Assembly (NCBI GenBank): GCA_963769425.1
Contig: CAVYLP010000004.1
Span: forward strand, 1 to 64,000
DNA length: 64,000 bases
DNA from: Candidatus Bathyarchaeota archaeon
Lineage (GTDB): Archaea; Thermoproteota; Bathyarchaeia; TCS64
Direction: 5' to 3'
Made by a program: the position numbers and the translations under genes. The notes under the pieces were generated by a model. That model searched no databases. It saw only the letters and a program-made list of their open reading frames with translations, and was not told the DNA's origin. Within the stretch, counting starts at the first letter, position 1, and every line of letters starts with the position of its first letter. Of this stretch, positions 1-64,000 are shown piece by piece.

Positions 1-61
1 CACAGTTGAAGCCTACAAGAAGTAACCCCCTTTCTCTACAGTAAAATATTTTTTAAATTAA

Positions 62-605
62 AACTGTGGATTAATATGATACCTCCATGGCGACGACCTC
101 GTGGGTGTCGACCCTGACGGCGAAGTTGAGCTTCACGTAGTGCTTCTTCTTGCCGTGCTTCCTCTCGATCCATCCGCCGGCCTGCTCGACCTTGAGGCCC
201 GTGGAGTCCATGGCAATCGTTACTTGCTCATCGGTCTCCCTGAAAGCCTCGTGGGGGTCGACTGTCCGCTTCTGGATCTTTTTGGGGAGGCTTGAGTAGT
301 CTCCACTTGGAATTCGAATACAAGCCTATAGAGGGTGTTTGTGTAGCCTTCGAGCTGTCGGTATGGCATCTGGTAGATGTATCTGACGGCTGCGAGGAGT
401 TGTATGTAAGGTGTTGGATAGTTTGTATCGGGGGCCGGGTCTGCCCTCGTTCATCTTTTGGATTTCTTTTTCGTGGCTTCTCAGGGATTCGATGTTTAGA
501 ATGAGTTCTCCGCGTCTTATGAGGCGTTGATCGACTGTTTTCCAGTCCATCTGCCTGGAAATATCTCTAATCTATTATAAGATTTTTATGATACTCCACA
601 AAGCA
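62..605 (-). mobile_element. Internally deleted IS5-family (IS903-like) element
   Basis: 605-372 is identical to 4172-4405 and 195-81 to 4583-4697, in inverted orientation. Left end TGCTTTGTGGAGTATC at 605-590; right-end-like CTGTGGATTA at 64-73. The transposase stops after ...VVAMEV. Confidence 0.85.
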
Positions 606-880
606 AGAATTACTTCTATGTTTTATTCTATCAATTAACTAACAAAATTAAACTAAGATATTTTTATTCCATTTAACTAATTGTTTAATCTGACAATATG
701 ACATGGCGTTGCTTTTGAACCTGAGTTAAAATGGGAAAGGATTAAGTTTAAACGTCAAATGGACTCAAAAATGATTATTTAGGAGATTGTATTGGGTGGC
801 TGGGGTAGAAGTCTAAAATGGATTCTATTTACGGATTATTAACAAATTGTGTTTCATGGGTAGAAAATTATCAGATTACA

Positions 881-2293
881 TCATCCAAAATCCGAGATGA
901 TCAAAGTATTGTCTGTGCCTAAACCCAATCCGTTCAATGCCCACTTGGGAAAACTGAAAACCAGATCTCCATTATCGGGTGCTCGAAAGGTCACCGTTAT
1001 GTCGACTTTTTCGCCCAACTTCAAAGTCAAGTTACCCATCGGCTTGAACGTTAGAAGACTTCTCAGCCTATCTACCGTGTTCGATTGGATCTCGTAGGGG
1101 TCCCGATAAAGCGGATCAACATAGAGCTTGACAGAAGATTTTATGGAATTGTAAGAGATATACTTTACTGTAAACATGAATGTATAGTTCCCACCCCTAA
1201 CGATTTGTATCTGGTCAGGGAGTTTAGGATATTCTACCTTGACATAACCATCAATACCTAATGCAGCAGCCTTCTCGGCAGTATCTACCTGGGACTCAGT
1301 GTAGCTAACGCCTCCTCGCCCATTGATCTTATATACTTCCCCTGAAATCGGGTCAACTAACGCATAGACATATTCGCGGGTCCTGGCCCAAGGAGGGTCG
1401 AGGTAACTAACGACCTGCCACAGATATTTTTCGGCGTAAACTTGGGTTCCATAATCGATATTAAATTGTGCAGTTATCTCTGCTTGAGTACCCCACTGCC
1501 CCTCGATGAAACCTGCTTCTACTGCTAGATGCCTGGCTTCATCTGCTGTGATCCTATATGGCTGTAAGTTGTCTTTCGTCGGTATTCCATACGCCAAAAC
1601 GTAGTCTTTAGTGAAATAAAAACTCACATTCTGGTCGACATTGTAGTTGCCAACCTCGATACGGTACTTGAACGTAACCGAAGTGTCGTTTCCTGAGATG
1701 TATGGAGATTTCACCGTTGGGTCGTGGAAGTACTTGTTAAAATAGTCAAGTCCAACTGAATCGATTAGCATCGTCGAAGCTTTAACTAGAGGATTTTTTC
1801 CAAGGGTTATGAGCGTAGCGTTCAACTTGTTGATAGTCTGCCGGGCGGAATCTAGCGAGGCAGCAATTTTGAGTTTCTCGGTAAGTTGAGTTTGATACTG
1901 GTCAGATAACTCAGCATATCGGTTATTGAGCTCAAGAATACCCAGTCCGGATACCGCTAACGTGATTAAAAGAATCGCGGTGACCCATTTAATCAGGGGT
2001 GGGGAGGGTGTTCTGGCTGGGTGCTTGCTTGGTTCTTCTACCCCCTTAATGAGTACAGTCGTTGCTCTTCCAAAATCTGAAAGCGTATACTTATCTTCAC
2101 GGTCCTTTGTGATGAGAGAACTCAAAGCATCTAGGTGATAATTGAGGAGACCATTGTCAATGTTCAGTTCCGTTTGTATCTCCGTGTATGTAGCTGGTTT
2201 CTCGCCGATCATCCGAAGTATTCTCCTTCGGATTGGATTCTGCATCGCTTTGAAGATGGTATTGTAAGTGTCTTCTTCAAGGACCATTGTCAT
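881..2293 (-). CDS. Membrane-anchored ArsR-like winged-helix regulator with large extracytoplasmic domain
   Basis: N-terminal EEDTYNTIFKAMQNPIRRRIL...LNYHL wHTH, one hydrophobic TM (WVTAILLITLAVSGLGIL), a coiled coil, then a beta-rich C-terminal region. Confidence 0.75.
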   Translation of the reverse strand: MTMVLEEDTYNTIFKAMQNPIRRRILRMIGEKPATYTEIQTELNIDNGLLNYHLDALSSLITKDREDKYTLSDFGRATTVLIKGVEEPSKHPARTPSPPLIKWVTAILLITLAVSGLGILELNNRYAELSDQYQTQLTEKLKIAASLDSARQTINKLNATLITLGKNPLVKASTMLIDSVGLDYFNKYFHDPTVKSPYISGNDTSVTFKYRIEVGNYNVDQNVSFYFTKDYVLAYGIPTKDNLQPYRITADEARHLAVEAGFIEGQWGTQAEITAQFNIDYGTQVYAEKYLWQVVSYLDPPWARTREYVYALVDPISGEVYKINGRGGVSYTESQVDTAEKAAALGIDGYVKVEYPKLPDQIQIVRGGNYTFMFTVKYISYNSIKSSVKLYVDPLYRDPYEIQSNTVDRLRSLLTFKPMGNLTLKLGEKVDITVTFRAPDNGDLVFSFPKWALNGLGLGTDNTLIISDFG

Positions 2294-2333
2294 CTCATAG
2301 ATCCCTTTGCCTAGGATTTATTAAGGGGTTTTC

Positions 2334-2394
2334 GAGAAGCTTCATTCTCCTTTTCGTTCTATTTCATGATTTCCGGGAGAAGAATCATTCTCCC
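2334..2394. promoter_or_regulatory. Two dyads GAGAA-N6-TTCTC upstream of the TATA box of the 881-2293 regulator
   Basis: GAGAAgcttcaTTCTC at 2334-2349 and GGGAGAAgaatcaTTCTCCC at 2375-2394; TTAATAAA on the minus strand at 2324-2317. Confidence 0.5.
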
Positions 2395-2572
2395 ATGGAT
2401 TAAAAATAAGTGAAAAAGTTCTGAAGACACTAGGTTCTCGTCGAAACGCTGAAAATAGTTAAAGCAACTTTTTTAAATATTAACTATGCAATAATGTTAA
2501 ACGATAATTATGTGATCATTGAACTGGTTCATATAACGATTAAAAAAGAGAAAAAAAATGGAATTATACCGA

Positions 2573-3238
2573 TTATGGGAACAGCAGGGTTTTCAGGTCG
2601 CTTGCATTAGCGCCGTTCATTTTAAGGGCTTCGTTGACGGTGCCAATGTTGATGTCTAGCTCAGCAATATTGTATAGCTTGCCATCAACTATCTGGAACC
2701 TCCCCTGAGGGCCACCGTAGATCATGTACCCCCTTGGGCAAAGATTCAGGTAGAGCACGACCTCATCATCCGTCTTCATCAAGGGATCGTTCTTGACCTT
2801 GAATGGTGTGCCGTTGAACGCGCCACCCATCTGCTCTACGGAAATTGTCGGGTTGTTAAAGCTTCCCTTAAGAACTTCCTTGACCTCGACGGTAAAGCCG
2901 GTATAGACATCGGGCAATTCGATCCCCTTGGGATCTATCGTTACTGTTACTTCACTGGTCTTCACCACGCCCCTGATGACTAGCTCGCTATTATCGGCCA
3001 ATTCTTTGACGCTGTTGAGGGTATAGTAGTCTACATAAATCGTAGATTCAAGCTTGCTGCCTATTTCAGGCGGTATACTGCCGGTGTTAACCAACCGCCT
3101 GAACTCGTTGAAGCTCCAGCCATTAGCTTGGAGGAATTCGTCGAACGGATTGCTTGTACTTGCCTTTATGACGTATGTTGCCGATATTAGCGCAGCGCAC
3201 ACGAGAAGAACTGAAACTATGACGTACTTCTTGTTCAT
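2573..3238 (-). CDS. Secreted or membrane-anchored protein, possible OB/NTR (TIMP-like) fold
   Basis: Signal/anchor MNKKYVIVSVLLVCAALISA; segments SVKELADNSELVIRGVV and FTVEVKEVLKG; starts 12 nt after the protease stop. Confidence 0.6.
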   Translation of the reverse strand: MNKKYVIVSVLLVCAALISATYVIKASTSNPFDEFLQANGWSFNEFRRLVNTGSIPPEIGSKLESTIYVDYYTLNSVKELADNSELVIRGVVKTSEVTVTIDPKGIELPDVYTGFTVEVKEVLKGSFNNPTISVEQMGGAFNGTPFKVKNDPLMKTDDEVVLYLNLCPRGYMIYGGPQGRFQIVDGKLYNIAELDINIGTVNEALKMNGANASDLKTLLFP

Positions 3239-3249
3239 TTCTTGTCCTC

Positions 3250-3858
3250 CTAATAGATGCTGTTTACGCCCCAGATGTCAGCGTTCTGGCCAGTCTGAGG
3301 AGTCCATACGCCACGAGCAACGTTTGCGCTAACTGATGGATACATAATCTGTGCAGGGGTATAGCCCGTCTCATCGAGACCTAGATCATGCCCGAGTTCA
3401 TGACCGCAGCACTCTCTTTTCTCGTTAGTCGTCATGGTGTCGTAATATGAGTTGAAAGTGACCCTTGCTGAATAGAGCGTCCACCCTGAGTAGTTTATCT
3501 GCTGCCAGTAGCCAGGAACGTTATTGTTGCCGTCGTTAACCGCGCGGACGGTCGTGACCGCGTCGTCTGGAGACGAGCTGATTTGCAGAGTACCGAAATC
3601 GGTTCCAGCCCAATCGCTTACAGAAGTTGAGAACTCTGACCAAATGGTCGTTGTTCTATAGTATTTGTGTGGATTTCTGTAGGGACTTCCAGACACCCAA
3701 ACCCAGTTTGACGCGGTATATGCGTGTACTTGAACACTGCTTGCTAGGACTACGATGGTTAGCCCGAATGCGCAAGCAAGCAGAAGTTTTTCCTTCAGGT
3801 TGAAAAACGACTTTCCTCCTTCTTCGCTCAGTTTTCTTTCCATCTTTTCACCCCGCAC
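3250..3858 (-). CDS. Secreted matrixin-like zinc metalloprotease (metzincin)
   Basis: Signal peptide ending VHA; HELGHDLGLDE zinc motif followed by Met-turn QIMYP. Confidence 0.8.
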   Translation of the reverse strand: MRGEKMERKLSEEGGKSFFNLKEKLLLACAFGLTIVVLASSVQVHAYTASNWVWVSGSPYRNPHKYYRTTTIWSEFSTSVSDWAGTDFGTLQISSSPDDAVTTVRAVNDGNNNVPGYWQQINYSGWTLYSARVTFNSYYDTMTTNEKRECCGHELGHDLGLDETGYTPAQIMYPSVSANVARGVWTPQTGQNADIWGVNSIY

Positions 3859-4171
3859 TCTTTACTCGTTCACATCGAGTGCGTGATGACCTCGGAAGCA
3901 ACAAATATTTATACTATTTTGAATCATTTGTCAACTTACTTGATCGAAAGTGAAAATTCAAAATATAATAAATTCAAAACGATTTCAATTAGAAATGTTT
4001 TAAATTCCAATACTTTTTCACCTTTATTTAATAAAGTTATAAGAATGCTGAATTAGAAACATTTTACATTTTAAAAATATTCAAAATTTAGATATACTAT
4101 ACAATTCTTACTTTCAGTAGTTTAATTATTGTATGTTTATTTTTTTAAAAAAAATTATTAATAAAAAATAA

Positions 4172-5155
4172 TGCTTTGTGGAGTATCATAAAAATCTTAT
4201 AATAGATTAGAGATATTTCCAGGCAGATGGACTGGAAAACAGTCGATCAACGCCTCATAAGACGCGGAGAACTCATTCTAAACATCGAATCCCTGAGAAG
4301 CCACGAAAAAGAAATCCAAAAGATGAACGAGGGCAGACCCGGCCCCCGATACAAACTATCCAACACCTTACATACAACTCCTCGCAGCCGTCAGATACAT
4401 CTACCGGTATGCCCTACCGCCAACTCGAGGGCTACACAAAGACCCTCTACACCCTTGTTCCGACCTCCCAAGCGGCGACTACTCCGGCCTACGGAAAAGC
4501 ATCCAGAAGCGGCCAGTCGACCCCTACGAGGATCTCAGCGAGACCGATGAGCCGGTGAGGATCGCCATCGACTCCACGGGCGTCAAGGTCGAGCAGGCCG
4601 GCGGATGGATCGAGAGGAAGCACGGCAAGAAGAAGCACTACGTGAAGCTCAACTTCGCCGTCAGGGTCGACACCCACGAGGTCGTCGCCATGGAGGTGAC
4701 TACCGACGACACGCATGATGTCAAGGCCCTGCCTGGATTGGTTGAGGGTTCGGGTAGGAACGTCCGCGTCTCGAGGGTGTACGGGGACCCGGCCTACGAC
4801 TCGTCGGCTGTCTACGCGCTTCTCGAGGGGTTGGGGGTTGAGGTGGTGGTGAAGCCGAAGGGGAACGCGAGGGTCGATAGGGGTCACGCTGGGCGGCGGC
4901 GTGCCGTGGGGCTTATCAGGGCTCTGGGGTACGTGGGTGGGCGCGGGTGATGGGTTATGGGCGTAGGTGGGCGGTGGAAACGGCTTACTCGTTGTTTAAG
5001 CGGTTGTTTGGGGAGGGTGTGTTGGGTAGGAGTTGGGGAGTATCGTGGTGGAGCTTGTGGATAAGGTGGCTCTGTACAATGCGTTGGTTAACATGTGATT
5101 GGTGGATGATGTTGAGAGCGTGGGGTCTTGGTCTCTAATCGATAATCCACAGAGT
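4172..5155 (+). mobile_element. IS5-family (IS903-like) insertion sequence with frameshifted DDE transposase
   Basis: Imperfect TIRs GCTTTGTGGAGTATC (4173-4187) and GATAATCCACAGAGT (5141-5155). Transposase motifs IAIDSTG, YGDPAYDS and YGRRWAVETAYSLFK are spread over ORFs 4227-4550, 4555-4950 and 4947-5138. Confidence 0.9.
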
Positions 5156-5395
5156 ATTAATTATTATATATTGATAGTTAATGAAATATTTTATTTTTTA
5201 TAAAACCAATATTGAAACATGTCGTCTGAGCACATGGAAAAAGCCTACAGGTGGTAAAGTGGCTAGACCCACCGCGAAACCGCGACCTCATAAATGTAAC
5301 CTGCATGTGGTTAGGAACCCTGATAAGGCGATAAAAATCAATAATCTAGAGAAAAAAATGATTGTTCACTTGTTCTATCTCATTGATCTTTGTGC

Positions 5396-5878
5396 TTAGT
5401 TGTTGACCAGTGTAATTGTGCCTGAATAGGATACAGTAGCGGAATTCTGATTTACGATTCTTACGTATGTTGTAGCGCCATTCACGGTTATCGTTGGGGA
5501 GGTTTGGCCGCTCCCAAGTTCGCCCGACCACTTGGTCACACCACCAGAGATAATGGAGCAAGTTAGAGTATAGCCTGTGGTCACACTGCTGAAACTGACG
5601 CTTATGGCATAGGGGTTATAGTTCTGAGACTGCCACCCCGTATCGTGTGTGAGCGAGCCACTGATAGGAATGTAGGTATAGGTTATGAGTGGCTTGACAA
5701 CAGTCACACCTTCGATTGGCCCGGAGACGGTATAATCTATAGTGAAATTTGTTCCTTGGTCGGGAGCTGCGTAGATATATGTGTCAGCCGCTCTAACCGG
5801 TGACAGGGAAACAACGGATGAAACAACCAACACAAGTATAAGACAAATCATCATGCCTACTTTTCTATGGGTTATCAA
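5396..5878 (-). CDS. Secreted beta-rich protein of unknown function
   Basis: Signal peptide ending PVRA; Thr/Ser/Gly/Tyr-rich beta-type sequence; divergent from the adjacent regulator. Confidence 0.65.
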   Translation of the reverse strand: MITHRKVGMMICLILVLVVSSVVSLSPVRAADTYIYAAPDQGTNFTIDYTVSGPIEGVTVVKPLITYTYIPISGSLTHDTGWQSQNYNPYAISVSFSSVTTGYTLTCSIISGGVTKWSGELGSGQTSPTITVNGATTYVRIVNQNSATVSYSGTITLVNN

Positions 5879-5925
5879 TTTGTTTACCCAGTAATCTATC
5901 GCAAGCTTTATACATTTAATATTTT

Positions 5926-5990
5926 TTGAAAGGAAATTTTGTCAACCGAGATGACTCTTATTCAGCAATCGATGAAAAGAAATCTTTTCA
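5926..5990. promoter_or_regulatory. Two (T)TGA-N12-TCA(A) dyads in a divergent promoter
   Basis: TTGAaaggaaattttgTCAA at 5926-5945 and TGAAAAGAaaTCTTTTCA at 5973-5990, just before TTTAATAAA at 5996. Confidence 0.45.
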
Positions 5991-6031
5991 AGAAATTTAA
6001 TAAACTCGCAGTCCTTTTGGAATTGAGCGGT

Positions 6032-6931
6032 TTGGCCAGTTTCGAAGAAGACACTTATTCAAGGATATTCTCGACGCTCAGGCATCCGGTAAGAAGAAAG
6101 GTTCTACGCATTCTATCAGAGCGTCAGATGTCATATACGGAGATCCTGAATTACCTTCAGGTCACTACCGGATTCTTGAATTATCACCTTGAAAATATGG
6201 GCAATCTCATCGCTAAGAACGAAGAAGGCCAGTATAATTTAACCTCATTCGGCCAGGCAGCATTGACGCTTATATCTAACGTAGAGATGATACAGAAGAT
6301 ACCCTCCGATTTAATAATATTAAACAGGAAGATAAAGTGGAAATATGTTGCTTTTTTCTTCATAAGCGTTTTAGTGATATCTAATGTCATCATCTTGTAT
6401 AATAACAATCAGTTAAATAATAAAGAATCCACAATTATATTAAACATATCAATCCAAAACATAAATATGACTAACAAAGTCATTGATATTTTGAACGCTA
6501 CTATAAAAGATGGAAAAATTGATTTTCTCACACAGAGAAACCTCGTCGAATACACAGGAACGCTAGCAAGTAATTATGAGAAACTCGCACAATTAGTGGA
6601 ACCAAATAACGAAAAATTGTTGCAGGCTAAAATGGCGATGGATGATTTGAACTCATTCATGAATGATTGGAACAACGTATACATGACTTATCTCATTATA
6701 AAAAATAATTATAACTATAGTAATATAACAAGTATACAGATAGACTCTTTGAAGGTAATCAATGATGATTTGATGAAAATAAATAAATTAGTGTTTTTGG
6801 ACGTTAATAATGCTCAACAACTAAATCAGGACAGTTTATTGCATATTTATAACTTGTTTCAAAAACTGCAGATCGATGTGGAGTCAGCTAGATCTGCTTT
6901 TTACACTGGAACCTTTCTTAGTGAACCTTAG
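6032..6931 (+). CDS. Membrane-anchored ArsR-like winged-helix regulator with helical extracytoplasmic domain
   Basis: FEEDTYSRIFSTLRHPVRRKVL...FLNYHL is paralogous to 881-2293; TM YVAFFFISVLVISNVIIL. Start placed at TTG 6032 by homology (ORF track starts at 5939). Confidence 0.75.
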   Translation: MASFEEDTYSRIFSTLRHPVRRKVLRILSERQMSYTEILNYLQVTTGFLNYHLENMGNLIAKNEEGQYNLTSFGQAALTLISNVEMIQKIPSDLIILNRKIKWKYVAFFFISVLVISNVIILYNNNQLNNKESTIILNISIQNINMTNKVIDILNATIKDGKIDFLTQRNLVEYTGTLASNYEKLAQLVEPNNEKLLQAKMAMDDLNSFMNDWNNVYMTYLIIKNNYNYSNITSIQIDSLKVINDDLMKINKLVFLDVNNAQQLNQDSLLHIYNLFQKLQIDVESARSAFYTGTFLSEP

Positions 6932-7462
6932 CAAATACCTCATCATTTTTTCAGGTATTCAAGCATATATTCTGATTCCTTGGGCCCATCAAGCACCTTA
7001 AGAATCATCTTAATAAAAAAAATGGCAAAATAACTTAGTGGATGCTAAATTGCCTTGCCTTATTGTTTCAGAAAGTGAGGCTGAGATTGAATATGCTAAG
7101 TTTCGCCCTGAATGTGGCATCCGAGTTTTAAAAATAGAATATGGACACGCTGTCGCCCGTTGCTCGGGGCTGGGACGTTTTCAGATCAGAGATTAATGAT
7201 TTACAGCGGATGATTATTTTCTGGAGAATGTGTGGCGCACGTGCGGATCGTTGAGGAGGCCCACATATGTGGACTCGCAGAAAATGGCTCAAACTCTCTA
7301 CATATTATTCAACGATGTTTAGTCCTTAGAGATCATTATCGTGGCGTCCTAGCTAAAAAGGGGTAATGAGAGACTTTTTGAAGGGCTTAATAGACTCAAA
7401 GCTAAGTATTCTCGTTGAGTATTGATAGAAAAATTTTAAAATAAAATGTTATCAACTGACAT

Positions 7463-9253
7463 TTAGCCGGAGTAGTAGTAGCGCCCGGACTCTTTCTGCT
7501 CCTTGTCGAGTCTGCTCCCCGGCTTGTTTACGCGTGGCCTCTTCGTGTCGGCGTCGCGGCGGAAGGTCACCCCCATCTGCTTCAGGAAGGCGTTCATGCC
7601 GTCCTCGAGGCTGAGTGGCTGACCCGCGTATCCACTTATCCCCGCCTCGCCGGTGAAGACCATGAGCTTATCCGCGATGAAGTCCTGCGTGACTATGTCG
7701 TGCTCGACGACGAAGGCGGTGACTCCCCTCATCTTGGTGATGCGGCGGATGGCCCGCGCCACCGCTAGGCGCTCTTCGACGTCGAGGTATGCGCTTGGCT
7801 CGTCTAGGAGGTAGATGTCCGCGTCCCTGCTCAGGCACTCGGCGATGGCGACGCGCTGAAGCTCGCCACCCGAGAGGACCTTGACGTCCCTCTCCAACAT
7901 CCTCTTGACATGGAGTGGGTCAAGAACCTCGGCCGTGAACCACGTCTCCGTGTACTTCTCCCCCGCCGCCTTCCTGAGCATCTGCTCGACCGTGCCCGGT
8001 ACGCTGCTCTGGCTGAGGTACTGGGGCTTGTAGCTCACCTTGAGGGTCGGGTTGTTTACGGAGCCCTCGTCGGGCTGCTCGACCCCCGCGAGCATCTTGA
8101 TGAACGTCGTCTTGCCGATCCCGTTCATGCCCAGGATGCCGACGACCTCGCCGACGCCGATCTTCCCCGCCTCGACGTCGAGGCTGAACCCCCCATACTT
8201 CTTCTTCAACTCGCTCCACTGGAGGAGTGTGCGCGCCCTCGTCCTGTCGACGTTCGGGGGCTTGTCATGGAAGATGATGGGGGTCTCCCTGAAGCGGATG
8301 TTCTCGTCGGGGATGTAGCCGGTTATGTAGATGTTTATGCCTTCACGGACAGTGTGGATGTGGCTCACGATGCCGTAGACGTCGGGCTCACCATAGAGGA
8401 GGAAGACGTCATCGCTCATGTAGTCGAGGACGGCGAGGTCATGCTCCGCCGCCACGACCATTTTCTCCGCGTCGACAAGCCCGCGTATGACGCGTGCCGC
8501 CTTGGTACGCTGGTAGATGTCGAGATGGCTGCTAGGCTCGTCAAATAAGTAGACCTTGGCGTCCCTGAGCACCGCCGTCGCTATTGCGACGCGCTGAAGC
8601 TCGCCCCCCGAGAGGACGTCAAGCGGCCTGTCCATGAGGTACTCTAACTCCAGGTCCTTTGCGACCTGCTCCATGACGCCCCTCTGGTCGAGCCTCTTCA
8701 GCACCTCGCCCACGGTGCCCTTGATGATCTTGGGTATCTTGTCTACGTATTGGGGCTTGAGGACAACCTGCATGGTGCCGCCGTATAGGGCGTCGAGGTA
8801 GTCGTACATTGGCTGCCCGGCGTAGTTCTCCTTGACCTCCTCCTTGGTGGGGGGCTCCATGTAGTTGCCGAGGTTGGGGATCAGCTCCCCGCTGAGGATT
8901 CGGAGGATCGTCGACTTGCCTATCCCGTTGCGGCCGAGGAGGCCGACGACGCTCCCCTGCTTCAGGGTTGGGAGCCTGTAGAGGGTGAAGGCGTTTGGGC
9001 CGAATCGGTGGGTGTGGTCCGTCTTCAACTCGTCGGGGAGGTTCACGATGCGCAGCGCGTCGAATGGGCACTTCTTCACGCAGATGCCGCAGCCGCTGCA
9101 GATCATCTCCGCTACGTACGCCTTTCCGTCGTCGCCGATGCGTATTGCCTCTCTCCTCGTCCTCACCATGGGGCAGAACCTTATGCAGACGAGGTCACAC
9201 TTCTCAGGCTTGCAGCGCTCCTTATCGACGACGGCGACCCTCAACACTGGCAC
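7463..9253 (-). CDS. rli1: ABCE1/RLI1 ribosome recycling ATPase
   Basis: N-terminal Fe-S cysteines (CKPEKC...CP, CSGCGICVKKCP); two ABC domains, each with GIGK and LSGGELQR. Confidence 0.97.
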   Translation of the reverse strand: MPVLRVAVVDKERCKPEKCDLVCIRFCPMVRTRREAIRIGDDGKAYVAEMICSGCGICVKKCPFDALRIVNLPDELKTDHTHRFGPNAFTLYRLPTLKQGSVVGLLGRNGIGKSTILRILSGELIPNLGNYMEPPTKEEVKENYAGQPMYDYLDALYGGTMQVVLKPQYVDKIPKIIKGTVGEVLKRLDQRGVMEQVAKDLELEYLMDRPLDVLSGGELQRVAIATAVLRDAKVYLFDEPSSHLDIYQRTKAARVIRGLVDAEKMVVAAEHDLAVLDYMSDDVFLLYGEPDVYGIVSHIHTVREGINIYITGYIPDENIRFRETPIIFHDKPPNVDRTRARTLLQWSELKKKYGGFSLDVEAGKIGVGEVVGILGMNGIGKTTFIKMLAGVEQPDEGSVNNPTLKVSYKPQYLSQSSVPGTVEQMLRKAAGEKYTETWFTAEVLDPLHVKRMLERDVKVLSGGELQRVAIAECLSRDADIYLLDEPSAYLDVEERLAVARAIRRITKMRGVTAFVVEHDIVTQDFIADKLMVFTGEAGISGYAGQPLSLEDGMNAFLKQMGVTFRRDADTKRPRVNKPGSRLDKEQKESGRYYYSG

Positions 9254-9411
9254 CCAGTCGTCGATTATTGATGGAGCCTCTTATTTAAGCAGTAATAGGG
9301 GTACGTGTTTAGCTCTTCACCTGTTACTAGTGAGTATTTCTCTTAGAGCTTGAGACCGATCCTACAAACGATGTTTGACGCGAATCGACGCTGCGTGTGA
9401 TCAACAGCCCA

Positions 9412-10132
9412 TTCCAATTGGGAATTGTTCCTAGTAGCTGGAATTTGTTCCTTGTAGCTGGTACATTGTATTCCTAGTAGCAGGAACATCAATTCCTAGT
9501 AGCTGGTATACCATATTCCTAGTAGCTGGTACACCTTATTCCTAGTAGCAGGAACATTGTTCCTAGTAGCAGCGACTTAATTCCATGTAGCTAGGAATCG
9601 GGTTCCTAGTAGCATGGTATAACGATTTTTCCGCCACACCGATTCCATGCAGCGGGTACATCGGGACCCATCACTCCCGTTACCGATCTTCTATCCCAGT
9701 CCCTATCGTGGAGGGTGTGGAGACCGTGTTCCTGGTACGGTGGTACATGTTACGTGTAGCTTGGAACAAATTGTTCCTGCTAGGGTGGAACACGGAGCCT
9801 TCTGATCGGGGTGATGTGTTCCGGGTAGGGTGGAACGTGTTCCGTGTAGGGTGGCACAGATTGTTCCATGTAGGGTTGAACATGTTCCGGCTACGCTAGG
9901 ATAACGTTTTTTCCACGCATTTATGCCAATTAGGAAGGTTACGTATTCTCCTTAACACGAACCGGGTTCCTAGTAGGGTGGAATCACAACGCGCTCTGCA
10001 ATGACCCTCGATACCTGCCACTAGGAATCAGATTCCTACTAGGGTGGTATAGCACACTGGCTGGCTGGGCGTATGTGCCTCGCTGGTAGGTATAAGGAAA
10101 AACATCACTTTTTGCACCTGCCACTAGGAATC
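9412..10132. repeat. Non-coding array of about 21 degenerate dyad repeats TTCC-(TAGTAGCT/TAGTAGGGT)-GG(A/T)A with 20-24 bp periodicity
   Basis: Forward units start at 9428, 9448, 9471, 9493, 9516, 9539, 9560, 9581, 9603, 9643, 9729, 9750, 9774, 9819, 9840, 9864, 9885, 9967 and 10033; inverted units at 10012-10027 and 10115-10130. Confidence 0.95.
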
Positions 10133-10364
10133 GATCCCTCGTCGCTGCTCTTTCCAAATTATTCCAGGATGGTAGATAATTGTGGCTTTCGAAAGAAATT
10201 CAGAGCTCGTTTGGCATCTAGGTGATTCAAGTATTCTCTTCGGCGCGGTCTTGGTCCTATATTAGCGGAATTTTTTTTTGCTTATATCCTCCTACTGATT
10301 GCAAGGGAGACCTGATAACAGTCCCTTTTCTCCTATAACTATACATTTACTAATTATGAATTTA

Positions 10365-11507
10365 CTAAGGCAACTTCTTTAGTTTTGAGACCTTAGGCGC
10401 CCAGGCCTTCGTAAGCGTCTCCTCGATTATCCCCCTGTGCCCAGCCGGGTCGTACATCGCCTCTACGAGGGAGTCGTAGTCTAGCCCGTTTACGACCTCG
10501 ACCCCTGAGTTGAGGGCGTTCATGTTCAGCACTATGGCCCTCTCCACGGGCATCCTTTCTGGGTTGATGTCGATGCCGTAGAATCCCGCGTAGTTGTACA
10601 TCTTGAAGACGAGGAGCGTGGCGATCATCTGGTCGATGCCGAGGACGCCGGCGTTTAGGTCCTGGTCGTAGTTGCCGAGGGGCTGGCTGTTCCAGTGGCT
10701 GTGTGCTAAGCGCCCTTCGCGTAGGACCGAGGCGAAGGCGCCGGGGAGGTCCTCGTGCCCCATCAGAACGTGGCCGACTTCAGGGTTGAGGCCAACCATG
10801 GCGTGCCCATCCTTCAGTATCTTCAGATTCTCTTTGTGTTTGAGCAACGCTTCGACGTTCCTTGCGAATAGTAGCCCGTTCGCGGTGTTCCTATAGATAT
10901 TGTTACCCCTGGGCTCGTAGGGCTTCGGCTCCATGGCTACCCTCATTCCAGGGACCTCGTCCATTGCCTCAGCGACGGCGCCTTCGAAGCGGCTCCACAT
11001 GCCGTAGTAGTCGTGGCCGAAAGGGACCTCATACCCGTCTATCCCGGGCCAGATGACGCAGACGTCGGTGCCAAGCTCCTTGTTGAGCCTGAGGCTCTCC
11101 TTGAGCCGATCAGTTGCCGCCTTCCGGACCTTGGCGTCTGGGTTACTGAGGCTACCGAACTCGAACTGCCTGTCAAAGAAGAGCATTGGGATGCATGTGA
11201 TGAGCTTTATTCCGGTCTCCTTCTCCAGTGCCTTGTAGAGGTGGATGTTATCCCTGTTGACTTCGTTGGGATAATGAGCCTCTACGCCGAGGGAGCTGTC
11301 TACGATGCCCGCGTCCTTCATCTTCTTTATTTTCTCGATGCAGTCCGTTATCGTGCCTTTGTCGATGTAAGCGTCGTGGAATCGTCCCCCTCCGGGGTAG
11401 AAGTACCATACACCAATGCTGAACCGCGGTTTGAGCCTTGAGCCCTTTAGGTGCCTGAGCATTTCCTCAGGGGTCCTCTCCATCTTCTGAGGCCTTAGGT
11501 CGATCAT
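10365..11507 (-). CDS. xylA: Xylose isomerase-like TIM-barrel sugar isomerase
   Basis: FSIGVWYF, WPGIDG, EPKPYEPR, NPEVGH and YDQDL motifs; directly downstream of xylulokinase. Confidence 0.8.
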   Translation of the reverse strand: MIDLRPQKMERTPEEMLRHLKGSRLKPRFSIGVWYFYPGGGRFHDAYIDKGTITDCIEKIKKMKDAGIVDSSLGVEAHYPNEVNRDNIHLYKALEKETGIKLITCIPMLFFDRQFEFGSLSNPDAKVRKAATDRLKESLRLNKELGTDVCVIWPGIDGYEVPFGHDYYGMWSRFEGAVAEAMDEVPGMRVAMEPKPYEPRGNNIYRNTANGLLFARNVEALLKHKENLKILKDGHAMVGLNPEVGHVLMGHEDLPGAFASVLREGRLAHSHWNSQPLGNYDQDLNAGVLGIDQMIATLLVFKMYNYAGFYGIDINPERMPVERAIVLNMNALNSGVEVVNGLDYDSLVEAMYDPAGHRGIIEETLTKAWAPKVSKLKKLP

Positions 11508-11547
11508 GGGTTGATGGTAGCCCGTGACGGTAAAACAGTTATCAAGG

Positions 11548-13044
11548 TCACGAGGCGAAGGCGCCTCGGAGGTCGACGCTGAGCCTATCCTGCAGCCTCT
11601 GCAGCTTACGATACTTCTCCACGTTCACTGCATCGGGCTTGGCTCTGGTATCCTCATCAAGGTGGACGAAAGAGTCTGTTATGCCCGAGATTGAGTCACC
11701 GTCGTGCGTCCACAAGGCCTGCAGTGCTGCTCCATACGCGGCGCCCTCATCGACTTCAAGGCATACAGTCTCGACACCGAAGACATCAGCGCACATCTTC
11801 CTCCAAGCCCTATTTTTCGAGCCTCCGCCGGTGAGACGGACCTCGCTCGGTTCTATGCCCATCTCTTTAAGGCGGTTGAAGCCGAAGTTGAGCCCCATCG
11901 TCGCGCCTTCCATTGTTGCTCGGGCGAGGTTGCCGGCGGTGAAGTTTTCCGGGGTAAGTCCATAGAGGACGCCCTTTCCGTCAGGGACGTTCGGAGTTCG
12001 CTCCCCTGTTAGGTACGGGAGTAGGAGCACACCGTTTGAGCCAACGTGAACAGTCTTAACCATCTCCTCTAGCTCATCGTACCCGAGGCCAAGCAGCCTC
12101 CTCACCGCTTCGGTAGCTACGGTAACGTTCATTGTGCAGGCGAGTGGGAGCCACGCCCCGGTCGAGTCGCAGAAGGCATGAGCCTCACCGAGTGGATCAA
12201 TGACAGGCTTACCCGAGTAGGCGTATATCGTGCCGGAAGTGCCGAGACTGACTGTGACGATACCTGGGCGTGTGTTCCCCGTGCCTATGGCCCCCATCAT
12301 GTTGTCCCCACCACCCGCACTAACGGTGATGCCCTCGGGGAGCCCGAGAAGCGCCGCCGATTTCTTGCTCAGGGTGCCAGCGGGCTCCCTCGAAGACTGA
12401 ATCTCCGGCAGCTTCCCCATCAGCTCCGGGTCGATTGCCTCGACGACTTCCCTCCTCCACCTCCGCGTCTTTACATCCATGAGGGCCGTCCCCGAGGCGT
12501 CCCCGGGCTCCATCGTCGCCCTCCCCGTGAGCCAGAAGTTGAGGTAGTCGTGGGGAAGGAGTACCGTGGCGAGGCGCGCGTAGTTGTCGGGCTCGTGCCT
12601 CCTGAGCCAGAGAATCTTTCCCGCCGTGAAGCCGGGGAGGATCGTGTTGCCCGTCAGCTTCACGACCTCCCGGATACCGCCGAGGCGCTCGATGAGCCAT
12701 CTGCACTCCTCGGCGGTGCTGGTGTCGTTCCACAGCTTCGCGGGGCGGATGACCTCGCCCTTCGCGTCAAGGGGGACGAAGCCGTGCTGCTGCCCCGAGA
12801 CGCCGATCCCCTCGACCCTGCCCTTGACCTTCGCTTGGCTGAGGGCGTCCCTCACCGACTTGATCATCGCCTCAACCCACGTCGACGGCTGCTGCTCGCG
12901 GTGACCCGCAGGTAGCCCCTCGATTAACTCGTAGGCGACGTAGCCACTCCCCACAACGTTACCATCTCCCCCGTCGACGACGACGGCCTTCGTCCCCTGC
13001 GAGCCGCAGTCCACACCCACGAAGTAACCCAAGCCCAACCCCAA
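11548..13044 (-). CDS. xylB: Xylulokinase (FGGY family)
   Basis: GVDCGSQGTK, GVSGQQHG, LWND, GGGDN, SLGTSG, PYLTGERTP and LTGGGS motifs. Confidence 0.92.
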   Translation of the reverse strand: MGLGLGYFVGVDCGSQGTKAVVVDGGDGNVVGSGYVAYELIEGLPAGHREQQPSTWVEAMIKSVRDALSQAKVKGRVEGIGVSGQQHGFVPLDAKGEVIRPAKLWNDTSTAEECRWLIERLGGIREVVKLTGNTILPGFTAGKILWLRRHEPDNYARLATVLLPHDYLNFWLTGRATMEPGDASGTALMDVKTRRWRREVVEAIDPELMGKLPEIQSSREPAGTLSKKSAALLGLPEGITVSAGGGDNMMGAIGTGNTRPGIVTVSLGTSGTIYAYSGKPVIDPLGEAHAFCDSTGAWLPLACTMNVTVATEAVRRLLGLGYDELEEMVKTVHVGSNGVLLLPYLTGERTPNVPDGKGVLYGLTPENFTAGNLARATMEGATMGLNFGFNRLKEMGIEPSEVRLTGGGSKNRAWRKMCADVFGVETVCLEVDEGAAYGAALQALWTHDGDSISGITDSFVHLDEDTRAKPDAVNVEKYRKLQRLQDRLSVDLRGAFAS

Positions 13045-13253
13045 AGACCACTACGACCACCGTATCTAAAAGATGCTCTAAAAAAGGGGAGGGGGGTACA
13101 CCCAATCAAACCCGAATAAGACACCTCCAACTGGAGGAAGCTATAAAACGGCGCCGACGGGCCCCGATAATATCCATTTCGGGCATTTAACGGTCCTATC
13201 CCCCTCCTAAGGCTGATAACTGGAATGCGTCGAATACCTCGCAGGTGTAACCG

Positions 13254-14657
13254 TTGGCGCGCCACGCCGAGCTAGCCGAGCTACAGCTACCAGAATTCGG
13301 CACCCCGACCAAGGAGCCGATCATCCCCCCCGAGACCTACCTCGACAGGATAGAGACCCTCCGCGCGAAGGCGCGTGAGCAGGGCTACAACTCGTTCGTC
13401 GTCTACGGTGACAGGGAGCACTACGCTAACGTCGCATGGCTCACCGGCTACGACCCACGCTTCGAGGAGACGCTTCTGATTATAGACCTGAAGAGTGACG
13501 CGAAGCCCCTACTTGTCGTTGGCAACGAGGGCAAAGGCTACACGGGGATAAGCCCCATCGAGAAGAAGCTGCGGATCGCCCTCTACCAGAGCTTCAGCCT
13601 CGTCAGCCAGCCCCGAGGCGAGAGCAAACCCCTGAAGAATATTCTCAGTCTAGGCGGAGTCAAGAGAGGCAGCAAAGTCGGTGTCGCGGGGTGGAAGTAC
13701 TACACCGACGCCGAAGTCGATGACCCCGAGGCGACGCTTGAGATTCCCAGCTACATCGCAGACACCGTCAGAAAGATGGCGGGAAAGGGAAACGTCACGA
13801 ACGCCAACGCGCTACTCCTCCACCCCACGGAGGGCATACGCGCCGTCAACGACGTCGACCAGCTCGCCCGATTCGAGTACGTCGGCACCTACACGAGCCA
13901 GGCGCTGCGGGACGTCCTCTTCGGCCTCCGCCCCGGTATGACAGAGCAAGAGGCCGTCCAACTCATGAGGCTCAACGGCCTCCCACTGAGCTGCCACCTC
14001 ATGCTAAGCGCCGGGCCGAGGGCGTCCATGGGGCTGCCGAGTCCCAGTAGCCGCGTCATAGAGCGCGGCGACCCGTTCACGATGGCCTACGGTGCGTGGG
14101 GGAGCCTGAACTCGCGGGCCGGCTTCGTCATCGAGTCCGAGGCTGAGCTGCCGAAGGCGATCAGGGACTACGTCCCCAAGCTGGTTGCGCCATACTTCGA
14201 GGCGATAGCTGTATGGTATGAGAAGCTCAGGATCGGCGCAACGGGGGGAGACCTCTGGAAGGCGGTCCACGACCGCATCGGCGACCCCTTCTACGGCGTC
14301 CACCTCAACCCCGGCCACCTCACGAGCCTTGAGGAGTGGCTGAGCAGCCCGAGCTACGAAGGGTCTAAGGAGACGCTCACCTCCGGCATGGCTATCCACG
14401 TCGATATCATTCCGGGGACGGGCACGAGGTACTTCACCTCGAACATCGAGGACGGGCTCTGCCTTGCCGACGCAAAGCTGAGGAGGGAGTTCGAGAGCAG
14501 GTACCCAAAGGCGTGGGGACGCATACAGTCACGCCGCGCATTCATGACGGAGAAGCTCGGGTTGAAGATCGCCCCCGAGGTGCTGCCCTTCAGCAACATC
14601 CCCGCCTACCTCCCGCCCTTCGTCCTCTCCCCTCGCAGGGCGATGAGGATGGCGTAG
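13254..14657 (+). CDS. M24/creatinase (Xaa-Pro aminopeptidase-like) fold protein
   Basis: Creatinase-type N-terminus (VYGDREHYANVAWLTGYDPRFEE); C-terminal LNPGHL and NIEDG. Confidence 0.7.
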   Translation: MARHAELAELQLPEFGTPTKEPIIPPETYLDRIETLRAKAREQGYNSFVVYGDREHYANVAWLTGYDPRFEETLLIIDLKSDAKPLLVVGNEGKGYTGISPIEKKLRIALYQSFSLVSQPRGESKPLKNILSLGGVKRGSKVGVAGWKYYTDAEVDDPEATLEIPSYIADTVRKMAGKGNVTNANALLLHPTEGIRAVNDVDQLARFEYVGTYTSQALRDVLFGLRPGMTEQEAVQLMRLNGLPLSCHLMLSAGPRASMGLPSPSSRVIERGDPFTMAYGAWGSLNSRAGFVIESEAELPKAIRDYVPKLVAPYFEAIAVWYEKLRIGATGGDLWKAVHDRIGDPFYGVHLNPGHLTSLEEWLSSPSYEGSKETLTSGMAIHVDIIPGTGTRYFTSNIEDGLCLADAKLRREFESRYPKAWGRIQSRRAFMTEKLGLKIAPEVLPFSNIPAYLPPFVLSPRRAMRMA

Positions 14658-14696
14658 CCGACTGTTTTTTATCCCCGTTACGCCAAGTCAAACGGC

Positions 14697-16076
14697 ATGC
14701 AGGGCGTAATAGGTGTATACGCGCGGGAGGACGTCGGCAGGAAGAGCCTCTACACCCTCTACGGCGTCCAGCACCGCGGCCAGGAGAGCGCGGGCGTCGC
14801 GGCCGCCGGTGACAGGAGCCTCAGGGTCTGGAGCGGCGCGGGGCTTGTATCTCGGGTCTTCGACGAGCGTTACGCCCCCTTCAGCCACCCGGACGACTAC
14901 ATAGTCGTCGGCTGCGCCTCGGGCGAGGACGTCTCCTTCGGTCTCACGCCGAGGGTACTAGAGAATGATCGATACAGGATCGCCCTTGCTCTCGATGGGT
15001 ATCTGCCAAAGAAGCCGGGAGACTCGAACGAGAAGGCGTTCTTCGACGTCCTCGAGGCAAAGCTCCAGGGCACGAGCATAATCCCCGCCCTCAAGGAGGC
15101 CATGTGGAGCCTCCCGACCGCATACTACAGCCTCGTCGCCGTCGTGCTCGATAAAAAGGAGGAGCAAAGCACCCTCTTTGCGGCACGCGACCCGCGGGGC
15201 GTCAGGCCCCTCCACGTCGCGAGGACCAAGAACAAGCTCTTCATAGCGAGCGAGTCGGCGCCCGTCGACGTCCTCGAGGGGATGGGTGAGGCTTTCGACG
15301 ACAGGAGGGACGTTGTGCCGGGTTCCCTCCTCTACATCAACTCCGAGGGCATAAGGGAGGAGCAGGTCATCGAGCCACGCCCCGCCCACTGCGCCTTCGA
15401 GTGGGTCTACTTCGGCCGCCCCGACTCAGTTATGGAGGGAAAGAGCATCCACGTCGCACGGAAGAACCTCGGCCACGCCCTGGTTAAAACTCACGACCTG
15501 AAGAAGCAGTACGGTGTCGAGAATGGCCCGCGCAAAGATCTCGCAGTCATCCCCGTCCCCGACTCGGGGCGAAGCGTCTGCACGGGCGTCGCGGAGGGCC
15601 TCGGAATCCCAGCCGACGAAGGCATAATAAAGAACGCCTATCTCGGCCGCACCTACCTTATCTACGACCCGAACTTCAGGAAGACGGCGTCGGACCTGAA
15701 GCACAACGTGATACGCGCCACGGTGGGTGGGAAGAAGGTCGCCATATGTGACGACAGCATAGTCAGAGGGACCGTCAGTGAGTCAGTCGCCAAGAGCCTA
15801 CGCAAGGCGGGCGCCACGGAGGTCGACTTCCTAGTCAGCTACGCCCCCATCTTCAACCCCTGCTTCAGCGACCCCGCCGACAAACCACTTGCCGCTAAGC
15901 CCTTTAGGGGAAAGAGTAATGAGGAGATCGGGCGCCTCGTCGCCAAGGGGCTTCCGAGCATCGACCACGTCCTCTATAACACCCCGGAGAACGTGGTTGA
16001 AGCAATCGGTCTACCCCTCGAGAATATATGCACCTTCTGCATAACCGGGGTGGACCCCTTCAGGAAGAACGAGTAG
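14697..16076 (+). CDS. purF: Amidophosphoribosyltransferase-like protein lacking the catalytic N-terminal Cys
   Basis: QHRGQESAG, ARDPRGVRPL, CAFEWVYFGRPDS, PVPDSG, DDSIVRGT and CTFC; N-terminus is MQGVIG instead of MCG. Confidence 0.8.
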   Translation: MQGVIGVYAREDVGRKSLYTLYGVQHRGQESAGVAAAGDRSLRVWSGAGLVSRVFDERYAPFSHPDDYIVVGCASGEDVSFGLTPRVLENDRYRIALALDGYLPKKPGDSNEKAFFDVLEAKLQGTSIIPALKEAMWSLPTAYYSLVAVVLDKKEEQSTLFAARDPRGVRPLHVARTKNKLFIASESAPVDVLEGMGEAFDDRRDVVPGSLLYINSEGIREEQVIEPRPAHCAFEWVYFGRPDSVMEGKSIHVARKNLGHALVKTHDLKKQYGVENGPRKDLAVIPVPDSGRSVCTGVAEGLGIPADEGIIKNAYLGRTYLIYDPNFRKTASDLKHNVIRATVGGKKVAICDDSIVRGTVSESVAKSLRKAGATEVDFLVSYAPIFNPCFSDPADKPLAAKPFRGKSNEEIGRLVAKGLPSIDHVLYNTPENVVEAIGLPLENICTFCITGVDPFRKNE

Positions 16077-16077
16077 C

Positions 16078-17439
16078 CTAGAGGCTGTAGGTCTTCCCCT
16101 TCTCCGGGGGCACCGAGCCCCTGTACATCCCCTTGAACATCTCGGGGTGCTCGGTGTGTACTGGGTAGACTCTCTCAGGCCTCACGGTGGCCAGGGCGTC
16201 GCTAAGCTCACCCTTACTGATGTGGCCGGAGGCGTGTAGCTGGATGTACTCCAGCCCGAAGTGGTTCACCCAGTTACGGAGCACGGTGCCCTCGACCTCG
16301 TCCTCCGCGAAGTGCTCGCTCATGCTGTAGATGAAGGGGGTGCCCTTCTCGGGGCGGATGTCGATGAGCTCGGTGAGGCCGGTGAAGTCTATGTTGACCA
16401 TGTAGCCGTTCGGGCTCTTCTTTAGCTCGGCGGGGGTCACCATCTTGTCGAGGAAGGGCCGCTCCCACTTGTAGTAGTCACTCTCGTCGTAGTGGCCGCT
16501 CTTCTTGCGCCTGTAGTAGACAGCGATATTCTCGTCGACGATTGGGTCGGGGAGGTCGAGGTGCTCGTCGTGAACGAGCTTGGAGAGGAGGTGTGCCGTC
16601 TTGGGGCTGATGACTATCTTCCTACCGCATACGGTGGCAGCGGTGTAGAAGGTGCGGAGCCTGTCCATGTCCCGGGGGCCGTGGGTGTAGATCATGAGAC
16701 TGCCTTTGCTGCCGGCCTTGACGCAGGCGTCCACGACGCCCTTGTAGACCTGCTGCTCGGATAGGCTCTGCCTCCTGTCCTCGGTGGTGACTCGTGTGCC
16801 CTCGCTAATCATGACGAGTGGCTTCGACTCCGCAGCGTACTCTATGAACTCCTCAGTCATGTCTGCCTTGGGGCCGTGGACGCGTAGGTCTCCGGTGTAG
16901 ACGATTGTCCCCTCCGAGGTGTGGATTATGAAACCGTATGCTCCAGGGATGCTGTGGTCGACGTGGATCGGGTGAATCTCGAGGGAGCCGATCCTGAGCC
17001 GGTCCCCCGTCCTGAAGGTCCGGTAGGCATGATCCCCGAGGCGGTTAATGCTCGTCTCGTCGGAGGCTTCCATGAACAGCTTCGTGCCAGCACCCGTGTA
17101 GACTGGAATCTTGGGGTCGACGAATCCGAGGTGGCCTACGTGGTCGCCGTGGGCGTGGGTTATGAGGATGCCGTCGAAGCGTGGCGCCCCATACTTCATC
17201 TCCGTCTCCCCGAGCATCTCTTCGGCGTAGAGCCCCTCGACCTTTGGGAGGAGGTCGAACTCGAAGAAGTCCTTGAGCCCGGCGATGCCGCGGGGTGCAA
17301 GGTACCCGGCGTAGTAGTCCTCGCCAGAGTCGAAGCTCTTCCCGAAGTCGAGCCAGACGCGGGTGTCACCGTCCTCTAGGAGTATCTTGTTCCCGCCTAT
17401 CTCGCCTACGCCGCCGTAGAACCGGAGCCCGACCATCAT
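16078..17439 (-). CDS. MBL-fold beta-CASP ribonuclease (RNase J-like)
   Basis: GGVGEIGGN, THAHGDH, VDHS, YTGD, HASGH and PVHTE motifs. Confidence 0.85.
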   Translation of the reverse strand: MMVGLRFYGGVGEIGGNKILLEDGDTRVWLDFGKSFDSGEDYYAGYLAPRGIAGLKDFFEFDLLPKVEGLYAEEMLGETEMKYGAPRFDGILITHAHGDHVGHLGFVDPKIPVYTGAGTKLFMEASDETSINRLGDHAYRTFRTGDRLRIGSLEIHPIHVDHSIPGAYGFIIHTSEGTIVYTGDLRVHGPKADMTEEFIEYAAESKPLVMISEGTRVTTEDRRQSLSEQQVYKGVVDACVKAGSKGSLMIYTHGPRDMDRLRTFYTAATVCGRKIVISPKTAHLLSKLVHDEHLDLPDPIVDENIAVYYRRKKSGHYDESDYYKWERPFLDKMVTPAELKKSPNGYMVNIDFTGLTELIDIRPEKGTPFIYSMSEHFAEDEVEGTVLRNWVNHFGLEYIQLHASGHISKGELSDALATVRPERVYPVHTEHPEMFKGMYRGSVPPEKGKTYSL

Positions 17440-17516
17440 GGAGACTCCGCGCCACGGTTATTTAGGCGTTGAACATCGGCGCAGGGGATATAACGGCGCG
17501 CCCTCGATCTGGGGGC

Positions 17517-18277
17517 ATGGGAGCACCGAGAGCGGTCGCCGTAGTGGGCTTCAAGGCCGCCGGGAAGACGCGGGTCGTCGAGGCGATAGTCGCCGAGCTG
17601 ACCCGGAGGGGTTACCGCGTGGGGACGCTGAAGCACACGGTGGATGATCAGCCCCTCGACAAGGAGGGGACTGACACCTGGAGACACGCCGAGGCGGGAG
17701 CCGTCTCATCCGCGATACTCTCCGACAGCAGGACGGCCATATTCCTGAAGCGGGCGATGAACCTGCAGAGGGCAGCCGACGCACTCGGAGAGATCGACTT
17801 CATAGTCATGGAGGGCTTCAAGGCCCTCGACATCGCTCCCCGAATCATGGTGCCCCGGACGCAAGAGGAGGTCGCCACCCTCACGACGGGGCTCGAGATA
17901 GCCGCCGTGGACGTGGAGGGCAAGGCCTTCGACACCGGCGCTCTTGCCGCTGATAAAGCTAAGCGACGCCGTCGCCCTCACGGATATCGTCGAGAAGCGG
18001 GCGTACCCGCTTGCTCGCTGGGCTGAACTGCAAGGCGTGCGGCTCCCCCACGTGCAGGGAGCTGGGGAAGGCGATTCTGGCGGGGGACGGAGACGCGGAG
18101 AGCTGCGTCAAGTACCGCCACGAGGTGCTGCTGAAGGTCGATGGCTCGGTTATCCCCCTAAATAAGTTCACGGGGAGCGCCCTCGCAAACGTCGTCCTCG
18201 GCTTCATGAAGACCCTCAAGGGCTCCGAGGCACCGCACAAGGTGGAGCTTGAGTTCGAGGTGATGGAAGACGCCTGA
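17517..18277 (+). CDS. mobB: Molybdopterin-guanine dinucleotide biosynthesis protein B with C-terminal Fe-S domain (frameshifted)
   Basis: VGFKAAGKT P-loop, LKH, DKEGTDTWRH and EGFK; continues through frames to LNCKACGSPTC. Confidence 0.8.
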
Positions 18278-19002
18278 GGAGCTGCACATCTGCGTCGACA
18301 GCAACGAGGCGAGCAGCCGCCGGGACATCCTCAACTACCTGCGCTTGTCCGGCGTTAATGTAGATGTCCAGAAGCTTGACTGTGTGCGACTACGTTGTCT
18401 CCGACCGGGTTGGGGTGGAGAGGAAGGACGTGGGGGACTTCCTCGGGAGCATCATGGATGGGCGCCTCTTCAGCCAGGCGAAGGCGATGTCCGAGGCGTA
18501 CGAGAGGCCAGTGATCATACTGGAGGGGGCGGTCAGCAGGGCGCTTAAGCGGAGCGCGATGAAGCCCGCCTCCGTCTACGGGGCGCTCGCCAGCGTCGCC
18601 CTCGACTACGGTATAAGCGTCCTCCCGACGGAGGACCCCGACTCCACCGCCTTGCTCCTACAGCGCCTCGCTTACCGGGAGCAGACGAAGGACAACCGGG
18701 CGATCCAGCTACGGGCAGTCGACAGGAGCCTTCCACTGAACAAGCAGCAGCTCTTCCTCCTAAGCGGGTTCCCCCAGATCGGGACGGCTTCCGCAGAGGA
18801 CCTGTTGGAGAGCTTCGACACCCCCCTGAGGGTCATCGAGGAGCTCGCATCGGCTGAGGTGAAGGTCTCTGCGAGCGGGAAGACGAAGAAGCTCACGGGG
18901 CCCCTAACAGAGGTCGGGGGCATAGGCCCGACGATAGTGGAGTACGCGCAGACACTCCTCAAGAGTAGCTACAGGGTAGCTTGCTCGGAGAACCCGGACT
19001 GA
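18270..19002 (+). CDS. xpf: Short XPF/ERCC4 structure-specific endonuclease (frameshift near 18381)
   Basis: ICVDSNE...CDYVVSDRVGVERKDVGDF (ERKxxxD) and C-terminal HhH (GFPQIG); start position approximate. Confidence 0.8.
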
Positions 19003-19044
19003 GCCGGGTATCTCTTTATTTTCGGCGGAAAAACTGGATCACAC

Positions 19045-19332
19045 ATGGAGTCGCTTACCCACACGTTCTCGATCAAGGCCCTGCTGGTACTCCTCAAGTC
19101 GGGGAGGCGTATGACACTGGAGGAACTCGCCAAGGAGATGGGGGAGCAGCATGGTAGCGTGACCCACGCCGTCGACGCGGTAAGGGAGGCGGGGCTCGTC
19201 GCCGCCTTCGCTAGGAGGGGAGCCCCATACGAGGAGGAGGTCTACCTCACCCCCACGGGGCGGACAGTAGCGGAGAAACTGAAAGAGATAGAGGACCTCG
19301 TGGGCTGGACGGGCGTGGGCGGCATATCCTAG
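19045..19332 (+). CDS. Small winged-helix DNA-binding protein
   Basis: LEELAKEM...VREAGLV...VYLTPTGRTVAEKL pattern. Confidence 0.7.
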   Translation: MESLTHTFSIKALLVLLKSGRRMTLEELAKEMGEQHGSVTHAVDAVREAGLVAAFARRGAPYEEEVYLTPTGRTVAEKLKEIEDLVGWTGVGGIS

Positions 19333-19901
19333 TACTGTATGCCCATCGTCGAGACGAATGACTTCGGTGCCTTTACCTCCCTGACCTCGTTAACGAAGTC
19401 GGCCCTGTCGATGAGGGCTTGAGGGGCGTACCTACCGGTGAGTACAGCGTCAGTACCAGTGGGGAGTTTGTCGAGTAGGGAGATCACGTCGCCGCTCTCG
19501 ATGATTCCCATGTGGGAGGCGAGGCAGACCTCGTCGAGGATAATTAGTTCGGGTGGGTGCTCACCTGTGATTACCCTCTCCGCGTATTTCATCGCCTTCT
19601 TCGCCGCTGCCTTGTCCTCCTCCGCGGCGCTTCTGAGGCTCGCCTTAAAGCCGCCAACATCGACATCGTTACCCGCCTTTCCCGTCTTTATCCAGCCTGG
19701 TCTCCCGAACTGCCTTATCTCGTAGAGGGGGGCGAGGGTCTTCGCGGCCTTGTACTCTCCGGTCTTTTTCCAGTACTTGAGGAACTGGACGACTACGACG
19801 CGGTGACCGTGGCCGATGGACCTGAGGGCGAGGCCGAGGGATGCCGCGGTCTTGCCCCCGCCGGTGCCGTAGTAGAGGTAGACGTGACCCATGGCCATCA
19901 C
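19329..19901 (-). CDS. cobA: Cob(I)alamin adenosyltransferase (CobA/BtuR)
   Basis: YYGTGGGKTAASLGLALR, QFLK, ILDE and LTGR motifs; overlaps the nrdJ stop. Confidence 0.9.
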   Translation of the reverse strand: MMAMGHVYLYYGTGGGKTAASLGLALRSIGHGHRVVVVQFLKYWKKTGEYKAAKTLAPLYEIRQFGRPGWIKTGKAGNDVDVGGFKASLRSAAEEDKAAAKKAMKYAERVITGEHPPELIILDEVCLASHMGIIESGDVISLLDKLPTGTDAVLTGRYAPQALIDRADFVNEVREVKAPKSFVSTMGIQY

Positions 19902-22003
19902 CCGCAGACCTCGCAGCCCTCGACGGGGCGGCCGCCGGCGTACTCCGCCTCGGCGGTCGCGACCTTCTCTTCGCCGCGTGCCTCAACGCCGAGGTTAAGG
20001 ACCTGTGCCCCCTTGCTGCCGTAGCGGTAGATGGTGACGCCCTTGCAGTGTAACTCGTGGGCGAGACGGTAGACCCCCTCCACGTCGCCTATGCTCGCGT
20101 CCTCGGGGAGGTTGACTGTCTTGGAGACGGCGTTCTCGGTGTACTTCTGCCAAGCGGCCTGTATCCGGACGTGCCATTCGGGCTTTATGTCATGGGCGGT
20201 GACGAAGAGGCGGCGTACGTCCTCGGGGATCCCCTCGATGTTCTTGATGGTGCCGTGGCTCACGATCTTCTCCAGTGTCTCGCCGCCGTAGAAGCCGCGG
20301 TCCTTCGCGATCTGCTCGAAGATTGGGTGTAGCTCGAAGAGGCGTGCACCCTCTAGAACGTGGCGCATGAAAGCGATGGCAAAGAGTGGCTCGACACCCG
20401 AGGAGCAGCCGGCGATGATGCTTATGGTACCTGTGGGGGCGACGGTGGTCACTGTCGCGTTCCTACGCGCCCTGTACTTACCCTCCCAGATGCTCCCCCC
20501 GAAGTTGGGGAATGAGCCACGCTTCAGCCCGAACTCCTCGGAGGCCTTCGCCGACTCATCCTCCATGAACTTCGCAATCTCCTCCCCTATCTGTACCGCC
20601 CTCTCGGAGTCGTAGGGGACGCCCATGAGGATGAGGAGGTCCGCGAAGCCCATGACGCCTAGACCGATCTTCCTGTTGGCCCGCGTGATGGCGTCCGTCT
20701 CCTTGAGGGGGTAGGGGTTGACGTCTATGACGTTATCGAGGAACCTGATAGCGGTCTGTATGGTGGCGCGTAGCTTCTCCCAGTCGACTGAAGCGTCCGC
20801 CTTCAACATCTTGGAGAGGTTGATGCTGCCGAGATTGCAGGACTCGTAGGGGAGCAGCGGCTGTTCACCGCAGGGGTTTGTGGACTCCATCGCGCCGACC
20901 TTGGGGGTCGGGTTGTACCTGTTGACTTCGTCTATGAAGACGATTCCGGGGTCTCCGCTCCTCCATGCGTTGTCGACTATCCTGTCCCAGACGTAGCGGG
21001 CGCTGAGCCGCTTCGCGGGTTTCTTTGTCCTTGGGTTGATGAGGTCGTAGTCGGTGTTCTTCTCGACGGCCTCCATGAAGGCGTCGGTGACGGTGACGCT
21101 TATGTTGAAGTTTGTGAGGACGCCGGGGCGGGCCTTTGAGGTTATGAACTCGATGACGTCGGGGTGGTCGACTCGTAGGATGGCCATCATGGCGCCGCGG
21201 CGGCGGCCACCGGCCTTTATGACCTCGGTGGCGGCGTCGAATATCTTCATGAAGCTGACGGGGCCGCTGGCGACGCCCATGGTGGTTTTGACGATGTCGC
21301 CGGAGGGGCGGAGCCTGCTGAAGTCGAAGCCAACGCCTCCGCCCGTCTGCTCGATGAGTGCCATGTTCTTGAGGGTTGTGAAGATGCCCTCTAGGCTGTC
21401 CTCGACGGGGAGGACGTAGCAGGCGCTTAGGGCGAAGCCGGTCTTTGTGCCGGCGTTGAAGAGGGTTGGGCTGTTTGGGATGAACTCGAGGCGGCTCATG
21501 GCGGTGTAGAACTCCTTGGCACCGGCCTCGGGGTCGCCCCCGTACGCCTTGTCTGCGGCGGCTATTGCCTTGGCGACCCTCCAGAACATGCCGGTGGGGG
21601 TCTCTACGATCTGCCCCTTCTCGTCCTTGAGGAGGTAACGTTTTTCGAGGACCTCCATGGCGTTGACGGTGAGTTTGGGTTCGTCGAGGATGCCGAGCTC
21701 CCCCCTGAGGGCGCGGAGTTCGGCCTTCCTCAGTCTGTATGATTGATAATCCTTGGCGACGGGGTCGTGCCCCATCTCTTGTAGGGTCTCGACGACTAGG
21801 TCCTGGATAGCCTCGACTGTGGGGGTCCCACCGGGGTAGAGCCTGTCCAGCTTCTCGACGACCCTGTCGCTGACGGCCTTGGCGGTTGTGCCGTCGCTGC
21901 CCTCGACGGCGAAGAGGGCCTTGTAGATTGCGTTTGTTATCTTACTCTGGTCGAAGGGGACGACCCTTCCGTCCCTCTTCTTGACGCTGTTGACGGTGGA
22001 CAC
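19898..22003 (-). CDS. nrdJ: Class II adenosylcobalamin-dependent ribonucleotide reductase with ATP cone
   Basis: VKKRDG ATP cone, PNSPTLFNAG, SACYV, TNPCGEQ, APTGTIS and C-terminal CEVC. Confidence 0.95.
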   Translation of the reverse strand: MSTVNSVKKRDGRVVPFDQSKITNAIYKALFAVEGSDGTTAKAVSDRVVEKLDRLYPGGTPTVEAIQDLVVETLQEMGHDPVAKDYQSYRLRKAELRALRGELGILDEPKLTVNAMEVLEKRYLLKDEKGQIVETPTGMFWRVAKAIAAADKAYGGDPEAGAKEFYTAMSRLEFIPNSPTLFNAGTKTGFALSACYVLPVEDSLEGIFTTLKNMALIEQTGGGVGFDFSRLRPSGDIVKTTMGVASGPVSFMKIFDAATEVIKAGGRRRGAMMAILRVDHPDVIEFITSKARPGVLTNFNISVTVTDAFMEAVEKNTDYDLINPRTKKPAKRLSARYVWDRIVDNAWRSGDPGIVFIDEVNRYNPTPKVGAMESTNPCGEQPLLPYESCNLGSINLSKMLKADASVDWEKLRATIQTAIRFLDNVIDVNPYPLKETDAITRANRKIGLGVMGFADLLILMGVPYDSERAVQIGEEIAKFMEDESAKASEEFGLKRGSFPNFGGSIWEGKYRARRNATVTTVAPTGTISIIAGCSSGVEPLFAIAFMRHVLEGARLFELHPIFEQIAKDRGFYGGETLEKIVSHGTIKNIEGIPEDVRRLFVTAHDIKPEWHVRIQAAWQKYTENAVSKTVNLPEDASIGDVEGVYRLAHELHCKGVTIYRYGSKGAQVLNLGVEARGEEKVATAEAEYAGGRPVEGCEVCG

Positions 22004-22067
22004 GCCGTTTTCCTCGGTTATTCGGGGTTCACGGCTGTATTAGAATCCACGGGTGTTTCAGTGTTGG

Positions 22068-23210
22068 CTACTGCTTGGAGTAGAGGTCGAGTGGTGTCTG
22101 CCCGGTGAGCTTCGACTCCTTGATTAGGAAGTCGCGTAGTTCTCCTTCGTCTTTGAAGATTCTTGTGCTGTACCACTCGAAGAATGGGCTGGGTTCGTAT
22201 GGGTAGTAGACGTAGACGAGTTTGGCGAGGCTCTTGGCGTAGACCATCTCGCACATGACGCCGGCGCTTATGCTCTGGCGTGGGTGGTAGACGACTACCA
22301 TGTTGCTGTTCTCGATTATCTTGTAGTCGCCGTCGATTATCTGGAAGCGGAGGTTCTTTATGGCCGGCTCGACCTCGGCAGCGTCTAATATGACCTCCTT
22401 GGGGCCGTCGTGGTACTGTATGCGTACGGGTATCCTGTTTGGACGGGGCTCGCCGAGGTCTATGGCGGAGTTTAGGGCGTCGCGCCAGCACTCGACTATC
22501 TCCCAGTCCTTGATCATGGATGGGTCGTAGACTATGTAGTAGTCCTTGAGGGCCGCTGCGAATTTGGTGAACCTCCTGAAGGAGTCTTCGTCCTCGCCGG
22601 TTATGGGATGGCTTAGGTAGAACTTCTCCTTGCGAGGATTGTAGATGATGTCGCGTAGGAAGTCAGGGCCGTTCTCGTAGGCGACTATCTGGACCTCCTT
22701 ACGTGGGGTGAAGCCTCTGGCCTGCTCGTAGACGTCCGCCATCTCCTCGCGGCGCCAGTTGGCGATCTCGCCGAGGGTGTATCTGTGCTCCATCCACTGT
22801 GGGTCCTTAGCGAGGCGCTCCCTGACCCTGATTATGTCATCAAAGACGACGACGAAGAGGTCGGGGTCGAGGCGCTCGACGTCTCCGTGGTCTAGGCCCT
22901 TGAAGCGGTTGCCCTTCCACTCGAAGTGGTGGGGGGTGCTGATTATGTTGACTCCGCCGCGTTCCTTGATCTCAGCCTCGATTCGGGTGACGGCGGCCTC
23001 GCGTAGGGCATCCATCCTCTCGGGCTGGCTATCGTAGAAGTCGAGTATGTTGAGCTTGCTGAGGTTTGTGCCTTCGAGGCGTGCCTGCTCGACTATGTAC
23101 TCGAAGAGGTGGTAGTAGTGGAAGCTGGCCTTCTCCCTCATTTTGGTGAGCATCTCGTCGCGGCCGTTGCCGGGGGGGCCGGTGCAGATGATGACGCGCC
23201 TCGCGGACAT
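22068..23210 (-). CDS. NMP-kinase-like P-loop domain fused to a nucleoside 2'-deoxyribosyltransferase-like domain
   Basis: ICTGPPGNGRD P-loop variant and WRREE; C-terminal FYLSHPIT...DYKIIENSNMVVVY...SAGVMCEMVYA. Confidence 0.65.
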   Translation of the reverse strand: MSARRVIICTGPPGNGRDEMLTKMREKASFHYYHLFEYIVEQARLEGTNLSKLNILDFYDSQPERMDALREAAVTRIEAEIKERGGVNIISTPHHFEWKGNRFKGLDHGDVERLDPDLFVVVFDDIIRVRERLAKDPQWMEHRYTLGEIANWRREEMADVYEQARGFTPRKEVQIVAYENGPDFLRDIIYNPRKEKFYLSHPITGEDEDSFRRFTKFAAALKDYYIVYDPSMIKDWEIVECWRDALNSAIDLGEPRPNRIPVRIQYHDGPKEVILDAAEVEPAIKNLRFQIIDGDYKIIENSNMVVVYHPRQSISAGVMCEMVYAKSLAKLVYVYYPYEPSPFFEWYSTRIFKDEGELRDFLIKESKLTGQTPLDLYSKQ

Positions 23211-23302
23211 GGCTGATGATTAGGCTTAGCGCCTTTTTATCTACATCTCCTCGCTGGGAAGTTATTTCTAGCCGCGGTGCCTATTCGGATGGGTGGTTCA
23301 GC

Positions 23303-24511
23303 ATGTCCTATTATGAGCCTCTGAGGTCGTTTGAGCTTCACATGCCGAGCAGGGTGCTGTTCGGGATCAACTACGTCGAGAAGATTGGCGTCGAGGCGAA
23401 GCGCTTCGGCGCCGCGAAGGTTCTGGTGGTGACGGATAAGGGCGTCTCGAAGACGGGTGCGCCGGAGAGGGTGAGGGCCCTGCTGGCGAAGGAGGGGCTC
23501 AGTGCGGAGGTCTGGGACAACGCGGAGACGGAGCCAAGCATAGGCAGCGTCGTGGGGCTACGCGACCACATCATGAAGGGGGGATTCGACTTGCTCATCG
23601 GCCTCGGCGGGGGGAGCTGCATGGACATGGCGAAGGCCGCCGCGGTCCTAAGCCGCAACGAGGGGGATCCGGAGGACTACTTCTCCGGCGGGAAACGGGA
23701 GTTCACCAAGCCGGGGATACCATGCATCACCATCCCCACGACGGCCGGGACGGGTGCCGAGATAACGTGGGACGCCGTCGTCAAGGACAAGACCGGCATC
23801 AAGGCAGTCTACGAACACGCGTACATAATGCCGACGCTCACCATCGTCGACCCGACGATGTCGGCGAGCATGCCGCCGAGGCTCACCGCCTCCTCCGGCA
23901 TTGACGCCCTCAGCCACGCAATAGAGTCGAGCCTGACGAAGTTCACGAACCCGATAACCTTCGCGCTCGCCCTCCAGTCCATACAGCTCATCTCAAGCAA
24001 CCTGAGGAAGGCCGTCTACCAGCCGAACAACCTCGAGGCCCGGTACAACATGGCGCTGGCGACGCTGACGGAGGCGTTCTCAGAGATGAACGCGGGGGAC
24101 ATCGAGGCGCACGGCTTTGGCCACCTCATCGGCTCCGTCTACAGGATACCCCACGGCATCGCCTGCGGGATAGCACTCCCCCACGCCATGGAGCACAACA
24201 TACTCGTCGCCTCGGACCGCCTCGCCGCGATAGCGGAGGCGATGGGAGTCGACACCACCGGTATGACCCTCAAGCAGGCCGCCAACTCGGCGGTGGACGC
24301 CGTCGCCGAACTCATCGAGGACGTGGGGCTGCCCACGACACTGAGGGAGGTTGGGGTGAGGAGGGAGGACCTGCCGAGGCTCGCCGAGCAGGCCGTGACC
24401 ATCCCCTGGATCAAGGTCATGTTCAGCTACGCGATACGTGACATGACGAAGGAGCTTGCCCTAGAGTTCCTTGAGGAGATATACGGCGAGGAAAACCCCC
24501 TCGTCTCCTAA
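23303..24511 (+). CDS. Iron-containing alcohol dehydrogenase
   Basis: GLGGGSCMD, IPTTAGTGAE, DALSHAIE, H...PHG; start placed at ATG 23303. Confidence 0.92.
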   Translation: MSYYEPLRSFELHMPSRVLFGINYVEKIGVEAKRFGAAKVLVVTDKGVSKTGAPERVRALLAKEGLSAEVWDNAETEPSIGSVVGLRDHIMKGGFDLLIGLGGGSCMDMAKAAAVLSRNEGDPEDYFSGGKREFTKPGIPCITIPTTAGTGAEITWDAVVKDKTGIKAVYEHAYIMPTLTIVDPTMSASMPPRLTASSGIDALSHAIESSLTKFTNPITFALALQSIQLISSNLRKAVYQPNNLEARYNMALATLTEAFSEMNAGDIEAHGFGHLIGSVYRIPHGIACGIALPHAMEHNILVASDRLAAIAEAMGVDTTGMTLKQAANSAVDAVAELIEDVGLPTTLREVGVRREDLPRLAEQAVTIPWIKVMFSYAIRDMTKELALEFLEEIYGEENPLVS

Positions 24512-24575
24512 AGGTGTCGTAGTTTACGGCGCGTGGAAACGCTTTAAACCCTAATCTCTGAACCCTAGGTGGCGC

Positions 24576-24651
24576 GAGCCCGTTGCCCAGCGGATAAGGC
24601 GCCGGCCTCCGAAGCCGGAGAGCGTGGGTTCGAATCCCACCGGGCTCGCCA
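24576..24651 (+). tRNA. tRNA-Arg (anticodon CCG), intronless, CCA encoded
   Basis: Acceptor stem GAGCCCG/CGGGCTC, anticodon arm CCGGC-CTCCGAA-GCCGG, T-loop GGTTCGAATCC; TTTAAA at 24543. Confidence 0.97.
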
Positions 24652-24799
24652 CTACTTCTCAAACGAGTCAGGCAACGTTGGGGTAGAGGTCCACAAACAT
24701 CTTCGCGTATACGGGGTCGATGCCGTACTCCTTCAGCCCTCCACCATCCAACTCACATACTTCTTAAGGCTTAAATCTCGCAAAACGACGGGAACGAAC

Positions 24800-25446
24800 A
24801 TGGCCCCACACTCCAGCGATGTACAAGCATCCGATGAACTCGACCACGGCATCACCCTCCCTGTCAACGTGAAGATCGAGGCCGACCACACGTTTACGAC
24901 CTCTCCGAGGCCAAGGCCATCCTGGGCAAGGCTAGAAAAATAGTCGTGGGGGACTGCCCATGCAGGACCGAGCACCACAACTGCAACGCCCCAATCGACG
25001 TCTGCCTCAGTCTAGACGAGCAGGCCGACATCTCCCTGAGAAACGGAGGAAACAACCGCGAGGTGACCCTCGACGAGGCCCTTGCCATCCTAAAGAGGAG
25101 CCACGAGGCCGGGCTCGTCCACATGGCGTACGTCGCCAAGGGCGCCGACAAGCCGAAGATCCTCTGCAGCTGCTGCGCTTGCTGCTGCAACACCCTCGGC
25201 CCCATGATCCAGAAGGGCACATTCGAACTCATACTATCCTCCAAGTACGTCGCAGAGGACGACCGCGATATGTGCACAGCTTGCGGCGTCTGCACCCACC
25301 GCTGCATATTCGGGGCTAGGAGGCTCGCCGATGGGGAACTCGCCTACGACCCATCCAAATGTATGGGCTGCGGCGTCTGCGTATCCACATGCCCTACCGG
25401 CACGATCTCGATGGTCCCCCGCAAAACCAACCCCCCGAGAAAGTAG
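24800..25446 (+). CDS. 4Fe-4S dicluster-binding protein (frameshift near 24890)
   Basis: CPCR...C...C, CSCCACCC, CTACGVCTHRC and CMGCGVCVSTCP. Confidence 0.8.
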
Positions 25447-25515
25447 CTACAAATGGAGCGATACTCATTTTAAGACGCTACCCCCCCGCCATACTGGACA
25501 AAAGAGTGAATTGAC

Positions 25516-27454
25516 ATGTCCAACCCACTCGCGAAGCTGAGAGAGGAGTGCCAGCGCCAACTAACGGTAGCCACCGAGGCCGCCTACCCCGGCACAGCCC
25601 TCCCCGAGTCCAAGTTCAGCCAGCCGCCCGACCCCAAGATGGGCGAGCTGGCATCAGCCGCATCATTCCAGCTCGCGAAGGCTCTGAGGCAGAAGCCAGC
25701 CGACATAGCCGTCAACATCGCGAAGCACGTGAAGCGCCACGGGCTCGTCGCCTCCGCCGAGGCGGTCAACGGCTACATAAACTTCCACGCAGACGAGGGC
25801 AACTACTACAAGCTCGTCTTCGAGACCGCCGCGGCTGACCCCGAGTACGGGTACCTCAAGGTCGAGAAGCCGCAGAAGATCATGGTGGAGCACACCTCCG
25901 CTAACCCCATCCACCCAATCACCATCGGCCACGCACGAAACGCCATCACCGGCGCCTGCCTCGCAAACATGCTACGCCTACGCGGCAACCACATCCGCGT
26001 CGACTTCCTAGTCAACGACATGGGCCGCCAAGTAGCCCTAGCCACTTGGGGCTGGACGCTCCTCGGCAAACCCGAGCCCGACCGCGCCACCCGCGGCGAG
26101 ATATTCATCGGCAACATCTACGCCTCCACAAACGTCAGCATGGAGCTCCTGCGCGTCGCCAAGGAGACGAAGGCGGCCGAGGAGAAGGGCGACGTCCCCA
26201 TGATCGCGGAGCTGCAGGAGGAGCAGGAGAAGTTCGAGAACGCGGCCGCCGACCTGGAGAAGACCGCCCCCAAGATATACAACGCCCTCAAGGCGAAGAT
26301 CGCCACCTACGCCGACCCAGCCGCCGAGATAGCCAAGCTCAACACAGCCTACGAGAACAACGACCCAGAGACGAAGAAGGCGGTCCGCCGCCTCGTCAAG
26401 ATATGCATCGACGGCTTCACCCAGACAATGGGCGAACTGGGCATACGCTACGACTCATTCGACTACGAATCCGACCTCGTCTGGGAGCACAAGGCGGACG
26501 AGGTGCTCGAGGCACTCAAGCACACGGACTTCGTCGAGCGCGACCAGGGCGCACTGGTTCTCAACTGCAACTCGGTCGCCAACATATACGCCCTAAAGCA
26601 GCGCTGGGGGCTAGCCCCCAACCACGAGATACCCCGCCTCGTCCTCGTCAGGAGCGACGGCACCACCCTCTACACCCTCACGAGACATGGCGTACAGCAT
26701 CTACAAGTTCGGCACGGGCATGGACAGGGTCATAAACGTCATCGGGCAGGAGCAGGCGCTCGCGCAGCTCCAGCTCCGCATCGCCCTCGTCGCCATCGGC
26801 AAGCCCGAGATGGGGGACAACCAGATGCACTTCGGCTACGAGTTCGTCAAGCTCCCCGAGGGCAAGATGAGCGGGCGCCTCGGCAGATTCGTCGCCCTAA
26901 ACGACGTCATGGACCGAAGCACCGAACTCGCCCTAGAGGAAGTCACGAAGCGCACACCCGACCTCCCCGAGGCGCAGCGCAGGGACATCGCCCGCATGGT
27001 CGGCATAGGCGCCGTCAAGTACGCCCTACTAAGCGTCGACGCCAACAAGCAGGTCATCTTCGACTGGGCCAAGGCTCTAAACTTCGAGACGAACAGCGCC
27101 CCATTCATCCAGTACAGCCACGCCCGCTGCTGCAACATACTCATACGCGCAAAGGAGCACCCCGCCCCAGACTTCAGCCAGCTCACCGACCCCAAGGAGC
27201 GCGAGATAGTCAGCGTCGTCGCAAACTGGCCCGAGGTCTTCGCCGAGGCCGCCGACGTGCTAAAACCCGGCACAATCACCGCCTACCTGAACAGCCTCGC
27301 GGACAGGTTCAACAGCTTCTACTCGAGCCTACGCGTCCTAAACGCGGAGACCCCCGGCCTAGTCGGGGCGCGCCTCGCCCTAGTCGACGCCGTCCGTGTC
27401 GTCCTCAAGAACGGCTGCGAAGCCCTCGGCATCGAAGCCCCAGAGCGTATGTAG
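25516..27454 (+). CDS. argS: Arginyl-tRNA synthetase (frameshift near 26685)
   Basis: EHTSANPIHPITIGHARN, RSDGTTLY, KMSGRLG, PFIQYSHAR and C-terminal LGIEAPERM. Confidence 0.95.
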
Positions 27455-27654
27455 GTTACACATGATACCACATTACAGTTCGACACGTCGCAGTAGGGAG
27501 AGTTTCTCTCCACTGTGTAGAGAGTCACTTTGATAATCTTCTCACCGTTCGGCTAATTGAACTCGAACTCGTCACCGAAGATACATGCCAAGATGCCGGT
27601 TGGAGATTTCATCTTTATTAACGGTGCAGCCAACACATCTCCGAGGGATGAGTA

Positions 27655-28367
27655 TTGTGCGCAAAAGTATCCGAGACCGATCCCCGACTCGAAGCGAAGA
27701 ACATCGAGTACACCGGCGAGACGGGGAAGGTCAAGGCGTATCAGGCTAGACCGAAGGGATCCAGGAGACACCCCGGCGTCGTCGTCATCCAGGAGGTATT
27801 CGGCCTAAACAGACACATCGAGGACGTCGCAAGGCGCGTGGCGCTGGAGGGCTATCTAGTCGTCGCCCCCGACGCCCTCTCCCCGCTCGGCGGGTCGCCC
27901 GGCAACGACGACGAGGCGAGGGCGATGATGCAGAAGCTCGACTACCAGAGAACCGTCAAGGACTTCGTCGCCGCCGTCAAGTACCTCCGAACCAACCCCC
28001 AGTCCACGGGCAAGGTCGGCGTCACCGGATTCTGCTGGGGCGGCGGCATGACGAACCAGGTAGCCGTCAAACTCGGACGTTGACGCCGCGGTCTCCCTTC
28101 TACGGAATGCAGCCGAAGCCGGAGGAGGTGCCCAAGATCAAGGCCTCCCTGCTAATACACTACGCCGGAGAGGATGAACGGATCAACGCGGGTATGGCCG
28201 CCTACGAGGAGGCCCTGAAGAGCGCCGGAGTGGACTACAAACAGTACATCTACCCCGGAACCAAGCACGGCTTCTTCAACGACACGAGGCCCATATACAA
28301 CGAAGAGGCGGCCAAGCTCGCCTGGAGTCGAACCATCAAGTTCTTCGGTGAGAAGCTGAAGACCTAG
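27655..28367 (+). CDS. Dienelactone hydrolase family protein (frameshift near 28078)
   Basis: [24 protein letters not shown] and HGFFND. Confidence 0.88.
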
Positions 28368-28368
28368 C

Positions 28369-29514
28369 CTAACCCCGGTTCTGCAGCTTCCACACCCTGG
28401 CTACCTCTGATACGAAGGGCTTGCAGTGGGTGAAGAATCGCCTGTACCCCTCGCACAGGTAGTTCAGCCCCGGCTCCCCGTCGAGGGTAGTTCCCAACCG
28501 ATTCTTGGGGCACTCGCCGTTGCACATGTCTCTGACCGGGCACTCCCTGCAGAGCCTCGGCAGGCCCCCGAGTTTCGCCTCCCCGAACCTCTTCAGCCGA
28601 GGGTCCTCGACGAGGTCGATTAGACTCGTATCCCGCAGGTTCCCGAGCAGGTGATCCACATCGACGAAGTGGTCGCACGAGTAGAAGTCGCCGTTGTGCT
28701 CGAGGACGGGAATGTCGCCGCAGGTAGGCCTGAATATGCAGAGCGAGTGTTCCTGCCCGAAGGCCGTTCTAAGCGCCTCCTCGAATATCTGCACCTTCAC
28801 CTTGCCGATGTCCTCCCGGACCCACTCGTCGAATACCGCGCAGAGGAACCGCCCCCAGGCCTCCGGCGGCACACTCCTCGGGCTGACACGGGGCTTCGAC
28901 CCCGGCTGCGGCTCGACCAAGGGTAGGAAGGTGATGTTTCGGGCGCCGAGCTGCTTGAAGTACCTGTACACCCGGAGGGGAACCTGGGCGCTACGCGCGT
29001 TGACTACGCAAAGTATCTCAGGCTGAACGCCGTATCTCTGCAGCAGCCTGTATCCGCGGATCACCTCGCCGTGTGTCGGCTTACCGTCCTTCGTGCGCCG
29101 GTACTCGTCGTGGATGTCCTCCGGGCCATCCAGGCTGATGCCGACGTAGAAACCATGCTCGGCGAGGAAGCGGCACCAACTCTCGTCGAGGAGCGTGCCG
29201 TTTGTCTGCATGCCGTTGACGATCCTCTTACCCGCGCGCCCGTGCCTGCGCTGTAGGTCTATTATCCTCTGGAAGTAGCCCAGCCCGAGTACCGTGGGCT
29301 CGCCGCCGTGCCACGAGAAGTAGACCGTCTCCGAGGGGGAGACCTCGATATGCTGGGCGATATAGGAGTCGAGGAGATCGTCGGGCAGCTTACACGACTC
29401 CTCCTCGGGGTAGAGGTACCCCTTATCGAGGTAGTAGCAGTATTGGCAACCAAGGTTGCAGCTGGCTCCCGCTGGTTTGACGAATACCTGATACTCGTGT
29501 GAGGCTCTGGGCAT
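28369..29514 (-). CDS. Anaerobic sulfatase maturase (radical SAM/SPASM)
   Basis: KPAGASCNLGCQYCYY, WHGGEP, QTNGTLL, YSCDHFV and CRECPVRDMCNGECPK. Confidence 0.9.
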   Translation of the reverse strand: MPRASHEYQVFVKPAGASCNLGCQYCYYLDKGYLYPEEESCKLPDDLLDSYIAQHIEVSPSETVYFSWHGGEPTVLGLGYFQRIIDLQRRHGRAGKRIVNGMQTNGTLLDESWCRFLAEHGFYVGISLDGPEDIHDEYRRTKDGKPTHGEVIRGYRLLQRYGVQPEILCVVNARSAQVPLRVYRYFKQLGARNITFLPLVEPQPGSKPRVSPRSVPPEAWGRFLCAVFDEWVREDIGKVKVQIFEEALRTAFGQEHSLCIFRPTCGDIPVLEHNGDFYSCDHFVDVDHLLGNLRDTSLIDLVEDPRLKRFGEAKLGGLPRLCRECPVRDMCNGECPKNRLGTTLDGEPGLNYLCEGYRRFFTHCKPFVSEVARVWKLQNRG

Positions 29515-29584
29515 CTAGGGTTACTTATCCACGCAGCCGTGATAAAATACTGCGCACCTATCCGCTTTCTTCCCACAGTTCGGA

Positions 29585-29697
29585 GTCCTCAACGCCGAGA
29601 CTCCTAGGCTCAATGGCGCACGTATAGCACTCATCGACGCCGTTCGTGTCGTCCTCAAGAACGGCTGCGAAGTCCTCGGCATCGAGGCCCCAAAGCG
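29585..29697 (+). pseudogene. argS: Duplicated, diverged 3' fragment of argS
   Basis: Translates VLNAETPRLNGARIALIDAVRVVLKNGCEVLGIEAPKR versus argS VLNAETPGLVGARLALVDAVRVVLKNGCEALGIEAPER (27335-27447). Confidence 0.9.
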
Positions 29698-29751
29698 ACC
29701 ACACGAGTCTCAGTTTCCCTTAAATACCCCCAACCCGTACCCACAAAGACA

Positions 29752-30732
29752 ATGGCAAACACAGCGGGCCTCTGGCGACTCCGCCTAACAATGGCGACCA
29801 CCGTCGCACTCATCATCGCCGTCACTACCCTCGCCTTCTCCGCGATCCTATGGTGGTTCGACGCCCTAGACGTCTTCACCCTCCTAATCACCGTCGGCCT
29901 ATTCAACGTCGCCCAATGGCTGTTCGCCCCCTACCTAGTCAACATGATGTACAAGGTCAAGAAGGCGGAGCCAGGCGACCGCCCCGAGCTTCAGGGCATG
30001 ATCGAGCAGATCAGCCAGCGCAGCGGCATAAGCACCCCCAAGCTCATGATAAGCGGCCTCCAGATACCCAACGCCTTCGCCTACGGCTCACCCCTCACCG
30101 GCAACATGGTCGCGGTCACAGACGGCCTCCTCACCGGCCTCGAACCCGAGGAGGTCGAAGCCGTCATCGGCCACGAGGTCGGCCACCTAAAACACCACGA
30201 CATGCAGGCCATGATGATCGTAAGCTTCCTCCCCAGCCTCTTCTACATACTCGCCCGAAGCCTACTCTGGAGCAGCTGGTTCGGCGGAAGCAACGGCAAG
30301 AAGAGCGACGGAGGCAGCCTCGCACTCGTCGGCGGACTCAGCATGATCGTCTACTTCATACTCACCATGCTCAACCTAGGCCTAAGCCGCCAGCGCGAGT
30401 ACTTCGCCGACAGACACGCCACCGAGGTAGTCGACGACGGTGCCCGAAAACTCAGCGAAGGTCTAGCCAAGATCAGCAGCAAGACCTGGACCCAGCAACG
30501 CAGAGGCGAGAAGATTGCCGACAGCGGCTTTAAGACCCTCTTCATCAGCGACCCTGACCGCGCTGGCATCGACGTCGCCGAGATGCAGACCGCACGTTTC
30601 GGCGAACCAGACTCCCAGCTTGTCGAGGACATCCTCCACCGCAGAGTCACTGGCTTCGACAGCTTCATGGAGCTTTTTAGCACCCACCCTAACATCGTGA
30701 AGAGGCTCCAGGCCCTAAACCCGGACCAGTAG
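29752..30732 (+). CDS. htpX: HtpX membrane zinc metalloprotease (M48)
   Basis: PNAFAYG, HEVGH, SRQREYFAD and FSTHP motifs; TM segments. Confidence 0.93.
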   Translation: MANTAGLWRLRLTMATTVALIIAVTTLAFSAILWWFDALDVFTLLITVGLFNVAQWLFAPYLVNMMYKVKKAEPGDRPELQGMIEQISQRSGISTPKLMISGLQIPNAFAYGSPLTGNMVAVTDGLLTGLEPEEVEAVIGHEVGHLKHHDMQAMMIVSFLPSLFYILARSLLWSSWFGGSNGKKSDGGSLALVGGLSMIVYFILTMLNLGLSRQREYFADRHATEVVDDGARKLSEGLAKISSKTWTQQRRGEKIADSGFKTLFISDPDRAGIDVAEMQTARFGEPDSQLVEDILHRRVTGFDSFMELFSTHPNIVKRLQALNPDQ

Positions 30733-31308
30733 TCTCGACAGCTCCAACATATCCCTCTCAAGCTCGGTGAGCAGCTTCCTATTGTAGATGGCCGCTGCTG
30801 GATGGTAGAGGGGGAACACGACCACCTCTCCCCAGGGTGCTTCAACCCTGATAGGTTTCCCGTGGGTTTCCCCTATTACAGACCCCTCAACACCGAACCT
30901 CTCAAAGATATGCCCGATGGCGCTGTTCCCCATCGGTGCGATGACCCTAGGCCCGATTATTTCAAGCAGCTTCTCAAGATGCCCCGAGCAAGCCTCGACC
31001 TCCTCCCTCCTCGGCCTCCTGTTACCCGGAGGCCGGCACCGGACGACGTTTGTTATGAAGACTCTGTCACGGCTAAGGTTGGCCTCCGTGAGGAGCCGGT
31101 CGAGTAGCTTCCCCGCGGACCCGACGAAGGGGCGCCCGGTCTCGTCCTCCCTCCGCCCGGGGGCCTCCCCGACGAATACGACCTGAGAATCGAGGTCCCC
31201 CTCGCCCATGACTCGGTTCTTAGCCCCAGCGCACAGACCGCAGGCCCCGCAGGACTCAACCTCCCGAGTAAGTTCCTCGAACCGAGCCTTCTTAGACGAT
31301 TGAGCCAG
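30715..31308 (-). CDS. udg: Family 4 uracil-DNA glycosylase
   Basis: GEAPG, GRPFVG, NVVRCRPPGNR and HPAA. The frame extends upstream through CGACGLC to CTG 31308, which follows GAGGTG. Confidence 0.9.
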   Translation of the reverse strand: MAQSSKKARFEELTREVESCGACGLCAGAKNRVMGEGDLDSQVVFVGEAPGRREDETGRPFVGSAGKLLDRLLTEANLSRDRVFITNVVRCRPPGNRRPRREEVEACSGHLEKLLEIIGPRVIAPMGNSAIGHIFERFGVEGSVIGETHGKPIRVEAPWGEVVVFPLYHPAAAIYNRKLLTELERDMLELSRLLVRV

Positions 31309-31401
31309 TGTCAGGGCACCTCTAAATTATACGCACTTGAAGCGGAAAAAGCTGCGTCCCGACTGAAAAAGCATTTCAGCCCAGACCCCCACAACCCTAC
31401 C

Positions 31402-31860
31402 ATGGAGCACAGCAGACCCCACCCCGCTTTCAAGGTCTGGATGGAGACCGACGACGGTTACGTCTTTGGCCCCGGCGTCTACAGCCTATTAAAGAGGGTG
31501 AACGAGGTTGGCACCCTAAAGGAGGCCGCGAGCCAGCTCGGCATGAGCTACAGATACGCCTGGGGCCTCATCAGGAAAGCCGAGGAAAAGCTGGGGGAAC
31601 CCCTCCTCTCAGCCCACAAGGGGGGCCGATCCGGCGGGGGAGGCGCTGAACTCACTGAACGTGGTAAACATTTCCTCGTCGAGTTCCAGCGCCTCAGGGA
31701 GCAGATGGTGCGCGCCTCCGAGGCAGACCCCGAAAAGTGCATCTCGGGGGTAGTAAAGGAAGTCAAGGGATCGGGTGGGGAGGTCGAGGTGGTCCTACGA
31801 ATAGGAGCATCAGATAAGGCCCAGCTGAGGAAGGGACAGAGTGTAAGCCTCCAACTGTGA
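31402..31860 (+). CDS. ModE-family winged-helix regulator
   Basis: FGPG...GTLKEAASQLGMSYRYAW...GGRSGGGAELT. Confidence 0.85.
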   Translation: MEHSRPHPAFKVWMETDDGYVFGPGVYSLLKRVNEVGTLKEAASQLGMSYRYAWGLIRKAEEKLGEPLLSAHKGGRSGGGGAELTERGKHFLVEFQRLREQMVRASEADPEKCISGVVKEVKGSGGEVEVVLRIGASDKAQLRKGQSVSLQL

Positions 31861-31871
31861 CTATCTGCTTC

Positions 31872-32192
31872 TCAATCAATTCTGCTGCTATCCATGATCT
31901 CTAGGTATTTCCCAAACTTATCTCTGAGGGCCTGCCCCTCCTCGGTCATCCTGTAGAAGCATCTCCCATCGGTCGTTGCGTCATCCCTGGACAGGTAATT
32001 GAACTTGCATAGGTCGTTCAGGTGATGGTATACGTTCCCAATGTCACCGTCGTCGAGGTATATGTGGAACTGATCCTTCATCGTCTTCCAGATGTCGTAG
32101 CCGTAGGACTCCTGCCCAGAGTCGCCGTTCATGGATATGATTGCCAGTATCTTCATCTTGGTGGCGCCGCAGGAGCCCTGTGGTTTGGGCAA
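31872..32192 (-). CDS. PadR-like winged-helix regulator
   Basis: SYGYDIWK...GNVYHHLNDL...FYRMTEEG. Confidence 0.7.
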   Translation of the reverse strand: MPKPQGSCGATKMKILAIISMNGDSGQESYGYDIWKTMKDQFHIYLDDGDIGNVYHHLNDLCKFNYLSRDDATTDGRCFYRMTEEGQALRDKFGKYLEIMDSSRID

Positions 32193-32297
32193 TTTAACTC
32201 GAAAGACTTATAAGCGCCACCGGTATATATAACTTACGTATATGTAAAATATACTCTTCTCAGGACTAACCATCCAGGGGAGAAGTCGTGGGAGTGA

Positions 32298-33251
32298 ATG
32301 AAGATGGAAGTAGAGTCTCGTCGGTGCCCGAAGTGTGGTGGCACAAGTATAGTGAGCGACCCAGAGAACGGTGAGCGAGTATGCAACAAGTGTGGTCTCG
32401 TGATAGAGGAGTCGCCCATCGATATGGGCCCAGAGTGGAGGGCCTTCACGGTCGCTGAGAAAGAGAGCCGGAGTCGCACAGGGTTAGGGGCATCCCTGAC
32501 ACTCTACGACAAGGGCCTCTCCACCGTATTCAAGGGGGACCGCGACGCCTCGGGCAAGAAGCTGGGCGGACACGAGATGGTCAAGATGGACCGCCTCAGG
32601 CGATACGATAACAGGAGCAAGTTCGATGAGACCTGGCGAAGGAACCTCAGCGTGGCGATGGCGGAGCTGGATAGGATGTCAGCGATCCTCCATGTCCCGA
32701 ATAACGTCAAGGAGCAGGCAGCCTTCATCTATCGCAAGGCGCTCAAGGCCGACCTCATCAGGGGCCGGAGCATAGATGCCTTCGTAGCCGCATCGCTCTA
32801 CGCCGCATGTAGGGAGGCTGAGGTACCGAGGCCAATAAAGAAGGTCTCAGAAGCGAGCACGAGGGACCACTCGGAGGTAGCGAGGACCTATCGCCTCATC
32901 ATCAAGGAGCTGAAGATCCGGATGCCAGTCGACGAGCCGATGAAGTTCGTACCTAGCATCGCAGCGAAGCTGAGTCTCAGAAGGGACACGGAGCAGAAGG
33001 CCATCAACATCCTGAGGACTGCGAAGATCAAGCAGGGTCTCGTCGGCAAGGACCCGCGTGGCCTTGCCGCGGCGGCGCTCTACATGGCTTGTCTAGAGAA
33101 CGACGACAGACGCATCCAGAAAGAGGTCGCTCGGGCAGCGGGCACGACAGAGGTCACGCTTAGGAACAGGCTCCGCGGTCTGGAGACCTCGATAGCGCCG
33201 GATTCGCTCCACATGATCGATCTCCCGGCATCAACACCGATCTCCATGTAG
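32298..33251 (+). CDS. tfb: Transcription initiation factor IIB
   Basis: Zn ribbon CPKCG...CNKCG, GPEWRAF, GRS and GKDP cyclin repeats, TEVTLRNR. Confidence 0.96.
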   Translation: MKMEVESRRCPKCGGTSIVSDPENGERVCNKCGLVIEESPIDMGPEWRAFTVAEKESRSRTGLGASLTLYDKGLSTVFKGDRDASGKKLGGHEMVKMDRLRRYDNRSKFDETWRRNLSVAMAELDRMSAILHVPNNVKEQAAFIYRKALKADLIRGRSIDAFVAASLYAACREAEVPRPIKKVSEASTRDHSEVARTYRLIIKELKIRMPVDEPMKFVPSIAAKLSLRRDTEQKAINILRTAKIKQGLVGKDPRGLAAAALYMACLENDDRRIQKEVARAAGTTEVTLRNRLRGLETSIAPDSLHMIDLPASTPISM

Positions 33252-33314
33252 CCGTTGAGCCATTAAGTAGGCTAATATTTTTAACCCCTCGCCCACCATC
33301 AACTCCGATTCGAC

Positions 33315-33590
33315 TTGGCCGGGGATAAGAAGCCGGAGAAGAAGATCTCGATCGAGGAAGCGTTCCGCAGGATACGTCCTGTCTTCATAATGATGATGCT
33401 TTTCCCCTTCTTCGGCCTCGTCGCGACGATGGTCCTCCTCTACGTCCTGAGGGTGAAGAACCTCCTCCAGATGGAGGGGCTCGTCCTCTTCGCGATGTTC
33501 ATCTACGTCTCCACTACCTACCTCGCTGCTAGGAAGATGGGGCAGATGGGGCAGAAAGTTAAACCGTCGGAGCCTGAGAAGGAACCCTAG
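33315..33590 (+). CDS. Small two-TM membrane protein
   Basis: Two hydrophobic segments; codon usage matches neighbours; lies upstream of the ATPase subunit I gene. Confidence 0.6.
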   Translation: MAGDKKPEKKISIEEAFRRIRPVFIMMMLFPFFGLVATMVLLYVLRVKNLLQMEGLVLFAMFIYVSTTYLAARKMGQMGQKVKPSEPEKEP

Positions 33591-33669
33591 CTGGGCATCT
33601 CCGGAGGCAGCAGGGCATATATGCGCCCTAAAGTTTTTAATGGGAAGAACCGCATTAAGGTGAGTCGCC

Positions 33670-35838
33670 TTGATGAAAAAAGTCACGATCATCACCTTCC
33701 CGGAGTACGAGAGCCTGGTCCTCGACTCCCTCGGCGCGGCGGGTGTGACCCAGCTCAAGGAGGTCACCGGCGCCGATTATGACGAGTATCGGAAGGAAGC
33801 CACCGGCCCTGACTATAAGGCACTTTTCGGCGAGGTCGATCCACGCTACAGGGAACTCCTGAAGCTCATCAGCTTCAAGATCGACCGCACCATCCCGAGC
33901 CTAGACGTCCTCCGCGACTACGCTAGGAACCCCGAGGTGAAGACGAAGGCAACCGTCCAGCAGCTCGACCGGATCCTAGCGCAGCTTAGGGGAGCCAGGG
34001 AGGCTCAGAACAGCGAGGCGGAGAGGATCACCAAGGAGCTCGACGAGAAGATCAGCAAAGCCAGCGCACTCTACCACGAGAAGAAGCGCAACCTCCTAGA
34101 CGTTTACGCCCGCTGGAACATCAAGATAGAGCTCATGAAAGCGCTCGGCTCCGACGAAATCAAGGGGAGCCTAGGGTACGGTGTAGTTAACACCGAGTTC
34201 CTAAAGCGCCTGGAGCAGCACATGGCGAAGCAGCCGGAGGCAAAGATCAAGGCGACCAGCATCTCCCCCTCCGAGAGCTTCATAGAGGTCAAAGGCCCGC
34301 AAGAACTCGAAAAGTGGGTACACGACCTATTCCTCGTCTTCGAGGTCATGGACATTTCCGTAGTCCTAGGCACCGAAGCCAAGACCATCATCGACCCCAC
34401 TAAGAGGGGTAAGGAGCTCGAGAAGCTCCAGAAAGAAATGGTGGCTTGGATTGAGGGAATACAGGCAACGGGCGCCAGCTTCGAAGAGAAGATGGCCACA
34501 CTCGAAACCGAGCACCAGGAATCCATCAAGGCCCTAGAGAAGGAGAAGATCGAGAAGCTCGCTACCTCCACCCAGCAGTGGTCAGAGCGAGCGACAAAGG
34601 TCGAAACCGAGGTCAAGGAGAAGGATATGGGCGCCCTTAGCGAGATCGCGTTCAACTACAACCTTCTCAGACTCGCCGCCGACGGGCGGGCCCCGGTTAT
34701 GAGAACCAAGGTCTTCAGCATCCTGCAGGGCTGGACGCCGGACGAGAATGTAGCGGAGTTCAAGACGGCGCTCACCGACGTCGAGGCTAAGACTGGTGAG
34801 AAGATCATAGTCGAGGTCGAGGACATCGAGCATGGGACGAAGGGTGTGCCGACGCCGACGCCCAACATGAAGCCCCATATCCTCCTACCGACGTGGAAGC
34901 TCACCACTCTACGCGGGTGGCCGACGAACACAGAGTTAAACCCCGCTTACATAAGCGTCATAGTCTTCTCCTTCCAGTTCGGGCTCATGTATGGTGATGT
35001 TGGCCAGGGGCTCATCATACTACTGCTCGGTATAATCTTCACGATGAAGTTCAAACGCGGGATGCTGAAGTACCTCGGTGGTCTGTTCCTCCCAATGGGC
35101 ATAGCCGCCACTATCTTCGGCTTCCTCTACGGCTCATTCTTCCTCAACGAGTCGATACTGGCACAATTCTACGAGCCTATTATGCCCAACCCGATCCATC
35201 AGACGACCAAGCTACTCCTCCTCGTTTTCGAGATAGCGGCCATCGAGATCATATTCGGGTTGTGCATAGGCGCCTACAACCAGATTAAGAAGGGCAACCC
35301 CGTGGGTGCCCTCGGTGAGCACGGCCTTGGGATGATACTCTACGTCGGCGGCCTATACATGACCGCGATGTACTTCATCTCAATCCACATGAACTTCATG
35401 ATGGCCCTCACCTACCCCGGCTTCTACGTGATGATAATCGGGATGCTCCTGAGCTTCGCGGAGCCGGTGATTCACAGCATACAGCACGGTCACGGCGTTG
35501 GGATGGAGAGCATCGGCGAGGGCGTCGGCGGGCTGCTGATGACCTTCGTCGAGGGACTCGCTAACCTCTTTAGCTTCCTGCGTATCGCCGCGTTCGCGTT
35601 AGCACACGCTAGCTTAGCGATAGCGGCTGAGGCACTAAGCGCGGCTCTAGTACTGCCCATTCCGATCCCAATCGGCCTTGTGATCATGAATGTCGTGGCG
35701 CTCAGCTTCGAGTTAATATCTAGCACAGTTCAGAGCTTGAGGCTGCTCTACTACGAGTTCATGGGCAAGTTCTTCGACGGGCAAGGGGTACCGTTCAAGC
35801 CATTCACAGTTCCGAAGGACAAGAGAATAACCGAGTAA
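33670..35838 (+). CDS. atpI: A/V-type ATP synthase subunit I (a)
   Basis: MKKVTI N-terminus, LQGWTP, FGLMYGDVGQG, SFLRIAAF (essential Arg), LRLLYYEFMGKFF. Confidence 0.93.
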   Translation: MMKKVTIITFPEYESLVLDSLGAAGVTQLKEVTGADYDEYRKEATGPDYKALFGEVDPRYRELLKLISFKIDRTIPSLDVLRDYARNPEVKTKATVQQLDRILAQLRGAREAQNSEAERITKELDEKISKASALYHEKKRNLLDVYARWNIKIELMKALGSDEIKGSLGYGVVNTEFLKRLEQHMAKQPEAKIKATSISPSESFIEVKGPQELEKWVHDLFLVFEVMDISVVLGTEAKTIIDPTKRGKELEKLQKEMVAWIEGIQATGASFEEKMATLETEHQESIKALEKEKIEKLATSTQQWSERATKVETEVKEKDMGALSEIAFNYNLLRLAADGRAPVMRTKVFSILQGWTPDENVAEFKTALTDVEAKTGEKIIVEVEDIEHGTKGVPTPTPNMKPHILLPTWKLTTLRGWPTNTELNPAYISVIVFSFQFGLMYGDVGQGLIILLLGIIFTMKFKRGMLKYLGGLFLPMGIAATIFGFLYGSFFLNESILAQFYEPIMPNPIHQTTKLLLLVFEIAAIEIIFGLCIGAYNQIKKGNPVGALGEHGLGMILYVGGLYMTAMYFISIHMNFMMALTYPGFYVMIIGMLLSFAEPVIHSIQHGHGVGMESIGEGVGGLLMTFVEGLANLFSFLRIAAFALAHASLAIAAEALSAALVLPIPIPIGLVIMNVVALSFELISSTVQSLRLLYYEFMGKFFDGQGVPFKPFTVPKDKRITE

Positions 35839-35948
35839 ACCCCAAAGTAGAAAAAGGTTATAAACAAAACTGATGAGCTATAGGAGAAAAAGGTGGAATA
35901 TCGAATGACTTACTCTGAGACTACCCACCGATCGTTGGAGGGGAAGCC

Positions 35949-36383
35949 TTGAGTACGGTTGATTTTCTTCCCGCTGCGATAGTCGTAGGTGCTACAGTAA
36001 TAGGCGCAGCGTATGCGATGTCCCAGGGAGCGATCGTTGGGGCATCGGCCGAAGTGGAGAAGAAGAGCACCGTCTGGGGCGCCGCCTTGAACGCGTTCGG
36101 TGGCTTTATGATCGTAATGAGCATCCTCTTTACGATCATCATATTGGCTGGAGGTGAAACTGGAGTGATACCTGAGACTGCATGGCCCCTCCTGACCGGA
36201 GCGATGACGATGATTGGAGCCGGCTTCGCCGCCGCCCTCTGTATCATGGTCGCCGCTAAGGCGGGTTCCGAGATGCTGAGCGAGAAGCCAGAGCTTTCGA
36301 TTTGGGCTCTGCTATTCATCGCTCTCGGTGAGGGTCTCGCTATCTACGGTCTGATCGTCACCATCCTGATGGTGAATAAGTAG
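35949..36383 (+). CDS. atpK: A/V-type ATP synthase subunit K (c), double hairpin
   Basis: Four TMs; SEKPEL...IALGEGLAIYGL; SD-like GGAGGG before the TTG start. Confidence 0.88.
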   Translation: MSTVDFLPAAIVVGATVIGAAYAMSQGAIVGASAEVEKKSTVWGAALNAFGGFMIVMSILFTIIILAGGETGVIPETAWPLLTGAMTMIGAGFAAALCIMVAAKAGSEMLSEKPELSIWALLFIALGEGLAIYGLIVTILMVNK

Positions 36384-36552
36384 GCCGTAGGGCGGGACAC
36401 CCCTACCCACTCCCTTCTCTTCTTAATATTCTCAAGCAAACAACATGCTGCCGCCATGCATCATTCGTGTTAATCCTGCTGGGAAACCCTTTTAATATTA
36501 ACACCAATGTTTATCCCAAGGGCTTTTAGCCCCATCATGGAAGGGTAAACGC

Positions 36553-36804
36553 ATGAAGTTCAAGGCCTTCGTCTACGTCACCCTCAAGGCCGGGTACAGC
36601 GACCCGGAGGGGGAGACAACGGCCCACGCCCTCAGGGGGCTGGGCTACGCTGTTGATGATGTCCGGTCGAGCAAGGCATACGAGGTCAGCTTCGAGGCCG
36701 CCGACCGGGCGAAGGCGGAGAAGACGCTCGACGAGATGTGCAGGCGCCTCCTCACCAATCCTACAAAGGACGACTACCGCTTCGAGATAAGTGAGAAGAG
36801 ATGA
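36553..36804 (+). CDS. purS: FGAM synthase subunit PurS
   Basis: LKAGYSDPEG...LLTNP. Confidence 0.93.
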   Translation: MKFKAFVYVTLKAGYSDPEGETTAHALRGLGYAVDDVRSSKAYEVSFEAADRAKAEKTLDEMCRRLLTNPTKDDYRFEISEKR

Positions 36805-39173
36805 GCCGAATCAGGAAGAGCCCGCACCCCTTCGAGCACTTCGAGGTAGACCTACTCAACGCCGGGGACGCGGAGCTGACCCAGATCGGTAAGACCCTAG
36901 GTCTCGGCCTAAGCCTCGTCGAGCTACGTTACATCAGGGACCACTACATCGTCAGGGAGCGCAAGGCCACAGACGTGGAGCTACAGACATACGACCAGAC
37001 GTTCAGCGAGCACTGCAGCCACAAGACCTTCAGGGGCTTCGTCGAGACCCGCGACGGCAGGGTTGACGGCCTACTCAAGACCTACATCAGGAGCGTCGTA
37101 GAGGAGCTAAGGCCGGATTGGTGCTACAGCGTCTTCGAGGACAACGCGGGGATCGTAGACCTCGAGGGGGACTACAAGGTCGCCATCAAGGTGGAGACCC
37201 ACAACCACCCTTCGGCCATCGAGCCGTTCGGCGGTGCAGCCACGGGACTCGGCGGTGTCATCAGGGACATCCTCGGCGTCTGGGCCGACCCAATCGCCTG
37301 CACGGACGTCCTCTGTTTCGGCCCCCTCAACTACCCGTGGGAGAAGCTCCCCGAGGGCGTCAAGCACCCCACATACCTCTTCAACGGTGTAGTCGACGGG
37401 ATCGGCAGCTACGGCAACAGCATAGGGATACCCACGGTTAACGGGGCGACCCTCTTTGCGGACGAGTATACGGGCAACGTAGTCGTTTACGCGGGCTGCA
37501 TCGGGGTGTTAAAGGACGATCAATACCTCCACGAGGCGAAGCCAGGGGACTACTGTGTCCTCGCCGGTGGAAGGACGGGTCTCGACGGCATCCACGGCGT
37601 CACCTTCGCCTCGGCGGAGCTGACGAAGGAGTCGGAGCAGGTCTCCCGACCAGCCGTGCAGATCGCTAACCCGATTGAGGAGGAGAAGCTTAAGCGCGCC
37701 ATACAGCAGATTAGCGAGCAGAGGCTCGGCTCCGCCATCACCGACATCGGCGGCGGGGGGCTGAGTTGCGGGGTCTGTGAGACCGCGGACAAGTACGACC
37801 TCGGAATAGACGTTGATCTCGACAGAATCCCACTTAAGGCGTCGGACATGGCGCCGTGGGAGATCTGGATATCTGAGAGTCAAGAGAGGATGCTTCTAGT
37901 CGTCCCGCCCAAGAATCTGGAGAAGGTACTCAGGATATTCGGGGACGAGCAAACCGAGGCAAACGCCATCGGGCGATACAACGGCTCAGGCATCGCCAAA
38001 CTCACATACAAGGGCATCCCAGTCGCCAACATCGACCTCAAGTCACTATTCAACCCGCCGAAGACGACGCGGACAGCGAAGTGGTCAGACCCGAGGCTCT
38101 TGGAGCCTGTCTTCGAGCAGCCCGAGGACCTCGGCGCCATCCTGCTGAAGCTCCTCGCCGGCTACAACGTCGCCAGCAAGGAGAAGGTTGTGCGCCGCTA
38201 CGATCAGGAGGTTAAGGGGCAGACGGTGGTGAAGCCGATGCAGGGGTGGAACGCTGGGCCGAGCGACGGCGCCGTGGTCAAGCCACTCGCGGACTCGATG
38301 ATCGGGATCAGCATCTCCTCGGGGATCAACCCCCGTTACGGGAGGATTAGCCCCTACTGGATGGCGGCTTGCGTCATAGACGAGGCCATCAGGAACAACG
38401 TCGCGGTGGGGGGGAGGAGGATAGCCCTCCTCGACAACTTCACTTGGGGTAGTCCCGAGTACCCCGACAGGATCGGGAGCCTCGTCGAGGCGTGCAAGGC
38501 GTGTCACGACTTCGGCGTCGCCTACGGGACCCCATTCATCTCTGGGAAGGACAGCCTCTTCAACGAGTCCCCGCTGGGGCCGATAGTGCCCACGCTACTC
38601 GTCACGGCGCTCGGGATAGTGCCCAGCGTCGGCGGCGCCATCACGATGGACCTGAAGAGGGCGGGGAACCGCCTCTACGTCGTCGGGGAGACCGCCCCGG
38701 AGCTCGGAGGCTCGGAGTACTACCACCTCATGGGCCACCTCGGGGCCTCGGTGCCGAAGCTAGACGCGTCGAAGACCTCGGCGACCTACAAACGGCTCAC
38801 AGCCGCGATGGACGCGGGCATAGTCAAAGCCTGCCACGACGCTTCCGAGGGCGGGCTCGCCGTCGCGCTGGCCGAGATGGCTTTCACCGGCGGCCTCGGG
38901 CTTGAGGCGGACTTCACCAAGGTGCCAGTCACCGAGGAGATGAGGGACGACAAACTTCTCTTCAGCGAGTCGAATGGACGCCTACTTGTGGAGGTGCAGG
39001 AGGGCGACGCGGCCAGGTTCGAGGCGATGATGAAGGGTTCAACGATAGCCTGCATAGGCTCGGTGACCAAGCAGCCGCGCCTCAAGATCAAGAGGAGTGG
39101 GAAGAAGCTGATAGACCTCGACAACGGCGAGACGATTACTGCGTGGAAGACGCCACTGGAGGCCCAGCGATGA
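36801..39173 (+). CDS. purL: FGAM synthase subunit PurL
   Basis: SEHCSHK, ETHNHPSAIEPFGGAATG, SESQERM and SGKDSL. Confidence 0.96.
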   Translation: MSRIRKSPHPFEHFEVDLLNAGDAELTQIGKTLGLGLSLVELRYIRDHYIVRERKATDVELQTYDQTFSEHCSHKTFRGFVETRDGRVDGLLKTYIRSVVEELRPDWCYSVFEDNAGIVDLEGDYKVAIKVETHNHPSAIEPFGGAATGLGGVIRDILGVWADPIACTDVLCFGPLNYPWEKLPEGVKHPTYLFNGVVDGIGSYGNSIGIPTVNGATLFADEYTGNVVVYAGCIGVLKDDQYLHEAKPGDYCVLAGGRTGLDGIHGVTFASAELTKESEQVSRPAVQIANPIEEEKLKRAIQQISEQRLGSAITDIGGGGLSCGVCETADKYDLGIDVDLDRIPLKASDMAPWEIWISESQERMLLVVPPKNLEKVLRIFGDEQTEANAIGRYNGSGIAKLTYKGIPVANIDLKSLFNPPKTTRTAKWSDPRLLEPVFEQPEDLGAILLKLLAGYNVASKEKVVRRYDQEVKGQTVVKPMQGWNAGPSDGAVVKPLADSMIGISISSGINPRYGRISPYWMAACVIDEAIRNNVAVGGRRIALLDNFTWGSPEYPDRIGSLVEACKACHDFGVAYGTPFISGKDSLFNESPLGPIVPTLLVTALGIVPSVGGAITMDLKRAGNRLYVVGETAPELGGSEYYHLMGHLGASVPKLDASKTSATYKRLTAAMDAGIVKACHDASEGGLAVALAEMAFTGGLGLEADFTKVPVTEEMRDDKLLFSESNGRLLVEVQEGDAARFEAMMKGSTIACIGSVTKQPRLKIKRSGKKLIDLDNGETITAWKTPLEAQR

Positions 39174-39982
39174 AGCGTGAGGACATAAGGGTCCTCCTCA
39201 TGCGGGCCCCCGGGACGAACTGCGACCTCGAGACGCTCCGCGCCTTCAGGGACCTCGGCGTCCAGGCGGAGCTACGCCACACCCAGGACGTCTTCAAGAC
39301 GAAGAACCTCCTCGACTACAACGTCCTCGTCTTCCCCGGAGGCTTCAGCTACGGAGACTACGTCCGCAGCGGCGCCATCTGGGCGAAGGAGTGCGAGTAC
39401 AGGATCGGTCCCGAGCTTGAGAGGTTCGTGGACGAGGGGCGCCCGGTGCTGGGGGTCTGCAACGGGTTCCAGCAGCTCGTGGAGCTCGGCTTCCTCCCTG
39501 GATTCGAGGGGAAGTCGAAGTACCCTCAGGCCGCGCTTGCGAATAGCACCCACGGCTACCAGAACAGGTGGATCAGGATGAAGTACGTGGGGCGGGGGAA
39601 CTGCGGGATGATGGGGTACCTAGAAAAGGAGCAGGTCATCGCGTGCCCCGTCGCACACGGCGAGGGGCGCTTCGTCTTCCCCAAGGATGGTGAAGAAGAG
39701 ATGCTCAGGAGCCTCTACGATAAGGATATGCTCGTCTGGCGCTACGTGAAGGCGGATGGGGGCTATGCTGAGGGGAGCTGGCCGGAGAACCCGAACGGAG
39801 CCTTCCACGACATCGCCGGCATTTGCAATCCGGAGGGGACGGTGCTGGGGCTCATGCCACACCCGGAGAGGGCATACGACGGCTGGCTTATGCCCGAGTG
39901 GACGAGGACGGGGCTCAGCCGCTACGGGGACGGGCGCCCATTCTACGAGAGTATAGTGAAGTACACCGAGAGGCGCTTCTAG
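39170..39982 (+). CDS. purQ: FGAM synthase glutaminase subunit PurQ
   Basis: PGTNCD, PGGFSYGD, GVCNGFQ, AHGEG and MPHPER. Confidence 0.96.
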   Translation: MKREDIRVLLMRAPGTNCDLETLRAFRDLGVQAELRHTQDVFKTKNLLDYNVLVFPGGFSYGDYVRSGAIWAKECEYRIGPELERFVDEGRPVLGVCNGFQQLVELGFLPGFEGKSKYPQAALANSTHGYQNRWIRMKYVGRGNCGMMGYLEKEQVIACPVAHGEGRFVFPKDGEEEMLRSLYDKDMLVWRYVKADGGYAEGSWPENPNGAFHDIAGICNPEGTVLGLMPHPERAYDGWLMPEWTRTGLSRYGDGRPFYESIVKYTERRF

Positions 39983-39989
39983 CCTCTCT

Positions 39990-40430
39990 CTAACCCTGAG
40001 CCCGCTTTCTCCTGTATTCTGACAGACGCTCGTTTAGTTGTTTGTCAGAGATGGCGAGCATCTCGACGGCTAATAGGGCCGCGTTCTTTGCGCCGTCGAT
40101 GGCGACGGTGGCCACTGGGACCCCGGTGGGCATCTGTACGATACTCAGGAGGGAGTCTATGCCCCCGAGCTTGACCTCCTTCGGGACGCCGATTACGGGC
40201 TTGATGGTCTGGGCGGCGACTACGCCGGGTAGTGCCGCTGCGAGACCGGCTATGCAGATGAAGACCTGCGCGTCTGTGCCCTCGACGTACTGGGTTAGGG
40301 CCTTCAGGTTCCTGTGGGCGGAGAGGGTCCTCTGCTCGTACTCGACCCCGAACTCCTTGAGGGTTGAGGCGGCTGCGTCGCTGAGCTCCTTGTCTGAGTC
40401 GCTGCCGACTATGATGGCGACCTTTGGCAT
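39990..40430 (-). CDS. purE: N5-CAIR mutase / AIR carboxylase
   Basis: GSDSD, SAHR, AGLAAALPG and SIVQMPTGVPVATV; real start is MPKVAII at 40430. Confidence 0.94.
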   Translation of the reverse strand: MPKVAIIVGSDSDKELSDAAASTLKEFGVEYEQRTLSAHRNLKALTQYVEGTDAQVFICIAGLAAALPGVVAAQTIKPVIGVPKEVKLGGIDSLLSIVQMPTGVPVATVAIDGAKNAALLAVEMLAISDKQLNERLSEYRRKRAQG

Positions 40431-40527
40431 GGGGTAGGATTGGGGTGATCTGCTTATGAAAGTAGTCCCACGGTCGGAGTTCTGGGGCGGGTAACGCTTA
40501 TCCCCGACTCTCATTCCATTTGATTCG

Positions 40528-40713
40528 ATGTCCGTGCTCAGAATATTCTTTTTCCCCGTGGGAGTCTTCCTCGTCTTCATCGGCACCGTCCTCGCCCTCG
40601 ATTCACCTTTCATGAAGGCGTCCCTCGACGGCGTCAAGTTCATCAGGAAGAACAGGCGCGTCGTTGGGATAGCGATGGTCCTCGTCGGCTTCGCCGTCAT
40701 GGCACTCAGCTGA
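40528..40713 (+). CDS. Small two-TM membrane protein
   Basis: 61 aa, two hydrophobic helices around a basic loop, host-like codon usage. Confidence 0.5.
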   Translation: MSVLRIFFFPVGVFLVFIGTVLALDSPFMKASLDGVKFIRKNRRVVGIAMVLVGFAVMALS

Positions 40714-40766
40714 ACCGGCGAAACAATCATCTAATCGATCGCCACCCTTGTTCAGCGGAGATTTGC

Positions 40767-41096
40767 ATGATCTACGAGTGGAGAGTCTACGAGGCCTACC
40801 CGGGCAGGATGGACGCACTAAACGAGCGCTTCGCCAAGACCACCCTCAAGTACTTCGAGAAGCACGGCATCAAGGTGATAGGGTTCTGGACCGCCCTCAT
40901 CGGCACCAGCAACGTCCTCTACTACATGCTCGCGTACGACGACCTCGCCCACAGGGAGAGGGCGTGGAACGCCTTCAGCACCGACCCCGGCTGGGTCAAG
41001 GCGCGCACCGAGACAGAGCAGAGGGCCGGCGGCCCCCTCACGGAGAGGATCGTGAACATGATCCTCAAGCCCACCGACTACTCCCCAATGAAGTAA
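40767..41096 (+). CDS. NIPSNAP family protein
   Basis: IYEWRVYEAYPG...FEKHGIKVIGFW...DPGW...ILKPTDYSP. Confidence 0.88.
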   Translation: MIYEWRVYEAYPGRMDALNERFAKTTLKYFEKHGIKVIGFWTALIGTSNVLYYMLAYDDLAHRERAWNAFSTDPGWVKARTETEQRAGGPLTERIVNMILKPTDYSPMK

Positions 41097-41233
41097 CTGG
41101 AGCCCTCAATTTACTAAAAAGTTCTCAATTTCTTAGCTCCATAGAGCCTCCCGGGGTGAATGGCTTTAAAAATGTCACAAAATGGGCATTTTAACACACC
41201 AAGACGATCATTAGGAAATTTAGAGACGACTCG

Positions 41234-42145
41234 TCACTCCTCGTGCATCTTAATCGCGTCGTATAGCCCTGCGATGAGAAACTGAACGCCGACGCCAAGG
41301 AAGAGCCCAGAGTCGAAGACGAGGCTATCATACCTCTGCCTGAGCGAGGGCACCTCGAACCCAACTCTGAACGACTGGAGCAGTGAGTACCCCTGTGGCA
41401 ACCCGAAGGGAACATACCCCTCCATGACGAGGGACCTGTGCCCCCCGGTTTCGTTCCTCCAGTAAATGGTCTCACCCACCGGCTGGGGCACGGCCTCGGT
41501 GACGCGAGAGTCTGGGGGGAGCTCCACCATCAGGGAGACGAACGGGTTCCCCCCCATTGGGACCGCCTCGGGCCTAGCCGCGGAGAGCGCGGCTGAGTCA
41601 CTGTTCGAGAAGGGCACTAGGAGCTCGTAGCTTGTGTAGCTCGTCTTCTCAGCGACCCCGTACCACCTGAAAGATAACAGGACTCTGTATATTTCGCTCT
41701 TAGAGACGGGTTTGAAGGTGTAAGACATGATAGTGACGCCCTCAGCTTCTACCCACTCGGCTGAGGCGTCGCCGACGTAGTAGATCTCCTTCTTCTCTTC
41801 ATCAAACCCAACGATCTTGAAGAAGGCGAAATCCACCTTGTTGGGCACCTGGAGGCCCAATGTAACATTTCCTTCCGGGTTCATGCCGACCTCGACGTCG
41901 AGGGTACAGTCCGCGTACCCGCCATCGAGCGAGACGGACTCAACGACAAACGTAATGTTATTCGCGCTGATGCCCCCATACGCGAACGGTAGAATACCAT
42001 AGTATGGCAGCGTCGCGGTCGGGGGACCCCTCGACAGCTCGAGGAAGTCCCCTACGCCGACAGCCGTGAAGACCAGTCCCACGATGAGAGGAAAATACAC
42101 CACTGCGGCCTGCACGAGGGTACGCCGGGAGTAGCGGGGGGCCAT
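41234..42145 (-). CDS. Hypothetical membrane protein with N- and C-terminal TM anchors
   Basis: Hydrophobic termini around a beta-rich middle. Confidence 0.6.
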   Translation of the reverse strand: MAPRYSRRTLVQAAVVYFPLIVGLVFTAVGVGDFLELSRGPPTATLPYYGILPFAYGGISANNITFVVESVSLDGGYADCTLDVEVGMNPEGNVTLGLQVPNKVDFAFFKIVGFDEEKKEIYYVGDASAEWVEAEGVTIMSYTFKPVSKSEIYRVLLSFRWYGVAEKTSYTSYELLVPFSNSDSAALSAARPEAVPMGGNPFVSLMVELPPDSRVTEAVPQPVGETIYWRNETGGHRSLVMEGYVPFGLPQGYSLLQSFRVGFEVPSLRQRYDSLVFDSGLFLGVGVQFLIAGLYDAIKMHEE

Positions 42146-42288
42146 AGATTAAGCTCACCTGGGGCGAATAAAGCATTTAGTGTAAACAAACAACAAATGG
42201 TCATACGACGCCGTGGTGCGTATACTGAACCATTCAATCTTTACGCAATTATTTTTTTCATTATCTATGGTGGTGCAAGTTGGTGGGG

Positions 42289-43739
42289 CTAAGGTAGGGC
42301 ATTCGCCTCCGCTATCCGTCTGAAGACTGTGGCTGACGCCTTCGGCGTCCGCCTCTTCGAGGCGGGATCGACCGAGTAGAGCCCAAACTTGACCTTGTAC
42401 CCGCTCGACCACTCGAGGTTGTCGATGAGGCTCCAGTGGTAGTAGCCGCGCACTGGGACGCCGTCGAGCTCCACCGCCCTCTGGATAGCGTCGAGGTGCC
42501 CGACCAGGTATCTCTCCCTCATCGAGTCGGAGGCGTCCGCTATCCCGTTCTCCGTAACGTAGATCGGCCTCCTGTACCTGCTGTACGCCCAGTCGAGGAC
42601 CCAGCGCAGCCCCTCCGGGTAGGTGTCGAAGCCTATGTCGCTCGGGTCCACGGCGGGTGCGAAGCCGTAGTCGAGGCGCGGGTCGCCCCCCTTCGGGACG
42701 TGCTTCACAAGCCTCCTCATGTAGTAGTTGACCCCAATCCAGTCACACCCCTTGACTAGGTGGGGGAGCATCTCGTCCCCCTCCACGAGGCCGTCCGCGT
42801 CCATGTCATAGTCACCCCGGAAGACGGCGTTCAAGCTCCACTCGTTGAAGAGGTAGTCGTTGAAGGCAGTAGCCCTGACGTCCGCGTCACTCGCCGGATC
42901 GGCGGGCTCGTGGTAGTGGAGAACCGCGACGATCCCCACGCTAGCGGGTCCAAGTGGACCCGCCGAGGTGGTGTCCCACCTCTTCACCTGCTCGTACGCC
43001 AGCCCGTGCGACATCGAGAGGTGCCTCATCGCCGCCATGAAGGTGCCGAAGTCGTTCAGCCCCGGCGGGAACTCTCCCCCGTCGAGGAAGCCGTGATCTG
43101 AGACTATCTTCACCTCGTTTATCGTCCCCCAGAGGTCGACGAGGTCCCCGAAGGCGTAGGCCGCATAGGCGCAGTACTTCGCGAACTCGATGAGCGTCCC
43201 CTCGTCGAGCCAGCCTCGCTTCCCGACCGGCGCGGCTCCGTCGCGGGTCGCTATCGGGTCATGCAACCACAGGGGTATAGGCCAGTGGTAGAGTGTGACC
43301 ATCGGCTCCATGCCTCGGGCCCTGCACTCGGCGAGGATGCTCCGGTACCTCCTCACGGCTGCCTTATCCGCGAGGCGTGTAGGCTCTTCATGGCCCTGTC
43401 ATCCACCCTGACTTTCTCGACGTTCCCGAACCTGTCCCTGTACACCTCCACCGGGACGTCCCCTGTCGAGCCGGGGAAGATTCTCGCCCAGTCGAGGCTC
43501 ATCCTGAAGGAGTTGCACCCGAGCCCCCGGGCGAGTCCGAGGTCACGCTTGTAGAGTTCCCAGAACCCCGGCCCCTCCTCGGGGACGTCGCCGCTGACCC
43601 AGCCCCTCCTCTTATTCTCCGCGTCGTGGACCCAGGCCCACCAGTCCGAACCCTCCGCGTCGTCGCCCCTCCCCATCTCCACCTGGAACGAGGAGGTCGC
43701 CACGCCCCACAGGAACCCCTCAGGGAAAGCGCCGCCCAA
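42289..43739 (-). CDS. Glycoside hydrolase family 1 beta-glycosidase (frameshift near 43360)
   Basis: FLWGVATSSFQVE, RMSLDWARIFP, TLYHW, TINE (acid/base), VTENG (nucleophile), DNLEW. Confidence 0.92.
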
Positions 43740-43840
43740 AACACATCGATCAACGCTTACCCGAGGCCCCATATAACACCTGAGTCCAACCCCACAGGCT
43801 TTGATCAACGTTTTATTCACCTTGAACCCGTCCCTATACT

Positions 43841-44770
43841 ATGCCTGAATTCGGAGTCACCCATGAGTCCGCCGACCTGAAGCGTGTTCTCGTCCACCAC
43901 CCCGGGAGGGAGCTGGAGCTCGCTAACCGGGACCCAGTCGCCCACCACTTCGACTGCGCCGTGGACATAGAGCAGTTCCAGAGCGACCACCGGATGCTAA
44001 TGGACGCCCTGACGGAGGCTGGCGTAGAGGTCCTCGACGTCGGCACCCTCCTCGCCGACGACAAGCAGATGCAGGGACTCATCCAGCACGCCCCTAACCT
44101 CGTCTTCACCCGCGACTCGAGCACCGTCACCGAGGCGGGCGCCATACTCTTCCGCATGGGCCTCCCCAGTAGACGTGCCGAGACCCCCATAATTAGAGCC
44201 GCACACGAGGCTGCGGGTACCCCAATCGCCCACCAACTCAAGGAACCCGAGACCTTCGAGGGGGGAGGCTTCGCACTCCTCGAGGGCAAGGTGGCCGTCG
44301 CCGGCCTCTGCGACCGCGCCACACAGGGCGCACTTAACGACCTCGGCGACTTCCTCCTCAAGGAGCAGATAATCGACCAGTTCATCCAGCTCAACATGCC
44401 AAAGGGATACGTCCACATAGACGGCGAGTTCGCCGAGCTACCCGGTAAACGAGCCATAGCCCACCGCAGCTCCCTCGAGGAGAACCCCGCCACGTTCCAC
44501 ACACGAACCGAGGCTTGGGACGGCAGCTTCCTAGAGTGGCTCGTAGACGACGACTACGACATCATAGAGATCACGGATCAGGAGTGCAACGACATGGCCG
44601 CCAACTTCCTAACCGTCCACAGCGACCTCTGCATCCACTACACGGGGAACCCGCGTGTCATGAAGGAGGTCAGGGACCGCGGCATCGAGGTCATTCAGAT
44701 ACCGGGGGACGAGATGCGCAGGGGCTGCGGCGGTATCCACTGCATGACCTGCCCAGTCCTAAGGATCTAA
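43841..44770 (+). CDS. Arginine deiminase / amidinotransferase superfamily protein
   Basis: PNLVFTRD, FEGGG, HID and GGIHCMTCP. Confidence 0.85.
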   Translation: MPEFGVTHESADLKRVLVHHPGRELELANRDPVAHHFDCAVDIEQFQSDHRMLMDALTEAGVEVLDVGTLLADDKQMQGLIQHAPNLVFTRDSSTVTEAGAILFRMGLPSRRAETPIIRAAHEAAGTPIAHQLKEPETFEGGGFALLEGKVAVAGLCDRATQGALNDLGDFLLKEQIIDQFIQLNMPKGYVHIDGEFAELPGKRAIAHRSSLEENPATFHTRTEAWDGSFLEWLVDDDYDIIEITDQECNDMAANFLTVHSDLCIHYTGNPRVMKEVRDRGIEVIQIPGDEMRRGCGGIHCMTCPVLRI

Positions 44771-44860
44771 CCCCTCCAAGCCGAACCCTAATCTGAATAG
44801 AACCGTCTTAATTTTCGATAATTCATTTCCCGAGGGGAAATACAAAATAATCTGTAAATA

Positions 44861-44874
44861 GTTTTATATAAAAC
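44861..44874. promoter_or_regulatory. Perfect palindrome over the TATA region of the MarR gene
   Basis: GTTTTATATAAAAC, 34 nt before the MarR ATG. Confidence 0.5.
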
Positions 44875-44907
44875 AGTCTCAGGGTAAACTATTCGCCGGC
44901 GTTAACC

Positions 44908-45354
44908 ATGAGCAGGACACAGGGAGGATACCTGATCTCGAAGATCCACCAGACCTCGGACAGGATATTCGCGAAGCTCCTCAAGGAGGCGGGGGTAGAG
45001 GAGATAAACCCCGCCCAGGGCAGGATACTCTTCGCCCTGTGGAAGAAGGACGACGTCCCAATCACGGAGCTCGCGAATGAGACCATGCTACACAAGTCCA
45101 CCCTAACGAAGATGCTCGACACTCTGGAGGAGACTGGCCACATAGCCAGAGAAGCGTCCCCAACGGATCGCAGAACGATCCACATCAAGCTAACCGAAAA
45201 GAACAGGCAACTGAGGAGAAGATACGACGAGGTCTCCGAGGAGATGAGGGAGATCTACTACAAGGGGTTCACGCAGCAAGAGGTTGAGCAGTTGGGTGGT
45301 CTCCTCACCCGGGTCCTGGGAAACCTCGTGGATTACACCGGCGAAGATGAATGA
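44908..45354 (+). CDS. MarR family regulator
   Basis: INPAQGRILFAL...KSTLTKMLDTLE...DRR...LTEK. Confidence 0.9.
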   Translation: MSRTQGGYLISKIHQTSDRIFAKLLKEAGVEEINPAQGRILFALWKKDDVPITELANETMLHKSTLTKMLDTLEETGHIAREASPTDRRTIHIKLTEKNRQLRRRYDEVSEEMREIYYKGFTQQEVEQLGGLLTRVLGNLVDYTGEDE

Positions 45355-45365
45355 GGTAAGGAAAA

Positions 45366-45983
45366 GTGGAGTTTTACGAAGCAGTCAGAAAGAGAAGAAC
45401 GGTCAGGGAGTTCGACGCAAGACCAGTGGAGACCGAGAAGATTCGGCGCGTCCTCGAGGCGGGGCTAAGGGCACCTGCTAACGCCCACCTAAAGGACTGG
45501 GAGTTCATACTCCTGCGCGACCCGGAGAACCGGAGGAGGGCACTGGTAGACGCCCTCAAGGCAAGGGACCTCAAGGACAAGAAAGGGGTAGAGGAGCTCA
45601 TCAAGACGATGCCTTACGAGGAGCTGAAGGAGGTCTACAGGAAGTCCCTCCCCATCCAGCTCACGATGATGCTCGAGGCACCAGAGCTACTTATAGTCTG
45701 CTACAAGATGAGGAAGCCCCTCGGGGAGGTAAAGTCCATGTTCGAGCTAAACAACCTGGCATCTGCCTGGTGTTGTGTCGAGAACATAGTCCTCGCGATG
45801 GCGGCCGAGGGCTTGTACGGGTGCACCTACTCCCCGTACAACACGGCGGGCCTGAAGGATTACCTTGGGCTACCGAAGGACATGGAGATCGCCGTACTGA
45901 TTCCGATCGGCTACCCTAAACATGAACCTGAGGAGAGGGAACCGGAGAACCTAGAAAAAAGACTTCACATCGACAAGTGGTGA
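45366..45983 (+). CDS. Nitroreductase family protein
   Basis: KRRTVREF, APANAHLKDWEF, LAMAAEGL and IGYP. Confidence 0.9.
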   Translation: MEFYEAVRKRRTVREFDARPVETEKIRRVLEAGLRAPANAHLKDWEFILLRDPENRRRALVDALKARDLKDKKGVEELIKTMPYEELKEVYRKSLPIQLTMMLEAPELLIVCYKMRKPLGEVKSMFELNNLASAWCCVENIVLAMAAEGLYGCTYSPYNTAGLKDYLGLPKDMEIAVLIPIGYPKHEPEEREPENLEKRLHIDKW

Positions 45984-46017
45984 ATTATAGGGTTACATAA
46001 TGCTTTTTTCGATGTGC

Positions 46018-47661
46018 TTAATCGAATGGTATCGTCGCCCTTTTTGCTTTCCACCCCTGCGGCTTCGTCCCATCTATACCCATACCTCCGCCTCGGAGCA
46101 CCACGTCTTCCGCGGGCTGGAACCTCGTCGCGGTCCCCCAGACTACCTGCCTGAGGTCCCGGGCGTCGATGTCCCCGTCGACGCAGATGGTGAGCCCGGG
46201 GCCGTTGATAGACTCAGCGAGGGCCGCCTTCGCGTCCGAGCCCTCCGCCATCTTCAGTACGCGTAGGCGGGCGTCCCCCAATGGGTAAGTGACCTCCGCC
46301 ACGCCGAGGCGTTGCAGGCTCTCGTCGGCTTCGACTTCAGACATCTTCCGAGGTGGGCCAGTGGCGTCGACGATCGCCTTCGACGCGGTGCCGTCGGGTG
46401 ACGATGAGGGGTCGAGCCTGTGGCAGAAGACCCCCCTGAGCATCTCGACGCCAGACCCAAGCTCCATGTCGCACCTCTCGGCCATGGCCCCCAGCGAGGC
46501 GTTGAGGTCCCCGACGTCGACGTCCTCAGGGAGGAGCACGACGAGCTTCAGGTAAGGGTCGAGGCCGAGGATGAGGAGCCCGACCTGCTTCGCGTAGCCG
46601 GGGACGGCCCTCGCCGTCGCCTCCATGGAGACGAGGCAGACGTAGTGGGTCCCGGAGACGGGCCACGACATGTCGCGGACCGCGGGCATCGGGGTGAATG
46701 CACTCACCGCGCTGTAGATGCGCGCCTGCTTCGGCAGCCCGCTGAGGAGGAGGTGCTCGTCTGAGTTGCTCGGCATTATTGTCTGGTAGATGGCGTCGCG
46801 CCGCATTGTGACGCAGCCCACCTCGAAGACGTTCCTCGTGGAGCGCCCGCTCAGGTAGCCGGTGTACTCGGTGAAGGGGCCCTCGTCCTCCTCCTCGAGG
46901 GTTATCCTGCCCTCAAGCACCATCTCCGCGTCGGCGGGCACCGGGACATCAACTGATTCACCGGGGACGAGCCTCAGCGGCTCACCGATTAGCGAGCCCG
47001 CGACAGCATACTCGCCCGTTATCTTCGCTGCGGCGGCGAGGTAGAGCGCCGGGTGGGCGCCGATGATTACTGCCACGTCGAGGGGCCTCTCCGCTGCCTT
47101 TGCCTTCTCGAAGTAGCTCCAGAGGTTCCCCCTGCTGTGGAGGGTGGTCCCGATCTTCGACCCACCCTTGAGCTGCATCCTCGCGTAGCTCAGATTCACC
47201 ACCTCCGGATTCGCCGGGTCCCTCGCGGCGACGAGCCCGCTGGTGATGTACCTCCCCGCGTCCTGCTCGTAGAACCTCAGGATCGGCAGCTTGGTTAGGT
47301 CGATTTCGTCGCCCCTGAGCTTTACCTCCTTCACTGGGCCACTGGGGACGGTCACTGGCTCGATGTTCTGGGCCATAAGTGCGCCCCACTCCCGGTACAT
47401 GTCGGGGCGGGTGGCCACGGGGTGCGACGCCCCCTCAAGCGCCAGCTTGATCCTGTCGACGTGGCCGAAGAGGTTCACGAGCACGGGCTCCCTGAAGCCT
47501 CTTACATTCTCAAAAAGGAGGGCGGGGTTACCGGGGGTGTGGGCGGCCTCCTCCACCCTCCTCGTGACGTCGTACTCGTGGCTCACGGGCTCCGAGACCC
47601 TCACGAGCTGGCCGGGGAGCTCACGCTCAACCCTCTCCAAGTAGGTCCTGAGGTCGCGCAT
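46018..47661 (-). CDS. ubiD: UbiD family prFMN-dependent (de)carboxylase
   Basis: PALLFENV, DAGRYIT, EGPFTEYTGY and IVDAT; second C-terminal-like repeat (VDGDID...WGTATRFQP...GIDGTKP). Confidence 0.88.
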   Translation of the reverse strand: MRDLRTYLERVERELPGQLVRVSEPVSHEYDVTRRVEEAAHTPGNPALLFENVRGFREPVLVNLFGHVDRIKLALEGASHPVATRPDMYREWGALMAQNIEPVTVPSGPVKEVKLRGDEIDLTKLPILRFYEQDAGRYITSGLVAARDPANPEVVNLSYARMQLKGGSKIGTTLHSRGNLWSYFEKAKAAERPLDVAVIIGAHPALYLAAAAKITGEYAVAGSLIGEPLRLVPGESVDVPVPADAEMVLEGRITLEEEDEGPFTEYTGYLSGRSTRNVFEVGCVTMRRDAIYQTIMPSNSDEHLLLSGLPKQARIYSAVSAFTPMPAVRDMSWPVSGTHYVCLVSMEATARAVPGYAKQVGLLILGLDPYLKLVVLLPEDVDVGDLNASLGAMAERCDMELGSGVEMLRGVFCHRLDPSSSPDGTASKAIVDATGPPRKMSEVEADESLQRLGVAEVTYPLGDARLRVLKMAEGSDAKAALAESINGPGLTICVDGDIDARDLRQVVWGTATRFQPAEDVVLRGGGMGIDGTKPQGWKAKRATIPFD

Positions 47662-47700
47662 GGGTAGAGGTGGGTCAAACCCGATAAAAGGCCGTCGAGG

Positions 47701-49402
47701 CTACTTGAAGAGCTCGGGCTGGAACTCCTTGAACCCCTCGGGGAAGTCCCACGGGTCGACGACGAACTCGACCATCGCGGGGACTCCGAGTTCGTTCTCC
47801 TTCTTCGCCCTCCTGAGTGCCTTCTTCACGTCATTCGGGTCGGTCACCCGGACGCCGTAGCACCCCGAGGCCTGGGCTATCTTCACGAAGTCGGGCTGAG
47901 CCTCGAAGTCGACTGCTATGTACCTCTCCCTGTTCGCCCTCTCGTGGAGCTTTATCCACCCGAGGCTGTAGTTGTTGAGGACCACCCACGTGACGGGGGC
48001 CTTGTGCTGAACCGCGGTTGGCATCTCCTTCATGAACATCTGGAAGGCGCCGTCCCCAGTCGTGCAGACGACGGGCCTCTCGGGGGCCGCCAGCTTCGCA
48101 CCTATGCACCCCGCGACGGCGAGTCCCATGCAGGTCTGCTCCGCCGGTGCCACGCAGCCGTCAAGGGCCCCCACCGCCCAGTATGGCCAGTAGTAGCTCC
48201 ATAGGTCTTGGCTGCCGTTCTCGTTCACTAGCACCGTCTTCGGCCCGAAGACGCGACACGCCTCGTAGATGGCCCTCTTCGTCTTGATGGGCTTCGAGGC
48301 GTCGCCGCACTCGGCGTAGACCTCGGCCATGTAGGCGGCCGTCGCCTCGACTATGCCCTTGACGCGTGGCATCTTAGAGAGGGGTGTCTTCTTCAATCCG
48401 CCCGCGGCAGTAGGTGAGCAGGTCCCGAAGGAAGAGCTTCGCGTCCCCCACGACGGGCACGGCCGGCTGGAAGTTACGCCCAAGCTCCGAGGGGTCTATG
48501 TCCACCTGGATCAGTGCGGCGCCCTCCGGGTAGTACCGCCACGCGGCTGTCTGGAACTCCTCGTTCCTGCTCCCCAGCGAGATGACGAGGTCCGCGGACT
48601 GGTATGCATCCCGCCCTAGCCTCGTCCTGTAGAGGCCGACTTGCCCAAGGGACAGCGGGTGGGTCTCGGGGATGACCCCCCGGCCGCTCGGCGTCGTCAA
48701 CACCGGCGCCCCGAAGAGCTCAGCCAGCTTCACCAGTTCAGTCGAGCAGCCGCTGTAGAGTGCGCCGCCCCCGGCGACTATCACCGGTTTCTTCGCCACG
48801 AGGAGGAGCTCGGCGGCCCTCTTCACGGCATCGGGGTCGGGTCTCGCCCTAATGAAGGGTATCGACGGGTGATATTGGGTATCCTTCACCTTCTCCTGTC
48901 CCACGTCGAAGGGGACCTCGAGGTAGACGGGGCCGGGTTTGCCGTTGACGGTAAGGGTGAGGGCCCGGCTCAGCGCCCAGTTGGCGCGGTCCCCCCGGGG
49001 CACCCTGAAGCCCCACTTCGTTATAGGCCTGAAGAGCTCCATCTGCGGCGCCTCCTGGAACGCTCCCTCCCCCTCGTGTTCGAGGGGCGCGGAGCCGCCG
49101 AGCGCTAGCATGGGGACGCACCCACTCCACGCCTCGAGTACGCCGGGGACGAGGTTGGACACGCCGGGGCCGGGGCTGGCGAAGCAGACGCCCGGGCTTC
49201 TCTTCATCTTCCCGTAGGCGTACGCCATGAATGAGCCGGAGGCCTCATGCCTCACCAGCACGGGCTCGATGTCGGAGTCGTAGAGCGAGTCGTAGAGCGC
49301 GGCGGGGTGGCCGGGGAGGCCGAAGACGTGGCCGACCCCCTCCACCTTTAACCCGCCGACTATCACATCCCAAACGCGTTTACCGGCCAAAAGGGGCACC
49401 AA
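47701..49402 (-). CDS. Thiamine pyrophosphate-dependent enzyme, acetolactate synthase-like (frameshift near 48400)
   Basis: FGLPG, VRHE, GPG, PGPVYLE and TPP motif GDGAF...NN. Confidence 0.9.
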
Positions 49403-49451
49403 GGAAGTATCCCTCTGATGGCTTGATAAATCCTAGGCTCATATCGGGGCT

Positions 49452-49976
49452 TTGAAAAGTGATATCTCCCGAGTGACCCATTCAACTCCCGGGGATGCTG
49501 AGACGAACATCACGGTCTACGAGGACGACTACTTCATCGTCTTGAGCCCCGACCACCCACTTAACTGCAGGGAGGACGGGGGCCACCTGATGATGGTGAA
49601 GAAGGCGGAGGTCACCGACCGATCCGACATGACGGCGGAGGAGGCCATCGACTTCATGCGCGTATCTATGATTGTGGGCAAGGCGATGTACCAAACTCTG
49701 GGAGTCGAGAGGGTAAACTACGAAGACCTCGCCAACTGGGGGCTCGACAACCCCGGCGGACCCAAGATGCACCTCCACTTCTTCGGCAGGGCTAGGAGAC
49801 AGATCCACCAGATCAGGGGGCAGCACATCTCACTCTTCCCGAAGGGGCACCCTATCTACGACGGCCACCTCAAACCATTCACGGAGGAGGAGACACGGAT
49901 TCTCCGCGAGAAGATCGATGAGATCTCCCACGAGGAGAAGTATGTGAAGATGGCCGAGTTAGCGGGTCTGAATTAA
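49452..49976 (+). CDS. HIT-like family protein
   Basis: DGGHL, RVNYEDLANW and MHLHFFGR. Confidence 0.7.
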   Translation: MKSDISRVTHSTPGDAETNITVYEDDYFIVLSPDHPLNCREDGGHLMMVKKAEVTDRSDMTAEEAIDFMRVSMIVGKAMYQTLGVERVNYEDLANWGLDNPGGPKMHLHFFGRARRQIHQIRGQHISLFPKGHPIYDGHLKPFTEEETRILREKIDEISHEEKYVKMAELAGLN

Positions 49977-49987
49977 AAGAGAGTTAT

Positions 49988-50920
49988 TTAGAGAGAGTCG
50001 GGCTGCTTGAGGGATGACTTAGGGGCCTCGTCCTCGTCATCATCTCTCTCAGCCTTCCCTCCGTAGATAAACTGGAGGTCGTCGAAGCTGAGCTTCTCAC
50101 CCGCCGCCATCTTACGCTGGGCCTCCTGGCGAAGCGCCTCGACGCGGGCGTTGACCTTCGCCATTTTGTCCCTCTCGACCTTGAGATCGTCGGCTCGCAG
50201 GCCATCCCGGATGCCGCGTACCTGGAGGCTTATGTCGTCGAGCTCCTGCTCGACCTTCTTAACCTCCCCGAGGTACTCGACAAACTTGGCGTGCGCCTGG
50301 TTCGCCTTCTCCCTCTCCTCGTCCGCCTTCCGGTGGAGTAGGAGCATCGACTCGTGGTGCTTCTGGCTCTCCTCGCGGAACGTGTTCATCTCGTCGCGTA
50401 TCTGGCGGATGTTCATCTCCGTGGCCTTGGCCTCGGCGGTTGCCTCCATAGTGGCCTCGGTCCGTTTTGGCGGCTTCTTGAATGTGCTTAGTCTGCGCCT
50501 CAGGGAATTGGCACGCTCGACGAGTTCAAGTTCTCTTTCTCTGTCCAAGAGTTCGCGCGTCGGGGTCGTCATGACCTCCCACTCAACAGTGTTCAGGTCG
50601 CGCTCCACCCGCTTCTTCTTCGGGAGTTCCCTGTAGCCCTGCTGGACCTGTTGTTCGATGCCTGCGAGTTTCTTCCGCTTCTCGTCGAGTTGATCGTAGA
50701 GGGGCTGGAGCCTATTCTTCACCTCGGCGACTTGGGCGTTGATCTTGTCCCGCTCCTCCTTGTGTTTAATAGCCTCTTCCCGTATCTTCCGGGCGGACTC
50801 GTTTATCCTGTCACGCTCGTCGCGCCAGCGATTGACGTGTTCGAATAATTCGCTCCTTTTTCTTCGGAGATCGGAAGCCATTGTTTCAAGCTGGTCGAGC
50901 TTGAGGTCGTTGCCAGACAT
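49988..50920 (-). CDS. Archaeal coiled-coil protein (COG1340-like)
   Basis: Continuous E/K/R heptads, LEW-type central motif (VEWEVMT), C-terminal GEKLSFDDL. Confidence 0.75.
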   Translation of the reverse strand: MSGNDLKLDQLETMASDLRRKRSELFEHVNRWRDERDRINESARKIREEAIKHKEERDKINAQVAEVKNRLQPLYDQLDEKRKKLAGIEQQVQQGYRELPKKKRVERDLNTVEWEVMTTPTRELLDRERELELVERANSLRRRLSTFKKPPKRTEATMEATAEAKATEMNIRQIRDEMNTFREESQKHHESMLLLHRKADEEREKANQAHAKFVEYLGEVKKVEQELDDISLQVRGIRDGLRADDLKVERDKMAKVNARVEALRQEAQRKMAAGEKLSFDDLQFIYGGKAERDDDEDEAPKSSLKQPDSL

Positions 50921-51138
50921 CAGCAAATACACCGTTTAGGGGTCTCAGACCTACGCCTACTATTCACCTCGCCTCTTATTCAAAAAGGAATCGGCCCCAC
51001 CTCACAGCTCACTTAATAAAAACAGTCATTTCCTCCCCTTTTTAGGCCTAATCGGGAGCTAATTCCCGTTCTTAACAGTTAAATATTTATGTTAATTGAA
51101 GCTAAAACATTGGTTGCCTGTTTCTCAGGCTCGGGGAC

Positions 51139-52665
51139 TTGGAGGATATGGGTTCAACGATTGGGCTGCTTTCGTCGTTTGCTGCCCTCGCTTTCGGTCT
51201 CTTCTTCTTCATCTACGCGGCAAAATATTACGCATCTATCCTGATCGCACTCAGTGCAATGGGCGTGAGAGGCCTTAGAGACGAGGAGCCCCTAGGTGAG
51301 GGGGCAGAGGACTGGAGAGACATGCCTCTCGTCTCAATCCACCTCCCGTTCTATAACGAGGCCAACGTCGCCAAGAGGGTCATCCAGGCGTGCATCGACC
51401 AGGACTACCCGAACCTGGAGGTCCTCGTTGCGGATGATTCGAGGGACGAGACTGTTCGGATTCTCAAGGAGTCCGGTTGGAGGAGGCGGCGGCCAATTGT
51501 CAAGTTCATTCACAGGCGGGATCGCAGCGGCTTCAAGGGCGGCGCCCTAACCGAAGCCCTCCGCTACATGGACCCGAGAGCCGAGTTCGTCGTCGTCTTC
51601 GACGCCGACTTCATACCCCCTCCCGACACGGTGAGGCGGTTCCTGAACAGGTTCAAGGAGGAGGACCCACCTGCTGTTAAAACCGATTTTCTCCTCAACA
51701 CCCAGCCGCTCACAAATCCCCGAAAACCGATAGCCGCGGTCCAGGGCTACCAGCAACACTATCTTAACAAATCTGAGAACTGGGTCACGCGTGGCGTCAG
51801 AGCCGAGTTCTCGGGGAGCTACATGATCGAGAGGGTGGCCGAGGAGAGGCTCGGCGCCATGAAGATGGTCAGCGGGAGCGTTTTCATGCTCCGTGCCGAT
51901 GTCCTCAGGGAGCTTCGGTGGGGGAAGAGCATCACGGAGGACTGGGAGCTGACCCTCCGCCTCTACAAAGAGGGATACCGTGTGTCCTACACCCCCCTTA
52001 TACAAGCCCCCGCAGAGATGCCGACGACCGTGAGGGCGCTTACGAAGCAGAGGATGAGGTGGGCGGAGGGGCACACCCACGCCGTCCGCAGACACTTCAG
52101 GGGCATACTGGGCTCGACCAGGCTCAGTATTGCTGAAAAGCTCGAGTTCCTCTACTTCGCCCCCTACTATCTCCAGAGCCTCATGCTACTCGCTGGCTCA
52201 GCCTTCTGGCTTCTCGCCGAGGTCAACCACCGATACCCCTGGTTCTGGCAGCCAGCCTTCGGGTGGAGCCTCCTTTTGAGCAACTTGCTCGCCTCCCCCC
52301 TAATGTGCCTCGCGGGGCTCTGGCTCGAGGGGGATCTGCGAGCCGACTACGGAGGCGCCTTCAGTCTCGTAGCCCTCACCTACATCCTCGCCCCCTACCA
52401 GGGGTATGCGGCGCTCCGGGGACTTCTCGAGAAGGAGGAGGGGAACTGGATCAGGACGCTGAAGACGGGGAGTGTCACAGACAGGTTCCTGCACCTTAAG
52501 CTGAGGGGGATGATGAGGTGGCTGAGGATCGGGGGCGGTTTCAGCAGGTACAGGCCGAGGGTAGAACTACCAGTTGTAAACCTCCCGGTTAGGGGGATGC
52601 TGGCCGTGGCGTCGTTGGCCCTTCTAGTGCTCCCGCCGGTTGTAGCGTTGATGTTGGTGATCTAG
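51139..52665 (+). CDS. Processive GT2 glycosyltransferase (cellulose/glucomannan synthase-like)
   Basis: DDS, FKGGAL, FDADF, TED and QRMRW motifs; N- and C-terminal TMs. Confidence 0.9.
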   Translation: MEDMGSTIGLLSSFAALAFGLFFFIYAAKYYASILIALSAMGVRGLRDEEPLGEGAEDWRDMPLVSIHLPFYNEANVAKRVIQACIDQDYPNLEVLVADDSRDETVRILKESGWRRRRPIVKFIHRRDRSGFKGGALTEALRYMDPRAEFVVVFDADFIPPPDTVRRFLNRFKEEDPPAVKTDFLLNTQPLTNPRKPIAAVQGYQQHYLNKSENWVTRGVRAEFSGSYMIERVAEERLGAMKMVSGSVFMLRADVLRELRWGKSITEDWELTLRLYKEGYRVSYTPLIQAPAEMPTTVRALTKQRMRWAEGHTHAVRRHFRGILGSTRLSIAEKLEFLYFAPYYLQSLMLLAGSAFWLLAEVNHRYPWFWQPAFGWSLLLSNLLASPLMCLAGLWLEGDLRADYGGAFSLVALTYILAPYQGYAALRGLLEKEEGNWIRTLKTGSVTDRFLHLKLRGMMRWLRIGGGFSRYRPRVELPVVNLPVRGMLAVASLALLVLPPVVALMLVI

Positions 52666-52935
52666 ATGGCAAGATACTACTCGATTCAAGGGAACAACCT
52701 ATACATGTACACGACGATGGGGGATGACCTCATCGACCTCAACTCAATCCCCGAGGGGCTCGGGCTCTTCAGCGCCGAGGTCCCTTGGAGGCTGACGCCT
52801 TGGGCGGCGGTCACCGAGGAGGCCCCGGAGGAGGGGCTGAGGGTGGCAGAGATACTCCTCAAGGAGAAGGGGTTCGAGTGTTCAACCATCGACAGTGGGG
52901 ACGTTCGAGGATTACTTCCTAAGCGGCGATGCTAA
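52666..52935 (+). CDS. Hypothetical protein
   Basis: ATG abuts the GT2 stop and follows GGTGA. Confidence 0.5.
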   Translation: MARYYSIQGNNLYMYTTMGDDLIDLNSIPEGLGLFSAEVPWRLTPWAAVTEEAPEEGLRVAEILLKEKGFECSTIDSGDVRGLLPKRRC

Positions 52936-53220
52936 TCTTCTCCCCTCACTTGAGTCGATTGTTGTGACGGAGGTCGTGCCGATGCACCAGTGGGAACTCG
53001 ACCACAGGCCGAGTATCCAGGCGAAGCCTCGAATGCGTCATCCGTCCATGAGGAGGAGGGCTCCGAAGCCCATCCCCCTGCAGAGGACTTCCAAGGGCTG
53101 ATTTGGAAAGTGACATGGCAAAGAGGCCCTTTTTTTCACCAAGCCTCCCCACGCGATCTGTTGATCCCATTGGATGGAAAGAGTTGTAAATCGGGGCACA
53201 TAATTGAATGGGATTCCGCC

Positions 53221-53721
53221 TTGATGACGGTTCACAAGTTCAACAGGGACGCTAACGTCAGTTACTCGACTCTGATGAGGGAGGCTTTCGAGGCGACGGT
53301 GAAGCTGGCGAGGACCATGGAGAGGGAACTCGGGAAGGAGAAAGCGCATAAGATACTCTATATGAGCCGCGTCGAGGGCGACCTCGCTATGATCGCCGAG
53401 CAGATGGAGGACCAGCAGCCGATCCAGACTTTTGCTGAGTTCAAGAAGCTCATGAAGGGGCTGCACGAGAACCAGTTCGCTCGGAACCTCTTCACAATCA
53501 CATACCCCGTTGACAACGATCATGAGATAGAGTTCAGGACGACGGAGTGCATACTCGCCAAGGTCTTCAGGGACATGGGCGCAGAGGACCTCGGTGATAT
53601 AATGTGCTGCCAGCCCGACTTCAACACAACCCCCGCCTACTGCAGGCGGGTGAGCCTGAAGAGGACGAAGTCCCTTATGAAGGGGGACGCATACTGCGAC
53701 ACGAAGTACTGCTGGAAGTAG
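53221..53721 (+). CDS. L-2-amino-thiazoline-4-carboxylic acid hydrolase-like (V4R-related) protein
   Basis: TECILAKVF...CCQPD...RTKSLMKGDAYCD. Confidence 0.8.
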   Translation: MMTVHKFNRDANVSYSTLMREAFEATVKLARTMERELGKEKAHKILYMSRVEGDLAMIAEQMEDQQPIQTFAEFKKLMKGLHENQFARNLFTITYPVDNDHEIEFRTTECILAKVFRDMGAEDLGDIMCCQPDFNTTPAYCRRVSLKRTKSLMKGDAYCDTKYCWK

Positions 53722-53722
53722 G

Positions 53723-54346
53723 CTAGTCTTCCTCTTCCTCGTCCTCTTCCGCCTTGGGTTGTGGTGCCTGGGCGTCGGTCTTCTTCCCGAAGCTCACGAT
53801 GAGGTCGATTAGCTGCTTCTGGTCTACCTCGGCGCGGCTCCTCCAGTCCATGTAGAGTACGCCCTTCTCGTCCTCACCCAGGTAGCCCTGCTGGATGTAG
53901 CGGTCGATGCTCATCTTTACGCGCCACCCGGGGAGCTTCTCCTGAAGGAGCTTCTCAACGTCGGTTCGGGGCGCCTTGCCCTGCTTCGAGATTATATATG
54001 CGATGGCGACTGCGAGGCCCGCGATGTCGTCTACGCGCCACCCGATGGTCTTCGCGGCCTTCTGGTCGATGCCGCTACGCATCGTTATGTAGAATCGGGC
54101 GTCTGCGAGCTGGGTCTGGTCAGGATCGATGATATTGGGGTCATCTAGTACGCGCGTTACCTGCAGGTCCATAGGCTGGAGTTGCTTGTCAAGCACCTCA
54201 AGCACGTTCTCCCAGTCGGGGCCGAGCTCCTGGCGGAGCTCCCAACCGCGTACCCCGGGCAGCCTGTGGTGCTGGAAGAATAGTAGGTGAACCGCTTCCT
54301 TGATCTTCCGGGCGTAGCCGGCCTCTGATCTTACCCTTTTCGCCAT
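53723..54346 (-). CDS. Tandem winged-helix KITE protein (Nse3/MAGE- or ScpB-like)
   Basis: Third gene of the SMC operon; [14 protein letters not shown]...YIQQGYL...[10 protein letters not shown] resembles the MAGE/Nse3 WH-B end; acidic tail. Confidence 0.6.
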
Positions 54347-55119
54347 ATTTTCCACTCCTCGTAGTCGACCAGCGTTGGTATGCTCACCTTCGCCTGCTCC
54401 GGGTCGGGGCTCGGCTCCACGTTGTGTATGATCTCCACCTTCTCCCCGAACCTGTCGGACTCTATGTTGGCGTAGCCGTAGCCGACGAGAAAGACGGTGA
54501 GGTAGCTGCGCTTGACGGTCTCCTCGTATGTTTCTGCGCCTATCCAGTCCCAGTAGGCGACGCGGCCGCCTTTACCGACTCGTGCCTCTAGCTCCTTCCA
54601 GAAGGAGTCCATGATCTCCGCAAAGCCCTCCTCGGGGAGGTATCCGAGGGCGCGCGCCTCGTCAAGCGTTGCCATTCCTGCGTCCACCATCTGGATGTTA
54701 GACTCCTTCCACCTCTCGGCGAGGGGGATTAGGTCGGTCCAGTAGCCGAGGCTCCCCGCGAGGGTGCTCGCGCTCAGCTGCTCCATCTGTACCATCGGGT
54801 GCCAGCTCCTGAGGAAGCTGTCGGCGATGGCGGAGATGTCCATGCGCTGAATCTGCTGGTTGAGCAGGAACGGGTCCTTGTAGAGGGTTGTGCTCTGGTG
54901 CTGTATCCAGTCGTTCTGACTCTGGAGGACGTCGCTGAGGCCCTTGATGGCCGCGGCGTCGGTGCAGAAGTCCTGGAGGCTCGTGGTCTCGGGGTAGTAT
55001 CTGCGGATGACCTCGAGCATGTAGTCGATGTCGACGGCGAATGGCTCGACGCTGCCGGCCTGCACCGCGCGGCAGAGGCTTATAACCCCGTTAAGTTCGT
55101 CTCTCTTTCTGCCGCTCAT
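54331..55119 (-). CDS. Kleisin (ScpA/Nse4-like)
   Basis: N-terminal [12 protein letters not shown] resembles ScpA DPWDIDI; C-terminal [22 protein letters not shown] resembles the kleisin WH; overlaps the SMC stop. Confidence 0.7.
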
Positions 55120-57170
55120 TCTTGCACCAACTTGACGTCGCTCGTGTCCTCAGTCTTATGGACCATGATGATGTGGACGTCTTTCCCCTTGAAGGTGACC
55201 TGACTGGGGGTGATGGCCATGTACTGGTCCTTCGTCCCCTCCATGGTCGAGACGATGAACTCGCTGACGACCTCCTTGTTCTTTGGGTCCATGTGTAGGT
55301 CGAACTCGTCCACTGCCCTGAAGGGGCTGAGGACGTTCTGCTGGAGAGCTAGTAGGAAAGCCATGACAGTGGTGCTCCTCTCTCCTCCACTATGCGTGTA
55401 TGGGTCGAGGCGAGATAGCTGCCCGCCCTTGAAGCTGACGAATATCTCGAGCCCCGCCTCCTCTATGTCGGAGGGGTTGATGAGTCTTACCTCGCCGCGT
55501 GCCTGTAGCATGCTTAGGAGGCTCTGGTAGCGGGCGTTGACCTCGTCGAGGAGATTATGTATGACGTCCCCCCACTTGCGGGTGCGCTCCTCTATCTCCG
55601 TCATGACCTGGCGGCGGTCCTCCTGAACCTGGGCGACCTTCTCCTGTATCTCCTTGTAAGTCTTGGCGTAGGAGTCATACATCTCCTCAGCGTCCTCGGG
55701 GACCTCGGCGAGGCCCATGAGTATACCGGATGTCTTCCTTATCTCGTTGAGAACGTCGTCGCCGGTTCTGCCCGTCTCGACGCGTGGGCCCTTGATCTGA
55801 GCCTCCGCCTCGGCGTCTCTGCGCTCCGTATTGGCTCGGTCAATGTCGGCCTTCAGCTCCTCGATGCGGCGCTTGAGGCGGCCACGTTTGTCCTTCAGGA
55901 GGGCGAGCTGTATCCTGCCCTCGACGTGCTGGTCGGTGGCGGCGTCGATCTTGACGCGGAGAACCTCCATGTCCTCGGTGACACGACTCACGGAGACCTC
56001 GGCATCGCTCAGCTGCTTGCTTAGCTGCTTGATCCTCGACTCGGCCTCGCCCCTCTGGGTGATGAGCTCCCCGCTCCAACCGTCGAAGGTCTCACTCTGA
56101 GTCTTCTCTAGCTCCTCTATGATGTTGAAGTAGTCGTCGAGTTTGGTGGGGCCCTTCTTGAGTCGCTCCCTGAGGGTCTGAGCCGTAAGTTCGAGCTTCT
56201 TCCTCTGCTCACCGCTCGTCCCGAGCATCTTGTTTATGCTCTGGATGCGGTCCTTCGAGGAGTTTATGCTGAACTCGCTTATGCCTAGTGCCCTCTCGGC
56301 CTCGACGCGGCGCTCTATGAACTCCATCCACTGGCCGCGGAGCTGCTTCATGACTTCGTCGCTGTCGACGACTGCCTTACCGAATCTGTTCATCTCCTCC
56401 TCGGCGGAGTAGAGATCAGCGTCGGCTTGGTCGAGCTCCTGTTCGAGCTCCTTGACGTTTCCCTCCAGTTGGAGGACTCGGCTCCACGCCATCTCGCGTT
56501 GGAGGAAGTTCATGCGCGTCTGTAGCTTCTTCTTCTCCTGCAGACGCTCGTTCTGCTCGCGCCAGTAGGCGAGGGTCTCGCGTGCGCGGTCTAGGAGCTG
56601 GTTGAGGCTCTGCTCCTCGCTGAGTATGCCGCCGAGGCGCTGCTTCGCCTCGACGACATCTCTGCGGAAGGTGTTGAAGCCGACGGCTTCCTCGAGCATA
56701 ACAAGGCGCTCCTGTGGGCTGAGTTCTGCGAAGCGGCCGGGCATGTTTTGGTGCATGATGATGAGCATGTTGTCGGGGTCGAAGCCGAATCCGTCTAGGA
56801 GGTCGACGACCTCCGCCTTGCTGACAGTGCGCTGGTTTAGCTCGAACGTGTATTTACCGTCGCGACGGATGTTGCGTGCGAGGCGTACCTCGTCAACGTT
56901 GAAGGCGGGGACGGGGCGCCTACCGTTCTCGCGTGGGCTGTTGTCGAGTATGAGGCTGACCTCGGCCTGGTCCTGCTCCCAGCGGATGAGGTCGCTTAGC
57001 TTCTTGCTCCTCTCCGTGTAGGTGTCGCCTAGGGCGACGCAGATGGCGAGGAGGAAGCTGCTCTTCCCGGCGCCGTTGGGGCCGCAGACGACGTTTACGC
57101 CGTCCCTGAGCGGGATGCGTGCGTACTCGTAGGACATGAAATTCTTGATTATGACTTCCTTGATCAGCAT
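55116..57170 (-). CDS. smc: Short SMC-family ATPase with SMC5/6-type head motifs
   Basis: [14 protein letters not shown]-loop MHQ, long coiled coil, [19 protein letters not shown] and ITP. Confidence 0.9.
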
Positions 57171-57284
57171 CCGCGGCGCCTCTGAACTCCTGTGTCTAAC
57201 AGTCCTCTATTTTTAAACCTACCCCGCTTTTTTCCGGTGGGGTGGATGAAAGTGAAGGTAAAGGGTCGCCCTTAAACCTTTTAC

Positions 57285-58330
57285 ATGGATGCCGCCACGC
57301 TTGAGGGGATTGTGATGGTCAAGCTCTCTAAGAGGCAGGAGGCGGAGGCGATGCGCATACACGGTGAGGCGGTCGTCGTCGACACCCATTGCGACACTTT
57401 GATGGAGTTCATGCCCCAGCGATACGGGCAACCCGCGGCGAGGAAGCTGGGGCAGCGAAGCGATAAGGGGCACATCGACCTCCCACGCCTGAAGGAGGGC
57501 GGCATCGACTGCCAGACCTTCGCCATGTACACGGGGCGCCGCGAGGGGCAGCCGGACGCGCTCCTCACCGCGATGCAGATGACCGACGTCTTCTACAGGG
57601 AGATGGAGGAGAACGAGGAGGGGATCGTCCCCGTCACCTCCGTCGCGGGAGATACTCGCCGCGAAGGAGGTTGGCAAGTGCAGCGGGCTCCTCTCCATCG
57701 AGGGCGGTGAGCCGCTGATGGGTGACCTCGGCGTCCTCCGCAACTTCTACAAGCTCGGCGTCAGGATGCTCAGCTTCACGTGGAACTGGCGCACACCCTT
57801 CGCGGACGGGCAACTCGCGTCCCGAACCGAGAGCAAGCTCACGGACCTCGGCGTCAAGGCGATCGAGGAGATGGATCGCCTCGGCATCGTCCTCGACACG
57901 AGCCACATAAGCGACACCTGCTTCTGGGACATCGCCGACGTGAAGAAGGGCCCATTCATAGCGAGCCACAGCAACAGCCGCGTCGTCTGCGACCACAAGA
58001 CGGAACCTCACCGACGACATGCTGCAGGCCCTCGCTGACCACGGCGGGGTGACGGGGATGAACTTCGCCCCCGACTTCATCTCCAAGGATGGGGCCACCG
58101 TCGAGAAGCTCGTCGACCACATCGACTACATCGTGAAGAGGATCGGGCCGGACCACGTCGGACTCGGCTCCGACTTCGACGGCATAGGGACGCCCCCCGT
58201 GGGGCTCGAGGACGCCTCGAAGATGCCGAACATCACCCGGGAGCTCGTCCGCCGAGGCTACGAGGAGGAGGACATAAAGAAGATACTCGGCGGGAACCAC
58301 CTCCGGGTCCTCGGCCAGATCCTCAAGTAG
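57285..58330 (+). CDS. Membrane dipeptidase (M19) family protein (frameshifts near 57645 and 58000)
   Basis: VDTHCD, HIDLPRLKEGG, IEGG, DTSH, SHSN and GLGSDFDG. Confidence 0.9.
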
Positions 58331-58380
58331 CGTCACCTGACGGCGATATTTCTATCAACCCAAGCGACCAAGACTGTCAC

Positions 58381-59098
58381 ATGACTGCCTTCGAGGTTCT
58401 CTTCAGGGTGAAGCACGCTGGGGCTCTACTGGAGCTTAGCGAGCGCCACCCCTCAATGCGCGTCTACACGTGGTGCAACAGGGTCAACGAGGTGCTGGAG
58501 GTCGAGGTGGGTGACCCCTCTGAGTATAGTGAGGTGCTTAATGAGGTGGGGAAGGTCGCTACCATCGTGGGCGAGTCCGGGGAGGGGGGCTTCCACGTCA
58601 TCGAGTCCACCTGCTTCTGCACCCCTCAGAACAGCGTCGGGATGAACGTCGAGGACCTACCCGTGCTCCTCGTCTCCCCCGAGGTTATGAAGGGGGGCTG
58701 GGAGCACTACCGCCTCGTCTTCTTCAGGCACGAGGACTTCGCCGAGGTTCTGCGCAGGCTGGAGGCGAGGGGCTTCACCGTCGAGGTGCTGGAGAAGGCG
58801 GAGATCAGGGGTTCGCTCGCGGGAGCCTTCTGGAGGCCGACTCCTCTCGCCGGGAGCCTGCTCGAGGCCGATCGTCTTCTCCTCCCTCACGGGGAAGCAG
58901 ATGGACGCCATGATCCGGGCCTACACACACGGCTACTACCGCCTTCCTAGGTCGGCGGACATACAGGAGATCGCGAGGAGGGAGAGGGTGAAGAGGACGA
59001 CCTTCCAGGAGCACCTGAAGAAGGGGGAGAACAAGATAATCGAGCGGATCATCCCCTACATGAGGCTCTACGCCTCCCGGGCGTGGGCGGTCAGGTGA
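58381..59098 (+). CDS. Bacterio-opsin activator-type HTH_10 regulator (frameshifted)
   Basis: C-terminal AYTHGYYRLPR...TFQEHLKKGENKI. Confidence 0.8.
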
Positions 59099-59137
59099 CG
59101 CGGATAAGCTTACCCAGCTGAGGGAGGAGGATGAATC

Positions 59138-59495
59138 ATGACTGAGGGCATGATGGCTTGCTGCGGGCTCAACTGCGCGACCTGCAGGGCATACCTGTCG
59201 ACGAGGAAAGGTGACCGACGCCACGGCGGCCGAGATAGCGGCGCTCTGGTCCAACCCGGAGGAGGGCGACTATAAGCCGGAGGACATCTGGTGCGACGGG
59301 TGCCACTCGGAGAGGCTTCACGCCTTCTGTGCGAAGTGTCCCGTCAGGGCCTGCGTCAGGGGGAGGGGGCTCGGGAACTGTGGAGGGTGCGCGGAGTACC
59401 CATGCGGCAAGCTGGAGGCGCTGTGGGGGTCATGGGTCGAGGCCTCCCCCGTCGAGGCAAGGGCCAACCTAGACAAACTAAGACGCGGGGGTTAG
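59138..59495 (+). CDS. Cys-rich DUF3795-like protein (frameshift near 59210)
   Basis: ACCGLNCATC...CDGC...CPVRAC...NCGGCAEYPC. Confidence 0.75.
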
Positions 59496-59538
59496 ACTTT
59501 TCCTTCAACCAATAAAATCAACCAGCAACCCATCATGA

Positions 59539-59588
59539 ACTTTGTGTCACAAAGTATATATGTTTCACAAAGTACTCTGTAATCAAGG
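59539..59588. promoter_or_regulatory. Tandem ACTTTG-N5-CAAAGT operator-like dyads
   Basis: Perfect ACTTTGTGtCACAAAGT at 59539-59555, then ...TCACAAAGT ending at 59573 and a degenerate ACTCTGTAATCAAGG. Confidence 0.65.
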
Positions 59589-59596
59589 GATAAGGC

Positions 59597-60208
59597 TTGG
59601 GCGAAAACATAGACCTCAGGGAACTGCAGAAGAAGGCGATGTCCTCCTTCCACGAGGACGGCGTCATCGACATAATGATAGGCTTACTCGGACTCATCTG
59701 GGGCTTCTCAGCCTTCACCGACGACTCGTCCCTGAGCATAATCTGGATCGCCGTCGTGATACCCAGCTACTGGTGGCTGAAGAGGGAGTACACGATACCG
59801 AGGATAGGTCTAGTCCGCTTCTCGGGCCGGAAGAGCGGGGGGCGGTCGAGGACGCTCTTTGCGGGTCTGGTCGGGGCAGGCGTCGCTGTCGGCTTCGCGG
59901 TCTGGTGGTCGGCGACCCTGACGACCCGGCCGTTCTACTACTACCTCATCACCGATTACTGGGGAGTCATCTTGGGGGTCGGCGCCGCGGCTGCTGGAGT
60001 CGCCTACGCGAAGGTTTCTTACCTCCCCCGGTTCTATGCTTACTCCGCCCTCACCCTTGCGCTCATCGGCAGCGCCCAGTACTCGGGTCTCCCCTTCGGC
60101 GTCCACCTCATAGCCCTCGGGGCCTCTTTCCTCGTCTACGGGGGTTACCTTCTCTACAGGTTCACCCGGAAGTACCCGGTGCAGGCGGTCGACAGTCAAG
60201 TTGGCTGA
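59597..60208 (+). CDS. Multi-pass membrane protein
   Basis: About six TMs; DG...PRIGLVRF motif; overlaps the downstream regulator. Confidence 0.7.
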   Translation: MGENIDLRELQKKAMSSFHEDGVIDIMIGLLGLIWGFSAFTDDSSLSIIWIAVVIPSYWWLKREYTIPRIGLVRFSGRKSGGRSRTLFAGLVGAGVAVGFAVWWSATLTTRPFYYYLITDYWGVILGVGAAAAGVAYAKVSYLPRFYAYSALTLALIGSAQYSGLPFGVHLIALGASFLVYGGYLLYRFTRKYPVQAVDSQVG

Positions 60209-60504
60209 GACACCCGCCGACGGTATCGACAGGGTGATCCACGAGCCCGCCAGGCTCATGATAATGGCTTACCTATACGTCGTCGACTCCGCCGACTTCC
60301 TCTTTCTGATGAGGCAGACGGGTCTGACCTTCGGGAACCTCTCGAGCCACATGGCGAAGCTGGAGGGGGCCGGGTACATCGAGGTGGTGAAGGATTACGT
60401 TGAGCGGAGGCCCCACACGATGCTCAGAATGACGCCCAAGGGCAGGAGCGGCCTTCGAGGAGTACCGTCGAGGGATGGATAAACTCTTCAAAGGGCTGTT
60501 GTGA
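60201..60504 (+). CDS. Winged-helix (HTH_34-type) transcriptional regulator (frameshift near 60450)
   Basis: IDRVIHEPARLMIM...LTFGNLSSHMAKLEGAGYI...MTPKGR. Confidence 0.85.
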
Positions 60505-60519
60505 CAGATCCCATCTTCT

Positions 60520-61840
60520 ATGTATATTAGGTATGGTTCCCTCTCGAAGTTGCGGGGAACGACCCTGACAGACGGTGGGCTCAGGCGCAGGCTCGGCCTC
60601 TTCGACGCGACGGCGATAAACGTCGGGGCGATCATCGGCGGTGGTATATTCGTCGTCACGGGGATCGTCGCGGGGCTCGCGGGCTCCGCCCTCGTCGTCT
60701 CGATGCTCCTCGCGGCGGTGACCAGCCTCTTTACGGCGCTCAGCTACGCGGAGCTGGCGGCGTGGCTCCCTGAGGAGGGGAGCGTCTACGAGTACGGGTA
60801 CAGGCTCCTCTCACCCTCCGCGGGTTTCCTCGGAGGCTGGATGTGGTTGCTCTCCAACATATTCAGCGGCGCCGCGGTGGCCCTCGGGCTCGGCAACTAC
60901 ACGGCGGCACTGATCCCCGGTCTCAGCCCCAACCTCGTGGCAGCGGTCGTCTGCGTCGCCTTCACCGCTTTCAACTACCTCGGGATACAGCACTCGGCGC
61001 AGCTCAACAACGCGCTCGTCGTGGCGAAGCTGCTCATCTTGAGCTTCTTCGTCGCCTTCGGGCTTCTCTTCGTGAAAGCGGGGAACTTTCAGCCCTTCGA
61101 GCCCCTCAGGGTCGGCGTCCTCTACGGGGCGTTCTACATCTTCTTCGCCTACGGCGGTTTCGCGAGGGTGGCGGTCGTAGCGGGGGAGATCAGGGACGCC
61201 GAGAGGGTCGTGCCGAGGGCGATCGTGCTCTCCCTCGCCATCTCGACGGTCTTCTACATCGCGGTGGGGATGGTGGCTGTTGGGCTGGTGGGAGCGGGAG
61301 CCCTCGCTGGCTCGGGTCACCCGCTTGCGCTCGCGATAGGGGTGACGGGCAGCGACACCGCTGTGCTCCTCGTCTCCCTCGGCGGCATCATATCCACGGC
61401 GAGCGTCCTCCTTACGAGCATCCTCGGCGTCTCGCGACTCGGCTTCGCCATGTCGCGTCGGGGTGACATGCCCGCCATCCTAAGCAAGCTCCACCCCAAG
61501 TATGGTTCCCCCAGCGTCTCCGTCGTCCTCACGGGGGCACTCATGACTGCCCTCGCACTCCTCGTCGACCTAAGCAGCGTCGTCGCGGTGAGCACCTTCG
61601 CCATGCTCTTCTACTACGGCGTGGGCGACCTCGCGGCGATGAGACTCGAAAGGCTCGAATAGGCGCTACCCGTCTGTCGTGCCCGTGTTGGGGGTGGTGA
61701 CCTGCGTGGCGTTCATCGACTTCGCAGTCTTCCTGTCTCCGACCGCCTGGGTTAGGGGATGGTCACTCTCGGCGTAGGTCTTCTCTACTACCTCCTGGTC
61801 CACCGCGGGATGTCCAGATCAGGCGGCATGGCCCTCTATA
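60520..61840 (+). CDS. APC family amino acid permease (3' end frameshifted)
   Basis: GAIIGGGIF, SYAELAA, FFAYGGF and SRLGFAMSR; hydrophobic coding continues past the TAG at 61662 in another frame. Confidence 0.88.
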
Positions 61841-61885
61841 ACCCTTAAATGGGTCCCAGTCTTCCCCTTGCTTTAGGTGTAATAC

Positions 61886-62599
61886 ATGCCGACGGCTGGG
61901 AAGGTCTTCGTCTCCACCGAGTACAAGAAGCTCGCTGACGTCGCCGCTGCACTCGAGGGGCACAAGGTCGAGGAGGAGTACGCCGAGGGCGACTTCAAGC
62001 TCACCCTCCTCACCGAGGTCGCGAACGTCAAGGTCACCGAGGGCATACTCACGGGGCTCTACAGCTACGACCACGTCGTCTACAACTACCACCGCGGGAA
62101 GGTGCTCCCCGCTGCAGCGACGACGGAGGTGCTCTTCAGCATGAGCGAGTATGATGGCCGCATCTTCCTTGTTGTCGTTGACAAGAAGGCCATAGCGAAC
62201 AGGATCGCCAATAGGTTGAGCGAGATCGCCTTCGGTGAGATGGGCGTCATAGTCGAGGCACGTATCCTCCCGGAGACGATGAAGAAGTTCCACATCGCAA
62301 ACAAGGAGGGCACCAAAGTCATCTTCTTCGAGAACATGGACATCCCGAACATAAACAAGCTCAGCCTATACGGCCCCGACCTCGTCGACACGAAGCTCTT
62401 CAAGGAGTACGATAGCATCGGAGACCCTTGGTATGTGCTGGCGAAGAGCAAGAAGTTCGGCTACACCGTCGGGTTGGTCAGGGACGGTTCCGTCACCATC
62501 TTCAACACCGTTGATCAAGGGCAATACCTTCAATACGTGCGGGAGGATGTGATCCCAATGACCCAGCCCCCGAGGGCTAGGAAGGACGAGGAGGAATAG
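61886..62599 (+). CDS. Hypothetical protein
   Basis: 237-aa ORF with host-like codon bias, followed 2 nt later by tusA. Confidence 0.75.
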   Translation: MPTAGKVFVSTEYKKLADVAAALEGHKVEEEYAEGDFKLTLLTEVANVKVTEGILTGLYSYDHVVYNYHRGKVLPAAATTEVLFSMSEYDGRIFLVVVDKKAIANRIANRLSEIAFGEMGVIVEARILPETMKKFHIANKEGTKVIFFENMDIPNINKLSLYGPDLVDTKLFKEYDSIGDPWYVLAKSKKFGYTVGLVRDGSVTIFNTVDQGQYLQYVREDVIPMTQPPRARKDEEE

Positions 62600-62601
62600 C
62601 A

Positions 62602-62826
62602 ATGGTTGACAAGACGCTTGACTGCACAGGTCTCTTCTGCCCCGAGCCAGTGTTCCGCACACGCATGGCGCTCGACGAGCTTGCATCCGGCCAGACCCTC
62701 GAGGTCCACGCCGACGACCCAGCCGCCTACGAGGACCTGCGCAGGCTCGCGGAGCGCCTCGGCCACACCGTCGTCTCCGAGAAGAAAGAGGGCGACGAGA
62801 CGGTCATAGTCATCAGGAAAAAGTAA
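62602..62826 (+). CDS. tusA: TusA/SirA sulfur-carrier protein
   Basis: LDCTGLFCPEP motif and ADDP. Confidence 0.9.
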   Translation: MVDKTLDCTGLFCPEPVFRTRMALDELASGQTLEVHADDPAAYEDLRRLAERLGHTVVSEKKEGDETVIVIRKK

Positions 62827-63064
62827 TTCCCCCACCGGATGTTATTTTAGTCTATAACACATCCTTTAAATTGTAAAAACCACCGAAAACAAGCCTAAAA
62901 ATAACACAAACAACAAAACCACCCCAACGAGCCGACGACGCCCCCACCAATCCGCGAAACAGGTAACATAATGTTGTTGTTACTATACCACTTAAAAAGA
63001 GACTTAGACACCCCTCTGAACCCTTTTAATCCACCAATCCCCCAATCAACAAAAGGCGAACCAT

Positions 63065-64000
63065 ATGAAGGCCTACCTCGACAATGGCTCAGGAGCACCA
63101 GTAGACCCAAGAGTCCTACAGGAGATGCTTCCCTTCTTCACCGAGCATGTCGGCAACCCAGCCAGCTTCCACAGCGAGGGCTTCAAGGCACTAAAGTCAA
63201 TAAACAGGGCACGCGAGCAGGTCGCCGCCCTAATAAATGCCGACCCAATTGAGATAACCTTCACCGCAAGTGCAACCGAGGCCACAAACCTCGCCATAAT
63301 CGGCACAGCAAACCGCTACAAGAACAAGGGCAATAGAATCATCTCAAGCGCAGTCGAACACATAAGCACCGTAAACATCTGCAAGGACCTCACACGAAGT
63401 GGATGGGAGTACGAGCAGGCCCCCGTCGACAGATACGGCATTGTCAACCTCGACAAACTCGACCAACTTACAACAGACAAGACCGTCATAGTCACCGTCA
63501 TGGCAGCAAACGGCGAGATAGGTACAATCGAGCCCATCAAAGACGCCGCAGCAATAGCCCACGCAAAGGGCGCCTACTTCCACACAGACGCAACCGCAGC
63601 ACTCGGCAAGATCTCACTCGATGTCAAACAACTAGACACCGACCTCATGACCCTCAGCAGCAACGACATAAACGGCCCCAAGGGCGTTGGAGCCCTATAC
63701 GTCAAGAAGACCATCCGCCCACGCCCAGTCATCATTGGTGGAGGCCAGGAACAAGGCATGCGCAGCGGCACCGAGAACACACCTGGCATAGTCGGTTTCG
63801 GCAAGGCCGCAGAACTCGCAAAGCAAGAGCTGCCCGAGGAGTCCAAGAGACTTACGGAACTACGCGACCACCTGATCAAGGGACTGACCACAACGATCCC
63901 CGAGGCTCACCTCAACGGCCATCCGACCAACCGCACACCAAACAACGCCAACGTCCGATTCAGCTATATCGAGGGCGAGGCACTCACATTGAGCCTCGAC
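63065..64000 (+). CDS. iscS: IscS/NifS-like cysteine desulfurase homolog, runs off the window end (absent from the ORF track)
   Basis: Manual translation from ATG 63065: YLDN, GNPAS, SATEATN, EH, NGEIG, HTDA, SSNDINGPKGVGALY, GGGQE and RSGTEN. Confidence 0.92.
   Translation, partial: MKAYLDNGSGAPVDPRVLQEMLPFFTEHVGNPASFHSEGFKALKSINRAREQVAALINADPIEITFTASATEATNLAIIGTANRYKNKGNRIISSAVEHISTVNICKDLTRSGWEYEQAPVDRYGIVNLDKLDQLTTDKTVIVTVMAANGEIGTIEPIKDAAAIAHAKGAYFHTDATAALGKISLDVKQLDTDLMTLSSNDINGPKGVGALYVKKTIRPRPVIIGGGQEQGMRSGTENTPGIVGFGKAAELAKQELPEESKRLTELRDHLIKGLTTTIPEAHLNGHPTNRTPNNANVRFSYIEGEALTLSLD

Follow-up and report, generated by a model that had tools for sequence, protein, structure and literature searches.

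What is the function, if any, of the regularly spaced short dyads that fill the gene-free gap upstream of rli1 in a Bathyarchaeota archaeon? A preliminary description of this DNA regarded them as a candidate replication origin or centromere-like locus. We analysed a 64,000-nucleotide stretch (the window), which lies on contig C4 of the genome under study (G000; 2.55 Mb, 91% complete, contigs C1-C6), and followed its repeat units through the rest of the genome, related genomes, metagenomes and viral contigs. The array is one of about 27 copies of a non-coding repeat family peculiar to this species, which seems to stem from the control region of a virus-like DNA-packaging gene module and not from a replication origin.

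A phased array of short units upstream of rli1

Positions 9428-10132 of the window hold about 21 units of the form TTCC-NN-GTAG-C-N-GG, spaced mostly at 20-24 bp, which is well above chance. The unit scan found 19 forward and 2 reverse units. When up to one mismatch was allowed, TTCCNNGTAGNNNGNA was matched 20 times in the 64-kb window, with 17 of the 20 matches inside 9428-10027, compared to 4.09 +/- 1.98 matches (maximum 9) in 100 shuffles. TRF reported a period of 23 with 6.5 copies at 9428-9570, a period of 45 with 3.8 copies at 9448-9614 and a period of 21 with 3.4 copies at 9816-9889. The organisation given in the preliminary description was largely confirmed. Its block of nine units with a step of 20-23 bp was recovered at 9428-9616, followed by a further unit at 9643 after a T-run. 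Its second block, described as phased at 21-24 bp, consists of seven forward units at 9729-9899 with successive start-to-start steps of 21, 24, 45, 21, 24 and 21 bp, thus with one 45-bp gap, and terminates in ATAACGTTTTTT at 9901-9912. The scattered forward and inverted copies correspond to module C (Table 1), where a forward unit at 9967 is followed by an inverted pair (reverse 10013-10028, forward 10033-10049) and a terminal reverse unit. Module C is the commonest fragment of the repeat family, and its 3' boundary is sharp, after ...CCACTAGGAATC; the homology among copies ends at the identical base. The units are about 16 bp long and separated by 3-8 bp, whereas a CRISPR array has unique spacers of about 25 bp or more. 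A CRISPR array was therefore ruled out, in agreement with the earlier reading.

The 1.1-kb gene-free gap and the AT-rich stretch that had been reported were also found (Table 1). The gap comprises 1111 bp (9254-10364) and is bounded by rli1 and a TIM-barrel gene. The rli1 gene is 96% identical to Bathyarchaeota rli1 loci and is a host flanking gene outside the repeat element. Upstream of it, the motif TTACTGCTTAAATAAG is common to the relatives' loci L016, L018, L019 and L022, and conservation of the DNA ends at the boundary listed in Table 1. In the AT-rich tail, a 60-bp piece (10272-10332) is repeated twice elsewhere. The sole DDE transposase fragment near the window array (4555-4950, in an IS fragment at 4227-4950) has nothing in common with the units.

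Table 1. Features of the rli1 upstream region and paralogous arrays. Coordinates are window positions unless a contig is named; gene 1 is described in the text.
Feature	Coordinates	Strand	Evidence or remarks
rli1 (ABCE1-type ABC ATPase, N-terminal Fe-S domain)	7463..9253	-	Pfam ABC_tran 1.6e-44, Fer4_RLI 6.5e-11
rli1 upstream region, conserved, with TATA-like TTAAATAAG box	9254..9299	-	relatives' blastn alignments stop at 9293-9299
Unique leader of the inserted segment	9300..9427	+	missing at relatives' empty sites; no significant gene-1 remnant
Array A	9428..9618	+	nine forward units TTCC-TAGTAGC-NGGWA, step 20-23 bp (TRF, pattern match, unit scan)
Array-end signature ATAACGATTTTT(CC) and, about 12 nt further on, an extra unit (9643-9658)	9619..9658	+	
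Array B	9729..9912	+	seven forward units, GGGTGGAAC-type 3' arm
Module C	9959..10132	+	forward unit 9967-9982; inverted pair; terminal reverse unit 10116-10131
AT-rich tail of the inserted segment	10133..10364	.	37.9% GC (10150-10360) vs 57.9% in the whole window
Xylose-isomerase-like TIM-barrel gene, host flank	10365..11507	-	Pfam AP_endonuc_2 1.3e-12; in relatives, stop codon 20-150 bp away from the rli1 promoter
Array-A paralogues	C4:107356-107632, C6:260421-260546, C6:323516-323641		
Array-B paralogues	C4:107740-107923, C6:260070-260250		

The units form a dispersed intergenic repeat family

When searching the whole genome, we found the repeat family at about 27 loci spread over all six contigs, and all 27 loci that were examined are intergenic. 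The window array matches C4:107442-108143 with 89% identity over 712 bp and C6:260062-260549 with 88% identity over 497 bp (blastn), while module C was matched at 12 other loci by a further 14 blastn alignments (60 bp or longer, 75-97% identity). The pattern TTCCTAGTAGCWGGWA, with up to one mismatch, occurred 61 times in the genome and not once in the reversed control. Likewise, 32 directional arrays with at least three units (149 units in total) were detected, compared to none in the reversed or complemented sequence. Start-to-start distances were 21-24 bp in 140 of 183 cases, with a mode of 21. The best-conserved part of the unit is GTAG, with G, T, A and G present in 213, 218, 206 and 221 of 240 aligned units, respectively, counts that are biased upward because the anchor pattern itself preferred GTAG-like cores. 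Every array ends with a T-run, and the genome has 22 ATAACG(N)TTTTT sites, 16 of which are located at array ends. Among the 24 clusters examined, any one gene family of at least 90 aa was found beside three at most. Links to gene remnants emerged only when shorter ORFs and HMMs were used.

The arrays are lineage-specific and variable in copy number

In the orthologous rli1 intergenic region, the array is missing in five of eight relatives, in which the TIM-barrel gene and rli1 are separated by 20, 32, 79, 79 and 147 bp, compared to 1075 bp here. The other three relatives carry unrelated inserts, and the two of these that were scanned contained no tandem arrays. The conservation beside rli1 that had been considered for this locus was thus not observed. 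A triple-unit pattern with 36 matches in G000 had none in 40 related genomes. At the position of the C4:107k copy, the relative G003 has 31 bp in place of the 2.5-kb segment that carries the copy. Variation was also seen at the window locus itself: a closely related metagenome contig (record 4, run X1) kept both unique flanks and module C but lacked positions 9370-9467 and 9490-9966, leaving about one unit of arrays A and B. A metagenome scan gave three matches, of which two were due to chance and one was real (contig L158); the array expansion has so far been seen only in G000 and in this contig. Among viral contigs, the unit-pair pattern gave only three single chance matches and the inverted-pair pattern none. 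The repeat family is lineage-specific, and its copy number is variable.

Remnants of two genes flank the arrays

The repeat family sits between two gene remnants, both always on the opposite strand. The remnant of gene 2 is the 3' end of an ABC-ATPase/GNAT gene, and that of gene 1 is the 5' end of a gene of about 90 aa, which in other Bathyarchaeia is located just upstream of the gene for the large terminase subunit (TerL). In other copies, module C lies between the stop of gene 2 and the start of gene 1, and in several copies the reverse unit ACCTGCCACTAGGAA is positioned 11 nt upstream of ATGGTTACCATGAGGAA (MVTMRK...). When the flanks of 28 loci were searched with HMMs, gene-1 remnants were detected at six loci (E<=0.02), all upstream and on the opposite strand, and gene-2 remnants at eight loci, all downstream and on the opposite strand. 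The 10 best matches of each HMM search all fell into that single one of the four position and strand classes. Only 10 of the 28 loci retain any remnant at E<=0.02; these HMM counts were used instead of those of a stricter regular-expression search (6 and 5 of 28, respectively). The small genes adjacent to the arrays are mostly truncated, and an intact gene 1 is found at C4:351845-352132, directly beside a module C.

The window copy has no significant gene-1 or gene-2 remnant in its flanks (HMM search, E about 6-10). It is tied to the module because its module C is homologous to that of copies with remnants, being for example 84% identical to C4:352151-352261 and 81% identical to C3:378824-378999.

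Genes 1 and 2 belong to a terminase module of Bathyarchaeia

The gene-1 family has 167 representatives (E<=1e-3); of 201 Bathyarchaeia genomes, 43 contain it. The fragment of gene 2 corresponds to the C-terminal part of ABC_tran + GNAT proteins of 480-570 aa, which occur in 36 of the 201 genomes. The order gene 2 - gene 1 - TerL (Terminase_6N, phrog_2) was observed at 7 of 30 gene-1 loci and 8 of 19 gene-2 loci, two sets that overlap in part, and gene 1 precedes TerL at 9 of the 30 gene-1 loci. The genome under study also harbours an intact gene 1 at C2:94954-95193; 184 bp downstream of it follows an intact TerL (C2:93274-94770).

Where the module is intact, one palindrome lies between gene 2 and gene 1. 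In 3 of 12 intact modules, this palindrome has TTCC/GGAA-like or AT-rich arms and a GGTTACT or AGCTACC core; these cores (RGYTAC) are the reverse complement of the unit core TAGTAGC. In another genus, the palindrome and a GTTATAATTTTTCCAC box occur as solo copies between host genes and also beside a tRNA gene, and the dispersal of the cis element is therefore not peculiar to G000. A similar box, ATAACGTTTTTTCCAC, closes the arrays of G000. Arrays are absent from all 30 gene-1 loci of other genomes.

Searches with gene 1 against Pfam, PHROG and PADLOC returned nothing above cut-off, and the only terminase-small-subunit signal was a match to Pfam Terminase_7 below cut-off (E=0.079). A structure model of its product (pLDDT 79.7) had no informative match in Foldseek vs PDB, the VIA wide search or the ESM Atlas, and a word-index protein search recovered only the gene's own cluster. 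At the two loci examined, no portal or capsid genes were recognised beside TerL, so that we infer the viral nature of the module from TerL alone.

Possible roles of the arrays

Could the arrays serve the host chromosome? A chromosomal oriC with ORB-like dyads has next to no probability. Dyad-like TTCC/GGAA arms and an AT-rich neighbour are loosely reminiscent of archaeal ORB and mini-ORB sites, but the arms of the units are 8 bp apart around an asymmetric core, and the arrays are present in about 27 copies, are absent from the corresponding site in relatives and are located away from orc1/cdc6. The absence of an adjacent cdc6, pointed out before, was borne out: the window is on C4, and the only Cdc6_C match in the genome is on C1 (C1:24396-24674, in the ORF C1:24363-25535), where the closest array lies at about 110 kb and thus 85 kb or more away. 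No ORB-like repeats were seen within 2.5 kb of this cdc6. The cumulative GC skew shows no local turn at 9-10 kb, a position at the contig start and in a domain where skew is weak. A function in chromosome organisation or segregation, with the arrays as centromere-like sites at which a partition, SMC-like or nucleoid protein would load, is very unlikely as well. In plasmid iterons and centromeres (RK2/R6K iterons, F sopC, R1 parC, and also parH), direct repeats of 16-22 bp follow one another in tandem about every two helical turns and may load protein cooperatively. The arrays resemble them in their phasing and in the small, divergent gene that adjoins many of them, and they are present on all six contigs. 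However, they are chromosomal, multi-copy and decaying instead of one functional locus per replicon. The arrays were not found in 40 relatives and vary in a near relative, most neighbouring small genes are truncated, and no larger gene family, such as a Rep, ParA, ParM or TubZ partner would form, recurs beside more than 3 of 24 clusters. Taken together, the 21-22 bp phasing, the conserved asymmetric core and spacers too short for a CRISPR array fit the cooperative protein-loading platform that the preliminary description had put forward, whereas its unique origin or centromere-like locus is contradicted by the dispersed copies, the empty sites in relatives and the variability in a close relative. 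A tempting but wrong call is thereby removed.

Two further explanations also have to be weighed. The arrays might be ncRNA genes, with a plus-strand transcript that ends at the T-run and forms a string of short hairpins, whose conserved YAGUAGSN loop would bind a protein or titrate it like a sponge. We consider this unlikely. Oligo-T stretches are the usual archaeal termination signal, and the concentration of ATAACG(N)TTTTT sites at array ends would agree with it, as would the matched but differing arms at C4:396362-396416 (GATCC..GGATC, ATTCC..GGGAT, GTACC..GGTAT). The mean contiguous stem is in slight excess (2.82, compared to 2.59 +/- 0.06 for shuffled partners; maximum 2.81 in 1000 shuffles). 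On the other hand, many units are unable to pair past CC/GG (e.g. GTTCC..GGTGT and CTTCC..GGTAT), and folding does not discriminate because the z-scores are alike on both strands (-3.7 and, for the opposite strand, -4.0). Furthermore, no promoter-like box is common to the upstream regions of the arrays, relatives lack conserved arrays, and an Rfam 15 scan of 8500-11000 (E<=1) returned only RAGATH-10, inside rli1 (E=0.25, 23.1 bits compared to a gathering threshold of 41.2). Similarly improbable is a selfish element of the REP/BIME or MITE type, in which a transposase would act in trans on GTAG-tagged short palindromes. According to PMC3733652, such palindromes are the hallmark of REPs mobilised by RAYT transposases, and REPs and BIMEs are described there as dispersed, clustered, species-specific intergenic short repeats with a conserved GTAG. 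Our family shares these traits and is variable in copy number, and GTAG is its most conserved part. Yet GTAG lies here between arms of 4-5 bp and not at the foot of a long GC-rich stem as in the 20-40-bp palindromes of REPs, and head-to-tail arrays dominate. There is no RAYT gene: PF01797 (Y1_Tnp) had no match at E<=0.01 in the 91%-complete genome, while the control search was positive in 6 of 14 genomes. As regards a MITE, module C is bounded by copies of the reverse unit in direct and not in inverted orientation. Neither terminal inverted repeats nor transposases linked to the family were found, nor were target duplications, for which the relatives' flanks are too diverged for a systematic look.

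The explanation that we place just on the probable side is that the arrays are an expanded and dispersed cis-acting protein-binding region of the terminase module, an operator or pac-like site. The family would have its source in the cis-acting stretch that separates gene 2 from gene 1 in a virus-like module with a terminase. Gene 2 of this module would encode a fusion protein of an ABC-type ATPase and a GNAT acetyltransferase, whose C-terminal tail is helix-turn-helix-like, and gene 1 a protein of about 90 aa that, directly upstream of the large terminase subunit, would occupy the position of a small terminase subunit. Each unit of about 16 bp is a putative site at which a small protein encoded by the module binds double-stranded DNA, and the likeliest binder may be a gene-1-type protein. 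With a spacing of 21-22 bp, successive sites would lie on one face of the helix, which would make cooperative binding possible. Originally, the site may have served as an operator and/or as a pac/cos-like recognition site. Its amplification in G000 could have occurred by slippage or unequal recombination, and the copies would then have reached about 27 intergenic places; most of them are probably decaying relics that have no essential role for the host.

Phage pac and cos regions have clusters of short repeated protein-binding sites, direct and inverted, which lie just ahead of the small-terminase gene or overlap its beginning, with the large terminase next to it; the R sites of lambda cosB are an example. 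In the pac site of SPP1 (pacL/pacR boxes), three sets of direct repeats extend over the promoters and into the first part of the small-terminase gene (PMC4737164). Module C and the arrays similarly abut the start of gene 1. In contrast to these phage sites, an array here can have 10-12 units, and the genome has about 27 loci, most of them next to remnants of genes. Gene 1 falls into none of the recognised TerS families, and capsid genes were not recognised in the vicinity at the two loci examined.

A more active role is doubtful, namely that the arrays are working small-terminase sites, either as start points of chromosomal packaging (gene-transfer-agent-like or lateral transduction) or as decoys that soak up the small terminase of an invading virus (a packaging-interference defence). 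If true, this would account for arrays that were kept and expanded amid decaying flanking genes.

Nothing comparable to the repeat family was found in the literature searched. The analysis reveals a conserved three-gene module of Bathyarchaeia, consisting of the ABC-ATPase/GNAT protein, the protein of about 90 aa and TerL, together with a plausible cis site. If the small protein does bind the units, the two would form an accessible pair of a protein and its DNA recognition site, taken from mobile elements of uncultured archaea, and the family would illustrate the growth of one operator- or pac-like palindrome into phased arrays that colonise a chromosome. For genomics of the group, the arrays are practical markers of strain variation, and they cause assembly breaks in its short-read genomes.

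A phased array between rli1 and a TIM-barrel gene

The preliminary description had reported about 21 phased sites in a gene-free gap of about 1.1 kb, followed by an AT-rich stretch. This feature is real and was well described. Tandem Repeats Finder gave periods of 23, 45 and 21 in the intergenic gap of 1111 bp (window 9254-10364), and a degenerate unit pattern matched 20 times in the window, 17 of these inside 9428-10027, compared to 4.09 ± 1.98 matches (maximum 9) in 100 shuffles. The unit scan yielded about 21 sites in total (see table), and the GC content of the tail (10150-10360) is 37.9%. A 60-bp piece of this tail (window 10272-10332) is a separate small repeat, which occurs again at C4:83887-83946 (85%) and C1:318549-318608 (77%). 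Window 1-7000 is a low-GC block (38-48% versus about 60% further on), and the transposase region within it has a partial second copy at window 81-655 with 90% identity.

Coordinates of the array units, neighbouring genes, gene-1 paralogues and solo palindromes
Feature	Position	Strand	Remark
DUF7347/ArsR-type HTH proteins, two	window 881-2293, 5939-6931		in low-GC block
Metalloprotease-like ORF	window 3250-3858		in low-GC block
Split DDE_Tnp_1 transposase	window 4227-4950		in low-GC block
rli1	window 7463-9253	minus	ABC_tran + Fer4_RLI
Forward units, nine	window 9428-9616	+	unit scan; spacing 20-23 bp
Forward unit, single	window 9643	+	unit scan
Units, seven	window 9729-9899		unit scan
Forward units	window 9967 and 10033	+	unit scan
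Reverse units	window 10014-10027 and 10117-10130	-	unit scan
Xylose-isomerase-like TIM-barrel gene	window 10365-11507	minus	other flank of gap
Intact gene-1 paralogues, 79-130 aa	C2:94954-95193; C3:87254-87514; C3:131963-132355; C4:351845-352132
Solo g11 palindromes (24 bp) with A/T box	L187:2975-3022; L188:3007-3055; L189:1930-1972		two species, same host-gene pair; tRNA 3' end

The array belongs to a repeat family

The genome under study, G000, comprises 2.55 Mb in six contigs (C1-C6; the window is C4:1-64000). Judged by the relatives of its rli1, the organism belongs to Bathyarchaeia. The core 16-mer of the units had 61 matches in G000 with at most one mismatch, versus 0 in the reversed control. 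Using blastn, a near full-length paralogue of the gap was found at C4:107442-108143 (89% over 712 bp) and a second one at C6:260062-260549 (88% over 497 bp), besides many fragments. A strand-aware scan detected 32 arrays with at least three units (149 units), and none when the genome was reversed or complemented. Loosening the anchor gave 57 runs with 240 units in all; of their 183 start-to-start distances, 62 were 21 bp, 38 were 22 bp, 23 were 23 bp and 17 were 24 bp. All 27 array loci examined are intergenic.

The architecture of the arrays is modular. Units follow the formula NNNCC-NN-GTAG-N(1-4)-GGNNN, with arm types varying from array to array (TTCC, CTTCC, GTTCC, GTACC, GATCC, ACTCC and ATACC). 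ATAACG(N)TTTTT closes each array (the genome has 22 such sites, 16 of them at array ends), and 10-20 nt past it lies one further unit. The commonest piece of the family is module C (window 9959-10132), which has matches at 12 other loci and is built of inverted unit pairs with a period of 111 bp; homology among its copies stops at one common base, after ...CCACTAGGAATC. The window array belongs to a family of phased candidate binding-site arrays that is new and restricted to the species.

The arrays are lineage-specific and unstable

Conservation of the motif beside rli1 was not borne out in the relatives. The aligned ends of the TIM-barrel gene and rli1 are 20, 32, 79, 79, 147, 337, 827 and 1151 bp apart in eight syntenic relatives, compared to 1075 bp in the window. 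The five short gaps (20-147 bp) are plain empty sites, reading of the 337-bp gap revealed no unit array, and no tandem array was found in the 827- and 1151-bp gaps. The triple-unit pattern had 36 matches in G000 and none in 40 relatives, including fairly contiguous assemblies (20-50 contigs), while the exact 16-mer matched 0-1 times per relative, equal to the control. The array part of the C4:107k locus was matched by 0 of 17 genomes of the genus; in the relative G003, 31 bp stand in place of the 2504 bp containing it. In addition to the array, this missing 2.5-kb segment (C4:107196-109699; L119:3197-5700) carries the gene of a low-GC 455-aa right-handed beta-helix protein at C4:108500-109867.

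In the one real metagenome match, contig L158, one flank shares 89% identity with C1:185047-185704. The array of this related organism is of the CTTCC type, whereas the G000 array at the matching site (C1:184480-185120) is of the ACTCC type, which implies array replacement or conversion at a fixed site. We also compared contigs from four public runs against the window locus. In run X1, which contains contigs of a close relative, record 4 (937 bp) differs little from the window over 9176-9370 and 9966-10584 and lacks 9370-9467 and 9490-9966. This close relative thus has module C, while arrays A and B (window 9428-9618 and 9729-9912) are represented by only about one unit. In record 3, 9296 is joined to 10597 through 242 other letters. 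The array is therefore lineage-specific and unstable.

Origin, RNA or duplex binding sites

The array had been proposed to be a candidate oriC or centromere-like locus. About 27 copies, the lack of conservation and the copy-number variation make an oriC or a unique centromere very unlikely. Moreover, the sole Cdc6_C match in G000 (C1:24396-24674) has no array near it, and the cumulative GC skew, which had been suggested as a check, takes no local turn at 9-10 kb. That the arrays act as RNA is kept alive by the T-run closing each of them. However, contiguous arm pairs within units (2.82) only slightly exceed those with shuffled partners (2.59 ± 0.06), many units pair no further than CC/GG (for instance GTTCC..GGTGT and CTTCC..GGTAT), and fold z-scores are alike on both strands (-3.7 and -4.0). 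The array matched no Rfam family. The CC-N2-GTAG spacing is fixed, the 3' arm varies and the phasing is two-turn, and recognition as duplex DNA would fit these features better than a hairpin.

As to movement, the sole transposase fragment near the window array is unrelated to the units. No RAYT was found in G000, the module termini are direct and not inverted, and the anatomy of REP/RAYT elements, as defined in the accessible text of their papers, differs from that of the arrays.

Gene remnants beside the arrays

The motif (M)RKY(V/I)FTE-ERRRL--WL is common to short ORFs that point away from the starts of arrays; it is that of gene 1, a gene for a protein of about 90 aa directly upstream of the large terminase subunit gene (TerL). 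The copies beside arrays are mostly truncated. Remnants of gene 2, an ABC-ATPase/GNAT gene, end in ...LGQSKAYLYWR and converge on array ends. In several module C copies, ATGGTTACCATGAGG (MVTMR...) lies 11 nt downstream of the reverse unit ACCTGCCACTAGGAA. When the 400-bp flanks of 28 loci were searched with HMMs (E<=0.02), gene-1 remnants were detected at 6 loci, all upstream on the opposite strand, and gene-2 remnants at 8, all downstream on the opposite strand; the ten best matches per search were confined to that single one of four position and strand classes. The window copy has neither remnant in its 400-bp flanks. The residues preceding (V/I)FT vary among gene-1 remnants (RKY, KTR, KSC and KWY) and, as a lead, accompany different unit arms. 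The intact gene-1 copy at C3:87254-87514 is closely followed by 8.6 tandem copies of a 10-bp sequence, AGACAGAAAT (L129:989-1074; C3, about 86.7-86.8 kb), which has no sequence kinship to the TTCC units.

The parent module and its cis element

The gene-1 profile matched 167 cluster representatives (E<=1e-3) among 1.84 billion proteins and 43 of 201 Bathyarchaeia genomes. The 81-aa gene-2 fragment matched the C-terminus of open frames of 480-570 aa in 36 of the 201 genomes, which at full length carry ABC_tran/AAA and GNAT domains and match PHROGs 293, 886 and 11143. The downstream gene is TerL (Terminase_6N; phrog_2 at 8e-32 to 8e-48). Thirty gene-1 loci comprised gene 2 - gene 1 - TerL (7), gene 1 - TerL (2), gene 2 - gene 1 at contig ends (2), gene 1 alone (18) and nothing (1); 19 gene-2 loci, which overlap with these in part, comprised the trio (8), gene 2 - gene 1 (4), gene 2 and TerL without a gene-1 match (4) and gene 2 alone (3). 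The three genes conserved as a module in Bathyarchaeia (L167, L175, L185 and others) encode an ABC-ATPase/GNAT protein (about 490 aa) whose tail is HTH-like, a small protein (about 90 aa) and TerL. In G000, the intact gene 1 on C2 is separated by 184 bp from an intact TerL downstream (C2:93274-94770), with a tRNA gene fragment alongside, a second TerL (C6:24169-25404) is broken, and no intact gene 2 was found.

Gene 1 holds the small-terminase position but is not a recognised TerS (Pfam Terminase_7, E=0.079, below cut-off). In its AlphaFold model (pLDDT 79.7), which gave no informative structural match, the N-terminus is extended, residues 11-23 form a helix and residues 28-63 a long one. No portal or capsid gene was recognised beside TerL at the two longer loci checked, and PADLOC returned nothing convincing on the module. 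Instead of a full provirus, the three genes could represent a minimal mobile module related to packaging. The three genes often lie on short contigs or beside tRNA genes, and in the relative G101 the terminase module has an AbiEi/AbiEii toxin-antitoxin pair (L185:5185-6757) at a distance of a few kb.

In 12 intact modules, the spacer between gene 2 and gene 1 is 20-120 bp (300 bp in one case) and usually contains one palindrome. In three of the 12 (L168, L180 and L171), the arms flank a core of GGTTACT, GGGTTACT or AGCTACC, which corresponds in reverse complement to TAGTAGC, the core of the unit in G000, and a T-run follows in two. The palindrome of another genus, g11, is CATGTTAATGGATCCATTAACATG, then GGAAAAATTATAACGGTGTTATAG. 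Solo copies of CATGTTAATGGATCCATTAACATG with GTTATAATTTTTCCAC are present as well, in both G027 and G028 between two conserved host genes and in G027 also by a tRNA gene. They point to either a mobile cis element or a site of the attachment type. The box closing the G000 arrays, ATAACGTTTTTTCCAC, resembles the one following the g11 palindrome. Judged by the solo copies and the similar end box, more than one lineage probably has a cis element that spreads by itself. In G000, the units have additionally been multiplied into arrays.

Proposed function

The analysis established the anatomy and copy number of the arrays, how they are inserted and vary, the genes around them and the conserved module. 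The probable source of the arrays is the control region of a terminase-type module. Each unit would be bound as duplex DNA by a small protein of that module, with gene 1 as the best candidate; its intact copy on C4 adjoins a module C. The phasing would allow cooperative binding on one face, and the former role of the site may have been that of an operator and/or a recognition region like pac/cos. A full-text search on Bathyarchaeia with tandem and intergenic repeats gave no match, and for archaeal elements with terminase, acetyltransferase and ABC ATPase there was nothing specific among the matches listed. The accessible part of a Bathyarchaeia virus paper mentions the large terminase, and neither such repeats nor the module. 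A parallel to such a recognition region is the SPP1 pac site, where three sets of direct repeats extend across the promoters and into the beginning of the gene for the small terminase (PMC4737164).
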